Shown here in pieces: positions 1 through 64,000 of a DNA stretch of 64,000 bases (position 1 is its first letter; each line of letters opens with the position of its first letter). The position numbers and the translations under genes were made by a program. Under the pieces are notes generated by a model. That model ran no database searches. It was given only the letters and a program-made list of their open reading frames with translations, and had not been told where the DNA came from. This DNA is from Callorhinchus milii (Eukaryota), in NCBI RefSeq assembly GCF_018977255.1, contig NW_024704742.1, positions 62,994,001-63,058,000 of the forward strand, written 5' to 3'.

Positions 1-189
1 TAGTGATGAGCAATGTTGATTGAACTCCAGAACACGTTTGTTATTTCTCAAAATGCTCTTTTGTCTCTCAAGTTTTTTCTAACAAAAAAGTGTAACAAAC
101 AATACTAAATCAAATCTCTAACCAGAAACGTAAACTGTTAAAATAAGTAATATGTTCAGGGATTTGTATTTTCTTTTTAAATAAAAAAC

Positions 190-445
190 AATTCTTGCAT
201 TTGATGTAGCTCCTTTCATGTTGGGAGGACATCTCAAAGTGTTTCACAGGGTTCACTGAAAAGTGTAGTGACTGTATTTTTGCAGGCAAACCCAGCAGCC
301 AATTTGCACAGAGCAACATCCCGCACGTAGCCATGAGGTAGCTACAAATAAACAGTAACTACACTTCACAGTAAAATCTTGTGAAGTGCTTTGAGACATT
401 TCAATAATGTGATAAGGTACTGCATAAAATGCAAGGATTATTATC
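190..445. mobile_element. Two SINE 3' tail fragments, head-to-head (190-340 minus, 343-445 plus)
   Basis: Both carry the tail motif ...ctgtgaag(c/t)gctttgagaca...aaatgcaaggattatt seen in full SINE copies elsewhere in the window. Confidence 0.7.
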
Positions 446-497
446 AATAGTAATAAGTATCAATAATAATCAATATCAATAATAATCAATAATAATA

Positions 498-1071
498 AGC
501 TTCATCGGCCTTCCCAACTCTTCCCTTCCCAAGCTGCAGATCATCCAAAACTCTGCAGCTTGTGCTCTCTCGCGCACCAGGCTCCGCGACCCCATCACTC
601 CCTCCCTCGTCCGTCTCCACTGGCTCCTCATCCCTCAGAGGATCGAATTCAAGATCCTCGTCCTCACTTTCAAGGCCATCCATGGCCTTGTCCCCTCCTA
701 CCTCTCTGACCTGCTGACTCCCTACCAACCTGCCCGCTCCCTCTGTTTATTGGGCTCCAGCCTGCTCCATGTCTCCCGCCCGACCCGCCCTACCATAGGT
801 GGCCGGGCTTTCAGCCTCTCTGCCCCCACACTCTGGAACTCCATCCCACAGTCCCTTCACCTTGTTTCCTCCCTTGCCTCCTTCAAGGCCGGTCTCAAGA
901 CCCTTCTCTTCAATCATGCCTTCGATTGCCCTCCCACCTTTCTGCCATCCCTCACGTCTACCCTACCCTTCCCCCATGCTCGGGTCCTGACCCCTGACTG
1001 TCCAGTGCCTTGGGACATCCTCCCGACGTGAAAGGCACTCTATAAATATAATTTTGTTGTTGGTGTTGTTG
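498..1071 (+). mobile_element. L2 LINE 3' fragment (ORF2 C-terminus plus tail)
   Basis: Translates to LQIIQNSAA...LHWL...IEFKILVLTFKAIHGL.PSYL and GGRAFSLSAPTLWNSIP...FKAGLKT; ends in gggacatcctcccgacgtgaaaggc...(ttg)n. Confidence 0.95.
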
Positions 1072-1672
1072 TAAGTTAGTGCCAAATTTTATTTGGGGAT
1101 TTGTTGACCAGGATTACCTTATTCCTTTAGATTGGAAAACGTTGCGTTGAACTGGCAATGAACAGAAATACCCATTGTTTTTGCCCATATTCATTCTTTG
1201 ATAAAAATAGGTTCCAGCAGCGATCTCAGATACACATTCAGGTATCAAGAAGTAGGGACACAGCTGTCTGCCAGTTTTGAATTGAGGCATTTTATTGCCA
1301 AGAATTTAATGTTATAAATTTACACGTTTCATAGCCTGTTTTCAATCTTTTCAATAAGATCATTAAGTTAGTTCTTTACATTTTGTTCGTTGTATTTCTT
1401 CTGCCTGATAATGAAATAATTCACGAAACAATGTCTTAATTATGATGGAGTCTCCTCTCTTGCACCTCAATGTTTGCCTGCATCAGCGGTAAATGAAGGA
1501 GACTCAAAGAGCTAACGACTGTAATAAGGTGTGAATGAATTTCTACTCAAAACTCTTTTTTTTTCATCTGAAGCACTATCACACAATAATGAGGCATGAA
1601 TTCCACCTCATTTTGTTTCATTTCAAATCACACAATTCTGAAATCTATATCCGCGGCAAATGGTGTGGTGCT

Positions 1673-1790
1673 ACAACAACAGCATCATCAACAACTTACA
1701 TTTATATAGGGCTCTTCATGTATGTCAGATAACGTCTTAAAGCTCTCCATGGGGATGGTGTCGGATACCGAGCAAGGCTCTATATTTACA
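1673..1790 (-). mobile_element. Short L2 3' tail
   Basis: acaacaac...ttacatttatatagggctcttca is a reverse-complement L2 tail. Confidence 0.6.
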
Positions 1791-1854
1791 TTGATACAGT
1801 CGATAATAATACAGTAAATATTAATAAGAATAATCTTAATCTTAACCGCTGAAT

Positions 1855-2225
1855 CCCTCCATTGTTTTGCCCCACCCTTTCCCTCTCATCTCTTTGAACC
1901 CTACCAACCTGCTCTCTCCCTGTGCTCAGCGGACTTTGGCATGTTCCCCGTCCACAGTCACACCCATCTGCGGCCAGGCTTTCAGGGTATCTTTCCCCAA
2001 TCTCTGGAACTCCATCACAAAGTCCCTTCAATTCGACCCTTCCTTCACCTCCTTCAAGGTCTGTCTCAAGACCTTCTTCCTCTTTGTCCGCGCCTTCGGC
2101 CATCTTTCCACCCCCCACACCTTCAACCCACCCCAAGCTTGAGAACAAATCCTAACTGTCCGGCAACTTAGGATATTCTCACAACATGAAAGGTGAGATA
2201 TAAAAATAAATTTGTATTCCGTTGC
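1855..2225 (+). mobile_element. L2 3' fragment
   Basis: ICGQAFRVSFPNLWNSI...SFKVCLKTFFL followed by a degenerate tail. Confidence 0.85.
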
Positions 2226-3034
2226 ATAATACACAGTCGCCTATACTTACACACTTTGACCTTTACATTATATCCTGTGAAGGGTTGGATACGTCCTCCT
2301 GACATGATAGGTGCTATACCAAATACAATTGTTAAAACACAGCAGTTAATAATACAGTATTGTATTATAATTAATTTAGTAATTATATTTATTTTGATAA
2401 AATTGTTAGATGTTTACTATCTCCTATTCATTCTCTTTTCCAATCTCCCCCTCCCCCGACCACACTCCCCTGAGTCCCTTAACTTCTTCCCTGTCTACCC
2501 TCTTACTTTTATAATTTTTTTTAATATAAAGTTTTAAAAGAAGCTTTGTGTGGCAGCAACACATTCAACACTCATCCAATCCAATTTAGCTTCAAAAATA
2601 CCATCATCGCACAATGTATTTATTTGCTATTAGTGCAAGAAGAAATGAAACGTGCATTTCAATGTTTTTTCCCATACTTTTATTTGTTAATGAATTATTA
2701 TTTTAAATGAGATCATCCGTGGTCAGTCAGACACCATATTGCTGGCTAATGAGTACATTAGAGCAAGGAATCTCCATTACTATCAGACCTAGGGGGAGGG
2801 GGCGAGCTGATTCTTGGGAGAAGTGAAACATTTTTCTACCTACGCAAAAGGGAAGGAAGGTAAAATGAGAGGGCGAGTCAGCAAGCACAGAGGCTTCAGA
2901 TAACACAATGCTTACCTGAGCTGTCAGTGTGTTGTGCTTGGAGAGTAGAACATAAGGAAGCAAATCGCTGCATAGATTTAGGGTTCTCACTATGTAAGGC
3001 AGTGCAGGGAGAAAAAAACAAGTACTACGGAGAA

Positions 3035-3655
3035 GCACAGACAGACTGATCTTCAGTATTATAGAGATGATCGTGAGGAAAATGTAGGTAAGCTAGGGCT
3101 CTTCAGCTTTGAAAAGAGATGTCTCGGAGGGGATTGTATAGAAGTATGTAAGGTAATTAACAGAGTAGACAAAATAAAACCAAGGCAATACTTTAAGAAA
3201 CGCCAAGGCAGGCAGTGAGTCAAGAGGGCATAGTTTCAGTGTTGTGAAGGGCAAGTTTAGGATAATCAGTATATATTTACAAAGAATAACAACAACAACT
3301 TGCATTTATATAGCACCACTCACACAGGGCAGTGTCCCAGAGCGTTTGACAGTGGTGGAGCAACAACAACAACAACAACAAGATTCCATTTATAGAGCGC
3401 CTTTACGTCGTGAGGACGTCCCAAGGCGCTGAACAGGACGCCAAGCTGGTGGGAAGGGAGTGTGACTGTAGGCATGGTCAAATAAGAAGGTTTTCAGGCG
3501 CAACTGAAGATAGGGAAGGAAGGGGCGAGGTGGAGGGTAGAGGTGTATGGCGTGTCGGGGTATAGTGGCTGAAAGTGCTACCAGAATTGAAATGGAATGC
3601 CAGGAAAGGTTGTTGAAGCCAGAACACTAGAATCATTTAAGAAAATTTGATGATA
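3035..3655 (+). mobile_element. CR1 3' fragment interrupted by two minus-strand L2 tails (3286-3580)
   Basis: LGLFSFEKRCLGGDCIEVCK and SRGHSF...KGKFR motifs; CR1 resumes at ~3585 (tggaatgcccaggaaaggttgttgaagcc); two (aac)n-led L2 tails lie between. Confidence 0.8.
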
Positions 3656-4125
3656 TAATCATAATAACAACAATAATAATATTCCTTGCGTTTGATATAG
3701 CGCCTTATCAAGTCATTGAGACATCTCAAGGAGCTTCCCACTAATCATACTTCCATTTCATATAAAGCATTTCACATTTGAAAGGATAGCTCCAAGTGCT
3801 GCATAGGATATACTGTAAAGTGTAGTGACTGTGTACTTTGTGGACGAACCTATAAGGGGAATGCGGACATTTAAAAATAAACAGAATTTGCAACCATAAT
3901 AACCAGATTTCAACAAAAAAGTGCTCTGAATAATTTAATATATACTGGCAATATTGATTACTAAATTCTGCAGGCAGCTGCAAGGTGCTTGCAGTCTACT
4001 GAGGCTCGTGTTCCTAATAAATGTAGCATTTGCTTTAACTTTCCAAAATTAGTTTGAAAAATAATTGTGTGATATAAATCACACTGAAATTTACCTATTT
4101 GCATTTTTGGCATTTTCTTTCTGCC

Positions 4126-4183
4126 AACAACAACAACAACTTGGATTTATATAGCACCCTCCACGCTGGACAGCGTCTCAGAG
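4126..4183 (-). mobile_element. Ultra-short L2 tail insertion
   Basis: (aac)n-ttggatttatatagcaccctccacgctggacagcgtctcaga flanked by CTGCC at 4121-4125 and 4184-4188. Confidence 0.75.
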
Positions 4184-4344
4184 CTGCCCAAACATGAAGC
4201 TCATATACGTAAAAACAAGTCATTAACAGTTAAATCCACTCATCATCCAGTCCTATTTATTTTTTGAACAACTATGTTCATTAGCTTTCTCCTTATGATA
4301 AACCTGGATGTACAGAAACTTTATCTCTGTAATGCTCTTAAATA

Positions 4345-4800
4345 CAACACAATACAATTTACATTTATATAGTTTTCTTCACATCAAAACAACATCTCAA
4401 AGCACATTCTTACTGCTGGATGGGCATCGAAACAAGGGATGGGAGCCGAGGGAGGTGGGGAGGGGAAAGATGACTAAAATGGGTCAAAGGGGTCCATCTT
4501 GAAATGTGCCTTGAAAGAGGGAAGAGAAGGAGAGAGTTGGAGGGAATCTTGGATGAAATTCCAGACAGTGTGGCAGAATAGCTGAATGCTATTTTCAGAT
4601 GGGAGATGTGAAGTAGGCTGGTGCTCGATGAATGGAGGGAGTGGCTGGGTCAGTAGGGTTAATGGAGGTCACAGAAGTAGGGTGGGGCAAAACTGTGGAG
4701 GGATTTAAAAGTGAGCAGGAGGACCTTGAACTCAATCCTCTGGTGGGTAGGGAGCCAGTGAAGCTAAGTGAGGATGGGAATAAGCTTGCAGAGCCTAAAC
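4345..4800 (-). mobile_element. Degenerate L2 3' fragment
   Basis: Reverse strand has the tail and the ttcaaggtcctcctgctcactttta (FKVLLLTF) motif. Confidence 0.75.
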
Positions 4801-5229
4801 GAGAGCAAGGCTATAATTAATTTTTCAAATTAGTTAGCCATACAAAAACAACAGTTGCATCTTGTTAATATTATAATATTATTAATAATAATACAGTACA
4901 ATTTACATTTATATATCAGCTTTCACATTGGAAGGACATCTAAAAGCGCTTCACACAGCTGACTGGATGCCCAGTCACTAATAATCCTTGCATTTGATAC
5001 AGCACCTTATCCTCTCATAGAAAACTATCAAAATGCTTCACAGGATTTTGCATTGGGGTACTGTTGGAGATCAACCTGCTAAGACTGCGTAGTTTATCAC
5101 TGAGAACACTATCTGGCAAGATTCCACTGCTTGTCCATCTCGGTCCCTTCTGCCTGTTAGAGTATTGGCTTGCATGGTTAACAGCAGCTGAATAGGACAA
5201 ATCCCTGTTTCCAGTCACGACTGATTGTC

Positions 5230-5480
5230 CCTCCAAGGCCAAGAGCTCTCCATTACAATTTGTCCATTCTTTATAATGTTGGTAATCCTGAGGTCACACT
5301 CCTTTGAACTTTTCTCTCACCTCCCTACATCCTTCTGTCTTGAAATTAGAATTGATCACAACATCTGGTCAAATACATTATTTTCCAGAACATCAAGGTT
5401 GTGGAACTCCTTACCTCCCTCAGTTTTGCCTTTATCCTGCAATCTACAATCTTTAAAAGTCAATCTTGACATTTACTAGC
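5230..5480 (+). mobile_element. CR1-group (Zenon-like) LINE ORF2 C-terminal relic
   Basis: HSFELFSHLP...FSRTSRLWNSLPPSVLPLSCNLQSLKVNL fits the FxPRTxxLWNSLPxxVFPxxYNLxxFK terminal motif. Confidence 0.6.
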
Positions 5481-5554
5481 CAGCATGCCTTACTTATCTC
5501 ATTTTCCCTGCTGTTCTATTGAAACTTTGAGGTATATTACATTATAGTGTGACA

Positions 5555-7592
5555 CACCTCCCCTCCATTCTCGATTCACTTGCTCCCCTCTTTTCCAGAA
5601 CCGTCTCCTATTCACGTAAGTCACCACTGTACACCAGCCACCTCCGCTCCCTTAAAGTACAGATGCGTGCCACTGAGCGCACCTGGCTTAAATCAAACTT
5701 AACGGTCCATCGGCAGATCTAGCTGGACCTTATCAAATCTTACCACTCCGCCCTCACCTCTGCTAAATCAGCGTTCTACTCCAACACAATCTTGGACGCC
5801 AAGGAAAACCCCAGGATCCTCTCCTCCATCACCAAACATTTCCTCCACCCACCCTTTCATGTCTCGCCCATCCTCATCTCAGATGCCACCAGTGAGGCGA
5901 TAACTGAACTTCCTCAAACCCAAAGTTGAGGAGATCTGCTCAGCTGCCTCTACCATTTCATCTGCTACCCCCTCACCATCTCCCCCTCCCACCCCTCCCT
6001 CCAAACCTTTGAACCTGTCTCTCACTCCTCTCTCACCACCAACATAGCCTGCATGAAAACGACCACCTGCTCCCTCGAACCGTTCCCCCTCTCCTTACCT
6101 CCCAGCTCCACCTCCTTGCCCCTCTACTCACAGACATCATAAACCTCTCCATCCACTGGTACTGTTCCCACCCCATTAAATACCGTCGTCATCACTTCTA
6201 TCCTTTAAAAACCCTCCCTGGACCCATCTCTCTACTCTCAAATTATTTTACAACCTCCCCTTCCTCTCCAAGGTCCTGGAACGAGTTGTTGCTTCTCAGC
6301 TTCGCTCATTCTCCCGCTACTCCATTCACAAATCCCTCCAATCGGGTTTCCGTGCCGCCCACAGCACAGAAACAGCTCTGGTCAAAGTGACAAATGACAT
6401 TCTGTCAATCTGTGATCTGGGCTCCCTCTGCCTCCTCGTCCTCCTTGATCTCTCTGCTGCCTTCGACACCGTCGACCACTCTATCCTCATCCACCACCTC
6501 TCCTCTCACCTCAACCTTCATGGCTCTGTCCTTGACTAGTTCAGAACGTACCTTTCACATCACCTCCATTTCATCTCCACAAACGTTTCTCCTCTAGCCC
6601 CCACACTGTCTAGTGTGGCATTCCTCAAGGCTCTGTCCTTGGTCCCCTCCTCTTCAACATCTATACGTTCCCTCTTAGTGACATCATCTTCAGACATGGG
6701 GTCAACTTCCACATTTGTACAGATGACACACAACTGTACCTCTCTGCCTCCACCCTGGACTCCAAGACCACTGTTATCCTGACAGAATGTCTGTCAGATA
6801 TCAAGTCCTGGATGAGAGCTAATTTTCTTGAGTTGAACATCAACAATATCGAGGCTCTCCTGAGTGGATCCACATCTCAGGCTCTGACCGCATCACCATC
6901 CATGGTTGCACACTCCACCTTACTAAGCCACTTCGGAACCTTGATGTCTTGTTTGACCCTCAACTATGCTTTCGAACCCACATCTGTGCCATGAACCGCT
7001 CTGCCTTCCCCCACCTCCGCAACATTGCCCAGCTCTGACCTGTCTCACACCAGAGTCCGCCGAAACCCTCATACATGCTTTCATTACATGGAGGCTTGAC
7101 TATGCAAACTCCTTGCTTGTCGGCCTCCCCAACTCCTCCCTCCATAGACTGCAGATCATCCAGAACTCTGCAGCCCGTGTCCTCTCCTGCACCAGGTTCC
7201 GTGACCTTATTGCCCCCATCCTCGCCCGACTCTACTGGCTTCCCATCACACAGAGTATACAGTTCAAGATCCCAGTCCTCACCTTCAAAGTCTTCCATGG
7301 TCTTGCTCCCCCCTACCTCTGTGACCTCCTAAACCCCTACCATCCTGCTCGCTTGCTCCGCTCAGGGTGTTCCAGCCTGCTTCACATCCCCTACTCCCTC
7401 CCTTGCCTCCTTCAAGACCCATCTTAAGACCCTCCTCTTCGACCGTGTTTTCGATCTCCCTGCTTCACCCTCTACCCTCCACCCTCCCCGATCCCAACCC
7501 TCAACTCAGGTCCGATACTCTGTCTGTCCATTGCGTTGGTACGTCCTCCCGATGTGAAAGGCGTTATACAAATGTAATTCTGTTATTGTTAT
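5555..7592 (+). mobile_element. L2 LINE ORF2 pseudogene (RT domain to 3' tail), frameshifted
   Basis: [64 protein letters not shown]; tail ...gatgtgaaaggcgttatacaaatgtaattctgttattgtt. Confidence 0.97.
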
Positions 7593-8049
7593 GTTATAGT
7601 CTGCAACCCTTTAAACAAGTCTTCTCAAATGTAATAGTGCATGTTTTAACAAAACTTCTTTAATTTTTAATAAAGGCATTGAGTAGAACCAATTCGGGCA
7701 GCAAATATTTCAAAATGTAAAATTTATTAGACATTTGAATTTATGCTCGATATAGGACAAAAAATCAATTTTTAAACACTGTGACACAAAGTGTCTAAAG
7801 GTAATATTTGTTGACGAAAGGCAGCTCAATGGTGACAGAAATGTACATAGCTTCACATGTCAAGTGTAATTCACTGAGCATGAAGATTGGCATGTTTTAT
7901 TAACATGGTCAGAGTTAATGCCATGTAAATTTACTGAGCAAACCCAGAAAATGGGCAAAACTTACAGGTTGGGAAAGGATCTGTATTTTGAGCTCCTACA
8001 CTGGTGAACAAAGTGATACATTTTATTTCCCCTGAATGCACTGGATCAG

Positions 8050-8378
8050 CAACATCAACAACAACTTGCATTTATATTGTGCCCCTCACCGAGGATAAAA
8101 TCTTGGAGAACTGTACAGCAGTGGTGTTGGACACCAAGCCATGGAGCAGAGAGCACAGGAGTTAACCACGGACAAGGTCAAAGAGGTAGGTTTTGCATTA
8201 GATAAATGAGGAATGAGGAGGAGGGATTGAGGCAGGGAGTTCTAGTGGTTAGAGGCGTAGGGGTGAAGGCCGATGGTGGTGCAGAGGGGTCAGGGATGTG
8301 CAACAGACCTGTGTTAGCTGAGCGAAGGGGATGGGCAGAGTGGAGTACGAGCAGATCAGAGAGATAAGGAGGTGAACC
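8050..8378 (-). mobile_element. L2 3' fragment
   Basis: PPYLSDLL...PLRSANTGLLHIP on the minus strand, with (aac)n tail. Confidence 0.8.
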
Positions 8379-8877
8379 TCTGTTACTGCAAGAAGGCACA
8401 GTAACAGAGGTTTTCTTTCAGATTTTGCCTTTGTCTACAATATTTTGAGACTGATCCATAATATCCCAGTTCACAAGCAAAGAACGACGGAGACATATCA
8501 GCAGGTCCAGAAATATTGTAGTGTCACTGTGGATTCCTATTTGCATGGTACTCACTCTAATGCTACATTACAATACAATACATATATTGCCTGATCACTT
8601 AACTTCAGCAGTAGGGAAAATGGAATGAATAATATTTACAGACAGGCACTTTTAATATAATGCTGCTAAAAAATGACTGTATGAAGCAATTCTCTGGGAG
8701 CTGTTATTAAAAAACAAGTTGATTAAGTTTAACAACAAAGTAAACTAATATTAGTCCCAATGGTCTATGCTGAGAGGTACGCTGTAAAAGCTCAACAGAC
8801 AGACATCAAGCATAAAAAGTCTCATAAAGCCATCAGCCAATTACTATAGTATCAACTTAACAAGCATCGGCTTGTTA

Positions 8878-9199
8878 TAATAATAATAATCCTTGCATAT
8901 GATATAGCGCCTTACCATGTCTTTGAGACGTCTCAAAGCGCTTCACAGAATATACTGTAAAGTGAATTGACTACATATCTTGTGGGCAAAACGTGGCAGC
9001 CAATTACGTGTAGCCGTGTCCCACAAACAGTCAAGGAAGCGATCCGCCAATCAACTAACAACTGGGTTCCTACTTACTGCTAGGTAAACGGAGGCGTATG
9101 GAGTAAATAAACTTGCCCAATGTTTCGACCTGCCAGGAATAGAATGCAGGTCCTCTCGCTTGCAAGGCAAATGCTCTAACCACTAAGTTACAGGACCCC
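8878..9199 (-). mobile_element. tRNA-Ala-headed SINE, long form
   Basis: Head ggggtcctgtaacttagtggttagagcatttgccttgcaagc; central gcctccgtttacctagcagtaagtaggaac block; L2-like tail and (att)n. Confidence 0.92.
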
Positions 9200-9263
9200 T
9201 GTTATAATAATAATCCTTGCATTTGATAGCGCAAGGATATGATAAATTATTGTTATAAAAACA

Positions 9264-9696
9264 ATAATAATCCTTGTGTTTGATATAGCACCTTTCACAT
9301 TGAGAGGATGTCTCGAAGTACTTCACAGGATTTACTGTAACATGTAGTGACTGTGTATTTTATACAGAAGCCAATTTGTGAATAGCGGTGTTCCACAACG
9401 TGGCATGAAGTGAATGCCCAATGTTATCTGGGAATTGTTGACCCGGACACCGGGCAAAACTCCCTTCTCTTTTCAGATACTGTCATGGGATCTTTAATGT
9501 CCACTTAAACTGGTAGATGGAACGTCGGTTTAACATCTCATCTGAAGGAAGGCACCCACAACAATGGAGTCCCCTCACCTCCCATCACTGCATAATTGTG
9601 TCATTTTAGACTGGGAGTTCAAAGTCCTGCTGTGGGCTTTCAACTCACAACCTGTCTCAGAGGTGAGAGTGCTACCATCTGAGCCAGGCTGACTCC
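9264..9696 (-). mobile_element. Deu-domain tRNA SINE (SacSINE1/EshSINE-like), full length
   Basis: Head gcctggctcagatggtagcactctcacctctgag; Deu core ttcagatgagatgttaaaccga...ggacattaaagatcccatgac. Confidence 0.85.
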
Positions 9697-9939
9697 TATC
9701 AAAACAAGCAGGTTAAGCTCTGGCTTTGTCTTACTTGTTGATCTGTAAAATCAGTTGTTGAGTGTACATTAGCATTTGGGGCTCGGACTGCATGAAATGT
9801 GAGGATGAAAAGAATATAAGCATTGCTACAAAGTGATCATGAAGAAAATGTTATGAAGCCACTGAGTTATAACATTAACAAAACATTAATAATATCGTAT
9901 TTACTTTATACAACAGATGAAATTTTCAAACCCAGAGAC

Positions 9940-10340
9940 AATACATATTTATATTTATATGGCATCTTTCGCATCACATAGACATCCCAAAACACTGGAC
10001 AGTCCAGGGTTTGCTCCCGAGTTGGGGATAGGGGTGAAGGGGTGGAGACGAGAGGTAAAGGGTGTAAAAACTGGCCAAAAGCACAGTCAAAAATAACGGT
10101 CTTGAGGCGGACTATGAAGGAAGTATAGGGAAGGGAATCTAGGGTGGAATGCCAGGGAATGGAAGAAAATAAACTGAAAGCCCGCTGATGATGGGGAAAG
10201 TAGGGCGGGTGGGAATTGGGGGGTATTGAATTGAAGCAGATGGAGCAGTCAGGTTGGTAGGGTTTCAGGAGGACATAGTGGAAGGTGGGGCAAGACCATG
10301 GATGGATTTGAAGGTGAGGACGAGGATCATAATCTCAATA
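9940..10340 (-). mobile_element. Degenerate L2 3' fragment
   Basis: Reverse strand: atcctcgtcctcaccttcaaatccatccatggtcttgcccc, then tail. Confidence 0.8.
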
Positions 10341-11081
10341 ATTCTGCTCTCAGTCTTTTCACCTTCACATTTTGTGATGGTGCTTTTCAAACTTCGTTAA
10401 TTAACTATTTAAGATCTTCAAGGTCATATTTGTGATGAAAGATAAGTTTCAGTAAATCACGCCACATCATTAACTTTGACTGCCTATCTTTATAATGAAA
10501 TGATAGTATCAGTTCATTATTTTTTAAAAGGTAAAAGAGAAACCTACTGAGCACAATTACAGCAGATAAGAGGCAGTTAGGACTTTAAAACCATCCCGCT
10601 GGCTGTATTAAAATTGTTTTCTGCATCCCTGTAGTGTCTAATGTACATGGTGGATGTTAGTGTACATATTGAAGATTAATTAAGCCATTAATTCCTACAG
10701 TTCAAAGATGGTAATGATTAAATAAATGCAATTTAATTTAATTTTAAAACATGGTCATTTCTCTCTGGTTGACAGCCTGCCTGACAGATTGAAAGTCAAA
10801 CAGCAAGAGGTGTCAGTGCCCAAGTTTCCTTTAAGTCACAAGCCATTTACCAGAGTTAAACACTGGATTTATTCTGTTGGGGAAACAAGTTTTAGCCATT
10901 ACATTACTGTTTTTAAAGGACATTTGTGTCTGAAATTAACCATTGTAGGAGACTCATGTCTCTTAATGCAGGGAACCAAGGTTGAAAACAGTAGGAGAGA
11001 AGTTAAGAAGATTACCAAAATGGGATTTAAAAGCCTTTAGATTTAAGGAGGAATATAATATTAATAATAATAATCCTTGCA

Positions 11082-11285
11082 AAATGAAAAATACTGCAGA
11101 TGCTGGAAATCTGAAATAAAAACAGGAGTCACTGAGAACACTCACCAGGTCAGGCAGCATCTAAGGAGAAAGGAAAGTGGTCAACACGACAAAGGATTGT
11201 GGACCCAAAACGTTGACTCACTTTCCTTTCTCCATAGATGCTGCCTGACCTGCTAAGTGTCCCAGCGATTACTGTTTTTGTTTCA
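11082..11285. mobile_element. Penelope-derived fold-back element (inverted pseudo-LTR ends)
   Basis: ~74-bp inverted arms 11112-11185 and 11212-11285; degenerate hammerhead-like loop; TAATAATCCTTGCA direct repeat on both flanks; arm matches 17751-17826. Confidence 0.85.
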
Positions 11286-11601
11286 TAATAATCCTTGCAT
11301 TTGCTGTAGTTCCTTTCACACCAGGAGGATGTCTCAAACAGTGCAACAAGATTTACTGTAAACTGTAGTAGCTGTGTAATTTGTAGGTGAATGCAGCAGC
11401 CAATTTGCAGGCAGCAATGCTGCACAACACAATAAGATTTGGTGAAGATGCCGGGAGAAGAAAAGGATTTAAGATGTCACAATGTAAGTAGATGGCAGAA
11501 CAACAACTGATATTGGGATTTAACTTGTGCTTTGAATTCATAAATTCATAATGTATCTATAATAAATAATAATATAATGGAGCCCCTTATCATGTCATCA
11601 A

Positions 11602-13080
11602 TTTTTTTTTGTCTGGTGCCTGATGTACGTGAAAAACCCGTCACCATGCTTACGAGTAGCCAAAACAAGCTGAGGTTTCCCTGCATCCCAACTACACATG
11701 GAAATCCCAGAAATAGATTGTTAGAATGGAATCCACGCTCTCTCCCTGGAGGGACACATCCTGCTTACCTAATTCCAGAAAGTATTAGGTGCAGGTTGGC
11801 AAGATCCAAGGCTTGGGGATCCCAGAGTGTGTGTTGGTGTACTGCTGGAGTCTAACCAGATAAAACCACATAGTTTGCCGTTGATATTGCTGTTCGGCAA
11901 GCTTTCCCACTGCTTATCCAGCTAAAACCACCCTACCCATTCGGGCTTTGATTTGCAGGGTTAGCAGGAGCTGAGTGGCATGACTCCCTGCCCTCAGTGA
12001 CTGGCCTACCCTCCCAGGTCCTGCCAATGAGCCAGGCTGGCTGTATTGCCATCAGCAGTGCCCTGGAATACTGCAGACCCGCCTGGCTCAGGAACCGGAC
12101 TACAGAGCGCTGGTTCAATTCCAACATTCCATTGCCATGCATGTCACCTTGGAGCCAGTTGAGCTTCAAGTTGACCCAACTTACCTCCCCCCAAGGAGGT
12201 AGCATTTTTGCCCACAAAATATACAGTCAATTCACTTTACAGTATATTCTGTGAAGCGCTTTGAGACGTCTAGAAGACGTGATAAAGCGCTATATCAAAT
12301 GCAAGGATTATTTTACACATATCATTATATAGTTGGTTGTTTGACATCTGACAAGCATGGTTTTCAGCCCTCACTAGGTGGATGATAGGTACAAGGAACT
12401 CCCCGCGAGCTTCCCCGTGAGCAACACATATCAGTATAAAATGTATGAAAGCATTGCAACTGTCTTCACGTACGCAGCTTGGGCACACATCCCTTCCCAT
12501 TGAGAAATGGTTCTACCAATTGGAGGTGAGGAGTTTAAGCAGCAGCTGTTTGCCTCTCTGCAGCCAATCTAGGTGGATTCCAGGCTCTGGACATAAAATA
12601 AAAACGTGTGTTCACAAACTCAAGACTCCAGGTAACACCTTCTAGCAGCTGTCATCCAAGCCTCAGAGTTTCCTCATTGGTTATGTGCTTTCAGCATGAT
12701 GGGAGGACCTTTACAGAACAACTTGGGACATGCTAGCCACGTTGATGTTCTTGAGCTTCAAGACCAATGCCATGTACCAGGCTTACTCAGCATTAGCCGC
12801 TTATCCAGGTCCTCACGAGAGGGCCCTGTGCAAATAGATGTGCCCATTGTGAAGCTGCCTCCACCTCCAGGTGCTTAGCGACAGGCTGGAGCCCTCCCTT
12901 CCTGAAGCCGGTTCCTGTGTTTGCCATAAATCCACCTTGCTGCTTGATCCCGGACTTTGCAGATGGGTCAGAGAAAACATATCCGCTGTATCCCCGGGAG
13001 CTTGAATCCATAAAGGAGGACTGTTTGTACACGGGTCTTGTATACCGCAAGCTTGACCTGCATTGAGACCTTCACAGTAC
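11602..13080 (-). mobile_element. RTE-X-like non-LTR retrotransposon 3' half (RT thumb, CCHC knuckle, long 3' UTR, poly(A)), split by a SINE tail at 12198-12312
   Basis: Minus strand: KLAVYKTRVQTVLLYGFK; GKQLLLKLLTSN; CPSCVRED...HFILICVAH.EARGEFL; T9 at 11602-11610 is the poly(A). Confidence 0.7.
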
Positions 13081-13209
13081 ATATTGTAAAGTGATTTGGA
13101 CTGGACTTCTATTCCACTATCTATAACAGTGTTGCCCATCCAACATTAAGTGCTTTGAGATGTCCTCACAATGTGAAAGGAGCAATTTAAATGTAAATTG
13201 TATTGTGGT

Positions 13210-13375
13210 GGAACATTAAACCGAGGTCACATCTGCCTGGTCAGCTGAATGTTAAAGATCCCATTGGCACTATTCGAACAGAGAATGGAGTTTCTCCTGG
13301 TGTTCTGGCAAACAATATCCAAATAAAATCGGTCATTCACTCTATGGCTGTTTGTAGGACATTTCTCTGCACACT
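13210..13375 (+). mobile_element. Deu-SINE central fragment
   Basis: cattaaaccgaggtcacatctgcc...gttaaagatcccattggcactattcgaa. Confidence 0.75.
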
Positions 13376-14114
13376 CAAATAAAATTATTCCCAACATAAA
13401 TAAATGTGCTTACAATGCACCATTGTTAACCTTTCTTCAGCAATAAAATTGTGGGTCCTTATTCAACTACACACTTCACTATTTCTCTCAGCTTTATTCC
13501 AGATTGGATAGAAATAGACCATTATTTTGACAGCAATTATGCCCTAGAATGATAGTTATCATGTAATTGCACAACTACAATGCAATGATCTGCTATATAT
13601 TTGCTCACCTTAGCACCGGCTGCCTAAGAAAGCGACAAATATTAAAGGTTAATCAATCTAGGTTACTTCATCACAGTTCATTAACAATGAATTGTGCTAT
13701 ACAGATACTTTCAAAAGATATGTTACAAATAGCTTCATGCATGAATTCTTAAGCAGAGTAGCTTTTAACATAATGTTGACTTACTCCATCTTGTACATTC
13801 ATGCATTCTGGTTTCAGCAAAACTGGATCTCATTAATGATGAAAATACATAAGCTACTTTACATCCGCTATCGTGGGTTTTGATAATATCCACAGTACCT
13901 TAAAGACCCAGTTAAAAGCATTTGAATTAATTCAACTTTCTGCAGTTACAAAAGAGAATTAGACTCTCTCTCACATCATTTACATATGGTAATCATTCAC
14001 ATTTTCAAAGATAGAAAGACTGTAGTCTGTAAATAGTATATAGTTTAAATTAACTCGAGTTTATTTTATTTTATTTATTTTAGTTTATTGTATAGAAGCC
14101 TTCCCATACCACAA

Positions 14115-14450
14115 TAGAACATAAAACAAAGTGGAGCCTCTGGATGTACATACATAGTTACATACAGAAACAGCCCGTTCAGCTCAACAAATTTGTGCCG
14201 GTTTTGAGCCACACACAAACTATTCCCCTCTCCTATACCCATCTATTCCCTCCTCATTGATGTATGCATTATATTTTCTCTTAAATGCATTGATGCTGTT
14301 TGCTTCAACCTAAAGCTTCCAACAGTGAGTTCCAAATTCTCACCACTCTGTCTATGAAGAAATTCCTTCTAAACTCCCTATTAAGTCTACTACTGGTTAT
14401 CTTATATTTTTGTCTTCTATTTTTGGACTTACTGACAAGTGAAAACAACA
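14115..14450 (-). mobile_element. CR1 3' end
   Basis: YKITSSRLNREFRRNFFIDRVVRIWNSL on the minus strand. Confidence 0.85.
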
Positions 14451-14489
14451 TCATCTTCCAATATGCATAGAATACAATGCAAATTATAT

Positions 14490-14680
14490 ACATCTATTAC
14501 TTTTCACGTCGGGAGGATGTCCCAAACCGCTTAACAGTACTGGCGGGGCATCCAAGCTGGGGATGGGAATCTAGGGATGGGGAGTAGAAAGATAACCAAA
14601 AATGTGTTCAAAGAGGTTCCTTTTGAGACAGACCTTGAACGAGGTGAGGAAAGGGTTAAGTCAAAGAGACTCCAGGATGA
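14490..14680 (-). mobile_element. L2 3' tail fragment
   Basis: ttttcacgtcgggaggatgtcccaaa...ttgagacagaccttgaa. Confidence 0.7.
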
Positions 14681-16249
14681 AGACTGGTGTGTGTGTGTGA
14701 GAGGGTGGGTGGGGTTGGGTAGGACATTGTGGAATTGTAGCTTGATCCAAAATTGAGTCTGTGTATCATGCAGTGTGTAAAATCATTCAGCACACTACAT
14801 AAAATAGAAATGGTATTAACGGAGGAAAGTTAAATCTGTCGGACAGCTGGTAGATTTGATTTCTGAAATTAAGACGGAGAAGAGTCTTACACTGAGAGGA
14901 TTTTTTTTCAGCTGTGTTAATTATTCATTGATCTCTCTGGCATGGTTCCGACAATACCTTTAGAACCTCGGTTACCAGGGCCTACCTTGTAAGGAAAAAA
15001 TTCATCTCTAAATCAATTGAATTTCAGAGAGATTTGCCAGTAATTAGAACACCCTCCGGCCTTTTCTTAAACAAAGACAGTAATTGCTTTCATAATGAAA
15101 ACCAAATTCCAGGTTCCCAGCCAATCTCTGCAGTTATCTGAATTGTGATTTTCAGATGTTATTTACCACACTGTTTAGAAAGAGGAAAGAGTTTCTCCTG
15201 GTGTCCTGATCAATAATCCCTAAATAAAAAAACTGGTCACTCGCTTCATGGCTGTTTGTGGGACACTGCAGTGTGTAAATTGAATGCTGTTTTTGCCTGG
15301 AAAATACAAATGGCTCACTAGTACACCTTACTGTAAATTCTTGAAGCAATTTGTGATGTCAATCTGACATGAAATGTTATATATCAAACTTAAGTATTAT
15401 TATTATTAGTGTGTTTTCATTATGCCGAGGGAAACGGGAAGGTTTGCAGTACTAATGTCCATACTAGGCTTGATTTTAATGGTTCATATCATGACTTTAA
15501 AATATTAAATTTCGTATAATCCTTACTTTTGATATAGTGCCTTTCACGTCAGGAAGCCATCTCAAAGTACTCCACATGATATGCTGCAAAGTGCAATGCC
15601 TGTGTATTTTGAAGAGAATTCTCATGGTGGCAATAATCCCTCAAATAAAATTGGTCATTCACTCCACTGGCTATTTGTGGGATATTCCTGTGGGCAAATT
15701 GGTTGTGCTGTTTGCCTACAAAATACACACACTCACACCCCTTTACAGTATTTCCTGTGAAGCGCTTTGGGACACTTCAACAACCTGATAAGGAGCTATA
15801 TCAGATGCAAATATTATTATTATTGAAGACAAACAAGGAATATAAAGCAATAGAGGAGCATAAACAGACATTTGAGAATAAATGGACTCCTCGCTGTAAT
15901 GTCTGTGATTAAATGATTTATTAGTCCAAATTTCAGCACAGAGATATTGATAAGCTTTGAGTTCAGGAATCAGAAAAGATGTGGTATCTCAGAACATGGC
16001 TGCCTTAGTGGATGTGATCAGCCAGTTGCGTCCCATCTACTGCACAAATTTGGAGTTTTACACCTCACTGTCACTTGTCAAACCTTGGCAGCTGATAAGC
16101 AAAACCTTCACATAATAAAGCCCCAGTGCTAATCTTTGTTCAATACAACTAGTGCTTCTGTCCATCATGTTAAAGTTAGACTAAGTAGCTGCAAAGACTT
16201 GGATTCCAGGCACAGCACATAATACAAGTCATGCAAGTAATGCACAAAC

Positions 16250-16443
16250 AATAATAAATTGGTCATTTTCAATCCATGACTGTTTGTGGGACACTGCTGT
16301 GCGCAATTGGCTGCCGCGTTTGCCCACAAATATACAGTCAATTCACTTTACAGTATATTCTGTGAAGCGCTTTGGGACGTATAGAAGACGTGAAAAGCGC
16401 TATATCAAATGCAAGGATTATTATTATTATTATTATTATTATT
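16250..16443 (+). mobile_element. 5'-truncated tRNA-Ala SINE
   Basis: Near-consensus 3' half with a long (att)n tail. Confidence 0.9.
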
Positions 16444-16879
16444 AAGTATCTGAACACATACCATTACTTTGTACAAGCGTAATCAAGGGAGGAGGAAGGC
16501 AAATCAATGTCTCTTGCTGGCATACCTCAAACCTCAGACAGGGGACTCTTTTATAAAATGCAATAAATGTTTGAAGCTGTTATTCAATGCTAGCATTAGA
16601 ATTTCATCAGTGATAAAACAACAGGCATTTTCCTCACTGTATGAAAGGATATCAGAGAGTTCAAGATAAAAAAGAAAGAAGCACTTGTATTTTTAAGGAT
16701 CAAATCACGTCTAAAAACTTCAAAGTGCTTGTCAAGCGTAGTGACTGTTTTTTGTAGGCGAAGTGGCAGGCAATTTATAAAGAGCAAGATCCCACGAAGG
16801 ATGCTATCTCTGACAAAGGTTGTCTGCACTCAATTGGGTCATCTTTCAGCTGATTTGTTAAACCAAGGACTTGTTCAGT

Positions 16880-17187
16880 GGAGTCCTATAGCTCAGTGGT
16901 TAGAGCACTTGCTTCGCAAGCAAGAGACCTGGGTTCAATTTCCGGCAGGATGAAACCTTGGGTAGGTTTCCTTACTCCACACGCCTGATAATAATCCCTC
17001 AAGAAAAAAATAAATTAATAATAATTTGGTCACTCAATCTATGACTGTTTGTGGGACACTGCTGTGGGCGATTGGCTACCGTGTTTCACCCACAAATATA
17101 CATTCAATTCACAGTATATTCTGTGAAACGTTTTGAGATATCTAGAAGATGTGAAAAGTGCTATATCAAATGCAAGGATTTTTTTTA
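16880..17187 (+). mobile_element. tRNA-Ala-headed SINE, short form
   Basis: A box tagctcagtgg, anticodon loop ttcgcaa, B box ggttcaatttcc; junction ccacacgcctg|ataataatccctc. Confidence 0.92.
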
Positions 17188-17720
17188 TATAAGGTCTTAT
17201 CCACATGTTCTGGTGGCCTCATACTATTAGGAAAGAGGAGGGAGATTTTCAGAAGGTGCTGGCTACAATCCTCACGATTAATTGCTCATTCACTTCATGG
17301 CTATGTGTGGGATGTTCCCGCTGAAACTTTGCTGACAAAAACATTCAAAGCAATTACCTGTGAAGCACTTTCAGCATTTGACATAATAAGATGCTATGAA
17401 ATTCAGTTTGTTCATTTGTTTATTTCAAACAGTTTTTTTCCTTACAATAGCTTCTGGAAAAGTGGAAAATCAATTTATTCTATGCAAAATGTAAAATCTC
17501 ATCTTTATCTGCTGCACAGCTGGTAACCCTGCTTTGTCTGGCACAAAGACCACCTGAAGCTATTGATGTCTGAGAGATTGGTCTAAACCAATACGTCACT
17601 CACTTCAAAGGCTTGTCTAAAATCAGTCTATATCATATTAATAATAATCCTTGCATTTGATATAGCACCTTATCATATCTTCTAGATGTCTCAAAGCGCT
17701 TCACAGAATATACTGTAAAA

Positions 17721-18200
17721 TGAAATGCAAAATATTGCAGATGCTAGAAATCTGAAACAAAAACAGAAGTCGCTGGTAACACTCAGCAGGTCAGGCAGCA
17801 TCTATGGAGAAAGGAAAGTGAGTCAATGTTTCAGGTCCACGACCCTTCGTCAGAACTGGGGCATGTTGAGAGGGAGAGGTTTTTAGGACTAACAGTGAGT
17901 GGGGAGGCAGGACAAGGAAGACAAAGGAGAAAATGGTGTGGGGCACAGGGAATGATGGGTTAAAGAGGTGTTCATGATGCAAACCAAAGGAGGGTAGCAG
18001 AGGTAGACCAGATAGACTGTTAAGCTGTAAGCTCTTATGGAAGATGGGAAGATGGGAGGTGTTCTTATGGGCTGAAGTGGTTGAAATCATTATTGAGGCC
18101 AGTGGACTGTAAGGTCCCCAGCAGATAAATAAGGTGCTGTTCCTTGAACAGTGGTCATTGGAACAGTGTAGGAAACCGTGGATGGAGAGGTCAGATGACC
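17721..18200 (-). mobile_element. Penelope-like element 3' end (GIY-YIG endonuclease C-terminus plus pseudo-LTR)
   Basis: Minus strand DLSIHGFLHCSND, then after a frameshift KEQHLIYLLGTLQSTGLNNDF (18148-18080), matching the PLE motif EEQHLIFRLGTLQPxGLN. Confidence 0.85.
17820..17858 (-). ncRNA. Minimal type I hammerhead ribozyme motif (probably decayed)
   Basis: Minus strand cagtt-CTGACGA-agggtcgtggacct-GAAA-catt-gact: core boxes, short stem II, agtt/gact stem I. Confidence 0.7.
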
Positions 18201-18864
18201 CACTCTGCCTTCCCCCACCTCCGCAACATCGCCTGGCTCCAACGCAGGCCACCGAAACCCTCGTACTGCCTTCATTACAATGAGGCTCAACTATGCAAAC
18301 TCACTGTTTGTCGGCCTCCCTTACTCTTCCCTCCACAGGCTGCATATCATCCAGAACTTTGCAGCCCATGTCCTCTCCCACACTAGGCTCCATGACCCTA
18401 TCACCTCCATCTTTGCCCAACTCCACTGGCTTCCCATCACACAGAGGATACAGTTCAAGATGCTGGTCCTCACCTTCAAAGCCCTCCATGGTCTTGCTCC
18501 CCCCTACCTCTCCGACCTCTTAACCCCCTACCACCCTGTTCACTCCCTCCACTCAGCAGGCTCCGGCCCGCTTCATGTCCCCAGCCTTGCTCGCCGCACT
18601 ATTGGCGGGCTGGCCTTCCGCCACTCTGCACCCACCCTCTGGAACTCCATCCCACAGTCCCTCTGTCTCGCCCCAATCCTCCCCACCTTCAAGATCCACT
18701 TCAAGACTCTCCTCTTCGACGGTGCTTTCGATCTCTCTGCTTCACCTCCTGCCCTCCCCCACCCCGACCCTCAGCTTGGGTCAATAACTCTGTCTGTCCA
18801 GTACCTTGGAACGTCCTCCCAATGTGAAAGCCACTCTACAAATGTAATTTTGTTGTTGTTGTTG
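18195..18864 (+). mobile_element. L2 3' fragment
   Basis: 207-aa ORF RLNYANSLF...LHWLPITQRIQFK...TLWNSIP; (ttg)n tail. Confidence 0.95.
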
Positions 18865-21084
18865 GATTGGAAATATATATCAGATAATTCTCTGAATAGG
18901 TAAACACAGCCTCATTGCATAGCTGTTCACCTGGAATGATAGGATTTAAAGCCACTATTAACGGCTACAGTTATAGATCCTAACCACTGAAAAACATTAG
19001 CATCCCAAAACATATCCAATATCAAGGACAAGTAACAGTGAGTTCTAATGGGATTCCTTAACTAAGGAAATTGGAAGTAATGTCACGCCGATTTGTGGAA
19101 GCTGTGTTCCACCAATCCACTTTTGAGTTCCCAAAAAGAGGATGACCCATTCTAATTACTGAAAGGAGTTTCCACTCAGATTTCTTCAATGAGGAATTGC
19201 AGTCCTTAGGTAGATTTCTTTATTCAAGAATACTATTAGAATCCACTGCCTAATCAGATCCCATTGTTCAAGCAACTTTAAATTCACTCAACAGTTCAGC
19301 CTCACAGCCACATATTTTGGTTGAATGCTGAAATGGAAAAGATTGAGGTGAAACGTATCAATCATAGCAATTATCCATGCATTTGAGATTGTGCCTTTCA
19401 CATGAGGCAGACATTTGCAAGGAACTTCACTGCAAAATGTAGCGACATGCACTCTATGGCGGACAGCGATGACCCACAAACAATTGCGATGAGGTGTCCC
19501 AAAGTACGGAGATGATGTTTACATCACCACATAGATGCACACCTGCAGAATTAAGGCTTGAACAGTTGTAATGAGGAACATATGAGATCAATAGCATTCA
19601 GTAACCTTGGAAACCATGCATTAGCGTGAAGCTCATGCAATAATTTTTTTTGCTCAGGAAAAAAAAAGCAGCTGCTCTAATGACAAATAAAGCTGTCTAT
19701 AATTACCTGATAATAGACTTTTAGGTGGAGTTCACTCTGATACCTGCGATGTGCATGGCAGGACTCTAAAATTAGTTTGCAGAAGATGGTCTTTGGCAAT
19801 GACCATTTGCTATAATATTTGCACTCTAAATCCTTATTTTCTGGTGAGCAGACATTTAAAATTGTGCTCCTCCGATCTATGGCATGAAAAATGATCACAG
19901 CAAATCTGTTAGGAGACATTGTATTTGGAACTCGCCAGTTGGAACTGAACACTGCCTGACTTTAGCACAATGGTTTTGTCTGAAGCTTGTTCATTTTGGG
20001 AGGACGTCCTAAAGTGCTTCACAAGTTTCATTCTGCAAGTGAATACGGTGGTTAATTTGTGCACATTAATGTACCACAAAGAGGCATGAATGACTTGGGA
20101 GTTGCTCTCCACGACACTAGGAGAAACTTGCATTTTATAGCTCTCTTCAAGAAATAATTAATAATAATAATAATGATAATGATAATAATAAGCCTTGCAT
20201 TTGATTTTGCACCTTATCACATCGTTGAGATATCTTAAAGCGCTCCACAGAATATGCTGTGTATTTTGTCCGTACATTTCATAGTTAAGAAAAACTCATA
20301 TGAAGTACTTTGATATGCCTTGACATAAGAGAAATATCAAAACCAAGGAATTATTTATTGCTACTTTATGCTTTGTGATAGAGTGATGGAGTTTTAAAAT
20401 GTTTTAAAAATGTTGGCAAGGCAATGAAGTTTATTTCTTTAAATGAGCTTGCGGCTGTCAGAAAGTGGTTTGCTTTCCAACTGAAACATAAAGTTGATCA
20501 TTTGTTTTAAAATAAATATTTTTCAATATTACGGTTATTGTTATTGGTGAAAGAACATATTGTAAGAAAGGTATTTTGAAATTATTTCCAGATAGGTATT
20601 TTCATAATTTGTTACGTATCACTTTAGCAAATACAGTAGTAGTTGATTTTCAACGATTTCAGCAAAATGTATTTACTTACTTTGACAAAGAATATGAAAC
20701 ATATACTTAGATTGTTTGCATAATGCCCGAAATATTAGCTTGCAAACCTATTCCCCAATTGCACAAGCATAAAAATGCTGTTTTGCTATATATTTATTCT
20801 CAAATCCAACTTGAAACAATATTAAATCTATCACATTTGAACACATACACCGTGGTGCTGTGAATAATTGGGATTGGGGTTTCATTTTCTGAAACTGTAA
20901 TATAATCAGAGTCCATAGAAATATGTTCTAAACTTTGGTCAGGAGGTAAAAACTTAATTTGCTTATGAGAAGTTATAAGTGCAGCTTTCATCAATCTGCC
21001 AAATAACTGAAGCTGCATTCAAGAGCATATTCATGGTAGTGAACTCAATCAGCAGACCAAATTAGTGACGCAATCACCCGTCTG

Positions 21085-21290
21085 GTTAGGAGAAGAAAGT
21101 CCTTCGGCTCATTTAGTCTTACACTCCAAGAGTGCCCACCATACCCCAAGCTGTTTCTTTAAATGATCCCAGCAACCTTGGCCTCAACCACCCTTCCCTG
21201 TAGCCTTTTCCAGTTGTGGATCATCCTCTGAGTAAAGAAATACTTCCTGTTCTCTAACCTGAAATTGCCCTTTGCAACTGTGACATGGAT
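21085..21290 (-). mobile_element. CR1 3' fragment
   Basis: Reverse strand gggcaatttcaggttagagaacaggaagtatttctttactcagagg...tggaa (FFTQR..W). Confidence 0.75.
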
Positions 21291-21479
21291 TAAGAAGATG
21301 ATAACTAGAGTTAAAAGGTTCTGCCGACCTCTTCAATACTCTCCAGTTAAAGACATTTCATCCTTAGGTAGCTTCATTTGCTTGCTTGGGACGGATAAGA
21401 CACTGGGCTTGAATGTTGGAGATGTGGGAATGGATGGATGAATATTTTGGAATATTGATACTTTAACCTCGGACAACAG

Positions 21480-21700
21480 ATACAACAATTTTACATTTAT
21501 ATACAGTAGCACCTTTTACATTGGGGGGATGTTTCAAAGCGCGGAGCTGTCTGGGAGCTGGAGGGATAGGGGGCTGAGGAAGTATGGGATGAAGGAAAAT
21601 GGTACCCAAAAGCATGGTTGAAAATAAAGGCAAGCTTTAAAGAGGTAGGATGAGGCAAGTGGACTCTGGGATGGAATTCCAGAGAACAAGGCAGAATGCA
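21480..21700 (-). mobile_element. L2 tail fragment
   Basis: caacaattttacatttatatacagtagcaccttttaca...ggatggaattccaga. Confidence 0.65.
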
Positions 21701-21734
21701 TGAAAAGAGATATTTGGTCAAAACCATGAGAGAA

Positions 21735-22022
21735 GTAACTTTCTCTTTCTGATTAGTGCCATAGGATCTTTAATGTGCACCTAACATCCACCTCGGTTTA
21801 ATGTTTCATCTGAAGGACGACACCTTCAACAACCTAGCCCTCCCATAACCCAACATTGGAATGTTAGCATAAACTATGTGGATTCCAAGTCCCGACTTGG
21901 GCTTGAACCTGTAATAAATAATTCTTGCATTTGATATAGCGCTTTTCACGACTTCTAGATATTTCAAAGCACTTCACAGAATACTGTAAAGTGAATTGAC
22001 TGTATATTTGTGGGCGAAACCA
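21735..22022 (-). mobile_element. Deu-SINE fragment (21735-21910) followed by a SINE tail
   Basis: ggatctttaatgt...cctcggtttaatgtttcatctgaagga; tail attcttgcatttgatatagcgc. Confidence 0.75.
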
Positions 22023-22609
22023 TCTAACTCGTGATATTTATGATCAGGGATCCCACTTTAAAACCTACTTCTTTGACCCTGCCTACGGTCACTTTCCACT
22101 TCTCCCTTGCTCAGTGTCCAACTCTGCGATTGTGTAGCCTTCCGAGGCTGCATTGGAGTGTCATCATAAACTATATCAGGCATGCTATATGCTGTTGTGG
22201 ATATTTCAGTCAGGTCTCTCCTGATTATATCTCATTCTCCTCCAAAATACCAGTCACTACACTTTACAATATATCCTGAAAGGCACTATGTCAAATTACA
22301 GGATTATTATTGTATTCCACTTGTGTTGCTGTAGTTATGTAATAGAAACACAGTTTGTAAGATTGCAACTACAAATCAATTTGCCCTTTGAGTTCATAGG
22401 GCTGGTTGTTCACGTTTGCAGGCATATAACAATGTCAAACACATGAATTCTCAGCACTTTTCCAAATGTGCTATTGTCAATGAAACATTGGTTATTACTC
22501 TTCAGAAAAGTAGTTGTTTTACACAGCAAAAGTCAGTGTAACAACAAGCATTACATCCAAAGAATAGTGCAATATTGTGTAAGGTTTCTCCCACATTTAT
22601 TTGGAATTG

Positions 22610-22717
22610 AAAGGATTAGTTGAGGTACAGATCAGCCATGATCTAATTAAATGGTGGAACAGGCTCGAAGGGCTGAATGCCCTACTCCTGTTCCTATGTT
22701 CCTACGTTCCTATGTTC
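22610..22717 (+). mobile_element. CR1 3' UTR and tail
   Basis: gatcagccatgatct...aatggtggaacaggctcgaagggctgaatg..ctactcctgttcctatgttcct. Confidence 0.85.
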
Positions 22718-25214
22718 ATCCGTTTGTAAGCATGTTACATAATATTTATTACTGTTACAATTTAAAAGGTAACTTTTTACCATTGCTAGATGGAACAATA
22801 AGATAAAAATGTGGATTTGATGTGATAATTGGCAATTTGTGGGACAAGGTACTCCTGGCAATGGCCCAGTCGATGATTGAACTCTACTCCCCCTACCCCC
22901 CAGTGCTATGGTTGCACACTAACCTGCCCGCCACAAGCAGCCAGTGAACCAGCTGGTGGCTGCTTTGAATCTGCTGCTGTGAGGATGACAGCATTTCAAT
23001 ATTCATTTGGAGAATCCTTGTGGGGCTTGAATATTTAAGTTGAGCTTTGTTAGTATTGCCAGTATTTCCGAACTGGGACTGAAATATTGGGATCTGCGCA
23101 GGGACAGGTTGAAAGGCGTTGGATTAATAATAATAATAATCCTTGTTTTGGCCAACGAGATATCTGTCACGTATGGAAAACCAAAACCAAATGCGTGGAA
23201 ATTTCCCCATGTGTGGAACTGCTCACTCTGCTCACCTAATCCCAAAAAGTGATAATAGTAATAATAATAGTAATAATCCTATAATAATCCTTCCAATGGT
23301 GAAGAGCATTTCACGACAGGGAGACTTCAGAGCTTCGCAGGTTATAATATAAAGTATAGTCGCTATGTATTTGCAGGCGAATTCTGCATCCCATTTCAGC
23401 AAACGTCTAGGCACATGTAGATACATGTTGTCAAGAGCTGAGCTTGAGAGTCCCCTGAGTGTCCGTTGTGCATACTGTTGGAGTTTAGCCCCACTGAATT
23501 AATTAATTCTAATGTCGATCTTGGTGACTGAGGCATCATTGCAATGCAGAGATCGTTCTGGGTGAAACTATTATGCTGAGGTGTGTGTGAGTGGCGGGGA
23601 GAGGGATGAGGATTATTGGATAATTTCACCCCGACATTTTGAATGATTTAATAATTCAATGTGATGCACAGTCAAAGCATTTCTTTTTTTCCCCACCACT
23701 TGCATCTGTGCACAAAGAAGGTGTTCACAAGATTAGAATTCAGAGGAGGAACCAAAAATAGCCACGGTGAGGATTTGATACTAAAATATTAAGAGATCCA
23801 TAAAAATGTTAAGTAGGTTCACTTTTGATTGAATAGTATAGTAACTCATTTTTTTTCATATATATTTGATATTGATCATAGTTTGATGTAGGGCAGGTAC
23901 TGATCTGGTGACTGAATAAGAGGTAAAAGCTATAAGTCAGCAAAAGCCTGCTGCAAGCAGATGCAACATGAGCTGTCACTTTAGGGAACACAGTAAGAGA
24001 TAGGCATGAGCCAATTTGCAATGGCAGATTGAACTTAAAGCAGAGTCCATAAATTATTTCAAAAGGGAAATAGATAAATGCAAAAAAGAGGATATTAAAA
24101 GTTACGCGAGGCCTGAAATTCCATCTTGTCTTATCTTGTAAAACATTTTGTTCCATTATTATCCTGCCCAACAATCCCCCAAATAAATAAATTGTTCGAT
24201 TCACTTCATGGCCATTGGTGGGACATTGCTGTGTGCAAATTGGCTGCCGTGTTCATCTACAAATATACATTCAAAATCAATAAAATCATGTGAAGGGCTT
24301 TGACAATTTAATAGGGGCCATATCAAACACAAGGATTATAATAAAAGGTGGTGCAGAATATTCTTAAATTCAGTCTTAATTTAGAAGCAGGCAAATGTTT
24401 TTAAGAATTGCAGAAAAACAGCTTTCAAGTTAAAACATTTCAAGAGTTCCATGTCATCTTAAATTTTAAAGACAAAATGATGGGGGGAATTAAAAGCCTC
24501 TGGAGAGAGATATCAATCCAGGGGAATTAGAGGAGGGTTGGCTCATATGGAGAAAATTATCAAAACATTTTTATAAAAATGTGAGTGACCAATTTTCACT
24601 TTGCACAGCGATTTAATCCATAAGATTAGAAAGGAAGAAGGCCCTATTCCCTCCATAGCAATCATCTCCTATCATACTATAATCCTACCCACCCTTCATT
24701 ACTGCTTCCAGACACTTTTTAAAAGAGTCTAGTATCCAAATCTGTTTTCAAACATTCTACGAGACATCTTCAACAACTCTTGAGCTGCTTTTAAACATAC
24801 TACTTAATAAACTGATGTAGAAGAAAAGCATGCAGCCAGAACAAATTATTTCCAAGGACAAGTAAAGCTGCCTACAATATATTGAATTTCCATAAAGTTA
24901 CATCTCTCATAGTGCAAGTAATAACTTTTAATACAATGACTGGCAAAAAACAACTCCAGACTGAGCGATCATGGAGCTACCAACATGACCATTGGTGACA
25001 CAGAAAAGAAACAAACAAGCATGTCACTGTGAAGAACAACCCTACTTGTAATTAGCTTTAATAGTGCTTACCACCTTCATTTACTAATGAATGCTTCATA
25101 TACCAATCAATCTCCAATTAGTTTTCAACTACCAATATATTCTTCACATACTAATTCATCCTCCATATATCAATACGGCACCTTGAAATCTTTACCTCTG
25201 AACACCCAACAACC

Positions 25215-25525
25215 AATTTATACAGCAATGTCCCACAAACAACCATGGAGTTAATAATTAATTTTATTTGGTGGAATATTGGTCAGGACACGAGAGAAAA
25301 TCTCTTCTCCTTTCAAATAGTACTATGGGATCTTTACTGTCCACCTGGATAGACAGACAATATCTCAGTTTAACCTCTCATCCGAAGGATGGCACTCCAG
25401 CAATTCAACACACCCCCATCACTACAATGGATTGTCAGCATAGACAATATGGTCCCAAGTCTGAACATGAAGCTTGAACTCTTGACCTTCTGATTCAGAG
25501 GTGATAGTGCTGTCAACTAAGCCAT
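25215..25525 (-). mobile_element. Deu-SINE
   Basis: tttaacctctcatccgaaggatggc core; head ttctgattcagaggtgatagtgct. Confidence 0.8.
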
Positions 25526-25861
25526 GTGTCAGTATCTGATGCATATATGGAACCATATATAGAAATTGAGTTATAGATGCCCTAAATTATATTTTTTATC
25601 AATAAAATAGGTTACAGAATTTCTCAAACTTTGCTAAAAACATTTATTTTGGTTTAATATATGTCCTATCACTTACATATGTTATGGTCACAGTATCTTT
25701 TTTGACTTCTTGTTTCAAAGCAGCCTGGCTCATAATTTCCAAACATGGCCCAATGATTCAAAGGGATTTGTAAAAAATGTAAGAAGATTAAAGAAAATAT
25801 TTTGATAAGAAAGAAGATTTTGTTGGAACTTTCTGAATGTCTTTCTTTGCTCACAAAAAAT

Positions 25862-26375
25862 CTGTCTCAGTTGGTAGCACTCTTGCCTCTGAGTCGAAGT
25901 TTGAGGGTTCAAGTCCCACATCAGGACGTGGAACTCATATAATCTAAAATGACACTCCAATGCAGTGTTGGGAGTGTACTGCATTGTTGGAGGTGCCATC
26001 ATTTGAAATTATCATTTGAAGTTAAACCAACATTAAACAGAGGCCCCATCTGCCTGTTCAAGTGGATCCTATTATTTGAAAAGAGAAGGTAGAAGGAAAT
26101 TTTGTCCGCTATCCTGGCCAACAATTCCTACATGAAATTGATCATTCGCTTCATGGCTGTTTGTGGGACATTGCTGTGCACATAACTGGCTCCACCTTTG
26201 TTCACAAATACACAATACACAGTCACTGTACTTTACAGTATATCCTGAGAAGTGCTTTGGGACATCCTCCTGATGTAGAAAACAACAATAACAAATTGCA
26301 TTTATATAGCACCATTCACACGGGGCAGCGTCTTGAAGCACTTAAAGCACCACATCACATGTAAGGACTATTGTT
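25862..26375 (+). mobile_element. Deu-SINE, full length, with a short L2 tail inserted near its 3' end (~26281-26343)
   Basis: Head ctcagttggtagcactcttgcctctgagtc...gggttcaagtccc; Deu core; tail interrupted by aacaacaataac...ttgaagcact. Confidence 0.85.
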
Positions 26376-27184
26376 AATATAAATGCAACGATAATGTTGG
26401 ATGCATCTGAATACAAATCTTCAAAAAATTGTGTACTTTTGGGGAGAAATTCAAAATGGCACTAGATTTACTTTATTTATGCAGGATTTTATTGCAGAAT
26501 TTAGCAACATCTTCAACGCAGCTTTAATTTTGAATCCAGTTTTCCATAAGGTTATTTTAAGAACCTTTATTAAATTGTTTTGAAAGTTCAGACTGAATTG
26601 AACAATTTTCCATATTCTGAATGCTTAGAATATGCTGCATAAATAGAGTCAATTTTGACCCAGGCGATACCTATGCATTAGTAACAAATGACTCTTCTCC
26701 AGAATAAATTGCACACGCTCCCACAATAAATGCAAATAAAACTCAGCTTGTCTCTGACAGACTTCGGTCCTGTGAAAACACAGGGGTGTTAAGTGCTGTG
26801 TATGATGCACAGCTGCTTTTGCTTTGAATGAGTACGTTTAGAGCATCCAATAGCATGTTGAACTCAATTTCCACAGATTTCTTCAATTGTATAAGGTCAA
26901 ACTGTGCTTTAAAACACAACTCCTGTAATTGGCATAGACCATCTGCAAAATCTTTAGAAACACCTCAGCGAAAATTACATTGCCCAGAGAGATAAATGCA
27001 TTTTGTACTATTATGATCTACAAAATGAAAACAACAGAAGCATTGAAGGAAACACTCAATCGTTTCTTGTTTGAATTGAGATTGGAATAGCTACTGAACC
27101 AGTAACAAAGATCTGTTTCACCTCATCTTTCGTGTTTCCTCCAAAAGAACAAGTTCTCTTTGTAAAAATTTGACTCCACAATTC

Positions 27185-27425
27185 CCCTGGCTCAGTGTCA
27201 CCTGCAAATGTAACGATCTTGCAAATGAAGTCATACAAGTATACAAGAAACCATTCTAATGCAGACAATTTGAAGCACCCAGTTTTGCCGTGTTCCCATA
27301 ATGACTAACCACTGTTCCTTTTCCTTCAGCCAGTTATTAATTCATGCCGATTCTTACTCTTGGTGCCCATTGACATCACATTGTAAAAGAGTTCTTGCAT
27401 AGCACTTTGTCAAAGGCCTTTTCCA
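27185..27425 (-). mobile_element. Old CR1 RT fragment
   Basis: ICKIVTFAGDT (FADDT-like) and aggcctttgacaaagtg (KAFDKV) on the minus strand. Confidence 0.65.
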
Positions 27426-28004
27426 CTCCCTGCTCCTTTGCTCAGCCAGCTCAGGCCTTCTGCACATCCCTTGACTCCTTTGCTGTAGCACAGGTGACTG
27501 TGCTGTCAGTCACTATGCTCCGACTCTCTGGAATTACCTGGCTTAATCTCTCCGCTTTGCTCCCATCTTTGCCTGGCTTCACTTTCCTCTTTTATGATTA
27601 GATGCACTCCGTCAATAGGCTTTTCACTGTCAAAAGCATTTTGAACTGCAGTGCTTGTGTTCGTATTTCCCAATAATCGCACGTTACAACAGACAGGTTG
27701 ATGACCAAAAAATGATAGAAGCAGAAAGAATTTATCCCATGAGTACCAACCTGAGCTAGATTGATAGGCACTAGTTGTGCTGACCTCTTATACATGGACT
27801 GCTTTAACAATATCACCAAAACACCGCCTGTACCGCTTTAAAGTGCTGAGTTGGTATTTGGATCACAGATTTAACAGTCCATCAATACACTGCAAAAAAA
27901 AGTACATTGAGACATCTCAATAATGTGATAAGGCACTGCTTTAAATGCAAAACTCATTATATACTGTCACAGTAGATTGGTAAACTGCGATTGGTAAACT
28001 ATTA

Positions 28005-28374
28005 CTATAATAATAATCCTTGCATTTGACATAGCGCCTTATCACGTTGTTGACATGTCTCAAATCGCTTCACAAACTATATTCCAAAGTGAATTGCCTG
28101 TATATTTTGTGGGTGAAACACAACAGCCAATTGCAGACAGGAGTGTCCCACAAACAGTCGTGGATTGAGTGACCAAATTATTATTTGGTTTAAGGAATTA
28201 TTACCCCTAGAAGCGATCCACCAATTGACTAACAACCGTGTTCCTACTTACAGCTATGTAAACAGAGGTGTGTAGAGTAAGGAAAGTTGCTCCAGATTTC
28301 GCCCCGTCCAGGAATCGAACCCAGGTCCTCTCCCTTGCGAGATGAGTGCTCTAAGCACTACGCTACAGGACTCC
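28005..28374 (-). mobile_element. tRNA-Ala SINE, long form
   Basis: Head ggagtcctgtagcgtagtgcttagagc...ggttcgattcc; long central block; tail. Confidence 0.92.
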
Positions 28375-28869
28375 ACAAGTCCCTGAAGAATGGGCCAGAA
28401 GAATGGCCTTCTTCTGTGTTCTAGATTTCTATGGTAAATCAATCATTGGGCACTATTGCAATGGTTTTGCTGCTGTTTAACATCCACTGCACAAAGGTGT
28501 GGCAGTAAAGCCTTCTGGAATATCACTAACTGGGAATGGTGCCTGGTGGGCACTGTTAGCATTAAATGAAAGATAATATGCATGCATTCTTAGCTAGATG
28601 TACAGTTCACATTTAGACACACTGAAATTCAATCTCATACTTTTTCTTGAATTAGTAACAGAATTATTGGTTGAGAATAATGTAGTGGGATCATATATTG
28701 GGACTTCCAGATTTGTTTGAATGAAGAAGGCTCGTCACCCCATCTGATCTCATACTTTCAGAATAGCTACCCTACCAACAAAGCATCAAGATGTATTTTT
28801 TGTAAATATTAGTCCAGCGCCTTGCTTCAATGACCATTCTTGGCAACCTGTTCCAGTTATTAATTACCA

Positions 28870-29272
28870 TGGCTCAGCCCCGGGATCCATCACTGTGAAG
28901 CACTCTGAGATGCCGTCCGGCGTGGAGGGCACTATATAAATCCAAGTTGTTGTTGTTTGCAAGCGAGAGACCTGGGTTCGATTCCTGGCAGGGTGAAACC
29001 TTGGACAAGTTTCCTTATTCCACACGCCTGATAATAATCCCTCAAAAAAACCAATATAAATTGGTCATTTCAATCCACGACTGTATGTGGGATGCTGCTG
29101 TGTACAATTGGCTGCCGCATTTTGCCCACAAATATACAGTCAATTCAGTTTACAGTCAATTCACTTTACAGATAATTCACTTTGCAGTCCATTCTGTGAA
29201 GTGCTTTGAGACGTCTAGAAGACGTGAAAAGCGCTATATCAAATCCAAGGATTATTATTATTATTATTATTA
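28870..29272 (+). mobile_element. L2 tail (28870-28957) abutting a 5'-clipped tRNA-Ala SINE, short form
   Basis: gagatgccgtccggcgtggagggcactatataaatccaag(ttg)n joined directly to tgcaagcgagagacctgggttcgattcc. Confidence 0.88.
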
Positions 29273-30006
29273 CCATCTGAGTAAAGAAAAGCTTCCTGGT
29301 ATCTGGCCTAAAATTGTCCTTTGCAACTGTAAACACATGTTCTCTTGTCCCACTGTTTTGGTGCACCCTAAAGTATGATTCAAGGTTTACTTTTTTTTAA
29401 TCCCATTTAAAATGTTCTACAGCTCAATTAAGTCTTTTTCCCTCAAGAGCATCATCCAGAAGGGCTGTGGAGATTCGAAAAGAAGGCCTCATCCTCACCT
29501 TCTTTGGACAAATTTTAGACAGATAATAATTGCTCTCCCTGCTGGTGTTACCCACATCCTGTGAGAGAGCCATGGCCTCAGCCAATACAGCTGTTAATTC
29601 TAAGAACAAGTGGAATTTCACCTCTCCCAGTGAGTACATAAAATAAAATAAATCTATGAAACATAATAAAATGCTTCCAGTCACTGGAACACTATTCATA
29701 CTTCGAGCCTTCATCTGCATATGTGAAACGTGTTTTGCCAGCAATGATTCATGTTCAGATTGTACACTGGCATATTGCTAATTGGAGTATTTGTTTTACC
29801 TGATCCAGGTCGTTAAAATGTATTCGGATGCAGGAAAGAAACAAATAACACTGATGGTTCACAACGTTCAAGCTGCATGAGCCAAAACAGTTCAAATCGG
29901 GCTAAGATCTTGACCTAGTCAAGTTTGTTGATTCCTTCCTTTGTTCACCAGACAGAAAAATAATAGACTCCAGCAGCAGTCAATCTCAAGGCTTTTGGTC
30001 GTGAAT

Positions 30007-31132
30007 AATCCAGCATGAATGAATAGTGTATGAATCCTGCCAAGTGGCCACTTGTCTCTACTGTAAAGTCAGTTGAAGCAGAAAAGTGTCAGACAGCCTC
30101 TCTTTCTGGGGTACAAGGATTCAAATCAGCCAATTGTGTGCCGCCTGCTTTCTCTGGATGTATTAAGAATGTATCCAATTTTCTTTCTGAGACATGACTG
30201 TGGATTGTGCAGACGTGAGAGTAAGTATGGAAAGTTCAGCAGCAAGCAGGAAGCTAGACGTTTGTGTCAGAAGTTGATAGCAACATTGCCTCTGGGTCAG
30301 AAGATTGTGGCTTCAAGCCCTGTATCAGATCCTAAGGTCATAATCTAACATGACAGTAGATGTGGAGTCCTGTAGCTTAGTGGGTAGAGCACTCGCCTCG
30401 CAAACGAGAGACCTGGATTTGATTCCCGGCAGGGCGAAACCTTGGGCAAGTTTCCTTATTCCACATGTCTCAAGGAAATAAATAAAATAACAATTTGGTC
30501 ACTTTAATCCATGACTGTTTATGTGAAAACTACTGTGCGTAATTGGCTGCCACGTTTCACCCACAAATATATAGTCAATTCATTTTACAGTGTATTCTGT
30601 GAAGCGCTTTTAGCTGTCTAGAAGATGTGAAAAGTGCTAAATCAAATGCAAGGATTATTATGACTCAGAGAATGCTGCTCTGAACCAGAGACACTGTTTT
30701 TTAGTTGAAACGTTGAACAGAGAACATGTCTGCTTGTTCATAGGTTCATAGTGGACTATAAAGATTTTATGACATTATTCAACATGAGAAGAGAGGTACT
30801 CTGTTAGTCCTAACCAACAATCATTAATTGATCACTGGCTTCACAGTTATTTGTGGGACTTGCTTGGAACATACTGATAATATAACACAACAAGAATAAT
30901 CCTTGCATTTGACATAATGCCTTATCACATCTATGAGATGTCTCAAAACGCTTCACAGTATATACTGTAAAGTGAATTGATTGTACATTTTGTGGGCAAA
31001 AATCCAGCCTCCAAAATCCAGCATGAATGAATAATGACTGAATCCTGCCAAGTGGCCACTTGTCTCCACTGTAAAATCAGCTGAAGCAGAAGAGTCAGAA
31101 AGTCTTTCTTTCTGGGACACAAGGATTCAGAT
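30007..31132 (+). repeat. ~120-bp direct duplication (30007-30126 and 31015-31132)
   Basis: aatccagcatgaatgaata...gaatcctgccaagtggccacttgtctc.actgtaaa.tcag.tgaagcagaa...caaggattca occurs twice. Confidence 0.9.
30364..30661 (+). mobile_element. tRNA-Ala SINE, short form
   Basis: ggagtcctgtagcttagtgggtagagcactcgcctcgcaa...; standard tail. Confidence 0.9.
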
Positions 31133-31234
31133 AGGAGGACACCATTATTCATTTTATTAAATCCAGGCAGATCTTTCATCCCCATTTTCCTATCTTTTTC
31201 TATTGTTTTCTCACTGCCACATTTGTCAACAAAA

Positions 31235-32095
31235 TCAACAGCAACAAATTATATTTGTATTGTGCCTTTCACATTCGGAGGACATCCCAAGGCCCTGGAG
31301 AGTCAGGGATTTGGATCCAAGATAGGGGTTCGGATCAGGGAGGGTGGAGGGCAGGGTGGGTAGGGGTAGGAGGGTCGCCAAAGGCATGGCTGAAAAGGAG
31401 GGTCTTGAGACATGCCTTGAAGGAGACAAGGGAGGGATCGAGGCAAAGGGGACTGTGGGATTCCAAAGGGTGGGGGCAGGGAGACTGAGGGCCCGACCAG
31501 CAATGGTGGGGTGGGCCAGGCAGGGTAAATAAAGCAGGCCGGAGCCCGCTGAGCGGCGTCACTACAATTTCCATTTAAATTAACTACTACACAGATTATT
31601 CAGAACTCTGCAACTGGTGTCCTTTCCCGCACCAGGCTCTGCGAACCAATCACTCCCATCCTTGCCCGGCTTCACTGCCTCCCCATCCCTTAGAAAATAT
31701 AGTTTAAAACCCTTGTTCTCACCCTCAAAGCCCTCCATAATCTTGCTCCCGCCTCCTCTGCCACGTATAACCCCATATCAGACACTGACCTGCTCCAGGT
31801 CCTGCGCAGTTTCCGCCATTGGAGTTCGGGCATTCAGCATCTCTGCCCCCACACTCTGAAACTCTATTCCGCAATCCCTCTGCCTCACCCCCTCTCTTGC
31901 CTCCTTGAATTCCTGTCTGAAGACCTTCCTGGTCGACCGTGCCTTTGTTTACCTTCCCACCCCAACCCCTCTGCCGTCCACCTCTCCTGACCCCAACTCC
32001 CAGCTCGGGTCCAAAACTGCTGATAGTCAGGCACCCTGGGACATCTTTCCAACGTGAAGGATGCTATACAATGTAATTTGTTGTTGTTGTAGTTG
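31235..32095. mobile_element. Two L2 3' fragments head-to-head (31235-31560 minus, 31590-32095 plus)
   Basis: Each ends in its own (ttg)n tail pointing outward; SFKACLKTLLF and IGVRAFSISAPTL motifs. Confidence 0.88.
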
Positions 32096-34592
32096 TATAA
32101 TTTGAGGCGTCCTCTTGACATGGAAGGCACAATATCAAATTAAATAATTACTATTGTTATTACATGTGAAGCACTTTGAGACATTGTGACATAATAAGGT
32201 GCTATAAAAATGTAAGATACTTCTTTTAATCTTTATCACCTATTTGCATCTATGTTGCGATAGAGTGGTTGGTTGCCTTTCTGTTCTTGTAAAACCTAAA
32301 GCCAGGAATACTGTTGAAAGGTATGATTAGTTCTTCATCTTTTTTTCCACAGAAGAGCTGTAACTCACTTTGTCCAGGGAATACAGAATGATATATGTGT
32401 TTCTGAGAGAGCGTCTGGCTCTAAGGCTTCACATGGGCTCCATTTCAGGAAGCATATATCACCACCAGAAGAGGTGTGCAATACTCTTAACACCCAGCAA
32501 CATTAAAAAGAATTATAGTACAACAGAACAATGATAGATGAATATGAGCAACTTGTCAGTAGTTTTATGGACAAGGATGAGCTATGCAGGTCTTTGACAC
32601 ACAAATGAGCATCTAATCATGTTTACTCAGGACACAACCAATTATTTGATGAATGCAAATCATTGTGTCAAAAATGTCACAATTTAATTGAAAATTCCAA
32701 GTTAGTGCAGTGAATCTTTGGAGATATTTTATGGCATACCAGTTCTGTACTGGTAATTCACTTGGTGATACTGTGGTCCAGTCCTCATCTATCAAAGAGA
32801 ATAATGTATGCAAAATATGATTGCAATAATAATATAGCACCAACAGCATCACACACTTGTGATGTGTAGTAACTGTGAATTTGGATACAGTAGCTAATTT
32901 GCACACAAAAAAACATGAAATTAATGATATGTTTATCTGGAAGGTGCAGGTAAGATAAAACTACAGAGATTCAACCTTGTGTAAGAGATTCAGTTGTTTG
33001 ACTGTGGATGTCTAGGCAAACATGGCACACAATTTGCACCAGCAGTGACCTACAAGTAGTAAATAATGAATTTTAATTGGGGGATTATTTGAGGACACCG
33101 GGATAAACTCCCGTCTCTTTTTGAATGCTGCCATGGGATCTTTAACGTCCACCTGAATAGACAGATGGAGCTTTGGTTTAATGATCACCTGAATATAAGT
33201 ACTACAACATGAATGATTTGTTGTGCGATGCCCTCACTTTGCACAGAATTGCACTGAAAGTCATGCTTGTTTCTGTTAGTTGAAATATTATATAAGAGAA
33301 GCGTTATGTAAGAATTAGGAAAGACACAAAATCAATGTTGAGTATGATACTGGTGGCCATTGTTTAAAACATTAATTCAGTTAAATGATCCAGTGAATGT
33401 AGGACTGGATTGTGCATTGAACAATATGATGACTGTTTTTCTCCGAGTTGTCTTTTTCAGTATCTGGTATCACTAAGACAACAGCACACACAACAGTTCC
33501 CTGAGGCAAAACCCCACATCTACCCTTCACAGCACAGCATCACTGGTCCATGCAGACAGCAACACAAGAGCCTCATAGGATCACTGATGATCAAGAAATG
33601 AGTGCAACAACAACAAATTACACTTGTGAAGCGCCTTTCACCTCAGGAGAATGTCCCAATGGCTGGACAGTTAGGGATTTGGAGCAGGGCAGGGATTATA
33701 GGGGTAGGAGGGTGACTGAAGGCATGGTCCAAGAGGAGGGTCTTGAGATGTGCCTTGATAGTGCATACCTCTACTTCTCAGAGGAGAATGGGTAAGATGC
33801 AGACTCTAAGCCTTGATATACATAATCAGGATATGGGGAGAGGCAGGTAAATGGGAAAGGATTGCTCTTAAAAGAAACTTGATGAGCAAAATGTCCTTCT
33901 GTGCTATAAATTTCTTTGGTTCTATGCTAATCTAAGGGTAGAGCTCTAGCATTTCTGTGGCCTTTGAAATGTTTCACAAGTCCTAAGCAGTATAATCATC
34001 TGAACACTTTCATTTGTAGGAAAAATATAAAATCCAAACATTTTAATTTACATCAACCCATTAACTGGCAGGATTTGCAATTTCACCCCAAGTGGTAACC
34101 CAAATACACAACACTATTTTGTTCACAAATCACTCCATCAAATACTTGGTTGGTTATGATAAAGCACTGGCACGTGTATTTTGTTTGTTAAGTTGTTGGG
34201 TGCAGATATAGTTGAATTCCCTCTTTAACAAAATGGAGCACACAGTAGTAATTACATTGTACCTCACTGCACTATTAAACCTGTAACGTCATTAAAGTAT
34301 TGTAAATCAGGAAATGTTTGCATAAAGAATAATTCACACACCCCAAGGCTGACAATACTTTTACGCAAAATTAATTTTGTGGATAGAGATGCTTTTGAGA
34401 GACTTAAATTCTTGTTGATTTATTACTGCAAACTGCATTGCTATGGTGTGGTACTTGTTCTCTGTAGTCTCTTGATATATGCGAGCTGATGTGTGTCAGA
34501 TGATTTTTGTTTGATCTGTTTAATAATGGTAACTATGTAAGACTGTCACTTTCCATTTCCATAGAGCTTTGATTGTCAATGCAGGAAGGCTG

Positions 34593-34613
34593 TACATACA
34601 TACATACATACAT

Positions 34614-34648
<35 letters not shown>

Positions 34649-34670
34649 TACATACATACATACATACATA
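34593..34670. repeat. Compound microsatellite (TACA)n(CA)n(TACA)n
   Basis: Direct reading. Confidence 0.97.
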
Positions 34671-34869
34671 TTTTTGTAAACAGATGGATAATGAAAGCTT
34701 CAAACAGAATGAAACTTTGCAAAATATCACTTATGACTGATCATTATTTTTCTCATGTTGACGTGTAACCCAACATATAATAGCAATATTACTCCTTGAA
34801 TTTGATATGTATTGTATATTAGTACAACAGCAAGAATATCTCTACCTATTTGACAAAAAATATTGCAAA

Positions 34870-35345
34870 TACCTACCACTCCAACCTCCTCACTCTCCAA
34901 TCCACCACCCGGCACCTTCGCATGACTGACACCTCCTACATGTCCCTTGCATCCTCCACTCCATCATTGGAGGTCATGCTTTCAGCCACTATGCTCCAAA
35001 ATTATGGAACACTCTCCCTCAATCCCTCCTCCTTGCTCTGTCTCTCCCTTTTTCAAGTTCCACCTGAAAACCTTCCTTTTTGACCATGCTTACAGTCACC
35101 TCACCACACCCCCACCCCCATCTCAGTGTCAGGCTCCACCACTGCACTCTCAGATGCTACCCTGTGTAGAGGGCGCTATATAAATGCAAGTTGTTGTTGT
35201 TGTATAGGGTAAACTGGAGTGACTGTATTTTGTGGGTAAAACAACAACAACAACTTGCATTGTTGTTTTATAGTGCCCTTCACACAGGGCAGCATTTTTG
35301 AGCGCTTAACAGTGGCAGAGCCTGACGCTGAGCCAGGAGGAGGTG
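34870..35345. mobile_element. L2 3' end (34870-35203 plus) and inverted L2 tail (35240-35345 minus)
   Basis: FKFHLKTFLFDHAY; tails of the same subfamily facing each other. Confidence 0.85.
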
Positions 35346-35877
35346 ACAACAATAGGAATATAACTTGCATTTATAAAACACCTTTCACATGGGCTGAACA
35401 TGTTGGATCACTTGGCAGAGAGGAAAGGAGGGGAGTTGAGATTCGTGACACGTGTATTGCCTTTTGATTCCAATTTCTGCAGATATTTAAGGGTAAAATG
35501 AAACTGGAACTTCATCCCCCTCATTGAATCACATAATGCAGCAAGGTGATTTAGCATTATGAAATATTTTGATTACTTCATTTCATGTTGAGTTGTTGTC
35601 CTATTTATTCTCTTCACCCCGTTACATTATCTCTTTCCTGAAAAACAGCACAACACTTTGGATGTTTAATATAATTGCTGTATATCATGAATAAGCATTA
35701 AGATGCTTCAGATGCTCTAGCAATCCATTATTGGGAGAAACTGTTCCATGTGAAAAATGCAAAATTGCTACATATTAAATCTTATTTCCAAATATGTTCA
35801 TAACAGACCAATCAACCTGGCTCATCAGCAAGGCTTAAAGGAGCAGACCAGTCACTGGAGATAAAGATTCTTACCGT

Positions 35878-36261
35878 GGAGTCCTCTATTTCAGTGGTTT
35901 GAGCACTCGACAACAACAACAACAAACAACAACAAGATTACATTTATAGAGCGCGTTTCACGTCGGGAGGACATCCCACTCACCTCACAAGCGAGAAACC
36001 TGGGTTTGATTTCCAGCAGGGCAAAACCTTGGACAAGTTTACTTACTCCACACACCTGATAATAAGCCCTCCAGAAAAAAATAATAAATTGATCACTTCA
36101 ATGCTTGACTGTTTGTGGGACACTGCTGTGCACAATTGACTGCTATGTTTTGCCCACAAATATACAGTCAATTCACTTTACAGTATATTCTGCGAAGTGC
36201 TTTGAGATGTCTAGAAGACATGAAAAGCGATTTATCAAATGCAAGGATTATAATTATTATT
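35878..36261 (+). mobile_element. tRNA-Ala SINE with a 68-nt antisense L2 tail inserted in its head (35909-35976)
   Basis: CACTC duplicated at 35904-35908 and 35977-35981. Confidence 0.9.
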
Positions 36262-37043
36262 CAGTTCCTATTAAACCTGCAAGCCAAAGTCCTAGAGACG
36301 TGGTGGCTAACCTATGACTCACGTGGCCGTCAAGAAGCTTCGAGAAAAGTCGCACAAGGCTAGGTAAGTCCGTGCGATTGGTAGTGTGTTTTTAATTTTT
36401 TCTTGATTGAATATGTAAGCTGGTGATTTTTGCTAGGTGCACTTTATGTTCACATTTAGTTTATTTCCACCTTGGAGCTGAACTGGCTTCAAGGTGACAT
36501 TGCATCAATGGAATGTCGGAATCAAGTCAGCCCTCTGTGGTGGTCTCAGTCGTTCGGTTCCTGAGCCAGGCAGGTCCGCAATAGTCCAGGGCATTGCTAA
36601 TGACAGGACAGCCAACCTGACTGATCGTCAGGACCTGGAAGGGCAGACCAGCCACTAGGGTCAGGGAGTCAGCCCACACAGCTCCTGTTAATCCAGCTAG
36701 CCGAAGCCCTAGAGAGTAGGGTGGTCCTAGCTGGACAAGCAGCGGGAACGTTTATCAATGGCAAGCTGTGCAGTTTTAGCTGCCTAGACTCCAGCAGTAC
36801 CCCAATGTACACTATGTGGTTCCCAAGCCTTGGCTGTTGTCAACCTATGCCTAATACTTTCTGGATTTGGGAAAACAGGGTGTGTCCCTCCAGGGAGAGA
36901 GTGTGCATTCCATTCCAACAATCTATCTCTGGGATTTCCATGTGTAGGTGGGATGCAGGGAAATCTCAGCTTGGTTTGGATACTCTTAAGCATGGGGATG
37001 GGTTTCCGCATGTGTGAAACACCCGGCTGACCAAAAACAAACA
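36262..37043 (+). mobile_element. Second copy of the RTE-X-like LINE 3' end
   Basis: 36470-37043 aligns with the reverse complement of 11602-12190; ends acccggctgacc-aaaaacaaaca; possible ORF2 end QFLLNLQAKVLETWW...KVAQG* upstream. Confidence 0.8.
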
Positions 37044-37045
37044 TT

Positions 37046-37740
37046 TGATGTATCCTGACAGAAAGAGAAGTACGGCTGCAGGCACCTGGTTTCTCATCTC
37101 AAGTAGCTAGTATTCTCAAGACAGGTGTTTTCCATGATAGAGAGAGAGAGAGAGAGAGACTTTGTTCTTCAGCCTGTATGTATTCCAACCTTGGAGAATG
37201 TAATGGTGCCAGACACAGATGGTTCCTGGAGGCAGGACAAACAAAGGTGAACAAAGGTATCCTCTTTGAAAAGTGCTTAAGGAGGCCTGAAGGAATGTAA
37301 TTCGTTTAAAAAGGTAAAACAAAGAAAGAACCAACGTGAACTGATAAGGAGTAGTTTCTGTAAAATCACTGGTGACACCTGGTCAGGGGCTGGCATGAGA
37401 ATACGGTATAAAAGTGGTAAACCCATACATCGATAGCAGAGCAAGACACTGCCACAGACCGAGAAGGATCGACGTACGCTAAGCGGTCACCCCCTGTAAA
37501 GCGTCCCCGAAAAAGGGAATATAATGTAAAGAATGGAATGTTTTGCATCGGGATACGTGGGAAAAATGTGACAGCAGATGTTGTATTTTGAGTTGTTTGT
37601 TGTACCAAATACTACATTTATAAATAAATATATTTATATTTTTAAAAATGTATGCTAAGCAGTCATCAGCTATCCTGGAGGAAGTATTTGATCCCCCTCC
37701 TCTCTGAATTATGCTTCTCGGTTGTATGTATGGTATAACA
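37046..37740 (+). mobile_element. Candidate solo LTR
   Basis: TG...TAACA ends, TATAAAA at 37407, AATAAA at 37623, CpG-retaining segment between; no TSD confirmed. Confidence 0.45.
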
Positions 37741-38749
37741 GCTTGTCAATTTGATTGAATTAAAATACTAACATCATTCTGACATCCTGTTGGTCAGCCT
37801 TTGTTTATTATATTATGGGGAACTCGAAAACTTGCAAATACTTCTCAATTGATGGCATAAATCAAGAATATTCTGTTTAAGTCCAATTTATATTCCTGTA
37901 GCTGCATGTCTGACCCAAACTGTTGAACTGACAAATAACTGTTTTTGTTTACTTTATGGCAATTGTTTTCAGTTACAACTCATCATTGGGTTTTCTGAAA
38001 TTCACATTGTGAGCCTCACACAATGGCAATGTCCCTAAAAAGGCTGGAAAGCAAATGCCAATGGCAAACAGAAAGTTTCCAATTTGCCATTTCGCCCACA
38101 AAATATACAGTCAATTCAATTTACAGTATATTCTGTGAAGTGCTTTGAGATGTCTTGAAGATGTGATAAGGCACTATATCAAATGGAAGGATTATTATTT
38201 TATTTTAATCCAAAATTTGGCAACTGTTGAGTTCAGTCTTAACTATGAAGAAACAGTTCTGTAGTTCTTAAAAATAACTTACAGAACTTGGTTTCAAAAT
38301 TAAGACTGTATTCACGAATTTGTCAACTCTGGACACTCGAAAATGCTAAGAAAAGAAAGTAAATCTAGACCCAGGAGGAATTTCTACCACCTGGTTTGTG
38401 GATATCACATCTTTGCTCCATTGTCAAACATTTAACTATTGCTATACAGCATCCAGTGTGTATATTGCTTTAAGGTGTCAAGCAGATCTTGCTGAATGAC
38501 AACCTGACTCATATATTGTAAAGAAGTGTTGCTAGTTAGCCAAAATATTTTGCTTGTTATGATGCCTTTAGGGAGGAACACTGTGCTCTGAACTCTGGCA
38601 GTTAATGCAAATGTTTCATCTCTTTTTGCCAATGAAATGCATTATTCAATATGTTTTTTAGGTTACTAATAAATTGCAAATTCATGAATTGAATACATTA
38701 GCATTGCAATTCACATGCATGCATTTTAATTTGTTTTAATTTCCTGCCG

Positions 38750-39800
38750 TGCTCCACTTTTTTCCTCTCCTATTCTGAAGATGAAGGTATTGACTCAAGC
38801 TGGAGCAAGATATTGATTCCCAAAATGACTTACTTGCTTAAGCCTAGAACATGACTGTATAATGCAGTTGGGAAAATAAAAAGTGACCCCACTTATGTCC
38901 ACACATGCATACACTCAACAATAATAATCATTGCTGTAGATAAGAGGATGAACAAGATCCCAGGACACTATTCGAAAAGGAAAGGGAGTTCCTCCTAATA
39001 ACCTGACAAACAATCCCCAAATAAAATTGATCATTCACTTCATGGCTGTTTGCGGGACATTGATTGCATGGAAATTAACTGCTCTCTTCACCTCCAAATA
39101 TACAGTCAGAATCCTTTAGCATATCATGTCAAGCAATTTAAGATGTTTTGACAATGTGATAAGGTGCATATAAAATGCAAGGATTATTATTATTATTGTT
39201 ATTACTTATCTAGTATTTCAATGCGAAAGGAATTTAGCAAATTGTTGAATTTAGTATTAACTTTATTGAAGTTGGGGTGTTTCTTAAAAACAACAAAATT
39301 AAGTCTGTATTTAATAATTTGCCAAATTCTGAAAGCTCTGAAATGTTGCATAACTAGAATAAATCTGGACCCAGATGCAATTTCTCCCCATGTAATTTTC
39401 AATTCAATTTTCAATCATCCATCGGATGAGATGTAAGCTGATGTCCCATCTGCCTGTTTGGGTGAACATTAAAGATACAATGGCACTATTTGAAAGCATT
39501 TTGGAACATCTTCTGACGTGAAAGCTATACCAAACGCAAAGATTATTATGATAAATATTTGTCTAATTCTCTTTTAAAATTATTGTAGATTCTGCTTCAA
39601 ACATCATTTGTTTTAAAAAATTGGGCTTGATATGTCCTAAAAGAAATTCTCCATGATATGTCCATGGGAAATTCTCTTCCCTTGTTTATTTTTGTAATCA
39701 TCTTAAATTTATACACTTTACTTCCCAGCTCGCTGCTCAGTTAACTCAACATATTTGAGGTTGGGTACCCCTGATCTGTATGGCTCAGTTTAATACTAGC
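38750..39800 (-). mobile_element. Ancient AmnSINE2-like SINE, split (3' part 38750-38930, head ~39720-39800) by younger SINE pieces
   Basis: Reverse strand ccagcttgagtcaataccttca...aggagaggaaaaaagtgg and ctgagccatacagatcaggg; match recalled from memory. Confidence 0.45.
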
Positions 39801-40142
39801 ATCAGGGGAATATATGCATTTTTAAACACCTAATTTTCTCTACTTATTTGAACTACATCAATTAAAATCACATTTTTTCAGAGGACAATTAATCCCTGTA
39901 TGAAGATTATTGTTTGCAACTGAAAATTGCAACTGTATTGCGCTTCTTGAATGTAGTGTAAACTCAAAGATGACAGATTCATCTGAGCTATAAACTTACA
40001 CACTAACCCTCTGAAATTCTAATTATTGATACCCAGTGATGAATGCTGTCGACGATGTCTCCCTGTCATTCACTTCTACCAGTTGTATTATTGTACTAGA
40101 TTGTACTATTCTCCTTGGTGGGCATGTAGGCAGGGTCTCATT

Positions 40143-41560
40143 GGAGTCCTGTAGCATAAGCGAGAGAAATTGGGTACGATTCCCAGGCAGGGCGAAACCT
40201 TAGGGAAGTTTCCTTACTCAACACTCCTTTGTTTACTTGGAACCTTGGTGTTAATCAATTGGCAAATCACTTTCTTTGAAAGTAATAATAATCCTTCAAA
40301 GAAAAATGTGATCACTTAAACTATCACTGTTTGTGGGACAGTAGCTGTATGCAATTGGCTGCCAAGTAGATCTCAGATAGATACGAGGCCAATAGAGTCG
40401 TGATAATGGGGGACTTTAATTATCCCAGTATAGACTGGCTAAACAACAGCGCAAAGGGCAAGGAGGGGGAAATATTCCTAAAATGCATACAGGACAACTT
40501 TCTTGATCAGTACGTTTCCATCCCAACAAGGAAGGAAATGGTGCTAGATCTAGATCTGGGGAATGAAGTAGGGCAAGTGGAGCAAGTTTCAGTGGGAGAG
40601 CATCTGGGCAATAGGGATCACAACATCATTAGATTCAGAGTGCATATGGAAAGAGACAAGGAACCATCTAAGGTAAAGATATTCAACTGGAAGAGAGCAA
40701 ATTTCAGTGAGTTAAAAAGGGACCTAGCCAAGGTGGACTGGAAAGAAAGATTCACAGGTAAAACAACTAAAGAGCAGTGGGAAGTCTTCAAGGATGAGAT
40801 AGCTCGGGGACAGAATAAATACATTCCCACAAAAGGAGCATGGAGTACAAGAGTCAGGAGGTTATGATTAACCTATATAAAACACTGGTTAGGCCTCAGT
40901 TAGAATACTGCGCCCAGTTCTGGGCACCACACTACAGGAAGGATGTTAAGGCATTGGAAAGGGTGCAGAGGAGATTTACGAGGATGGTACCAGGAATGAG
41001 GGACCTTGATTATGAGGAAAGGCTGGAGAGGTTAGGATTATTCTCATTGGAGCAGAGAAGGTTACGAGGAGACCTAATAGAGGTCTTCAAAATCATGAGG
41101 GGATTTGATAGGTTAGAAAGGGAAAAACTGTTTCCACTGTTGTGTGTGTCGGTGACTCGAGGTTACAGATTCAAAATAGTCTCTAAAAGAAGCAGAAGGG
41201 AGGTGAGAAGAAATTTTTTCACGCAGCGAGTTGTTCGAATCTGGATCGCATTGCCTGAAAGGGCGGTCGAGGCCGATTCGATAACTACTTTTAAAAACGC
41301 GGTGGACGGGTATTTGAGGAGGACGGGTTTGCAGGGTTATGGGGAAAGCTGGAGAGTAGGATTGATATTAATTGCTCTATTCAAAGAGCCGGCACAAACT
41401 CAATGGGCCAAATTGCCTCTTTTTGTGCTGTACGATTCTATGATTCTATGTTTCACCCACAAAATACACAGTCAATTAACTTTACCATATATTTTGTAAA
41501 GAGCTTTCAGATGTCGCAACAATGTGTTCAAGCACTATATCAAATGCAAGGAGTATTAAT
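40143..41560 (+). mobile_element. tRNA-Ala SINE (long form) split by a CR1 insertion
   Basis: Head and body 40143-40363 end at attggctgcc; the SINE resumes gtttcacccacaaaatacacagtc at ~41450. Confidence 0.85.
40365..41449 (+). mobile_element. Young, internally deleted CR1 LINE (APE C-terminus fused to RT C-terminus plus tail)
   Basis: IMGDFNYPSIDW...LDLDL...DHNIIRF, then EYKSQEVMINLYKTLVRPQLEYCAQFWAP...FFTQRVVRIW; (attctatg)n tail. Confidence 0.95.
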
Positions 41561-41566
41561 ATACTA

Positions 41567-42899
41567 TGTACTATTATTGGAAACGAGCTGGCGCCTCGGT
41601 GACCTGCTTGGCAACAGAATATCACAATCGAGTCAAACCACTGTGGTGGTTTTAGTATTCTTGCCAATGAGTGCTCTTGCTTTACAGAGTTTCTGACACA
41701 TTTCCCTCTTAAAAATGTGGCTCCTATAAATTGTTAAGTTGTTCAGTAAATGTCAGAGACACAGAGTTAAGATGATCACCCGATTATCTTATCAGATGCT
41801 GGTTGAGAGCTACTTTGGCAAGTGGCTGGTTGAATGTACATTCTCTAATGATGGGAAAGTGCTCGGACGTGTCTCTGTCTGTTAGGAACCTACCAACTGT
41901 TTTATCATATGGTTGTCAGATTAAGATGATGAACCTCGGAAGACAACTAAAATTGTGGAGGAATTGCTAAAGATCTCCTCTATTTATCATGTTAAATGCT
42001 TTAGTCAGGTCAATTAATACAGTAAAGATGTCACAAAAACCATGTCAGTTAAATTCTGCTCTGACTGGAAGTCACATTGAGTCTCACGAAGGATGTCATC
42101 AAGTATTGTGGTGATCAATCCAATCAGGATGATCTCTGACAGGATATTTCTTGCAAGTGAAAATCCTCTGTAGTCACCGCAGTCAGATCATTCTCCTATT
42201 TGCTTATATAGGGGAAAAGTACATATACTTTCTTCTTTCTCCAGGTTGTAAGGAATCCCGGAATCCCAAGTTGTCTTGAGTTGACTAAGGGAAAATGTGG
42301 AGACTCATGGACCTGTTTGCTTCAGGAAAGCTGCAGGTGCATGAAGGCCAAGGACAGTGGAAGCCTGTTTACAGAACTCAAAGTTTCAACATCATCATTG
42401 ATAAGACATTGTTGTTAGTTACACAACGAATGTTAAATCTGTGATACTCAGACTTGTTTCAAACAAACTGCTGGAATTTGGATTGGTGACAGGAGGAGAC
42501 TGTCTGACTAAAAATATGTTTTTGTGGAGCTGAATGCCAGATGTCTTTACAAGGTCAATGTGTCTCAACGAAAGAAGAACAGAGATTTGGAAAATGGACT
42601 AGCTACCATTAACCAACATCTAAATGAATTTACAAGAATTTATAAGAAGAAAAAAGAATGAGACAACCATTAACTGATCAATGATTGACACTTAAAAAAT
42701 TAATCCTGGTACCAGTTGGTCAGTTGGTTCTGACCTACCTCTTCCACAATTTTACTTGTTATGAATTATGCTAAAGATATGTAAGCATTACTTTTGATTG
42801 ATGAACTGATTGTAACTTGCATAACCTTATTAATTTGTATTAATAAATATCAATTGATTGAAGAAATTATGTTGGTTCTTACTTCACCACGGGGTCACA
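41567..42899 (+). mobile_element. Possible long solo LTR or unclassified element
   Basis: CCAAT at 41664, TATAAA at 41725, AATAAA at 42842, ends GGGGTCACA; left end and TSD unclear. Confidence 0.35.
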
Positions 42900-42911
42900 A
42901 ATTTATTAATT

Positions 42912-43256
42912 ATAATAATCCTTGCATTTGATATAGGGCTTTTCACGTCTTCTAGACGTCTCAAAGTGCTTCGCAGAATAACAACAATAACAACAACAAG
43001 ATTCCATTTATAAAGCGCCTTTCACGTCAGGAGGACGTCCCAAGGCGCTGAATATGCTGTAAAGTGAATTGACTATATATTTGTGGGTGAAATGCGGCAG
43101 CTAATCGCGCACAGCAGTGTCCCACAAACAATCGTGGATTGAAAATGACCAATTTATTATTGTTTGTTTTTTTGGAGGGATTATTATCAGGTGTGTGGAG
43201 TAAAGAAACTTGCCCAAGGTTTTGCCCTGCCTGGAATTGAACCCAGGTGTCTCACT
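42912..43256 (-). mobile_element. tRNA-Ala SINE (short form) with an L2 tail inserted at 42981-43049
   Basis: GAATA duplicated at 42976-42980 and 43050-43054. Confidence 0.9.
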
Positions 43257-44654
43257 AGAATGCTACAAGGTGAAATAGATTCACCTCTGGAGGCAGCGAT
43301 AGAGGATTGGCAAACTGCATTTGAAGGTGTCTGACCTTGGCCAGGACCTCGCTATGCTTTGCTTTTATAATATATTTTGGCACAAAATACACTTTACAAT
43401 ATATTCTGTGAAGTGTTTTGAGATGTCTCAACAAATGTGATAAGGGGTTATATCAAAATGTAAGGATTATTATAGCTGTGTGTAAAATGTACAGTTGTTT
43501 GCTGAAGAATGACATAATTATTTTTGACTAGTGCCCTGCACCAGTTAAACATTTTATTATTATTTCTTTAAGTTTGGTTTAGCGATTTTAATGTCGGGAG
43601 GTCATCTAATGCACTTCACCAGTTATACTGTAAAATGTAGTAACTGTATGTTTTGTAGGCCAAGCGCATTGACATCTGCTCCCTAGAGGTATTCAATAGC
43701 TTTATTAAATCATTCCATGTGCAAAATAAAAATCCCAATTAATCCAACACCTTACAGGCTTGGAATGACCTCTTTTCAACCTCAGTTTCCTTGATGTGAG
43801 ACCACACAGATTTACTGGCTTCAGGAATGACTGAGGGTTTTTCCCTTATGTGCTCAACTTTAATTGTATAGTGTCTTTGAAATGTCCTACTGCAAAGCAT
43901 TATCTTGATTTTGCAAGTTTCCATTGTTGTGATGCTCCTACAACTGATATATTTGATCTATTGAGCTGATGATCAGTGTGGCTCTTGTGATTTCTTTTGC
44001 TTCTCTGTAACATCAGCCAACAAAGATCTAATTCATCAGATACCAGGGCTTCAACAATAATTGGACCACCACTGAATGCAGATCATTCCACTGTCTTAAC
44101 CCATTGCAATTACTGTAATGAGACTCCACTGTATTTATAGAAATTAAAATTAGCTGCTTTTTTTTTCCTTACCACTTTCCAAAATAGCATTTCCCTTCAA
44201 TGACGCTTGGTTGAGCTGGGAGGGCAGAGTAACCAAGGCAACTGAGCTCCCCATAACCATCTCCCAACACTACCTTATAATCCAGGTTAAAAGATACAAC
44301 TTGTTCTTAGCTTCTAAATAAGAGCAATTAAACACATTTTGTCAAGAAGTCATTATTAATCAGATTTTGAATATGTGCTCTCCTGAAAGTGCCAATCTAT
44401 TGACATTTTAACAAGCTTTATCAGTCAGCTCGAGTGATTTGAATCTGCTTGTAATTCATATCTGAATAATTAATTGATAAGCAGCTAATTTAATCTTGGA
44501 TAATTAAGGACCGCTCTAACAGTGCAGTGCCACATTTCAGCATGAGTAAATGATAAACGGCACCACTTTCTTAAAGTGGTTCGTTTATATAACAATTGCA
44601 ACCTACACTTGTGCGCACTTTGCATATCTATCAAGTTGTCTATCATTTAGCTCC

Positions 44655-44825
44655 ATAGAGATTTACAGCGTAGAAGGAGGCCGTGCGGCCCATCAAGCCA
44701 GCACCGGATATCAAGGCAAGCTGCACTTTCAATCTTACTGCCCTGCCCTATCCCCATTTCGTTCAAGTCTCTGTGAAGTAACTGTTATATGCCAGAATTC
44801 CTTAATCCTGTAATTTCCTTGTGTA
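44655..44825 (-). mobile_element. CR1 3' tail
   Basis: catagagatttacagcgtagaaggaggccgtgcggcccatc. Confidence 0.75.
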
Positions 44826-45584
44826 GGAGGAGCATTCCCATGAACAGGCAAGGATGACCTACCTCCAGTTACAAGAATGAGTCTCAATTTGTATGACGCT
44901 GATTTCTTAATAAAGAATCTTGTTATGAAATATACCCCCGACCCATATTAAAAATTGTATTGATAAAAAAATGTCATTTGATGTTCACAATGCTGTTTTC
45001 TTTTATGTTTTGAGGCAAGAGAAAATATAGCTCACTAAAGAGGCAAAACACATCTGAAAAGGCAGGAATGAGAGTGTCAAATACCATTAGAAGAGCAATG
45101 AACAAAGAAAGAGTGGTTTTATCACTGTTGATGGTATTTGTTAGCAGAGCATTAGAAATTATATGACATGAGGTGACATTTCATCCATAAGATATTTCTC
45201 ACATCTCACTGATGAATGACCAATGATGTGCTTGCTGCCTAACTGACTGCTAGTTACATGCTGCTGTTCCTGAATATGCCATTAGAGGAAGCAATACACT
45301 GTAAAGTGATGGAATTCAGCCTATTTTAGACAAAAAGAACAATCAGTCAAAAATGCTGTGACACCTCACTGTGAATATGCGCTGGGATTCTGAGTTTCGA
45401 AAAAGGGAATGTCCAGGAATCGGAAGTACATCATGACCTCTGTTCAATCAAAGTCTGAAGTGAAGTTCCCACTGGTCATTGGGAATTCTAGATAAGTTGT
45501 GTCTGAGCTCAAGGGCCAAGGGGGAAGAGACACAAATTGTAGAAGCTCTGGCACCTCTACATTCTGTGTCTAAGGTGCCAGCCC

Positions 45585-46010
45585 AGCTCTGTCCATAGCT
45601 CTCTCAGCTCTGAGTCACAACATCAAGATCATGCAGGTTCTATCTTCTACATTGGGGACTCTGAGCTAACTGTCCAAGCTGACACTCTAGCATAGTACTT
45701 GGGAGATAGAGCGGCACATTGTAGGGCGATACGATCCTTTGGGTGAGATGTTAAACCTCCTTCGCCATCTGTGCTCAGTTCAGGAGGACGTTAAAGATCT
45801 CCCACAGCACTGTTGGGAAAAGAGACGGGAGTCTTTCTCTCTCTTGCCCGGTTTCCTGACTGACAATTACCCCAGATAAAAATTGGTCACTCACTCCATG
45901 ACATTTTGTGGGACACTGCTGTGCTCAATCGGCTGCTGCAGTTCACCCACAAAATATACAGTCAACTCACTTTACAGTATATCCTGTGAAGTGCTTTGAA
46001 ACGTCTCGAA
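45585..46010 (+). mobile_element. Deu-SINE
   Basis: gggtgagatgttaaacc...ggacgttaaagatctcccacagcac; shared 3' module. Confidence 0.75.
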
Positions 46011-46014
46011 GAAG

Positions 46015-46545
46015 CAGTGGTCAAATTTCCACGTGCATGCGGATGACACCCAACTTTATCTCTTTGCTCCACCCTGCACTCCAAGACCACTGCTGTGCTG
46101 ACAGAATGTCTGTCAGACATCAAGTCCTGGATGAGAACTAACTTTCTACAGTTGAACATCAACAAGATTGAGGCTCTCCTGATTGGCTCCATCAGCGCCT
46201 CCACACCTCAGGCACTGATAGCATCATCATCCAAGGATGCACACTCCACCTTACTAAGCCAGTCTGGAACCTTGGTGTTTTGTTTGACCCTCAACTATCC
46301 TTTCTACCCTACATCCCTGCCGTACCCCATCCAGCCTTCCCCATTTCCGCAACATCGCCCGGCTCCACCACTCGTTCACACCGCAGGACCTCCCCATCCT
46401 TATCTGTCTCCACTGGCTTCCCATCACACAGAGGATACAGTTCAAGATCTGGGTCTTCACCTGCAAAGCCCTTCATGGCCTTGCTCCCCCTACCTCTGCA
46501 ACCTCCTAACCCACTACCAACCTGCCCGCACCCTCCACTCAGTAA
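46015..46545 (+). mobile_element. L2 RT C-terminal fragment with an internal deletion
   Basis: [37 protein letters not shown], then jumps to LHWLPI. Confidence 0.9.
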
Positions 46546-47929
46546 CCCCTCCACAATAATTATAATAATAATAATTTATTCACTCAATCCATGACTGTTT
46601 GTGGGACACCGCTGTGCACAATTGGCCATTGCGTTTCACCCAGAAAATATATAGTCAATTCACTTTACAGTATATTTCTACGAAGCGCCTTTGAGACGTC
46701 TCAATGACATGATAAGGTGTTATATCAAATGCAAGGATTACTATTATTATTACTATCGACATTCTGCATACTCTCTTGCACTCTGCTCTCATTGCTGCTT
46801 TCCCAACCCACTCCCTCATCGCTCATAGTATTTGGAAAGAGTTGCACAAGATGATAGCTTATGTATCACCTAGCAATGATTACCATCACTGTGCTTAAGA
46901 CTGCCCCCATCTCCTCATTGAGCCTCACCAGCCCAGCGGGCTAACCATGGCTCGCTGAACACTCCTGTCCACTCCGAGTCTCAGCGTGCGCACATTGGCT
47001 GCCGCAATTGACCCGAACTGCTTCTCCAAGATGTTCCTGACCCCATCCCCTTCCCTCCACTACTCCCACTCAACCCTCCTCTCCCTCCGCCTGCCCCGAC
47101 TCCTTTCCATGCCATCGGCTACCCCCATTCCCCTCGCCTCCCCAGCCCGGGTCTGAAATGCTATACTCTGTCCGGCACCTTGGGACGTCCTCCCAAAGTG
47201 AAAGGCGCTATACAAATGTAACTTTATTGTTGTTGTTAAGAGTATCTAAAGAGAATTTCATATCAATCATACAGCAGGAAAGGGAGAAATGGCTGCACCA
47301 TCCAAGGAATGCCAGCGTGCTTGAGATCTGTGCATTGCAAACCTACATCATCTCATACTGTTCTTGTAGTTTAAGTCAAATATCCTGCATTAATGTTGCC
47401 TTGGGGAATTTTAAGGAACATGATCATGTCCTGCTCAGTCTTCTCCAATGAAAATAAATTCTGCTCTGCCAAATCCCAGAATGATTCTCATTGATCTTCT
47501 CTGAACATCCTCCATTAACGCCCTTTTGAAAGTAGCTGCCCATAACTGCACTGGGTATTCCAAATGTGGCCTCAGCAGTAATTCATACTAGGTTACAACT
47601 ACTTTTGAAGAAACTGACAACTTGGATCAAGTGTTAATGGATTGATTCCTAATTCAACAGACAGAGAATGAGAGAAATGCATGCAAAACAGGATAAAATG
47701 AAAACAATCATGAGAACCTGGAGCAGGTGTCCGGACAAGCAATAGATGGGCTGAAAGTTTACCTGCTTCAAACATCTCTAGTCAAATTCAGAGCACTAAA
47801 GTTGTGACTGTGCTACTTCAGCTTCAAGATGCTACCCCGTGTGAAGGGCACTCACTCAATCCTTTATACCTATTCTCTCAGTGTGAAACGTATTTTATTA
47901 TTCATTGCTCTGAGTGTCAACATTCATTG

Positions 47930-50900
47930 CACCCAGCTACATTTTCCATCATACTCTCCCTCTGCTCCAAACGCCTCCTCATCCGAGGCGACTTCAACCT
48001 TCACTTCACCCCCTCCTGCTCTACCACTGCTGACTTCTCCTCCCTCATCTTCTCCCTCAACCTCTCCCTCCACATCCACTCCGCCAAACACGTCCTCGAC
48101 CTGGTGATCACTCGGGGCCTCATCATCTCGGACCTCACTGTCATCAAGAAAGCGATCTCGGACCATCACTTAATCTCCCCTAACTCCTCAATCCTTCTGC
48201 CTACCACCACCCAACCCAACTCCATCTCCTACCGTCCCTTGAAAAACTCACCCACCTCCCTTTCGGCTGCCTTGGAATCATCGGAACTCCTCCCGTCTGG
48301 GCTTCTTCCCGCAATGACCTATCCTCCTGGGTCACTCTACTCCACAGCTCCCTCTCCTCCACTCTTGATTCCCTTGCTCCCCACTCTTCCTGAACCATCT
48401 CCTATTCACATAAGTCACCATGGTACACCAGCCACCTCCGTTCCCTTAAAGCACAGATGCATGCCACTGAAAGCATCTGGCTTAAATCAAACTTAATGGT
48501 CCATCGGCAGATCTGGCTGGACGTTATCCAATCCTGCCCCTCCACCCTTGCCTCTACTAAATCATCGTTCTACTCCAAGATAATCTTGGAGGCCAAGGAC
48601 AACCGCAGGCTACTCTTCTCCATTACCAACCCGCTCTCCGCTCACCTTCTCATGCCTTGCCATCACCTCCAATGCCAACTGCAAGGTGATGATGGACTTC
48701 CTCAAAACCAAAGTTGAGGGGATCTGCTAAGCTGCCTCTGCCCTTCCGTTTGCTTTACACGCCCCATCTCCACCTCCCAACCTGGCACCTACCCATCCCT
48801 CCCTTTACACCTTCGAACCTGTCTCCCACTCCTCTCTCACCACCACTATAACCCGCATGAAACCGACCACCTGTCCCCTCGACCGCATCCCTACCCTCTC
48901 CTTACCTCCCAGCTCCACCTCCTTGACCCTCTACTCACAGACATCATAAACCTCTCCCTGTCCAATGGTATTGTTTCAACCGCATTAAAAAACACTGTCA
49001 TCACTCCTATCCTTAAAAAACCCTCCCTGGACCCATCTCTACTCTCAAAACACCACCCCATCTTCAATCTCCCTTTCCTCTTCAAGGTTCTGGAATCAGT
49101 CGTTGCTTCCCAGCTTTGCTCCTTCTTCTCCCGCCACTCCCTGTACAAACCCCTCCAATTGGGTTTCCGTGCTGCCCACAGCACAGAAACAGTCCTGGTC
49201 AAAGTGACAAATGACATTCTGTCCATCTGCAATCAGGGCTCCCTCTGGCTCCTCATCCTCCTTGATCTCTTTGCTACCTTTGACACCATCAACCACTCTA
49301 TCCTCCTCCACCGCCTCTCCTCTCACCTCAACCTTCACAGCTCTGTCCTTGACTGGTTCAGAACACATCTCTTACACCACCTCCACTTCATCTCCACAAA
49401 TGGTTTCTCATCTAGCCCCCGCACTGTCTCGTGTGGCGTTCCTCAAGGCTCTGTCCTTAGTCGCCTCCTCTTCAATATGTATATGCTCTCTTTTGATAAC
49501 ATCACCTGCAGACATGGGGTCAACTTCCACGTATATATGGATGACACCCAACTGTATCTCTCTGCCTCCACTCTTGACTCCAGGAACACTGCTGTCCTGA
49601 CAGAATGTCTGTCAACCATCAAGTCCTGGATGAGAGCTAACTTTCTACAGTTGAATGTCAACAAGACCGAGGCTCTCCTGATTGGTTCCTGTTAGCGCCT
49701 CCACACCTCAGGCGCTGACAGCATCACCATCCATGGTTGCACACTCCACCTCACTAAGCCAGTCCAGAACCTTGGAGTCTTGTTTGATCCTCAACTATCC
49801 TTTCTAACCCACATCTTTGCCATGACACACTTTGCCTTCCCCCACCTCCGCAACATCGCCCGTCTCTGCCACTGTCCCGCAGACAACAACAACAACGACT
49901 TGGATTTATATAGCGCCCTCCATGCTGGACGGTGTCTCAGAGCTCTTCACAGTATAGGATCCCGGTGCCGAGCCAGGGGGAGGGGGAGGAAGGTGACCAA
50001 AGGCTCTGTTGAAAAGAAAGGTCTTCAACAGAGACCTGAAAATAGGAAGAGAGGGGGCGAGGTGAAAGGAGTGAGGAAGGGAGTTCCAAAGCCTCAGGGC
50101 ATAATGGCTGAAGGCACGGTCGCCGAGGGTGGAGCGGAGGACTCAAGGGACAAGGAGGAGGCCAGACCCGGAAGAACAAAGGCAAGGGTACTGTTTTGAG
50201 AAGAGAGGAGGTCAGAGAGATAGGGGGATGCGGAGGAGTGGAGGGATTTGAAGACAAGGGTGAGGATCTTGAAATTGATCCTCTCTGGGACAGAGAGCCA
50301 GTGCAGTCTGCCAAGAACTGAAGTAATTGGGGAACGGAATTTGGTGCGGGTGAGAATGCGGGCGGCAGAGTTTTGAATAATCTGGATTTTATGGATGGTA
50401 GTGGAGGGGAGATCAGCAAGGAGGGCATTAGAGTAGTCCAGCCGAGAGGTGACGAAAGCATGACCCAGGATTTCAGCGACTTTCAGAGAGAGGTATTGGC
50501 GGAGACGGGCGATGCGTCGGAGGTAGAAGAAAGCATTGCTGGTGAGGGACCAGATGTGGGTGAGGAAGGGTAATTGGAGGTCGAACCTGATGCCTAGGTT
50601 GCGTACGGGTTCGGAGAGTTTTAGGGTAGGTTGGGTAGGGGGAGGAGGTGAGAGCCGTGAGATTTTAGACATTGACGAGAGCCAAACAGTATCGCTTCCG
50701 TCTTGTCAATATTCCGTCAGACCGCCAAAATCCTCACACATGTTTTCATTACATCGAGGCTTGACTATGAAAACTCCTTGCTTGTCGGCCTCCCCAGCTC
50801 CTCCCTCCATAGGCTGCCATCATCTAGAACTCTGCAGCCCGTGTCCTCTCCTGCACCAAGCTCTGTGACCCTATCACTCCCATCTTCACCCGACTCCACT

Positions 50901-51342
50901 GGCTTCCCATCAGACAGAGAATACAGTTTACGGTCCTGGTCCTCACATTCAAAGCCCTGCATAGACTTGCTCCCCCTTACCTCGCTGACCTCCTAACCCC
51001 CTACCATCCTGCCCGCTCCCTCCGCTTAGTGGTGTCCAGCCTGCTTCATGTCCCTCACCTTGCTCACCCCAACATTGGTGGGCAGGCCTTCTGCCACTCT
51101 GCCCCACCCTCTGGAACTCCATCCTGCAATTCCTCTGCCTCGCTCTCTCCCTTGCCTCCTTCAAGACCCATCTCAAGACCCTCCTCTTCGACCGTGCTTT
51201 CGATCACCCTGCTTCTGGCCCCTGCCCTCCACCCTCCCTGATCCTGACCCCCAGCTCAGGTCCGAAACTCTGACTGTCCAGCGGCTTGGGATATCCTCCC
51301 AATGTGAAAGACACTATAGAAATGTAATTTTTTTGTTGTTTT
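47930..51342 (+). mobile_element. Near-complete L2 ORF2 pseudogene (APE, RT, tail) interrupted at 49883-50700
   Basis: LLIRGDFNLH, HVLDLVITRG, ISDHHLI (APE); GFRAAHSTET, GVPQGSVL, YMDDTQLY (RT); resumes KILTHVFITSRLDY at ~50720. Confidence 0.97.
49883..50700 (-). mobile_element. Nested antisense L2 of a different subfamily
   Basis: VRNLGIRFD...HAFVTSRLDYSNALL...LHWLSVPERINFK; tail variant ...ccagcatggagggcgctatataaatccaag. Confidence 0.95.
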
Positions 51343-51906
51343 TCTTGCTCAGCTCCCACCTCATTATCTTTATTTGCCTCTCAAATTCCAGCTGAGAACT
51401 GTGGCTGCTAATTACCTTTTCAATATACTTTCCTGATTGCAGAATTCTGCACGAGTTGCTGTATAATGGTCTTCAAGAATGAATGAACAAGTCTCACTGG
51501 CCATTTGCTATGTTTTGGCAAACCATTTTACATGTTTGTTTTAGAGTTGGTAACGTCAGAAATGTTGCTATTTCAAGCTTCCACAAGTGTAAGACAGAAC
51601 ACCTCCACACAGTATAAACACTGTGTTTGCAATGATTTGGCTGATCTCCAGTCAGTTGAATTGCGACAAGCATGTTTTCCATCAATTATCCTTCTTAGAG
51701 GAAAAAAAACAAAGCTGCACAGACAACCAAATTCTACCAATACAGTGTATACATATTTCTTTACACCTCTGATGTGAAAAAAAAAGGCCACAAAAATACA
51801 CAGGCACTCCAGTTTACAATATATCTTGTGAAGTTCTTTGGGACAACTTTCTGACTTGAAAGTTACTATATCAAATGCAATAATTATTATTTATTATTAA
51901 AGTTGT

Positions 51907-52420
51907 TAGCCTGGCTCAGTTGGTAGCACTCTCACCTCTGAATTAGAATGTTGGAAGTTCAAGCTCCAAGTTGACATCTATGAACTCAAGGTCTCAGCTG
52001 ATACACCAATGCATTCTTGGGGTAGTGCTACAGAGCCAGAGTTGCTGTCCTTCAGATGAGATGTTAAACTGAGGACAAGGTGGATGTTAAAATACCCATG
52101 ACACTGTTTGAAAAGACAATTAGATGGGTATTTGGGAGGGACAGGATTGCAGGGCTATGGAGAGAAAGCGGCCCAGTGGGATTGAGTTGGATTGCTCTTT
52201 TTGGAGTCGGTGCAGACATGATGGGTCGAATGGCCTCTTTATGTGCTGTATGATTCTATGATTCTATAAGGGAGTTTCTCCCAGTGGGTTAACCAACAAT
52301 TCCCCAAATAAAAGTGATCACTCACTTCACGGCTGTTTATGGTACATTGCTATGTGAAATTTAACTGCCCATTCGCCTGTAAAATACTCATTTTGTGGTA
52401 AATGCTGTGAAGTGAAGTGA
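51907..52420 (+). mobile_element. Deu-SINE with an inserted CR1 tail (~52113-52267)
   Basis: Head gcctggctcagttggtagcactctcacctctga; CR1 tail gatgggtcgaatggcctc...(attctatg)n. Confidence 0.85.
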
Positions 52421-52797
52421 ATGGTACATCAGGCAGTTTCAAGGTGCTGGACAGTCAGATTTTCATACCCGAGCTGGGGGTCGGGATCCAGGAGGGTGGA
52501 GGTCAGGGTGATCAAAAGCACGGTCGAAGAGGATGTAAGGATTCTTTTATTTTTTTTAGACGTCCATGATTCAATCCAACAAAAAAAGTGTACTTTAACT
52601 GTGAGCAGCTATTGACTGACATCCAAGCTGGTAAACAAATAAGCTTTGACTGCCATCAGCAAATGAGTCATAATCTGCGACAGAGAACATGGATCAATGA
52701 GTGTATTGAGTGTCCTGATTGCTCTCGGGGAGAGCAATCAGGACAGAGCGGAGGCAGAGCCTGGGCCTAGCGATCAGCATAAAAGGAACGGCTGAGG

Positions 52798-53128
52798 TAA
52801 TAATAATAATAATAATAATAATAATCCTTGCATTTGATATAGCGCTTTTCACGTCGGGAGGACGTCCCAAAGCGCTTCACAGAACACATTGTAAAGTGAA
52901 TTGACTGTATATTTGTGGGCGAACGCGGCAGCCAATTGCGCACAGCAATGTCCCACAAACAGTCGTGGATTGAAAATGACCAATTTATTATTGTTTTTGG
53001 TTTTGGAGGGATTATTATTAGGTGTGTGGAGTAAGGAAACTTGCCCAAGGTTTCGCCCTCTGCCTGGAATTGAACTCAGGTCTCTCACTTGCAAAGCGAG
53101 TGCTCTAACCACTGAGCTACAGGACTCC
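52798..53128 (-). mobile_element. tRNA-Ala SINE (short form), best-preserved copy
   Basis: ggagtcctgtagctcagtggttagagcactcgctttgcaagtgagagacctgagttcaattcc; tail gggacgtcctcccgacgtgaaaagcgct nearly identical to the L2 tail. Confidence 0.95.
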
Positions 53129-53249
53129 ACAGGTAAGCTGTCTGAACTGTCGGAGCGACGAGAAAAAGAAAAAGTGACGTTGGTGTGATGTCATTTTTCA
53201 ACAGCAGAACGAAGGACAAACATCGGCAAACTGTCAGAAACTGCAACAC

Positions 53250-53640
53250 TGACAGGGTTATGGGGAAAGGACTGGGGAGTGGGTTTGATATTCATTGCTC
53301 TATTCAAAGAGCGAGCACAAACTCGATGGGCCGAATGGCCTCTTTTTGTGCTGTACAATCCTATGATATTTTGTCAGGTAAGGACAAATAGGCTGAAACT
53401 GCTTGTAAAACATTTTTCACAGTAAAGTAAAATTGTCTGGGCAATCCTATTTTCTGTCCACTCTTGCTCTGTTTCTCACAGCCCCAATCCCCGCCATTAC
53501 AGCGATAATGTAATTCTTTCTTGAAACTGTTAACACTGCCTATCTTCATTGCTTTCCAAGGTGAACTGTCCCACATATTTACCACCCAAAGACCCATACC
53601 AATGTATGACATTGTGGGAGGCCATTCGGCCCAAATTTTT
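53250..53640. mobile_element. CR1 3' tails (53250-53365 plus, 53480-53640 minus)
   Basis: gatgggccgaatggcctc motif on both strands; VVNMWDS...NSFKKEL. Confidence 0.75.
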
Positions 53641-53654
53641 TCCATGTTGGTGTT

Positions 53655-54195
53655 TGCTTGCTGAACACCCCAATTCTTCCCTCTACAAGCTGCATACTAT
53701 CCAAAATTCTGCAACCCATTTCCTCTCCTGCACCAGGCTCCGTGAGCCTGTCGTGCCCATCCTCACCCAGCTCCATTGCTCCCATCCTCCAGTGGATCAA
53801 GTTTAAGATTCTGGTTTGCAACTTCACACGTTCCCACCCAAACCACCCCACCTCTACAACCTATTTCAACCACACCGAACTTGCTGCTTCAGTAGCTTAG
53901 CTGGCACATGCTTCGTGTCCCCCGCCCAACCCACACCATCATCAGCGAGCCAGCATTCAGTCATTCTGCTTCCGTTCTCTGGGATTTTATCCTAGAGTTT
54001 CTCTGACTTGCTCACGCGTTCCCTTCCCCCCCTCTTTCAAGGCACGTCTCGAGATGTTCTTCTTGATTGTTCTTTCAATCATCTTTCCTTGCCAACCCTT
54101 TTGGCTCCCATCCCCAGCTCAGGTGCCCAGCCAATAATTGGGTAGTTTCATACGTTCGCCTGACATAAAAGGCACCATATAAATCTAAATTATAT
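53655..54195 (+). mobile_element. Degenerate L2 3' fragment
   Basis: KLHTIQNSA...PILTQLH, IKFKILV. Confidence 0.8.
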
Positions 54196-54374
54196 TGCCT
54201 CCAAAAGACATCCTTCCTAATCTCAATTCTCTGGCATTCATCACAACCTCCAATACCTTTTCACTGCATGTGCCTTTAAATGGACCCAATCTCCTTTGGT
54301 CGAACAATCACCTCTGGCAAGTCAATCCATATCTGACAACACTCTGAGGGAAGAACCTTTCCTTTTACTCCATT

Positions 54375-54660
54375 GGTCCCCGCAAGCAAGAGGACCAGGT
54401 TTGATTCCCAGGCAGAGCAAAACCTTAGCATGTTTACTTACTCCATGTGCTTCTGTTTACCTAACAGTAAGTAGGAACTCAGTTGTCAGCCGATTGTCGG
54501 ATCGCTTTCCGGGGTAATAGTCCCTTCAAAATAATAATAATTTGATCATTCAATCCACTTGCTGTAACAAAATATACAGCCAATTCAATTAACAGTATAC
54601 TCTGAAGTACATTGAGACGTCTTGTCGACGTGATATAAAATTAAAGGATTATTATTATCA
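54375..54660 (+). mobile_element. tRNA-Ala SINE, long form, 5'-clipped
   Basis: cgcaagcaagaggaccaggtttgattcc; tctgtttacctaacagtaagtaggaac block. Confidence 0.85.
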
Positions 54661-56399
54661 TTATATAATCTTGAATTCATGCCTTCTTGTCCTCTCGAAT
54701 CCCCCTAACAGCAGAAAGAGTTTTTCCTGGTTAATTCTCTCAATCCTCTATTATCTGAAACATTCTTAGTGTCCTGACCAACAATTCCCCTAAATAAAAT
54801 TGGTTGATCATGTCATGGCAGTTTGTGTGCGATCGCTGTGGCCAAATTGGCTGCTGAGTTTACATACAAAATGCACAGTCATCACACTTTGCAGTATAAT
54901 GGGTGAAACACTTTGCGACGTCCTTCCGATGTGAAAGGGACTATAACAAACATAAAAATTATTATCATCTCCCCAGAGCCTTCTTCTCTCCATTGTGAAC
55001 AATGCCAAAGTTTCTCATCATAATTCAGGAGCTTAACACCAACTATCAATTTAGTTGGCTTGTACACTTTACCTTGTCCCATACCAACATAATACTACCT
55101 TAAAATGGTGATCAAAATTGTGCTTAGGACTCCAGGGAGTCAGACCAGTGCTCTGTAGAAGATCAGTACCACGTAGCAATGTGACTTATGCTCTGTTCCT
55201 TTAGCTATGCACTCCATTTCAGCACAAAACTCAGCAGATCATTCCAGTGAATTATATAGCTCCAAAAACTAGATGGAAAAATACCTAGCTTCCTAGGAGT
55301 TTTTACATTTATAATTTGCTGTTTTACACAAAAAAGAACCACTACTCCATTCTTATTTAGCATAATGATATATTGCATTGAGATATAAATATAAAAGTTA
55401 TTTATGTTGGGGCTTTAATGACTATTTGTTGGCTGATACGGATAGCATACAATGCTGAATAAATTGTCACTGAAGGACTGGCTCTACTCCCCAGACTGTG
55501 ATTATTTCTTATTTGTAGACATTATTTGCACTGAACAGAGATGCAGCATTATTACCTGACTGATTTCATCAGTGTGGGATCGAGCTTTAGAGACATGCTG
55601 ACTAACTTAATCACAGAGTTACAGAGAAGTTCATTCACTTAAGTAATGAAATTTAAAATTGTAGTCAATCGAGGACCACAGCCATTACTTCTCCAAAGGG
55701 TAACAACAAATAATCTGATGGACTGAGCAAGGCAGTCGCTCACAGAGGCCCCTGCATTTTAAAGCATATCGGACGACAGGAAGGGAATAGAACTGAGGCC
55801 AGCAGAAGAAATCAATACGGGCTTGTCATCTTGATCAAGGGATGACTCACTGCTGAAAATGCTGGAACCAAGTTATAAAATTATAAACTACAGGGTTTCA
55901 GAATACTCGCTTTATTATTATGTTACCTGATTGCAGTGAAGCTGAACCCTGGTGTAGCAATATAACGCAACAGGGCTTAGAGACTCCCGAAGAAACAATA
56001 GCTTAATGAGATGAGCTGCTGGGAGGATTACACAATTGGAAGAGGGACTAGAAAAAGGAAACAGTAGAGGAATGCTAGAGTTCAAATAATATACACATCT
56101 CTGCAAAACAAATCAGATGCGTAATAAGGCCCAGATCACCTACACAAAAACATACAGGTCACTGCACTTTACAGTAAAGCCTGGAGGAACTTTAAGTCAT
56201 CCTCCCTCATTAAAGATGCTATTCCAAATACAAGGATTATTATTTTAATATTATAATAATCACTAATAACTCTTGTATTTGGTATACTGCAGCACCTTTC
56301 ACATCAGGAAGATGTCCCAAAGTACTCCACAGGATAAATTGAAACACACAGCGACTGTTGCAACTATTACAACTATTACAACACCAACTGGTGATCTTC

Positions 56400-57700
56400 A
56401 TATAAAATAACATATCGAAGTACTGTACTTCACAATGACGTGCTGAGCGAGTAGGAAGGGGAGGGGGAAACGTAACCATAGGCATGGTCGAAGAAGTAGG
56501 TTTTAAAGTGGGATCAAGATATACAGAGATAAGGCAGACAGAGAGTTCTGGAGATTGGGGCATAATAACTGAAGGTTCAGCCAACGATGGTAGTGCAGAA
56601 AGGGCAAAACACACAATAGGGGGATGGGCAGTATGAGGAGTTCAGAGAGATAGGGAGGTGCTAGAACAAGAAGGGATTTGTATGTAAGGAGAGGATCTTG
56701 AAGTCAATCCATTCAGAGCCATGGAGCCAGGCGAGAATTTGGTGAGGGTGAGGATTATTATTATATCCAATGCAAGAATTATTATTTTTATTATTATTAT
56801 AAGTGACTGAATATTAAGGTCTAATCTGGCCAAAGCCATGCTTATATATATTAAACATGAAAGAAATGTTAACAGATAAAAGGAAAGAAACATAAAGTGG
56901 CAAATAGGCCATGTAAGACCAAACTGAATATATAAGGGATATGAGGAGGAAATATTGAAATATTCCTGGTGATAATTTTCACATCACATGTCACATTAAT
57001 TAATTCTATCACAATGCAGACTAGAATCGGTTTATATTCTCAAAGGACAGTGCAAGCTGAGATATGAAAGCTTTAATGCACCTACGGTTATTTGCAATCA
57101 GAAAATGCATACTTACTTTTATGAAGCTGAAACATACTAAATATTAATTATTTTTAGAGATAATCTCAGGAATAATGTTATGTTTGTCTGCAAAATGCAC
57201 AGACACTACACTTTACAATATATCCTGCAAATTGCTATAAGACATATTCCCAATGTGAAAGGTGCAAAATCAAACGCAAGGATTTTTTTTATTATTGTAT
57301 TTTTTATTATAGTGTATATATATTGTATTTTATTATACAGTGCAATTTACATTTATATAATGCCTTTCACATCGGGAGAATGTCTCAATGATATTACTGA
57401 TGAGGAGGTGGTGGTGGGTGGAGGGGATTTGGGTGTGGGCAAGGGAAGGTTAGATGACTGAAAGTGTAAAGTAAGAGGTAAATCTGGAAGTGGTCTTCAA
57501 AAGTGGGTAGGGAGCGAGCGGGTGTGACGAGGGAATGGTATTAAGAGAGTGGAGTCAGAATGGCTGAATGGTAGAATGGTTATGCCATTGAGAAGTAATG
57601 TTCGACTGTTCGAGGGGCCGGTTCGATAGAGTTGCAGGTTGCAAAGGTAGGGTTGGGAAAGGCCATGGGGGGAGCCTGGTGCGGGAGAGAACATGGGTTG
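56400..57700 (-). mobile_element. Two degenerate L2 3' fragments (56400-56755 and 57340-57700)
   Basis: Reverse-strand ttcaagatcctct and ttcgaccatgcct motifs; tail catttatataatgcctttcacatcgggag. Confidence 0.65.
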
Positions 57701-58377
57701 AATGGTAGTCTAGTCTGCTAATTCTAAAGCAGCACTAATTTATCAAAGTCTGAAGAAATCCAGCAGTTGCTTAAGCTCTGCTTTCAATTATTTATTTGAG
57801 CCTGACTGCATTATTTTAATAATCTCCTGGAACGCCAATTTACTTCTTTCTTATTTTTCCTTGTATAAATGTTCCAACTATGAATTAGAAGAATCCTATT
57901 TAAATACAAACTTAGTTCATTAACACCTAAGAGAATCCGTTGAATACGATGAGGTGAAAAATGAAAAATCTCCTGTAACAGATTCCAAGCTTATTAAATG
58001 TGTTATGGAAATCTGTCATGAAACCCCATGCTTTTCACCCATATATTTATCCTTATAACAATATTAACAGCACAGATTATTGATACAAATCCCTGGTACA
58101 TTTCCATGGGGTATGGTACAGTGCTGGACCAGATTGGATATTTATGATTATCTGGCTGAGGGTGTAGCCATTTTTCCAGGCTACAGAATTTGTATTCATC
58201 AATTGTATAATCTTTCTGACCATCTCAATTATTCACACAGTTGTATGGCCTGTGTGTAAGCATGTCAGAGGTTTTATTCATGAGCGTTCATGAGCATAAC
58301 AAAGCAGTTTGAGAAGCAGCAAAACGCAAAATAAATAAAATAAGTCTAAGCACCTCAAAACAGCTCTAGCACATATA

Positions 58378-58745
58378 ATAATTCTTGCATTTGATATAGT
58401 GCCTTATCAAATTGTCAACACATCTCAAAGTGCTTCACTGGAATGTAAAGTCATGTGACTGTGTGTATTTTGTCGGTGAACACAGGAGCTAATTTGCACA
58501 CAGCAATGTCACACAAACAGCAATGCAATGAGTGACCAATTTTATTTGGGGGATTGTTGGCCAGGACATCACAATAAACTTCCTTCTCTCAAATAGTGTC
58601 ATGGGATCTTTAATGTCCACCTGTATACAGTTTAAAGTCTCATCCGATAATGCAGCACACCACTAGGATTAGATAGGAGTGTCAGCGTAGACTATATGGG
58701 TTATATGTGGAACCTTGAACCCATAAACTTCTGACTCAGAGGTAA
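58378..58745 (-). mobile_element. Deu-SINE
   Basis: Tail, catgggatctttaatgtccacctg core, head ttctgactcagagg. Confidence 0.8.
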
Positions 58746-58839
58746 CTCATATGTGGTAACCCAAGGTAAAATGAAATATAATAGAATTAAAATACAGTAG
58801 CAGAAATTGGTAGTCTGATAGAGCAGGAATGAGGTGAGG

Positions 58840-58970
58840 CCTACTTAGTGCAGTGTTGGCACACTGACCTTTTATCTCAGGGATCTGGGTTCAAATCCAG
58901 ATCTTCAGCTGACTGATCCTCAGCTGGCTGTAAGAGTCGTACATTAACTGGATGTATGTGGCCTCAAGGT
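58840..58970 (+). mobile_element. LF-SINE-like 5' fragment
   Basis: acactgaccttttatctcagggatctgggttcaaatccag...gctggctgtaagagtc resembles the LF-SINE head as recalled; B box GGTTCAAATCC intact. Confidence 0.55.
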
Positions 58971-59066
58971 GTGATAACAGTGTTAACAGGGTTTAGATTT
59001 TATCTGGTAAGAGGATCATAAGAGGACGCCAAATTATGTGCAAAAATAACACCAATGTATTCAAGA

Positions 59067-60140
59067 GGAAACTTAATGCAAACACAAGGAAGAAGGAGGA
59101 AAGCAAACCTTTTGGCCTCCAAAATTCCTACAAGGGAAAAGTCTACTATTTCCAGACAACTGTACTGTGAAATAAGATTCCCAACTTCAAAGTCAATTGA
59201 AGAATCTCAAGAAGACCCATCTCAAGACCCTCCTCTTTGACTGTGCCTTTGGTCACCCTCCTTTCCCCCTTGCTCTCCACCCTACCCAATCCCAACCCCC
59301 AGCTCGCATCCGAAACACTGATTGTCCAGCATCTTGGAACGTCCTCCCGACATGAAAGATGCTATACAAATGTAATTTTGTTGTTTTTGTTGTTGTTGGA
59401 TGGCTCAATGTGTGCTGTTCAGGATTGACACAAATCATACTCTCATTCTGACAGATATAAACTGAAAGCAAGATCAGACTGACTGCTTTGAGCTTCAGAT
59501 ACAGGCGCAGGCAAGATGCTGAAGACACCATAGCAAAGTTAGGAAACATTTTTTAAAATTATTTGAATGGTGTAAAATCTCCCATGTTCCCTGCATTTAT
59601 TAATTGTATTTTCAGTTCTATGTTTTTACCTCACATCTGTTCCAATGAAGCTAAATAGTGTTCTCCCAGCACTCTGATGGCTAGTTTGTTACTTGCTATT
59701 TAAACACTGAGCAGCCACGGGGGTTATATCTAGTTCCTATGCTAAGTAGATCAAATCACCCGTGGAACAAGTTCCGTCACCTCAATACGCATCTGTTTGG
59801 CCCTGATTTCCTGAGCAACTGTTTCAAGTTCGGCACGAGTAATTGTTACTGTTAGATGTTGTTTCCACTGAGTCACCCCTGAGGTTATTGAAGTGACATT
59901 TCTGCTGGGTATGTACCTGATTATGTAAGGCTATGACCAAATGAAGACCTGTAGTGCACATTGCCTGAGGTACGGCTGTGACAGGCCAACTGAGATTCTT
60001 CAATTGACTTTGAAGTTGGGAATTTTACTTCACAGTACAGTTGTCTGGGAAATAGTAGATTTTTCCCTTGTAGGAATTTTGGAGGCCAAAGGGTTTGCTT
60101 TCCTCCTTTGATATCCTTTGCCTTTACATTGGATGTTTCC
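59067..60140. repeat. ~145-bp inverted repeat pair (59067-59209 and 59991-60140) with an L2 tail (59210-59398) inside
   Basis: ggaggaaagcaaacc.tttggcctccaaaattcctacaagggaaaa...cccaacttcaaagtcaattgaagaatctca and its reverse complement. Confidence 0.9.
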
Positions 60141-61429
60141 AAAACATAAACAAGCTAAATTGGCATCTGGGTGTGTTTCACTTTAAGGTATATGGAAATT
60201 TAAGGTTAAGGCTGGACAGCTTGAATGTCACATCCCAAATAAAAATCCTCACTGCTGTTATAGTACAAGATCTGTCTATAATTGGATGCAGTGATTGAGG
60301 TGTTATCCTTAGATGAGATATTAAAGTTAGGTCCTGTCTATCTGTTCAAGTTTCTGCAGCTTTGCAACTTGAAAAGAGAAGCAGTTTCTCCTGGTATTCT
60401 GGCCAACAATTCACCAAATACGATATATAACCATTCACTTCATGGCTGTTTCTAGGTCATTGTCAGGTGAAAATTGTCCCGAATGTTCACCCACAAAATA
60501 CATAGACATGTACGTAACAATAATTACGACATTTGAACATAGTTAGCCATGGAATATGAGCCCACTCTGCAGTTCAGAAGATCTCAGAAGGTTTTGGCAG
60601 ATTGTGCACACAGAGAGGAGGGAAATTAGAGATTTACAGATATTGACTGAAGATTCAGTCAACCATGTATGTTTTTTTAGGAAGTTTTCAAAGTCAGGGG
60701 AAGTGATACAAGGCAAAGTGATTTGGGAAGAAGTTTGCAACAAGCAGCACATTATTTGATACCCCAGTCATACTGCAGGAACCAGTGAGATATCAATTGC
60801 ATTCTGAACAGCTTAGTGAGCTGGGAGTCAGTGTCATCATCTCCTCACATCACAATGAGCTAGAGAAGGCAGAGATCAGCCACATCTATATTCAAATGGA
60901 TGCAGTGAATTGGTCTCAGAGTCCCAGTGACATTTCTATTGATTGAGCAGAGCTGAAAGGGTAGTCAGTCATTAGAAACTGAGCAGCACTATAAAGGGCC
61001 AATGTGGTTTTAAAAGGCAGAGAATGAGACCTATAGCTGATATGCGGTGCTCACAGTCTGAGACTGTCTGGGGTCTCAGTAGCAATGCCAACATTTGTGG
61101 GAAGTTGGGCCATTATACCTTATAGCTCACACATGGTTTAGTGGAGTGTAGGATATCAACAGCACTCAGTCAAACATGCCTCACAATGTGCCAGGAGTCT
61201 CAAAAAAAATTAAATGACTACTTCTAATATTCTACATCTGAATTATGAAAATATCTGAAAAATTCTCAAACGCTTCCTTTAAATCCCTATATATTATCTT
61301 CTGAAAGTTCTTTCAGCAATTTGAAAAAAACTATCAAATGTTACAGACCACGTTACGTATCGATGTGACATTTGCTGGTCACTCATTGTGAAAAAATGTT
61401 CCGAATAGCAAGTGCGTCTTGTGTGTAAT

Positions 61430-61845
61430 CCTGCCTCAGTTGGTAGCACCCTCACTTTGGAGTCATGGCACTATTGAAAAAGAGAAGAATGTTGCTTTCA
61501 ATTGTCCTAGTCAACAATCTCCTAAATAAAATTGATCATTCACTTCATGGCTGTTTATAGTACATTGATGTGCAAAAACAGTCAATCGTGTGAAGCACTT
61601 TAGGACATTTCGCTGATGTGATAAGGTGCTACATCAAAATCCAAAGATTATTATAATGGGGAACTCATTGCCAGAAGCTTGATTGAAGCAAAAAGCATTA
61701 ACGTATTTCTGAGGAAACTTGATGTTTACATGAGGGGGGAGGAAATTAATGGGTATGGGAGAGGGGATTAGGAGGTGTTGAGTATAAACATTGGTACAAA
61801 CTACTTGGACAAAAGGTCTGTTTCCATGCTATAACTCTTCGCTTA
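61430..61845 (+). mobile_element. Internally deleted Deu-SINE (61430-61655) followed by a CR1 3' end
   Basis: ctcagttggtagcaccctcac head joined to the 3' module; then ggaactcattgcca...ggaaacttgatgtttacatg. Confidence 0.7.
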
Positions 61846-62102
61846 ACTCTGTGTAAAATCAATGACCAATAGAAGAGAATTGCATTCATGTTGTAAGAAT
61901 AACAATTCTGATTTGAAGCTTACAAATCCAGGAAAGGCAGGAATTATGTCTCAATTTACTTTTGTTCATCCTCTACATTCTCAATTTTGAATCAATTCTG
62001 TCACCTTCACATCTGACACTGTGAGCTCATTCAACTGCAGAGGTCTTTCTCCTGCCGCCTCCTGGTTTGGCCTTTGAATGCAATCTTCCCCTTGACTGAG
62101 GG

Positions 62103-62430
62103 TGGTACATAGATTCACTAAAATGAAACCAAGGATGAAAGGATATAATTATGATGAAAGGCATAAAAGGTTGGGGCTGTATTCAGTGGAGCAGACAAAA
62201 GGTTAACAGGGGGATATAATAGAAGTGTTCAGAATGAAGAAAGGCTTTGAGTGGCTAAACACCATTGTGACAAATTATTTCCACTGGTTGGTGAATTGGC
62301 AACAAGAGCATAAACTCAAGGTTATTACCTTGAATCATAAAAAGGGAAAGAAGGAAGATAGAAGGATTTTTATTGCACACAAAAGGTTATTAATATAGAA
62401 TGTATTCCAACTAATGGTTGTTTATCATGT
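62103..62430 (+). mobile_element. Old CR1 ORF2 C-terminal fragment
   Basis: RFTKMKPRMKGYNYDERHKRLGLYSVEQ...GDIIEVFR. Confidence 0.85.
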
Positions 62431-63188
62431 GTACATGGGATGCACAAAGGTGTAGCCTAGGAGGACTTTAGAGATGTAAGGAGGAGCCAGGGAGTTAATG
62501 GAAAAGTGTTGGAAAGTGCTGGGCAAATATGTAGTCATTTCTCATGGACTCAGATATAAGAATTCAATTCAAATTAAAACCTTTCATTGATCCATAAAAA
62601 CGTACAGTAATGCATGTACAAGCAATCGTCATAATGAGGATTTCACAAGAAATCTTCTCAGCCAAATGACACACAGATGTTAGGTTGTGTTTTGTGGCAC
62701 ATTGTGTGTGAGAATGGAAATTAACAGAATGCATGGACACACATTATGTCCTGCTTTCTGTAAAGAAAAGTACTTAAAAAAAAGGACTGATACTTGTGTG
62801 ATTTTGGAGATGGTGACCTCATTAAGCCTTGTACTTTATATGTTTGGAATAGAAGATAATTTCATCTCAGCTCTGGAGCAGCAATTGACAATTAGCAAAA
62901 GCATGTTTGAAAAAGGAAGGCAAGATACCTACAACCTTCTGACTCAGAGGCAAATGAATATTGGACAATGGTAAAATACTGTAATCAGAAGAATGGTTCT
63001 TTCAAAAGACATAGCTCCCACAGGATCAAGAAGAATATTTACTGTGAGATCTGACCACATGTGGTGCAGTAATAACATTGGCTTTCCACTAGGATCAACT
63101 GCGTGGGCCAATTTTTATTCTAAATTTCAGCATTATGATCAACATACAGACAATATCCCACTTAGTGATGCATCAGTACATGATGCGC

Positions 63189-63278
63189 AGTAGACTACAA
63201 TTCAATAGACTACAATTTAATGGATTACAGAACAATAAACTAAAGTACAATAGACTACAGTACAAAAGACAAAATTAT
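63189..63278. repeat. Degenerate 15-bp tandem repeat (~6 units)
   Basis: agtagactacaattc/aatagactacaattt/aatggattacagaac/aataaactaaagtac/aatagactacagtac/aaaagacaaaattat. Confidence 0.8.
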
Positions 63279-63489
63279 ATTGAAAGCTCCTTTCGCTTGG
63301 CAACATGTTTCCATCATATTCTATTATTTCCATATTTACCTCAAACATAAGTGAACCTTTAAACTAAAAGATATTTGAGGCTAAGTTGCATTCTATGAAA
63401 TTCATATTGACTTTAGAAGTTACGTAAAAAGCAATGAATTACTTTTGAAGCGCAGTGACTGTTATTATGGAGGAAAAAACAGCAACTAA

Positions 63490-63938
63490 TTTTTTGGCTT
63501 TTTTGATCAGCCGGGTGTCTCACACCTGCAGAAATCCATGACCATGCTTACGAGTATCCAAACCAAGCTGAGATTTCTCTGCATCCCACCTACACATGGA
63601 AATCCCAGAGATAGATTGTTGGAATGGAATGCACACTCTCTCCCTGGAGGGCCTCATCCTGCTTACCTAATTTCGTAAAGTATTAGGAGCAGGTTGGCAA
63701 AAACCAAGGCTTGGGGACCCCGGAGTGTGCATTGCGGTACTGCTGGAGTCTAACCAACTAAAACCGCTTAGCTTGTCACTGATATTGCTGTCTGGCAAGC
63801 TTTCCCGCTGCTTGTCCAGCTAGGACCAGCCTATCCTTTGGGGCTTTGCCAGGCAGGCTTAAAAGAGCTGAGTAGTATGATTCCCTCCCCTGAGTGACTG
63901 GTCTGTCCTTCCAGGTCCTGCTGATAAGCCTGGCAGCT
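63490..63938 (-). mobile_element. Third, 5'-truncated copy of the RTE-X-like 3' UTR
   Basis: Colinear with 11602-12040; A-rich tail after acacccggctgatc. Confidence 0.85.
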
Positions 63939-64000
63939 AATCTGTGGTAGGAACACATCACAAATAGCAATGAAATGAACAACCAATTAATCAGTCTTTG

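Follow-up and report, generated by a model that had tools for sequence, protein, structure and literature searches.

Two dead copies of a Penelope-like element 3′ end joined head to head in a SINE tail of Callorhinchus milii

Anatomy of the head-to-head unit and its target site

The window analysed here, a 64-kb stretch of Callorhinchus milii DNA, carries a hairpin unit of 204 bases within a repeat that proved to be the tail of an abundant, tRNA-headed SINE. We take this SINE to be of the Deu-domain type. The parts of the unit, together with the related features in the window, are:

11068-11081, + strand: left copy of the target-site duplication (TSD), formed by the end of a (TAA)n run and the first SINE-tail bases; 14 nt, or 15 nt with 11067
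11082-11111, − strand: one-sided tail of a Penelope-like element (PLE), 30 nt, the 3′ terminus of the left half, unpartnered in the right half
11112-11187, − strand: left arm, a PLE 3′ end with element sense on the − strand; 11186-11187 are ambiguous
11188-11211, + strand: loop, a decayed, 5′-truncated minimal hammerhead core plus stem II, continuous with the right arm
11212-11285, + strand: right arm, a PLE 3′ end with element sense on the + strand, tail-less, stopping 30 nt before the terminus
11286-11299, + strand: right copy of the TSD, an exact repeat of 11068-11081
11286-11420, − strand: rest of the interrupted, older SINE tail that hosts the insertion, alignable to 27 further SINE tails of the window
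16882-16953, 30366-30437 and 53060-53122: tRNA-derived SINE heads, from an Rfam scan
17723-18197, − strand: second family copy, a ~475-nt 3′ end with tail, hammerhead and coding remnant, whose far junction abuts a LINE fragment

The original prediction described a palindrome of about 200 bp with 74-bp inverted arms. These arms were confirmed, 11112-11185 pairing with 11212-11285 around a loop of 26 nt (11186-11211). Over arms of ~75 nt, 65 of 76 columns are identical, one further column included, and identity is 93% in the ungapped core 11138-11179/11219-11260. The symmetry implied by the word palindrome did not hold: the unit is an asymmetric palindrome, because the 30 nt at 11082-11111 are without a partner. 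The quoted loop is real and was wrongly bounded, as it starts at 11188 and reaches 3 nt into the right arm.

The 3′ ends of both halves face outward and their truncated 5′ ends meet centrally. With the hammerhead strand taken as sense, the left half is ~105 nt long including the 30-nt terminus, and its arm is 5′-truncated at a point 3-5 nt upstream of where the hammerhead is predicted to cleave; the right half, of 98 nt, extends 22 nt further upstream, into the hammerhead, and those 22 nt are absent from the left half. Since the 30-nt tail and the 22-nt loop sequence are each private to one half, neither half is a simple or snap-back copy of the other. Both resemble the second family copy, with 89% identity between 11082-11184 and 17723-17826 and again between 11188-11285 and the reverse complement of 17753-17851, and the tail shares 27 of 30 positions with that copy's terminus. 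Divergence per half amounts to ~8-9% (about 10/107 and 8/99 changes, loop and tail counted). Where both arms and the 17723 copy overlap, 9 changes are private to the left arm and 3 to the right.

Contigs from 4 of 24 listed sequencing runs (two from organism A and one from each of organisms B and C) were aligned to 10600-11620 at 80% likeness. An X1 contig among them matches 10600-11109 perfectly, which rules out an assembly artefact at the left junction; neither the right junction nor the whole unit is spanned by any of the contigs listed.

The flanking repeats, predicted to be exact, 14 nt long and taken from a SINE tail, are all of these: TAATAATCCTTGCA stands at 11068-11081 and again at 11286-11299. 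Counting the A at 11067/11285, a base that could equally belong to the element end, lengthens the duplication to 15 nt. It is the sole 14-mer direct repeat at a spacing of 150-300 nt in the window, and any 14-mer direct repeat at that spacing was found in 6 of 100 shuffled windows. Its motif recurs in the window as the SINE-tail start, with 13 copies on both strands, and SINE sequence resumes collinearly past 11299. The two TSD copies are identical despite the 14% difference between the arms, which has a probability of about 0.1 and is tolerable at such an age.

Judged by length, one 1087-nt contig of the related organism C looks like an empty insertion site. Its flanks are joined by 272 nt as against 491 in the window, a shortening by 219 where the unit plus one TSD comes to 218 (273 nt expected), and this match may be partly coincidental, because the contig has no alignment over 10810-10949. 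Joints from 11081 to 11285 were rejected as empty alleles, their short side covering at most 21 letters of a kind that any SINE tail yields; joints of the 'opposite strand' class turned out to be family copies switching between the two arms. Within the left flank, depth at 10845-10914 is ~1 in run X4, and parts of 10810-10950 are at 0 in runs X5 and X11; 10810-10950 is possibly a polymorphic or lineage-specific segment. To the right of the unit lies a dispersed repeat (11634-11700), 88-90% identical to 36939-37005 and 63532-63598 over the queried part. A search for a host exon near the unit returned no Pfam match above the cut-off for four nearby ORFs.

The second family copy and the hammerhead motif

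The copy at 17723-18197 is the only other member of the family in the window, which contains 3′ ends only and no full-length element. A TSD of at least 8 nt was sought for this copy up to position 22000, and none was found. Upstream of its hammerhead, 18068-18195 holds a coding remnant, frameshifted and closed by a stop. Compared by eye with the supplement of PMC8557442, this remnant appears to resemble the C-terminus of a PLE GIY-YIG endonuclease; in its last 29 aa the residues E, I, (LG)T, G and N are spaced as in the Naiad and zebrafish Neptune C-termini of that supplement. Pfam returned no family for either piece of the remnant and a word-based protein search no homologue, and two HMMER matches, both to tandem-repeat proteins, were discarded as spurious. 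On the − strand, the tail end of 17723-17865 forms a small predicted stem-loop, and the whole 143 nt folds about as well as shuffles (z −0.57). A lizard PLE reportedly starts reverse transcription at a stem-loop.

We find a minimal hammerhead in this copy at 17817-17857 that is nearly intact, with a 5-bp stem II, a 4-bp stem I and a single core change (position 16.2); its core lies at 17828-17853 on the − strand, where it had been placed in the original prediction. The family consensus in contigs has the same core with a different stem II. Read position by position, the loop of the unit agrees with the earlier view that it is a decayed form of this core. A functional hammerhead has the core C3-U4-G5-A6-N-G8-A9 and G12-A13-A14 with stems I and II. 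The unit has lost C3 and U4 and carries A in place of both G8 and G12; its stem II is broken, the 5′ strand of stem I is absent, and folding of the loop sequence formed no structure. By its sequence the motif is catalytically dead, the lost C3 and U4, the two A substitutions and the broken stem II leaving it predictably unable to cleave. An Rfam scan of the window at gathering thresholds returned three tRNA-like SINE heads and no hammerhead.

The layout equals the minimal hammerhead (min-HHR) alignment in the available part of PMC4209133, which reads CUGA-GA, an extra base, stem II, GAAA and CGUU. The metazoan PLE pseudo-LTR motifs described there share the core, the extra base before stem II, the CGUU palindrome and the lack of helix III; their genome-wide copies are mostly solo, even intact motifs show low activity, and pairs on opposite strands ~100-700 bp apart had already been noted. 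Unlike these, the unit keeps part of the core in one half only, and that part is catalytically dead. One supplement file of PMC4209133 contains no shark or Callorhinchus match.

Target choice, family-wide depth and the predicted RNA

The original prediction also hinted that PLE remnants prefer SINE tails as targets. Both PLE ends in the window do lie inside such tails, which make up 12% of it (84 profile hits; whole SINE sequence ~15%), giving P of about 0.015, post hoc. A preference is plausible, and with two insertions the pattern is only suggestive. Under the 14-nt reading of the TSD, both nicks read A/TT (the slash marks the nick), and the copy at 17723-18197 joins its SINE where the consensus reads GAA/TT. 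All three inferable nicks, from two insertions, thus read A/TT, a triplet found at 2.8% of strand positions, with the qualification that each nick can be placed only to within 1-2 nt and that ATT is frequent in (TAA)n.

Paired A/TT sites fall within SINE tails in 21 of 68 cases at a stagger of 14 and in 21 of 56 at a stagger of 16, as against only 7-11 of 54-66 at staggers of 12, 13, 15 and 17. The copy at 17723-18197 sits at a paired A/TT site of stagger 16 in a SINE tail. Family flanks in contigs are A/T-rich with low agreement (0.39-0.45), in loose-end counts that leave out copies whose flank matches the TSD. An AT-rich and microsatellite insertion bias of PLEs is in print (PMC3846280, in the text available), and the lizard PLE protein PAc is described in part of PMC11167929 as preferring ATT on both strands in vitro. 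A resemblance between target and PLE tail was set aside as weak, since 1.3% and 3.9% of the 18,162 stretches compared in the window reach such a score.

Summed arm depth in the four runs was 54,000, 56,000, 58,000 and 123,000 times that of the flank contig. Depth at the central junction (11182-11187) was 3-45 times flank, or 6e-5 to 6e-4 of arm depth, where depth is a rough proxy and not copy number. The junction count loses some weight because contigs may represent hairpins badly; the gap of four orders of magnitude between arms and junction nonetheless speaks against amplification of a master that carries this junction. Other palindromic copies, whose existence had been anticipated, were found: among the contigs listed, 7 of 29, from organisms A, B and C, bridge the centre head to head with at least 31 letters on each side. 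These seven differ from the unit by 10-27 letters and 3-11 gaps, with indels at 11179-11187.

The tail bin has roughly 1/3-1/2 of the depth of the arm bins taken together, a proportion that an optional tail would produce, and the tail-less end recurs among family loose ends at 11260 in run X5. Further loose ends at 11188 and 11208 indicate that many copies begin near the hammerhead. In X5, the loose ends before 11188 comprise 304 contigs whose plurality sequence runs from (TAA)n straight into the beginning of hammerhead stem I, with an agreement of 0.43. The X5 loose ends are a hint, read from contig sequence, that organism B may harbour many short hammerhead-to-tail copies in SINE-tail-like targets. 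A metagenome pattern scan gave 0 matches; the 48 matches of a second scan were put down to chance, the longest alignment being 36 nt.

The long RNA hairpin that had been foreseen is borne out as a strong predicted fold on both strands (−110.1 and −119.9 kcal/mol; z −14.3 and −14.8), with none of 200 shuffles as stable in either case. By this model the hairpin would form only where some transcript happens to cross the unit; if transcribed, stub hairpins would add to the host dsRNA load. In the RNA sense, A>G accounts for 1 of 12 private arm changes, leaving no sign that an edited hairpin served as template.

Origin of the unit and comparison with known systems

A PLE origin, as originally proposed, is supported by the hammerhead, the one-sided tail, the inverted truncated partner and the TSD taken together, which form the layout given in the available text of PMC8557442, PMC3846280 and PMC8969392. 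In the Figure 2 legend and text of PMC8557442, a PLE insertion consists of an inverted 5′-truncated copy with a 30-40-bp tail at one end. The part of PMC3846280 at hand describes Pen2a/Pen2 with an inverted pLTR, a 31-bp tail and a TSD of 8-10 bp, and gives head-to-head order as the most frequent. Across these sources, EN+ PLE insertions (Penelope/Poseidon, Neptune, Nematis, Naiad) share with the unit the 5′ truncation, the inverted truncated copy, the head-to-head order, the 30-nt tail at one end, the TSD and an AT-rich or microsatellite target. The unit differs in being far more truncated, in having no ORF between the repeats, and in a TSD of 14-15 nt as against 8-10 nt in rotifer (Adineta) copies. 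Its truncated copy with inverted partner, one-end tail, TSD and minimal hammerhead are those of a PLE insertion.

Other systems resemble the unit in part. Inversion plus a TSD is also the outcome of L1 twin priming; unlike there, both halves of the unit copy the same RNA stretch. Non-LTR retrozymes are likewise short, non-coding, hammerhead-bearing and PLE-related, as far as set out in the available part of a preprint (bioRxiv 10.64898/2026.07.22.740005), but they are tandem head-to-tail units with complete hammerheads, whereas the present unit is inverted, single and dead; no tandem repeat was found at it. The likeness to MITEs (PMC8969392, in part) is outward, the arms being non-terminal and no link to a transposase having been found.

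The unit is without catalytic or coding capacity. It is two dead copies of a PLE 3′ end joined head to head, known genomic debris and not a new mobile element, and very probably represents one old insertion of an endonuclease-bearing PLE, truncated to ~100 nt per side. The original prediction had instead favoured a non-autonomous, MITE-looking retro-unit, in which PLE proteins would copy a palindromic master RNA in full. In favour of such a unit, all three organisms have head-to-head copies centred close to the hammerhead, junction depth is above single copy, and non-autonomous PLE derivatives are known (PMC8557442 and the retrozyme preprint, each in part). Self-spreading of this kind is nevertheless very unlikely: the junction has 0.006-0.06% of the arm depth, bridging contigs vary around it as independent joins would, A>G changes are nearly lacking, and the layout is that of an ordinary truncated and inverted PLE. 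The many uniform copies, sharing ends and interior, that characterize MITEs were not seen in the depth data, nor do inverted repeats stand at both termini, the left one being offset by 30 nt. This offset, which places the left arm 30 nt inside the unit, also tells against a DNA-transposon MITE with the arms as terminal inverted repeats, an origin that would otherwise explain a short unit with inverted arms and a direct repeat on both sides; moreover, in a 475-nt copy that has a hammerhead and a coding remnant, the arm occurs only once, as the 3′ end. A TSD of 14-15 nt is atypical of cut-and-paste superfamilies, and we regard this origin as scarcely credible. Two separate insertions at different times in the same spot might be suspected from the excess of private changes in the left arm, but a single TSD encloses both halves, no target sequence lies between them, and divergence of the two halves is much the same once loop and tail are counted, which makes this reading extremely improbable.

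For the single PLE insertion that we prefer, the chances that it arose by a two-primer route are about even. The RT-endonuclease would nick both target strands 14 nt apart, each at A/TT, and each 3′-OH would prime cDNA on element RNA, one from an outer start site (tail included, ~105 nt) and the other from an inner site (no tail, 98 nt). Both cDNAs would halt in the hammerhead region and then be joined, gap filling would create the TSD, and the stub would afterwards decay to its present divergence. The main rival, which we think unlikely, is that a longer head-to-head insertion, or one self-primed on an antisense template, was afterwards shortened by a hairpin-promoted deletion of its centre. 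The available text of PMC3846280 describes palindromes at inverted junctions and proposes self-priming, the two ambiguous junction bases (11186-11187) fit repair, and the private sequence in each half is accounted for here too. The centre, however, has neither a palindrome nor clear microhomology, and plain snap-back of a single cDNA does not give both the tail and the sense-strand loop. The short length needs no later deletion either, because many family copies start near the hammerhead, as the loose ends at 11188 and 11208 indicate.

The two-primer route has parallels in PAc (Poseidon of Anolis carolinensis). In the available part of PMC11167929, both strands are nicked and extended in vitro, two RT start sites delimit the tail and uncleaved RNA serves as template; together with the ATT preference, these properties match our reading of the unit, whose right half extends 26 nt beyond the predicted site of cleavage. 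PAc belongs to another family in another host, and the inverted partner and TSD are not modelled in that part of the paper. More tentatively, and at clearly less than even chances, such stubs may be minimal records of PLE integration, in which a dimeric enzyme with paired A/TT nicks 14-16 nt apart and two start sites would give rise in a single reaction to the tail on one side, the TSD and the inverted partner; a SINE tail with two ready-made paired sites would then be a true hot spot. In a literature search, this model was not found stated in the text available. Inverted-junction formation and microsatellite-like target choice of PLEs are named as open in the part of PMC8557442 consulted. As a single locus the unit matters little, since family ends number in the tens of thousands and this is one dead stub. 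It is a clean example, whose anatomy excludes simple snap-back and fits two primings from the two in vitro RT start sites; if stubs are indeed records of integration, the tens of thousands of family ends per genome would allow a direct in vivo test of how PLE inverted junctions form. Elsewhere in the window, 59093-59209 and 59991-60108 form an inverted repeat of ~117 nt with 95-97% complementarity, 781 nt apart, perhaps a MITE or an inverted duplication of recent date.
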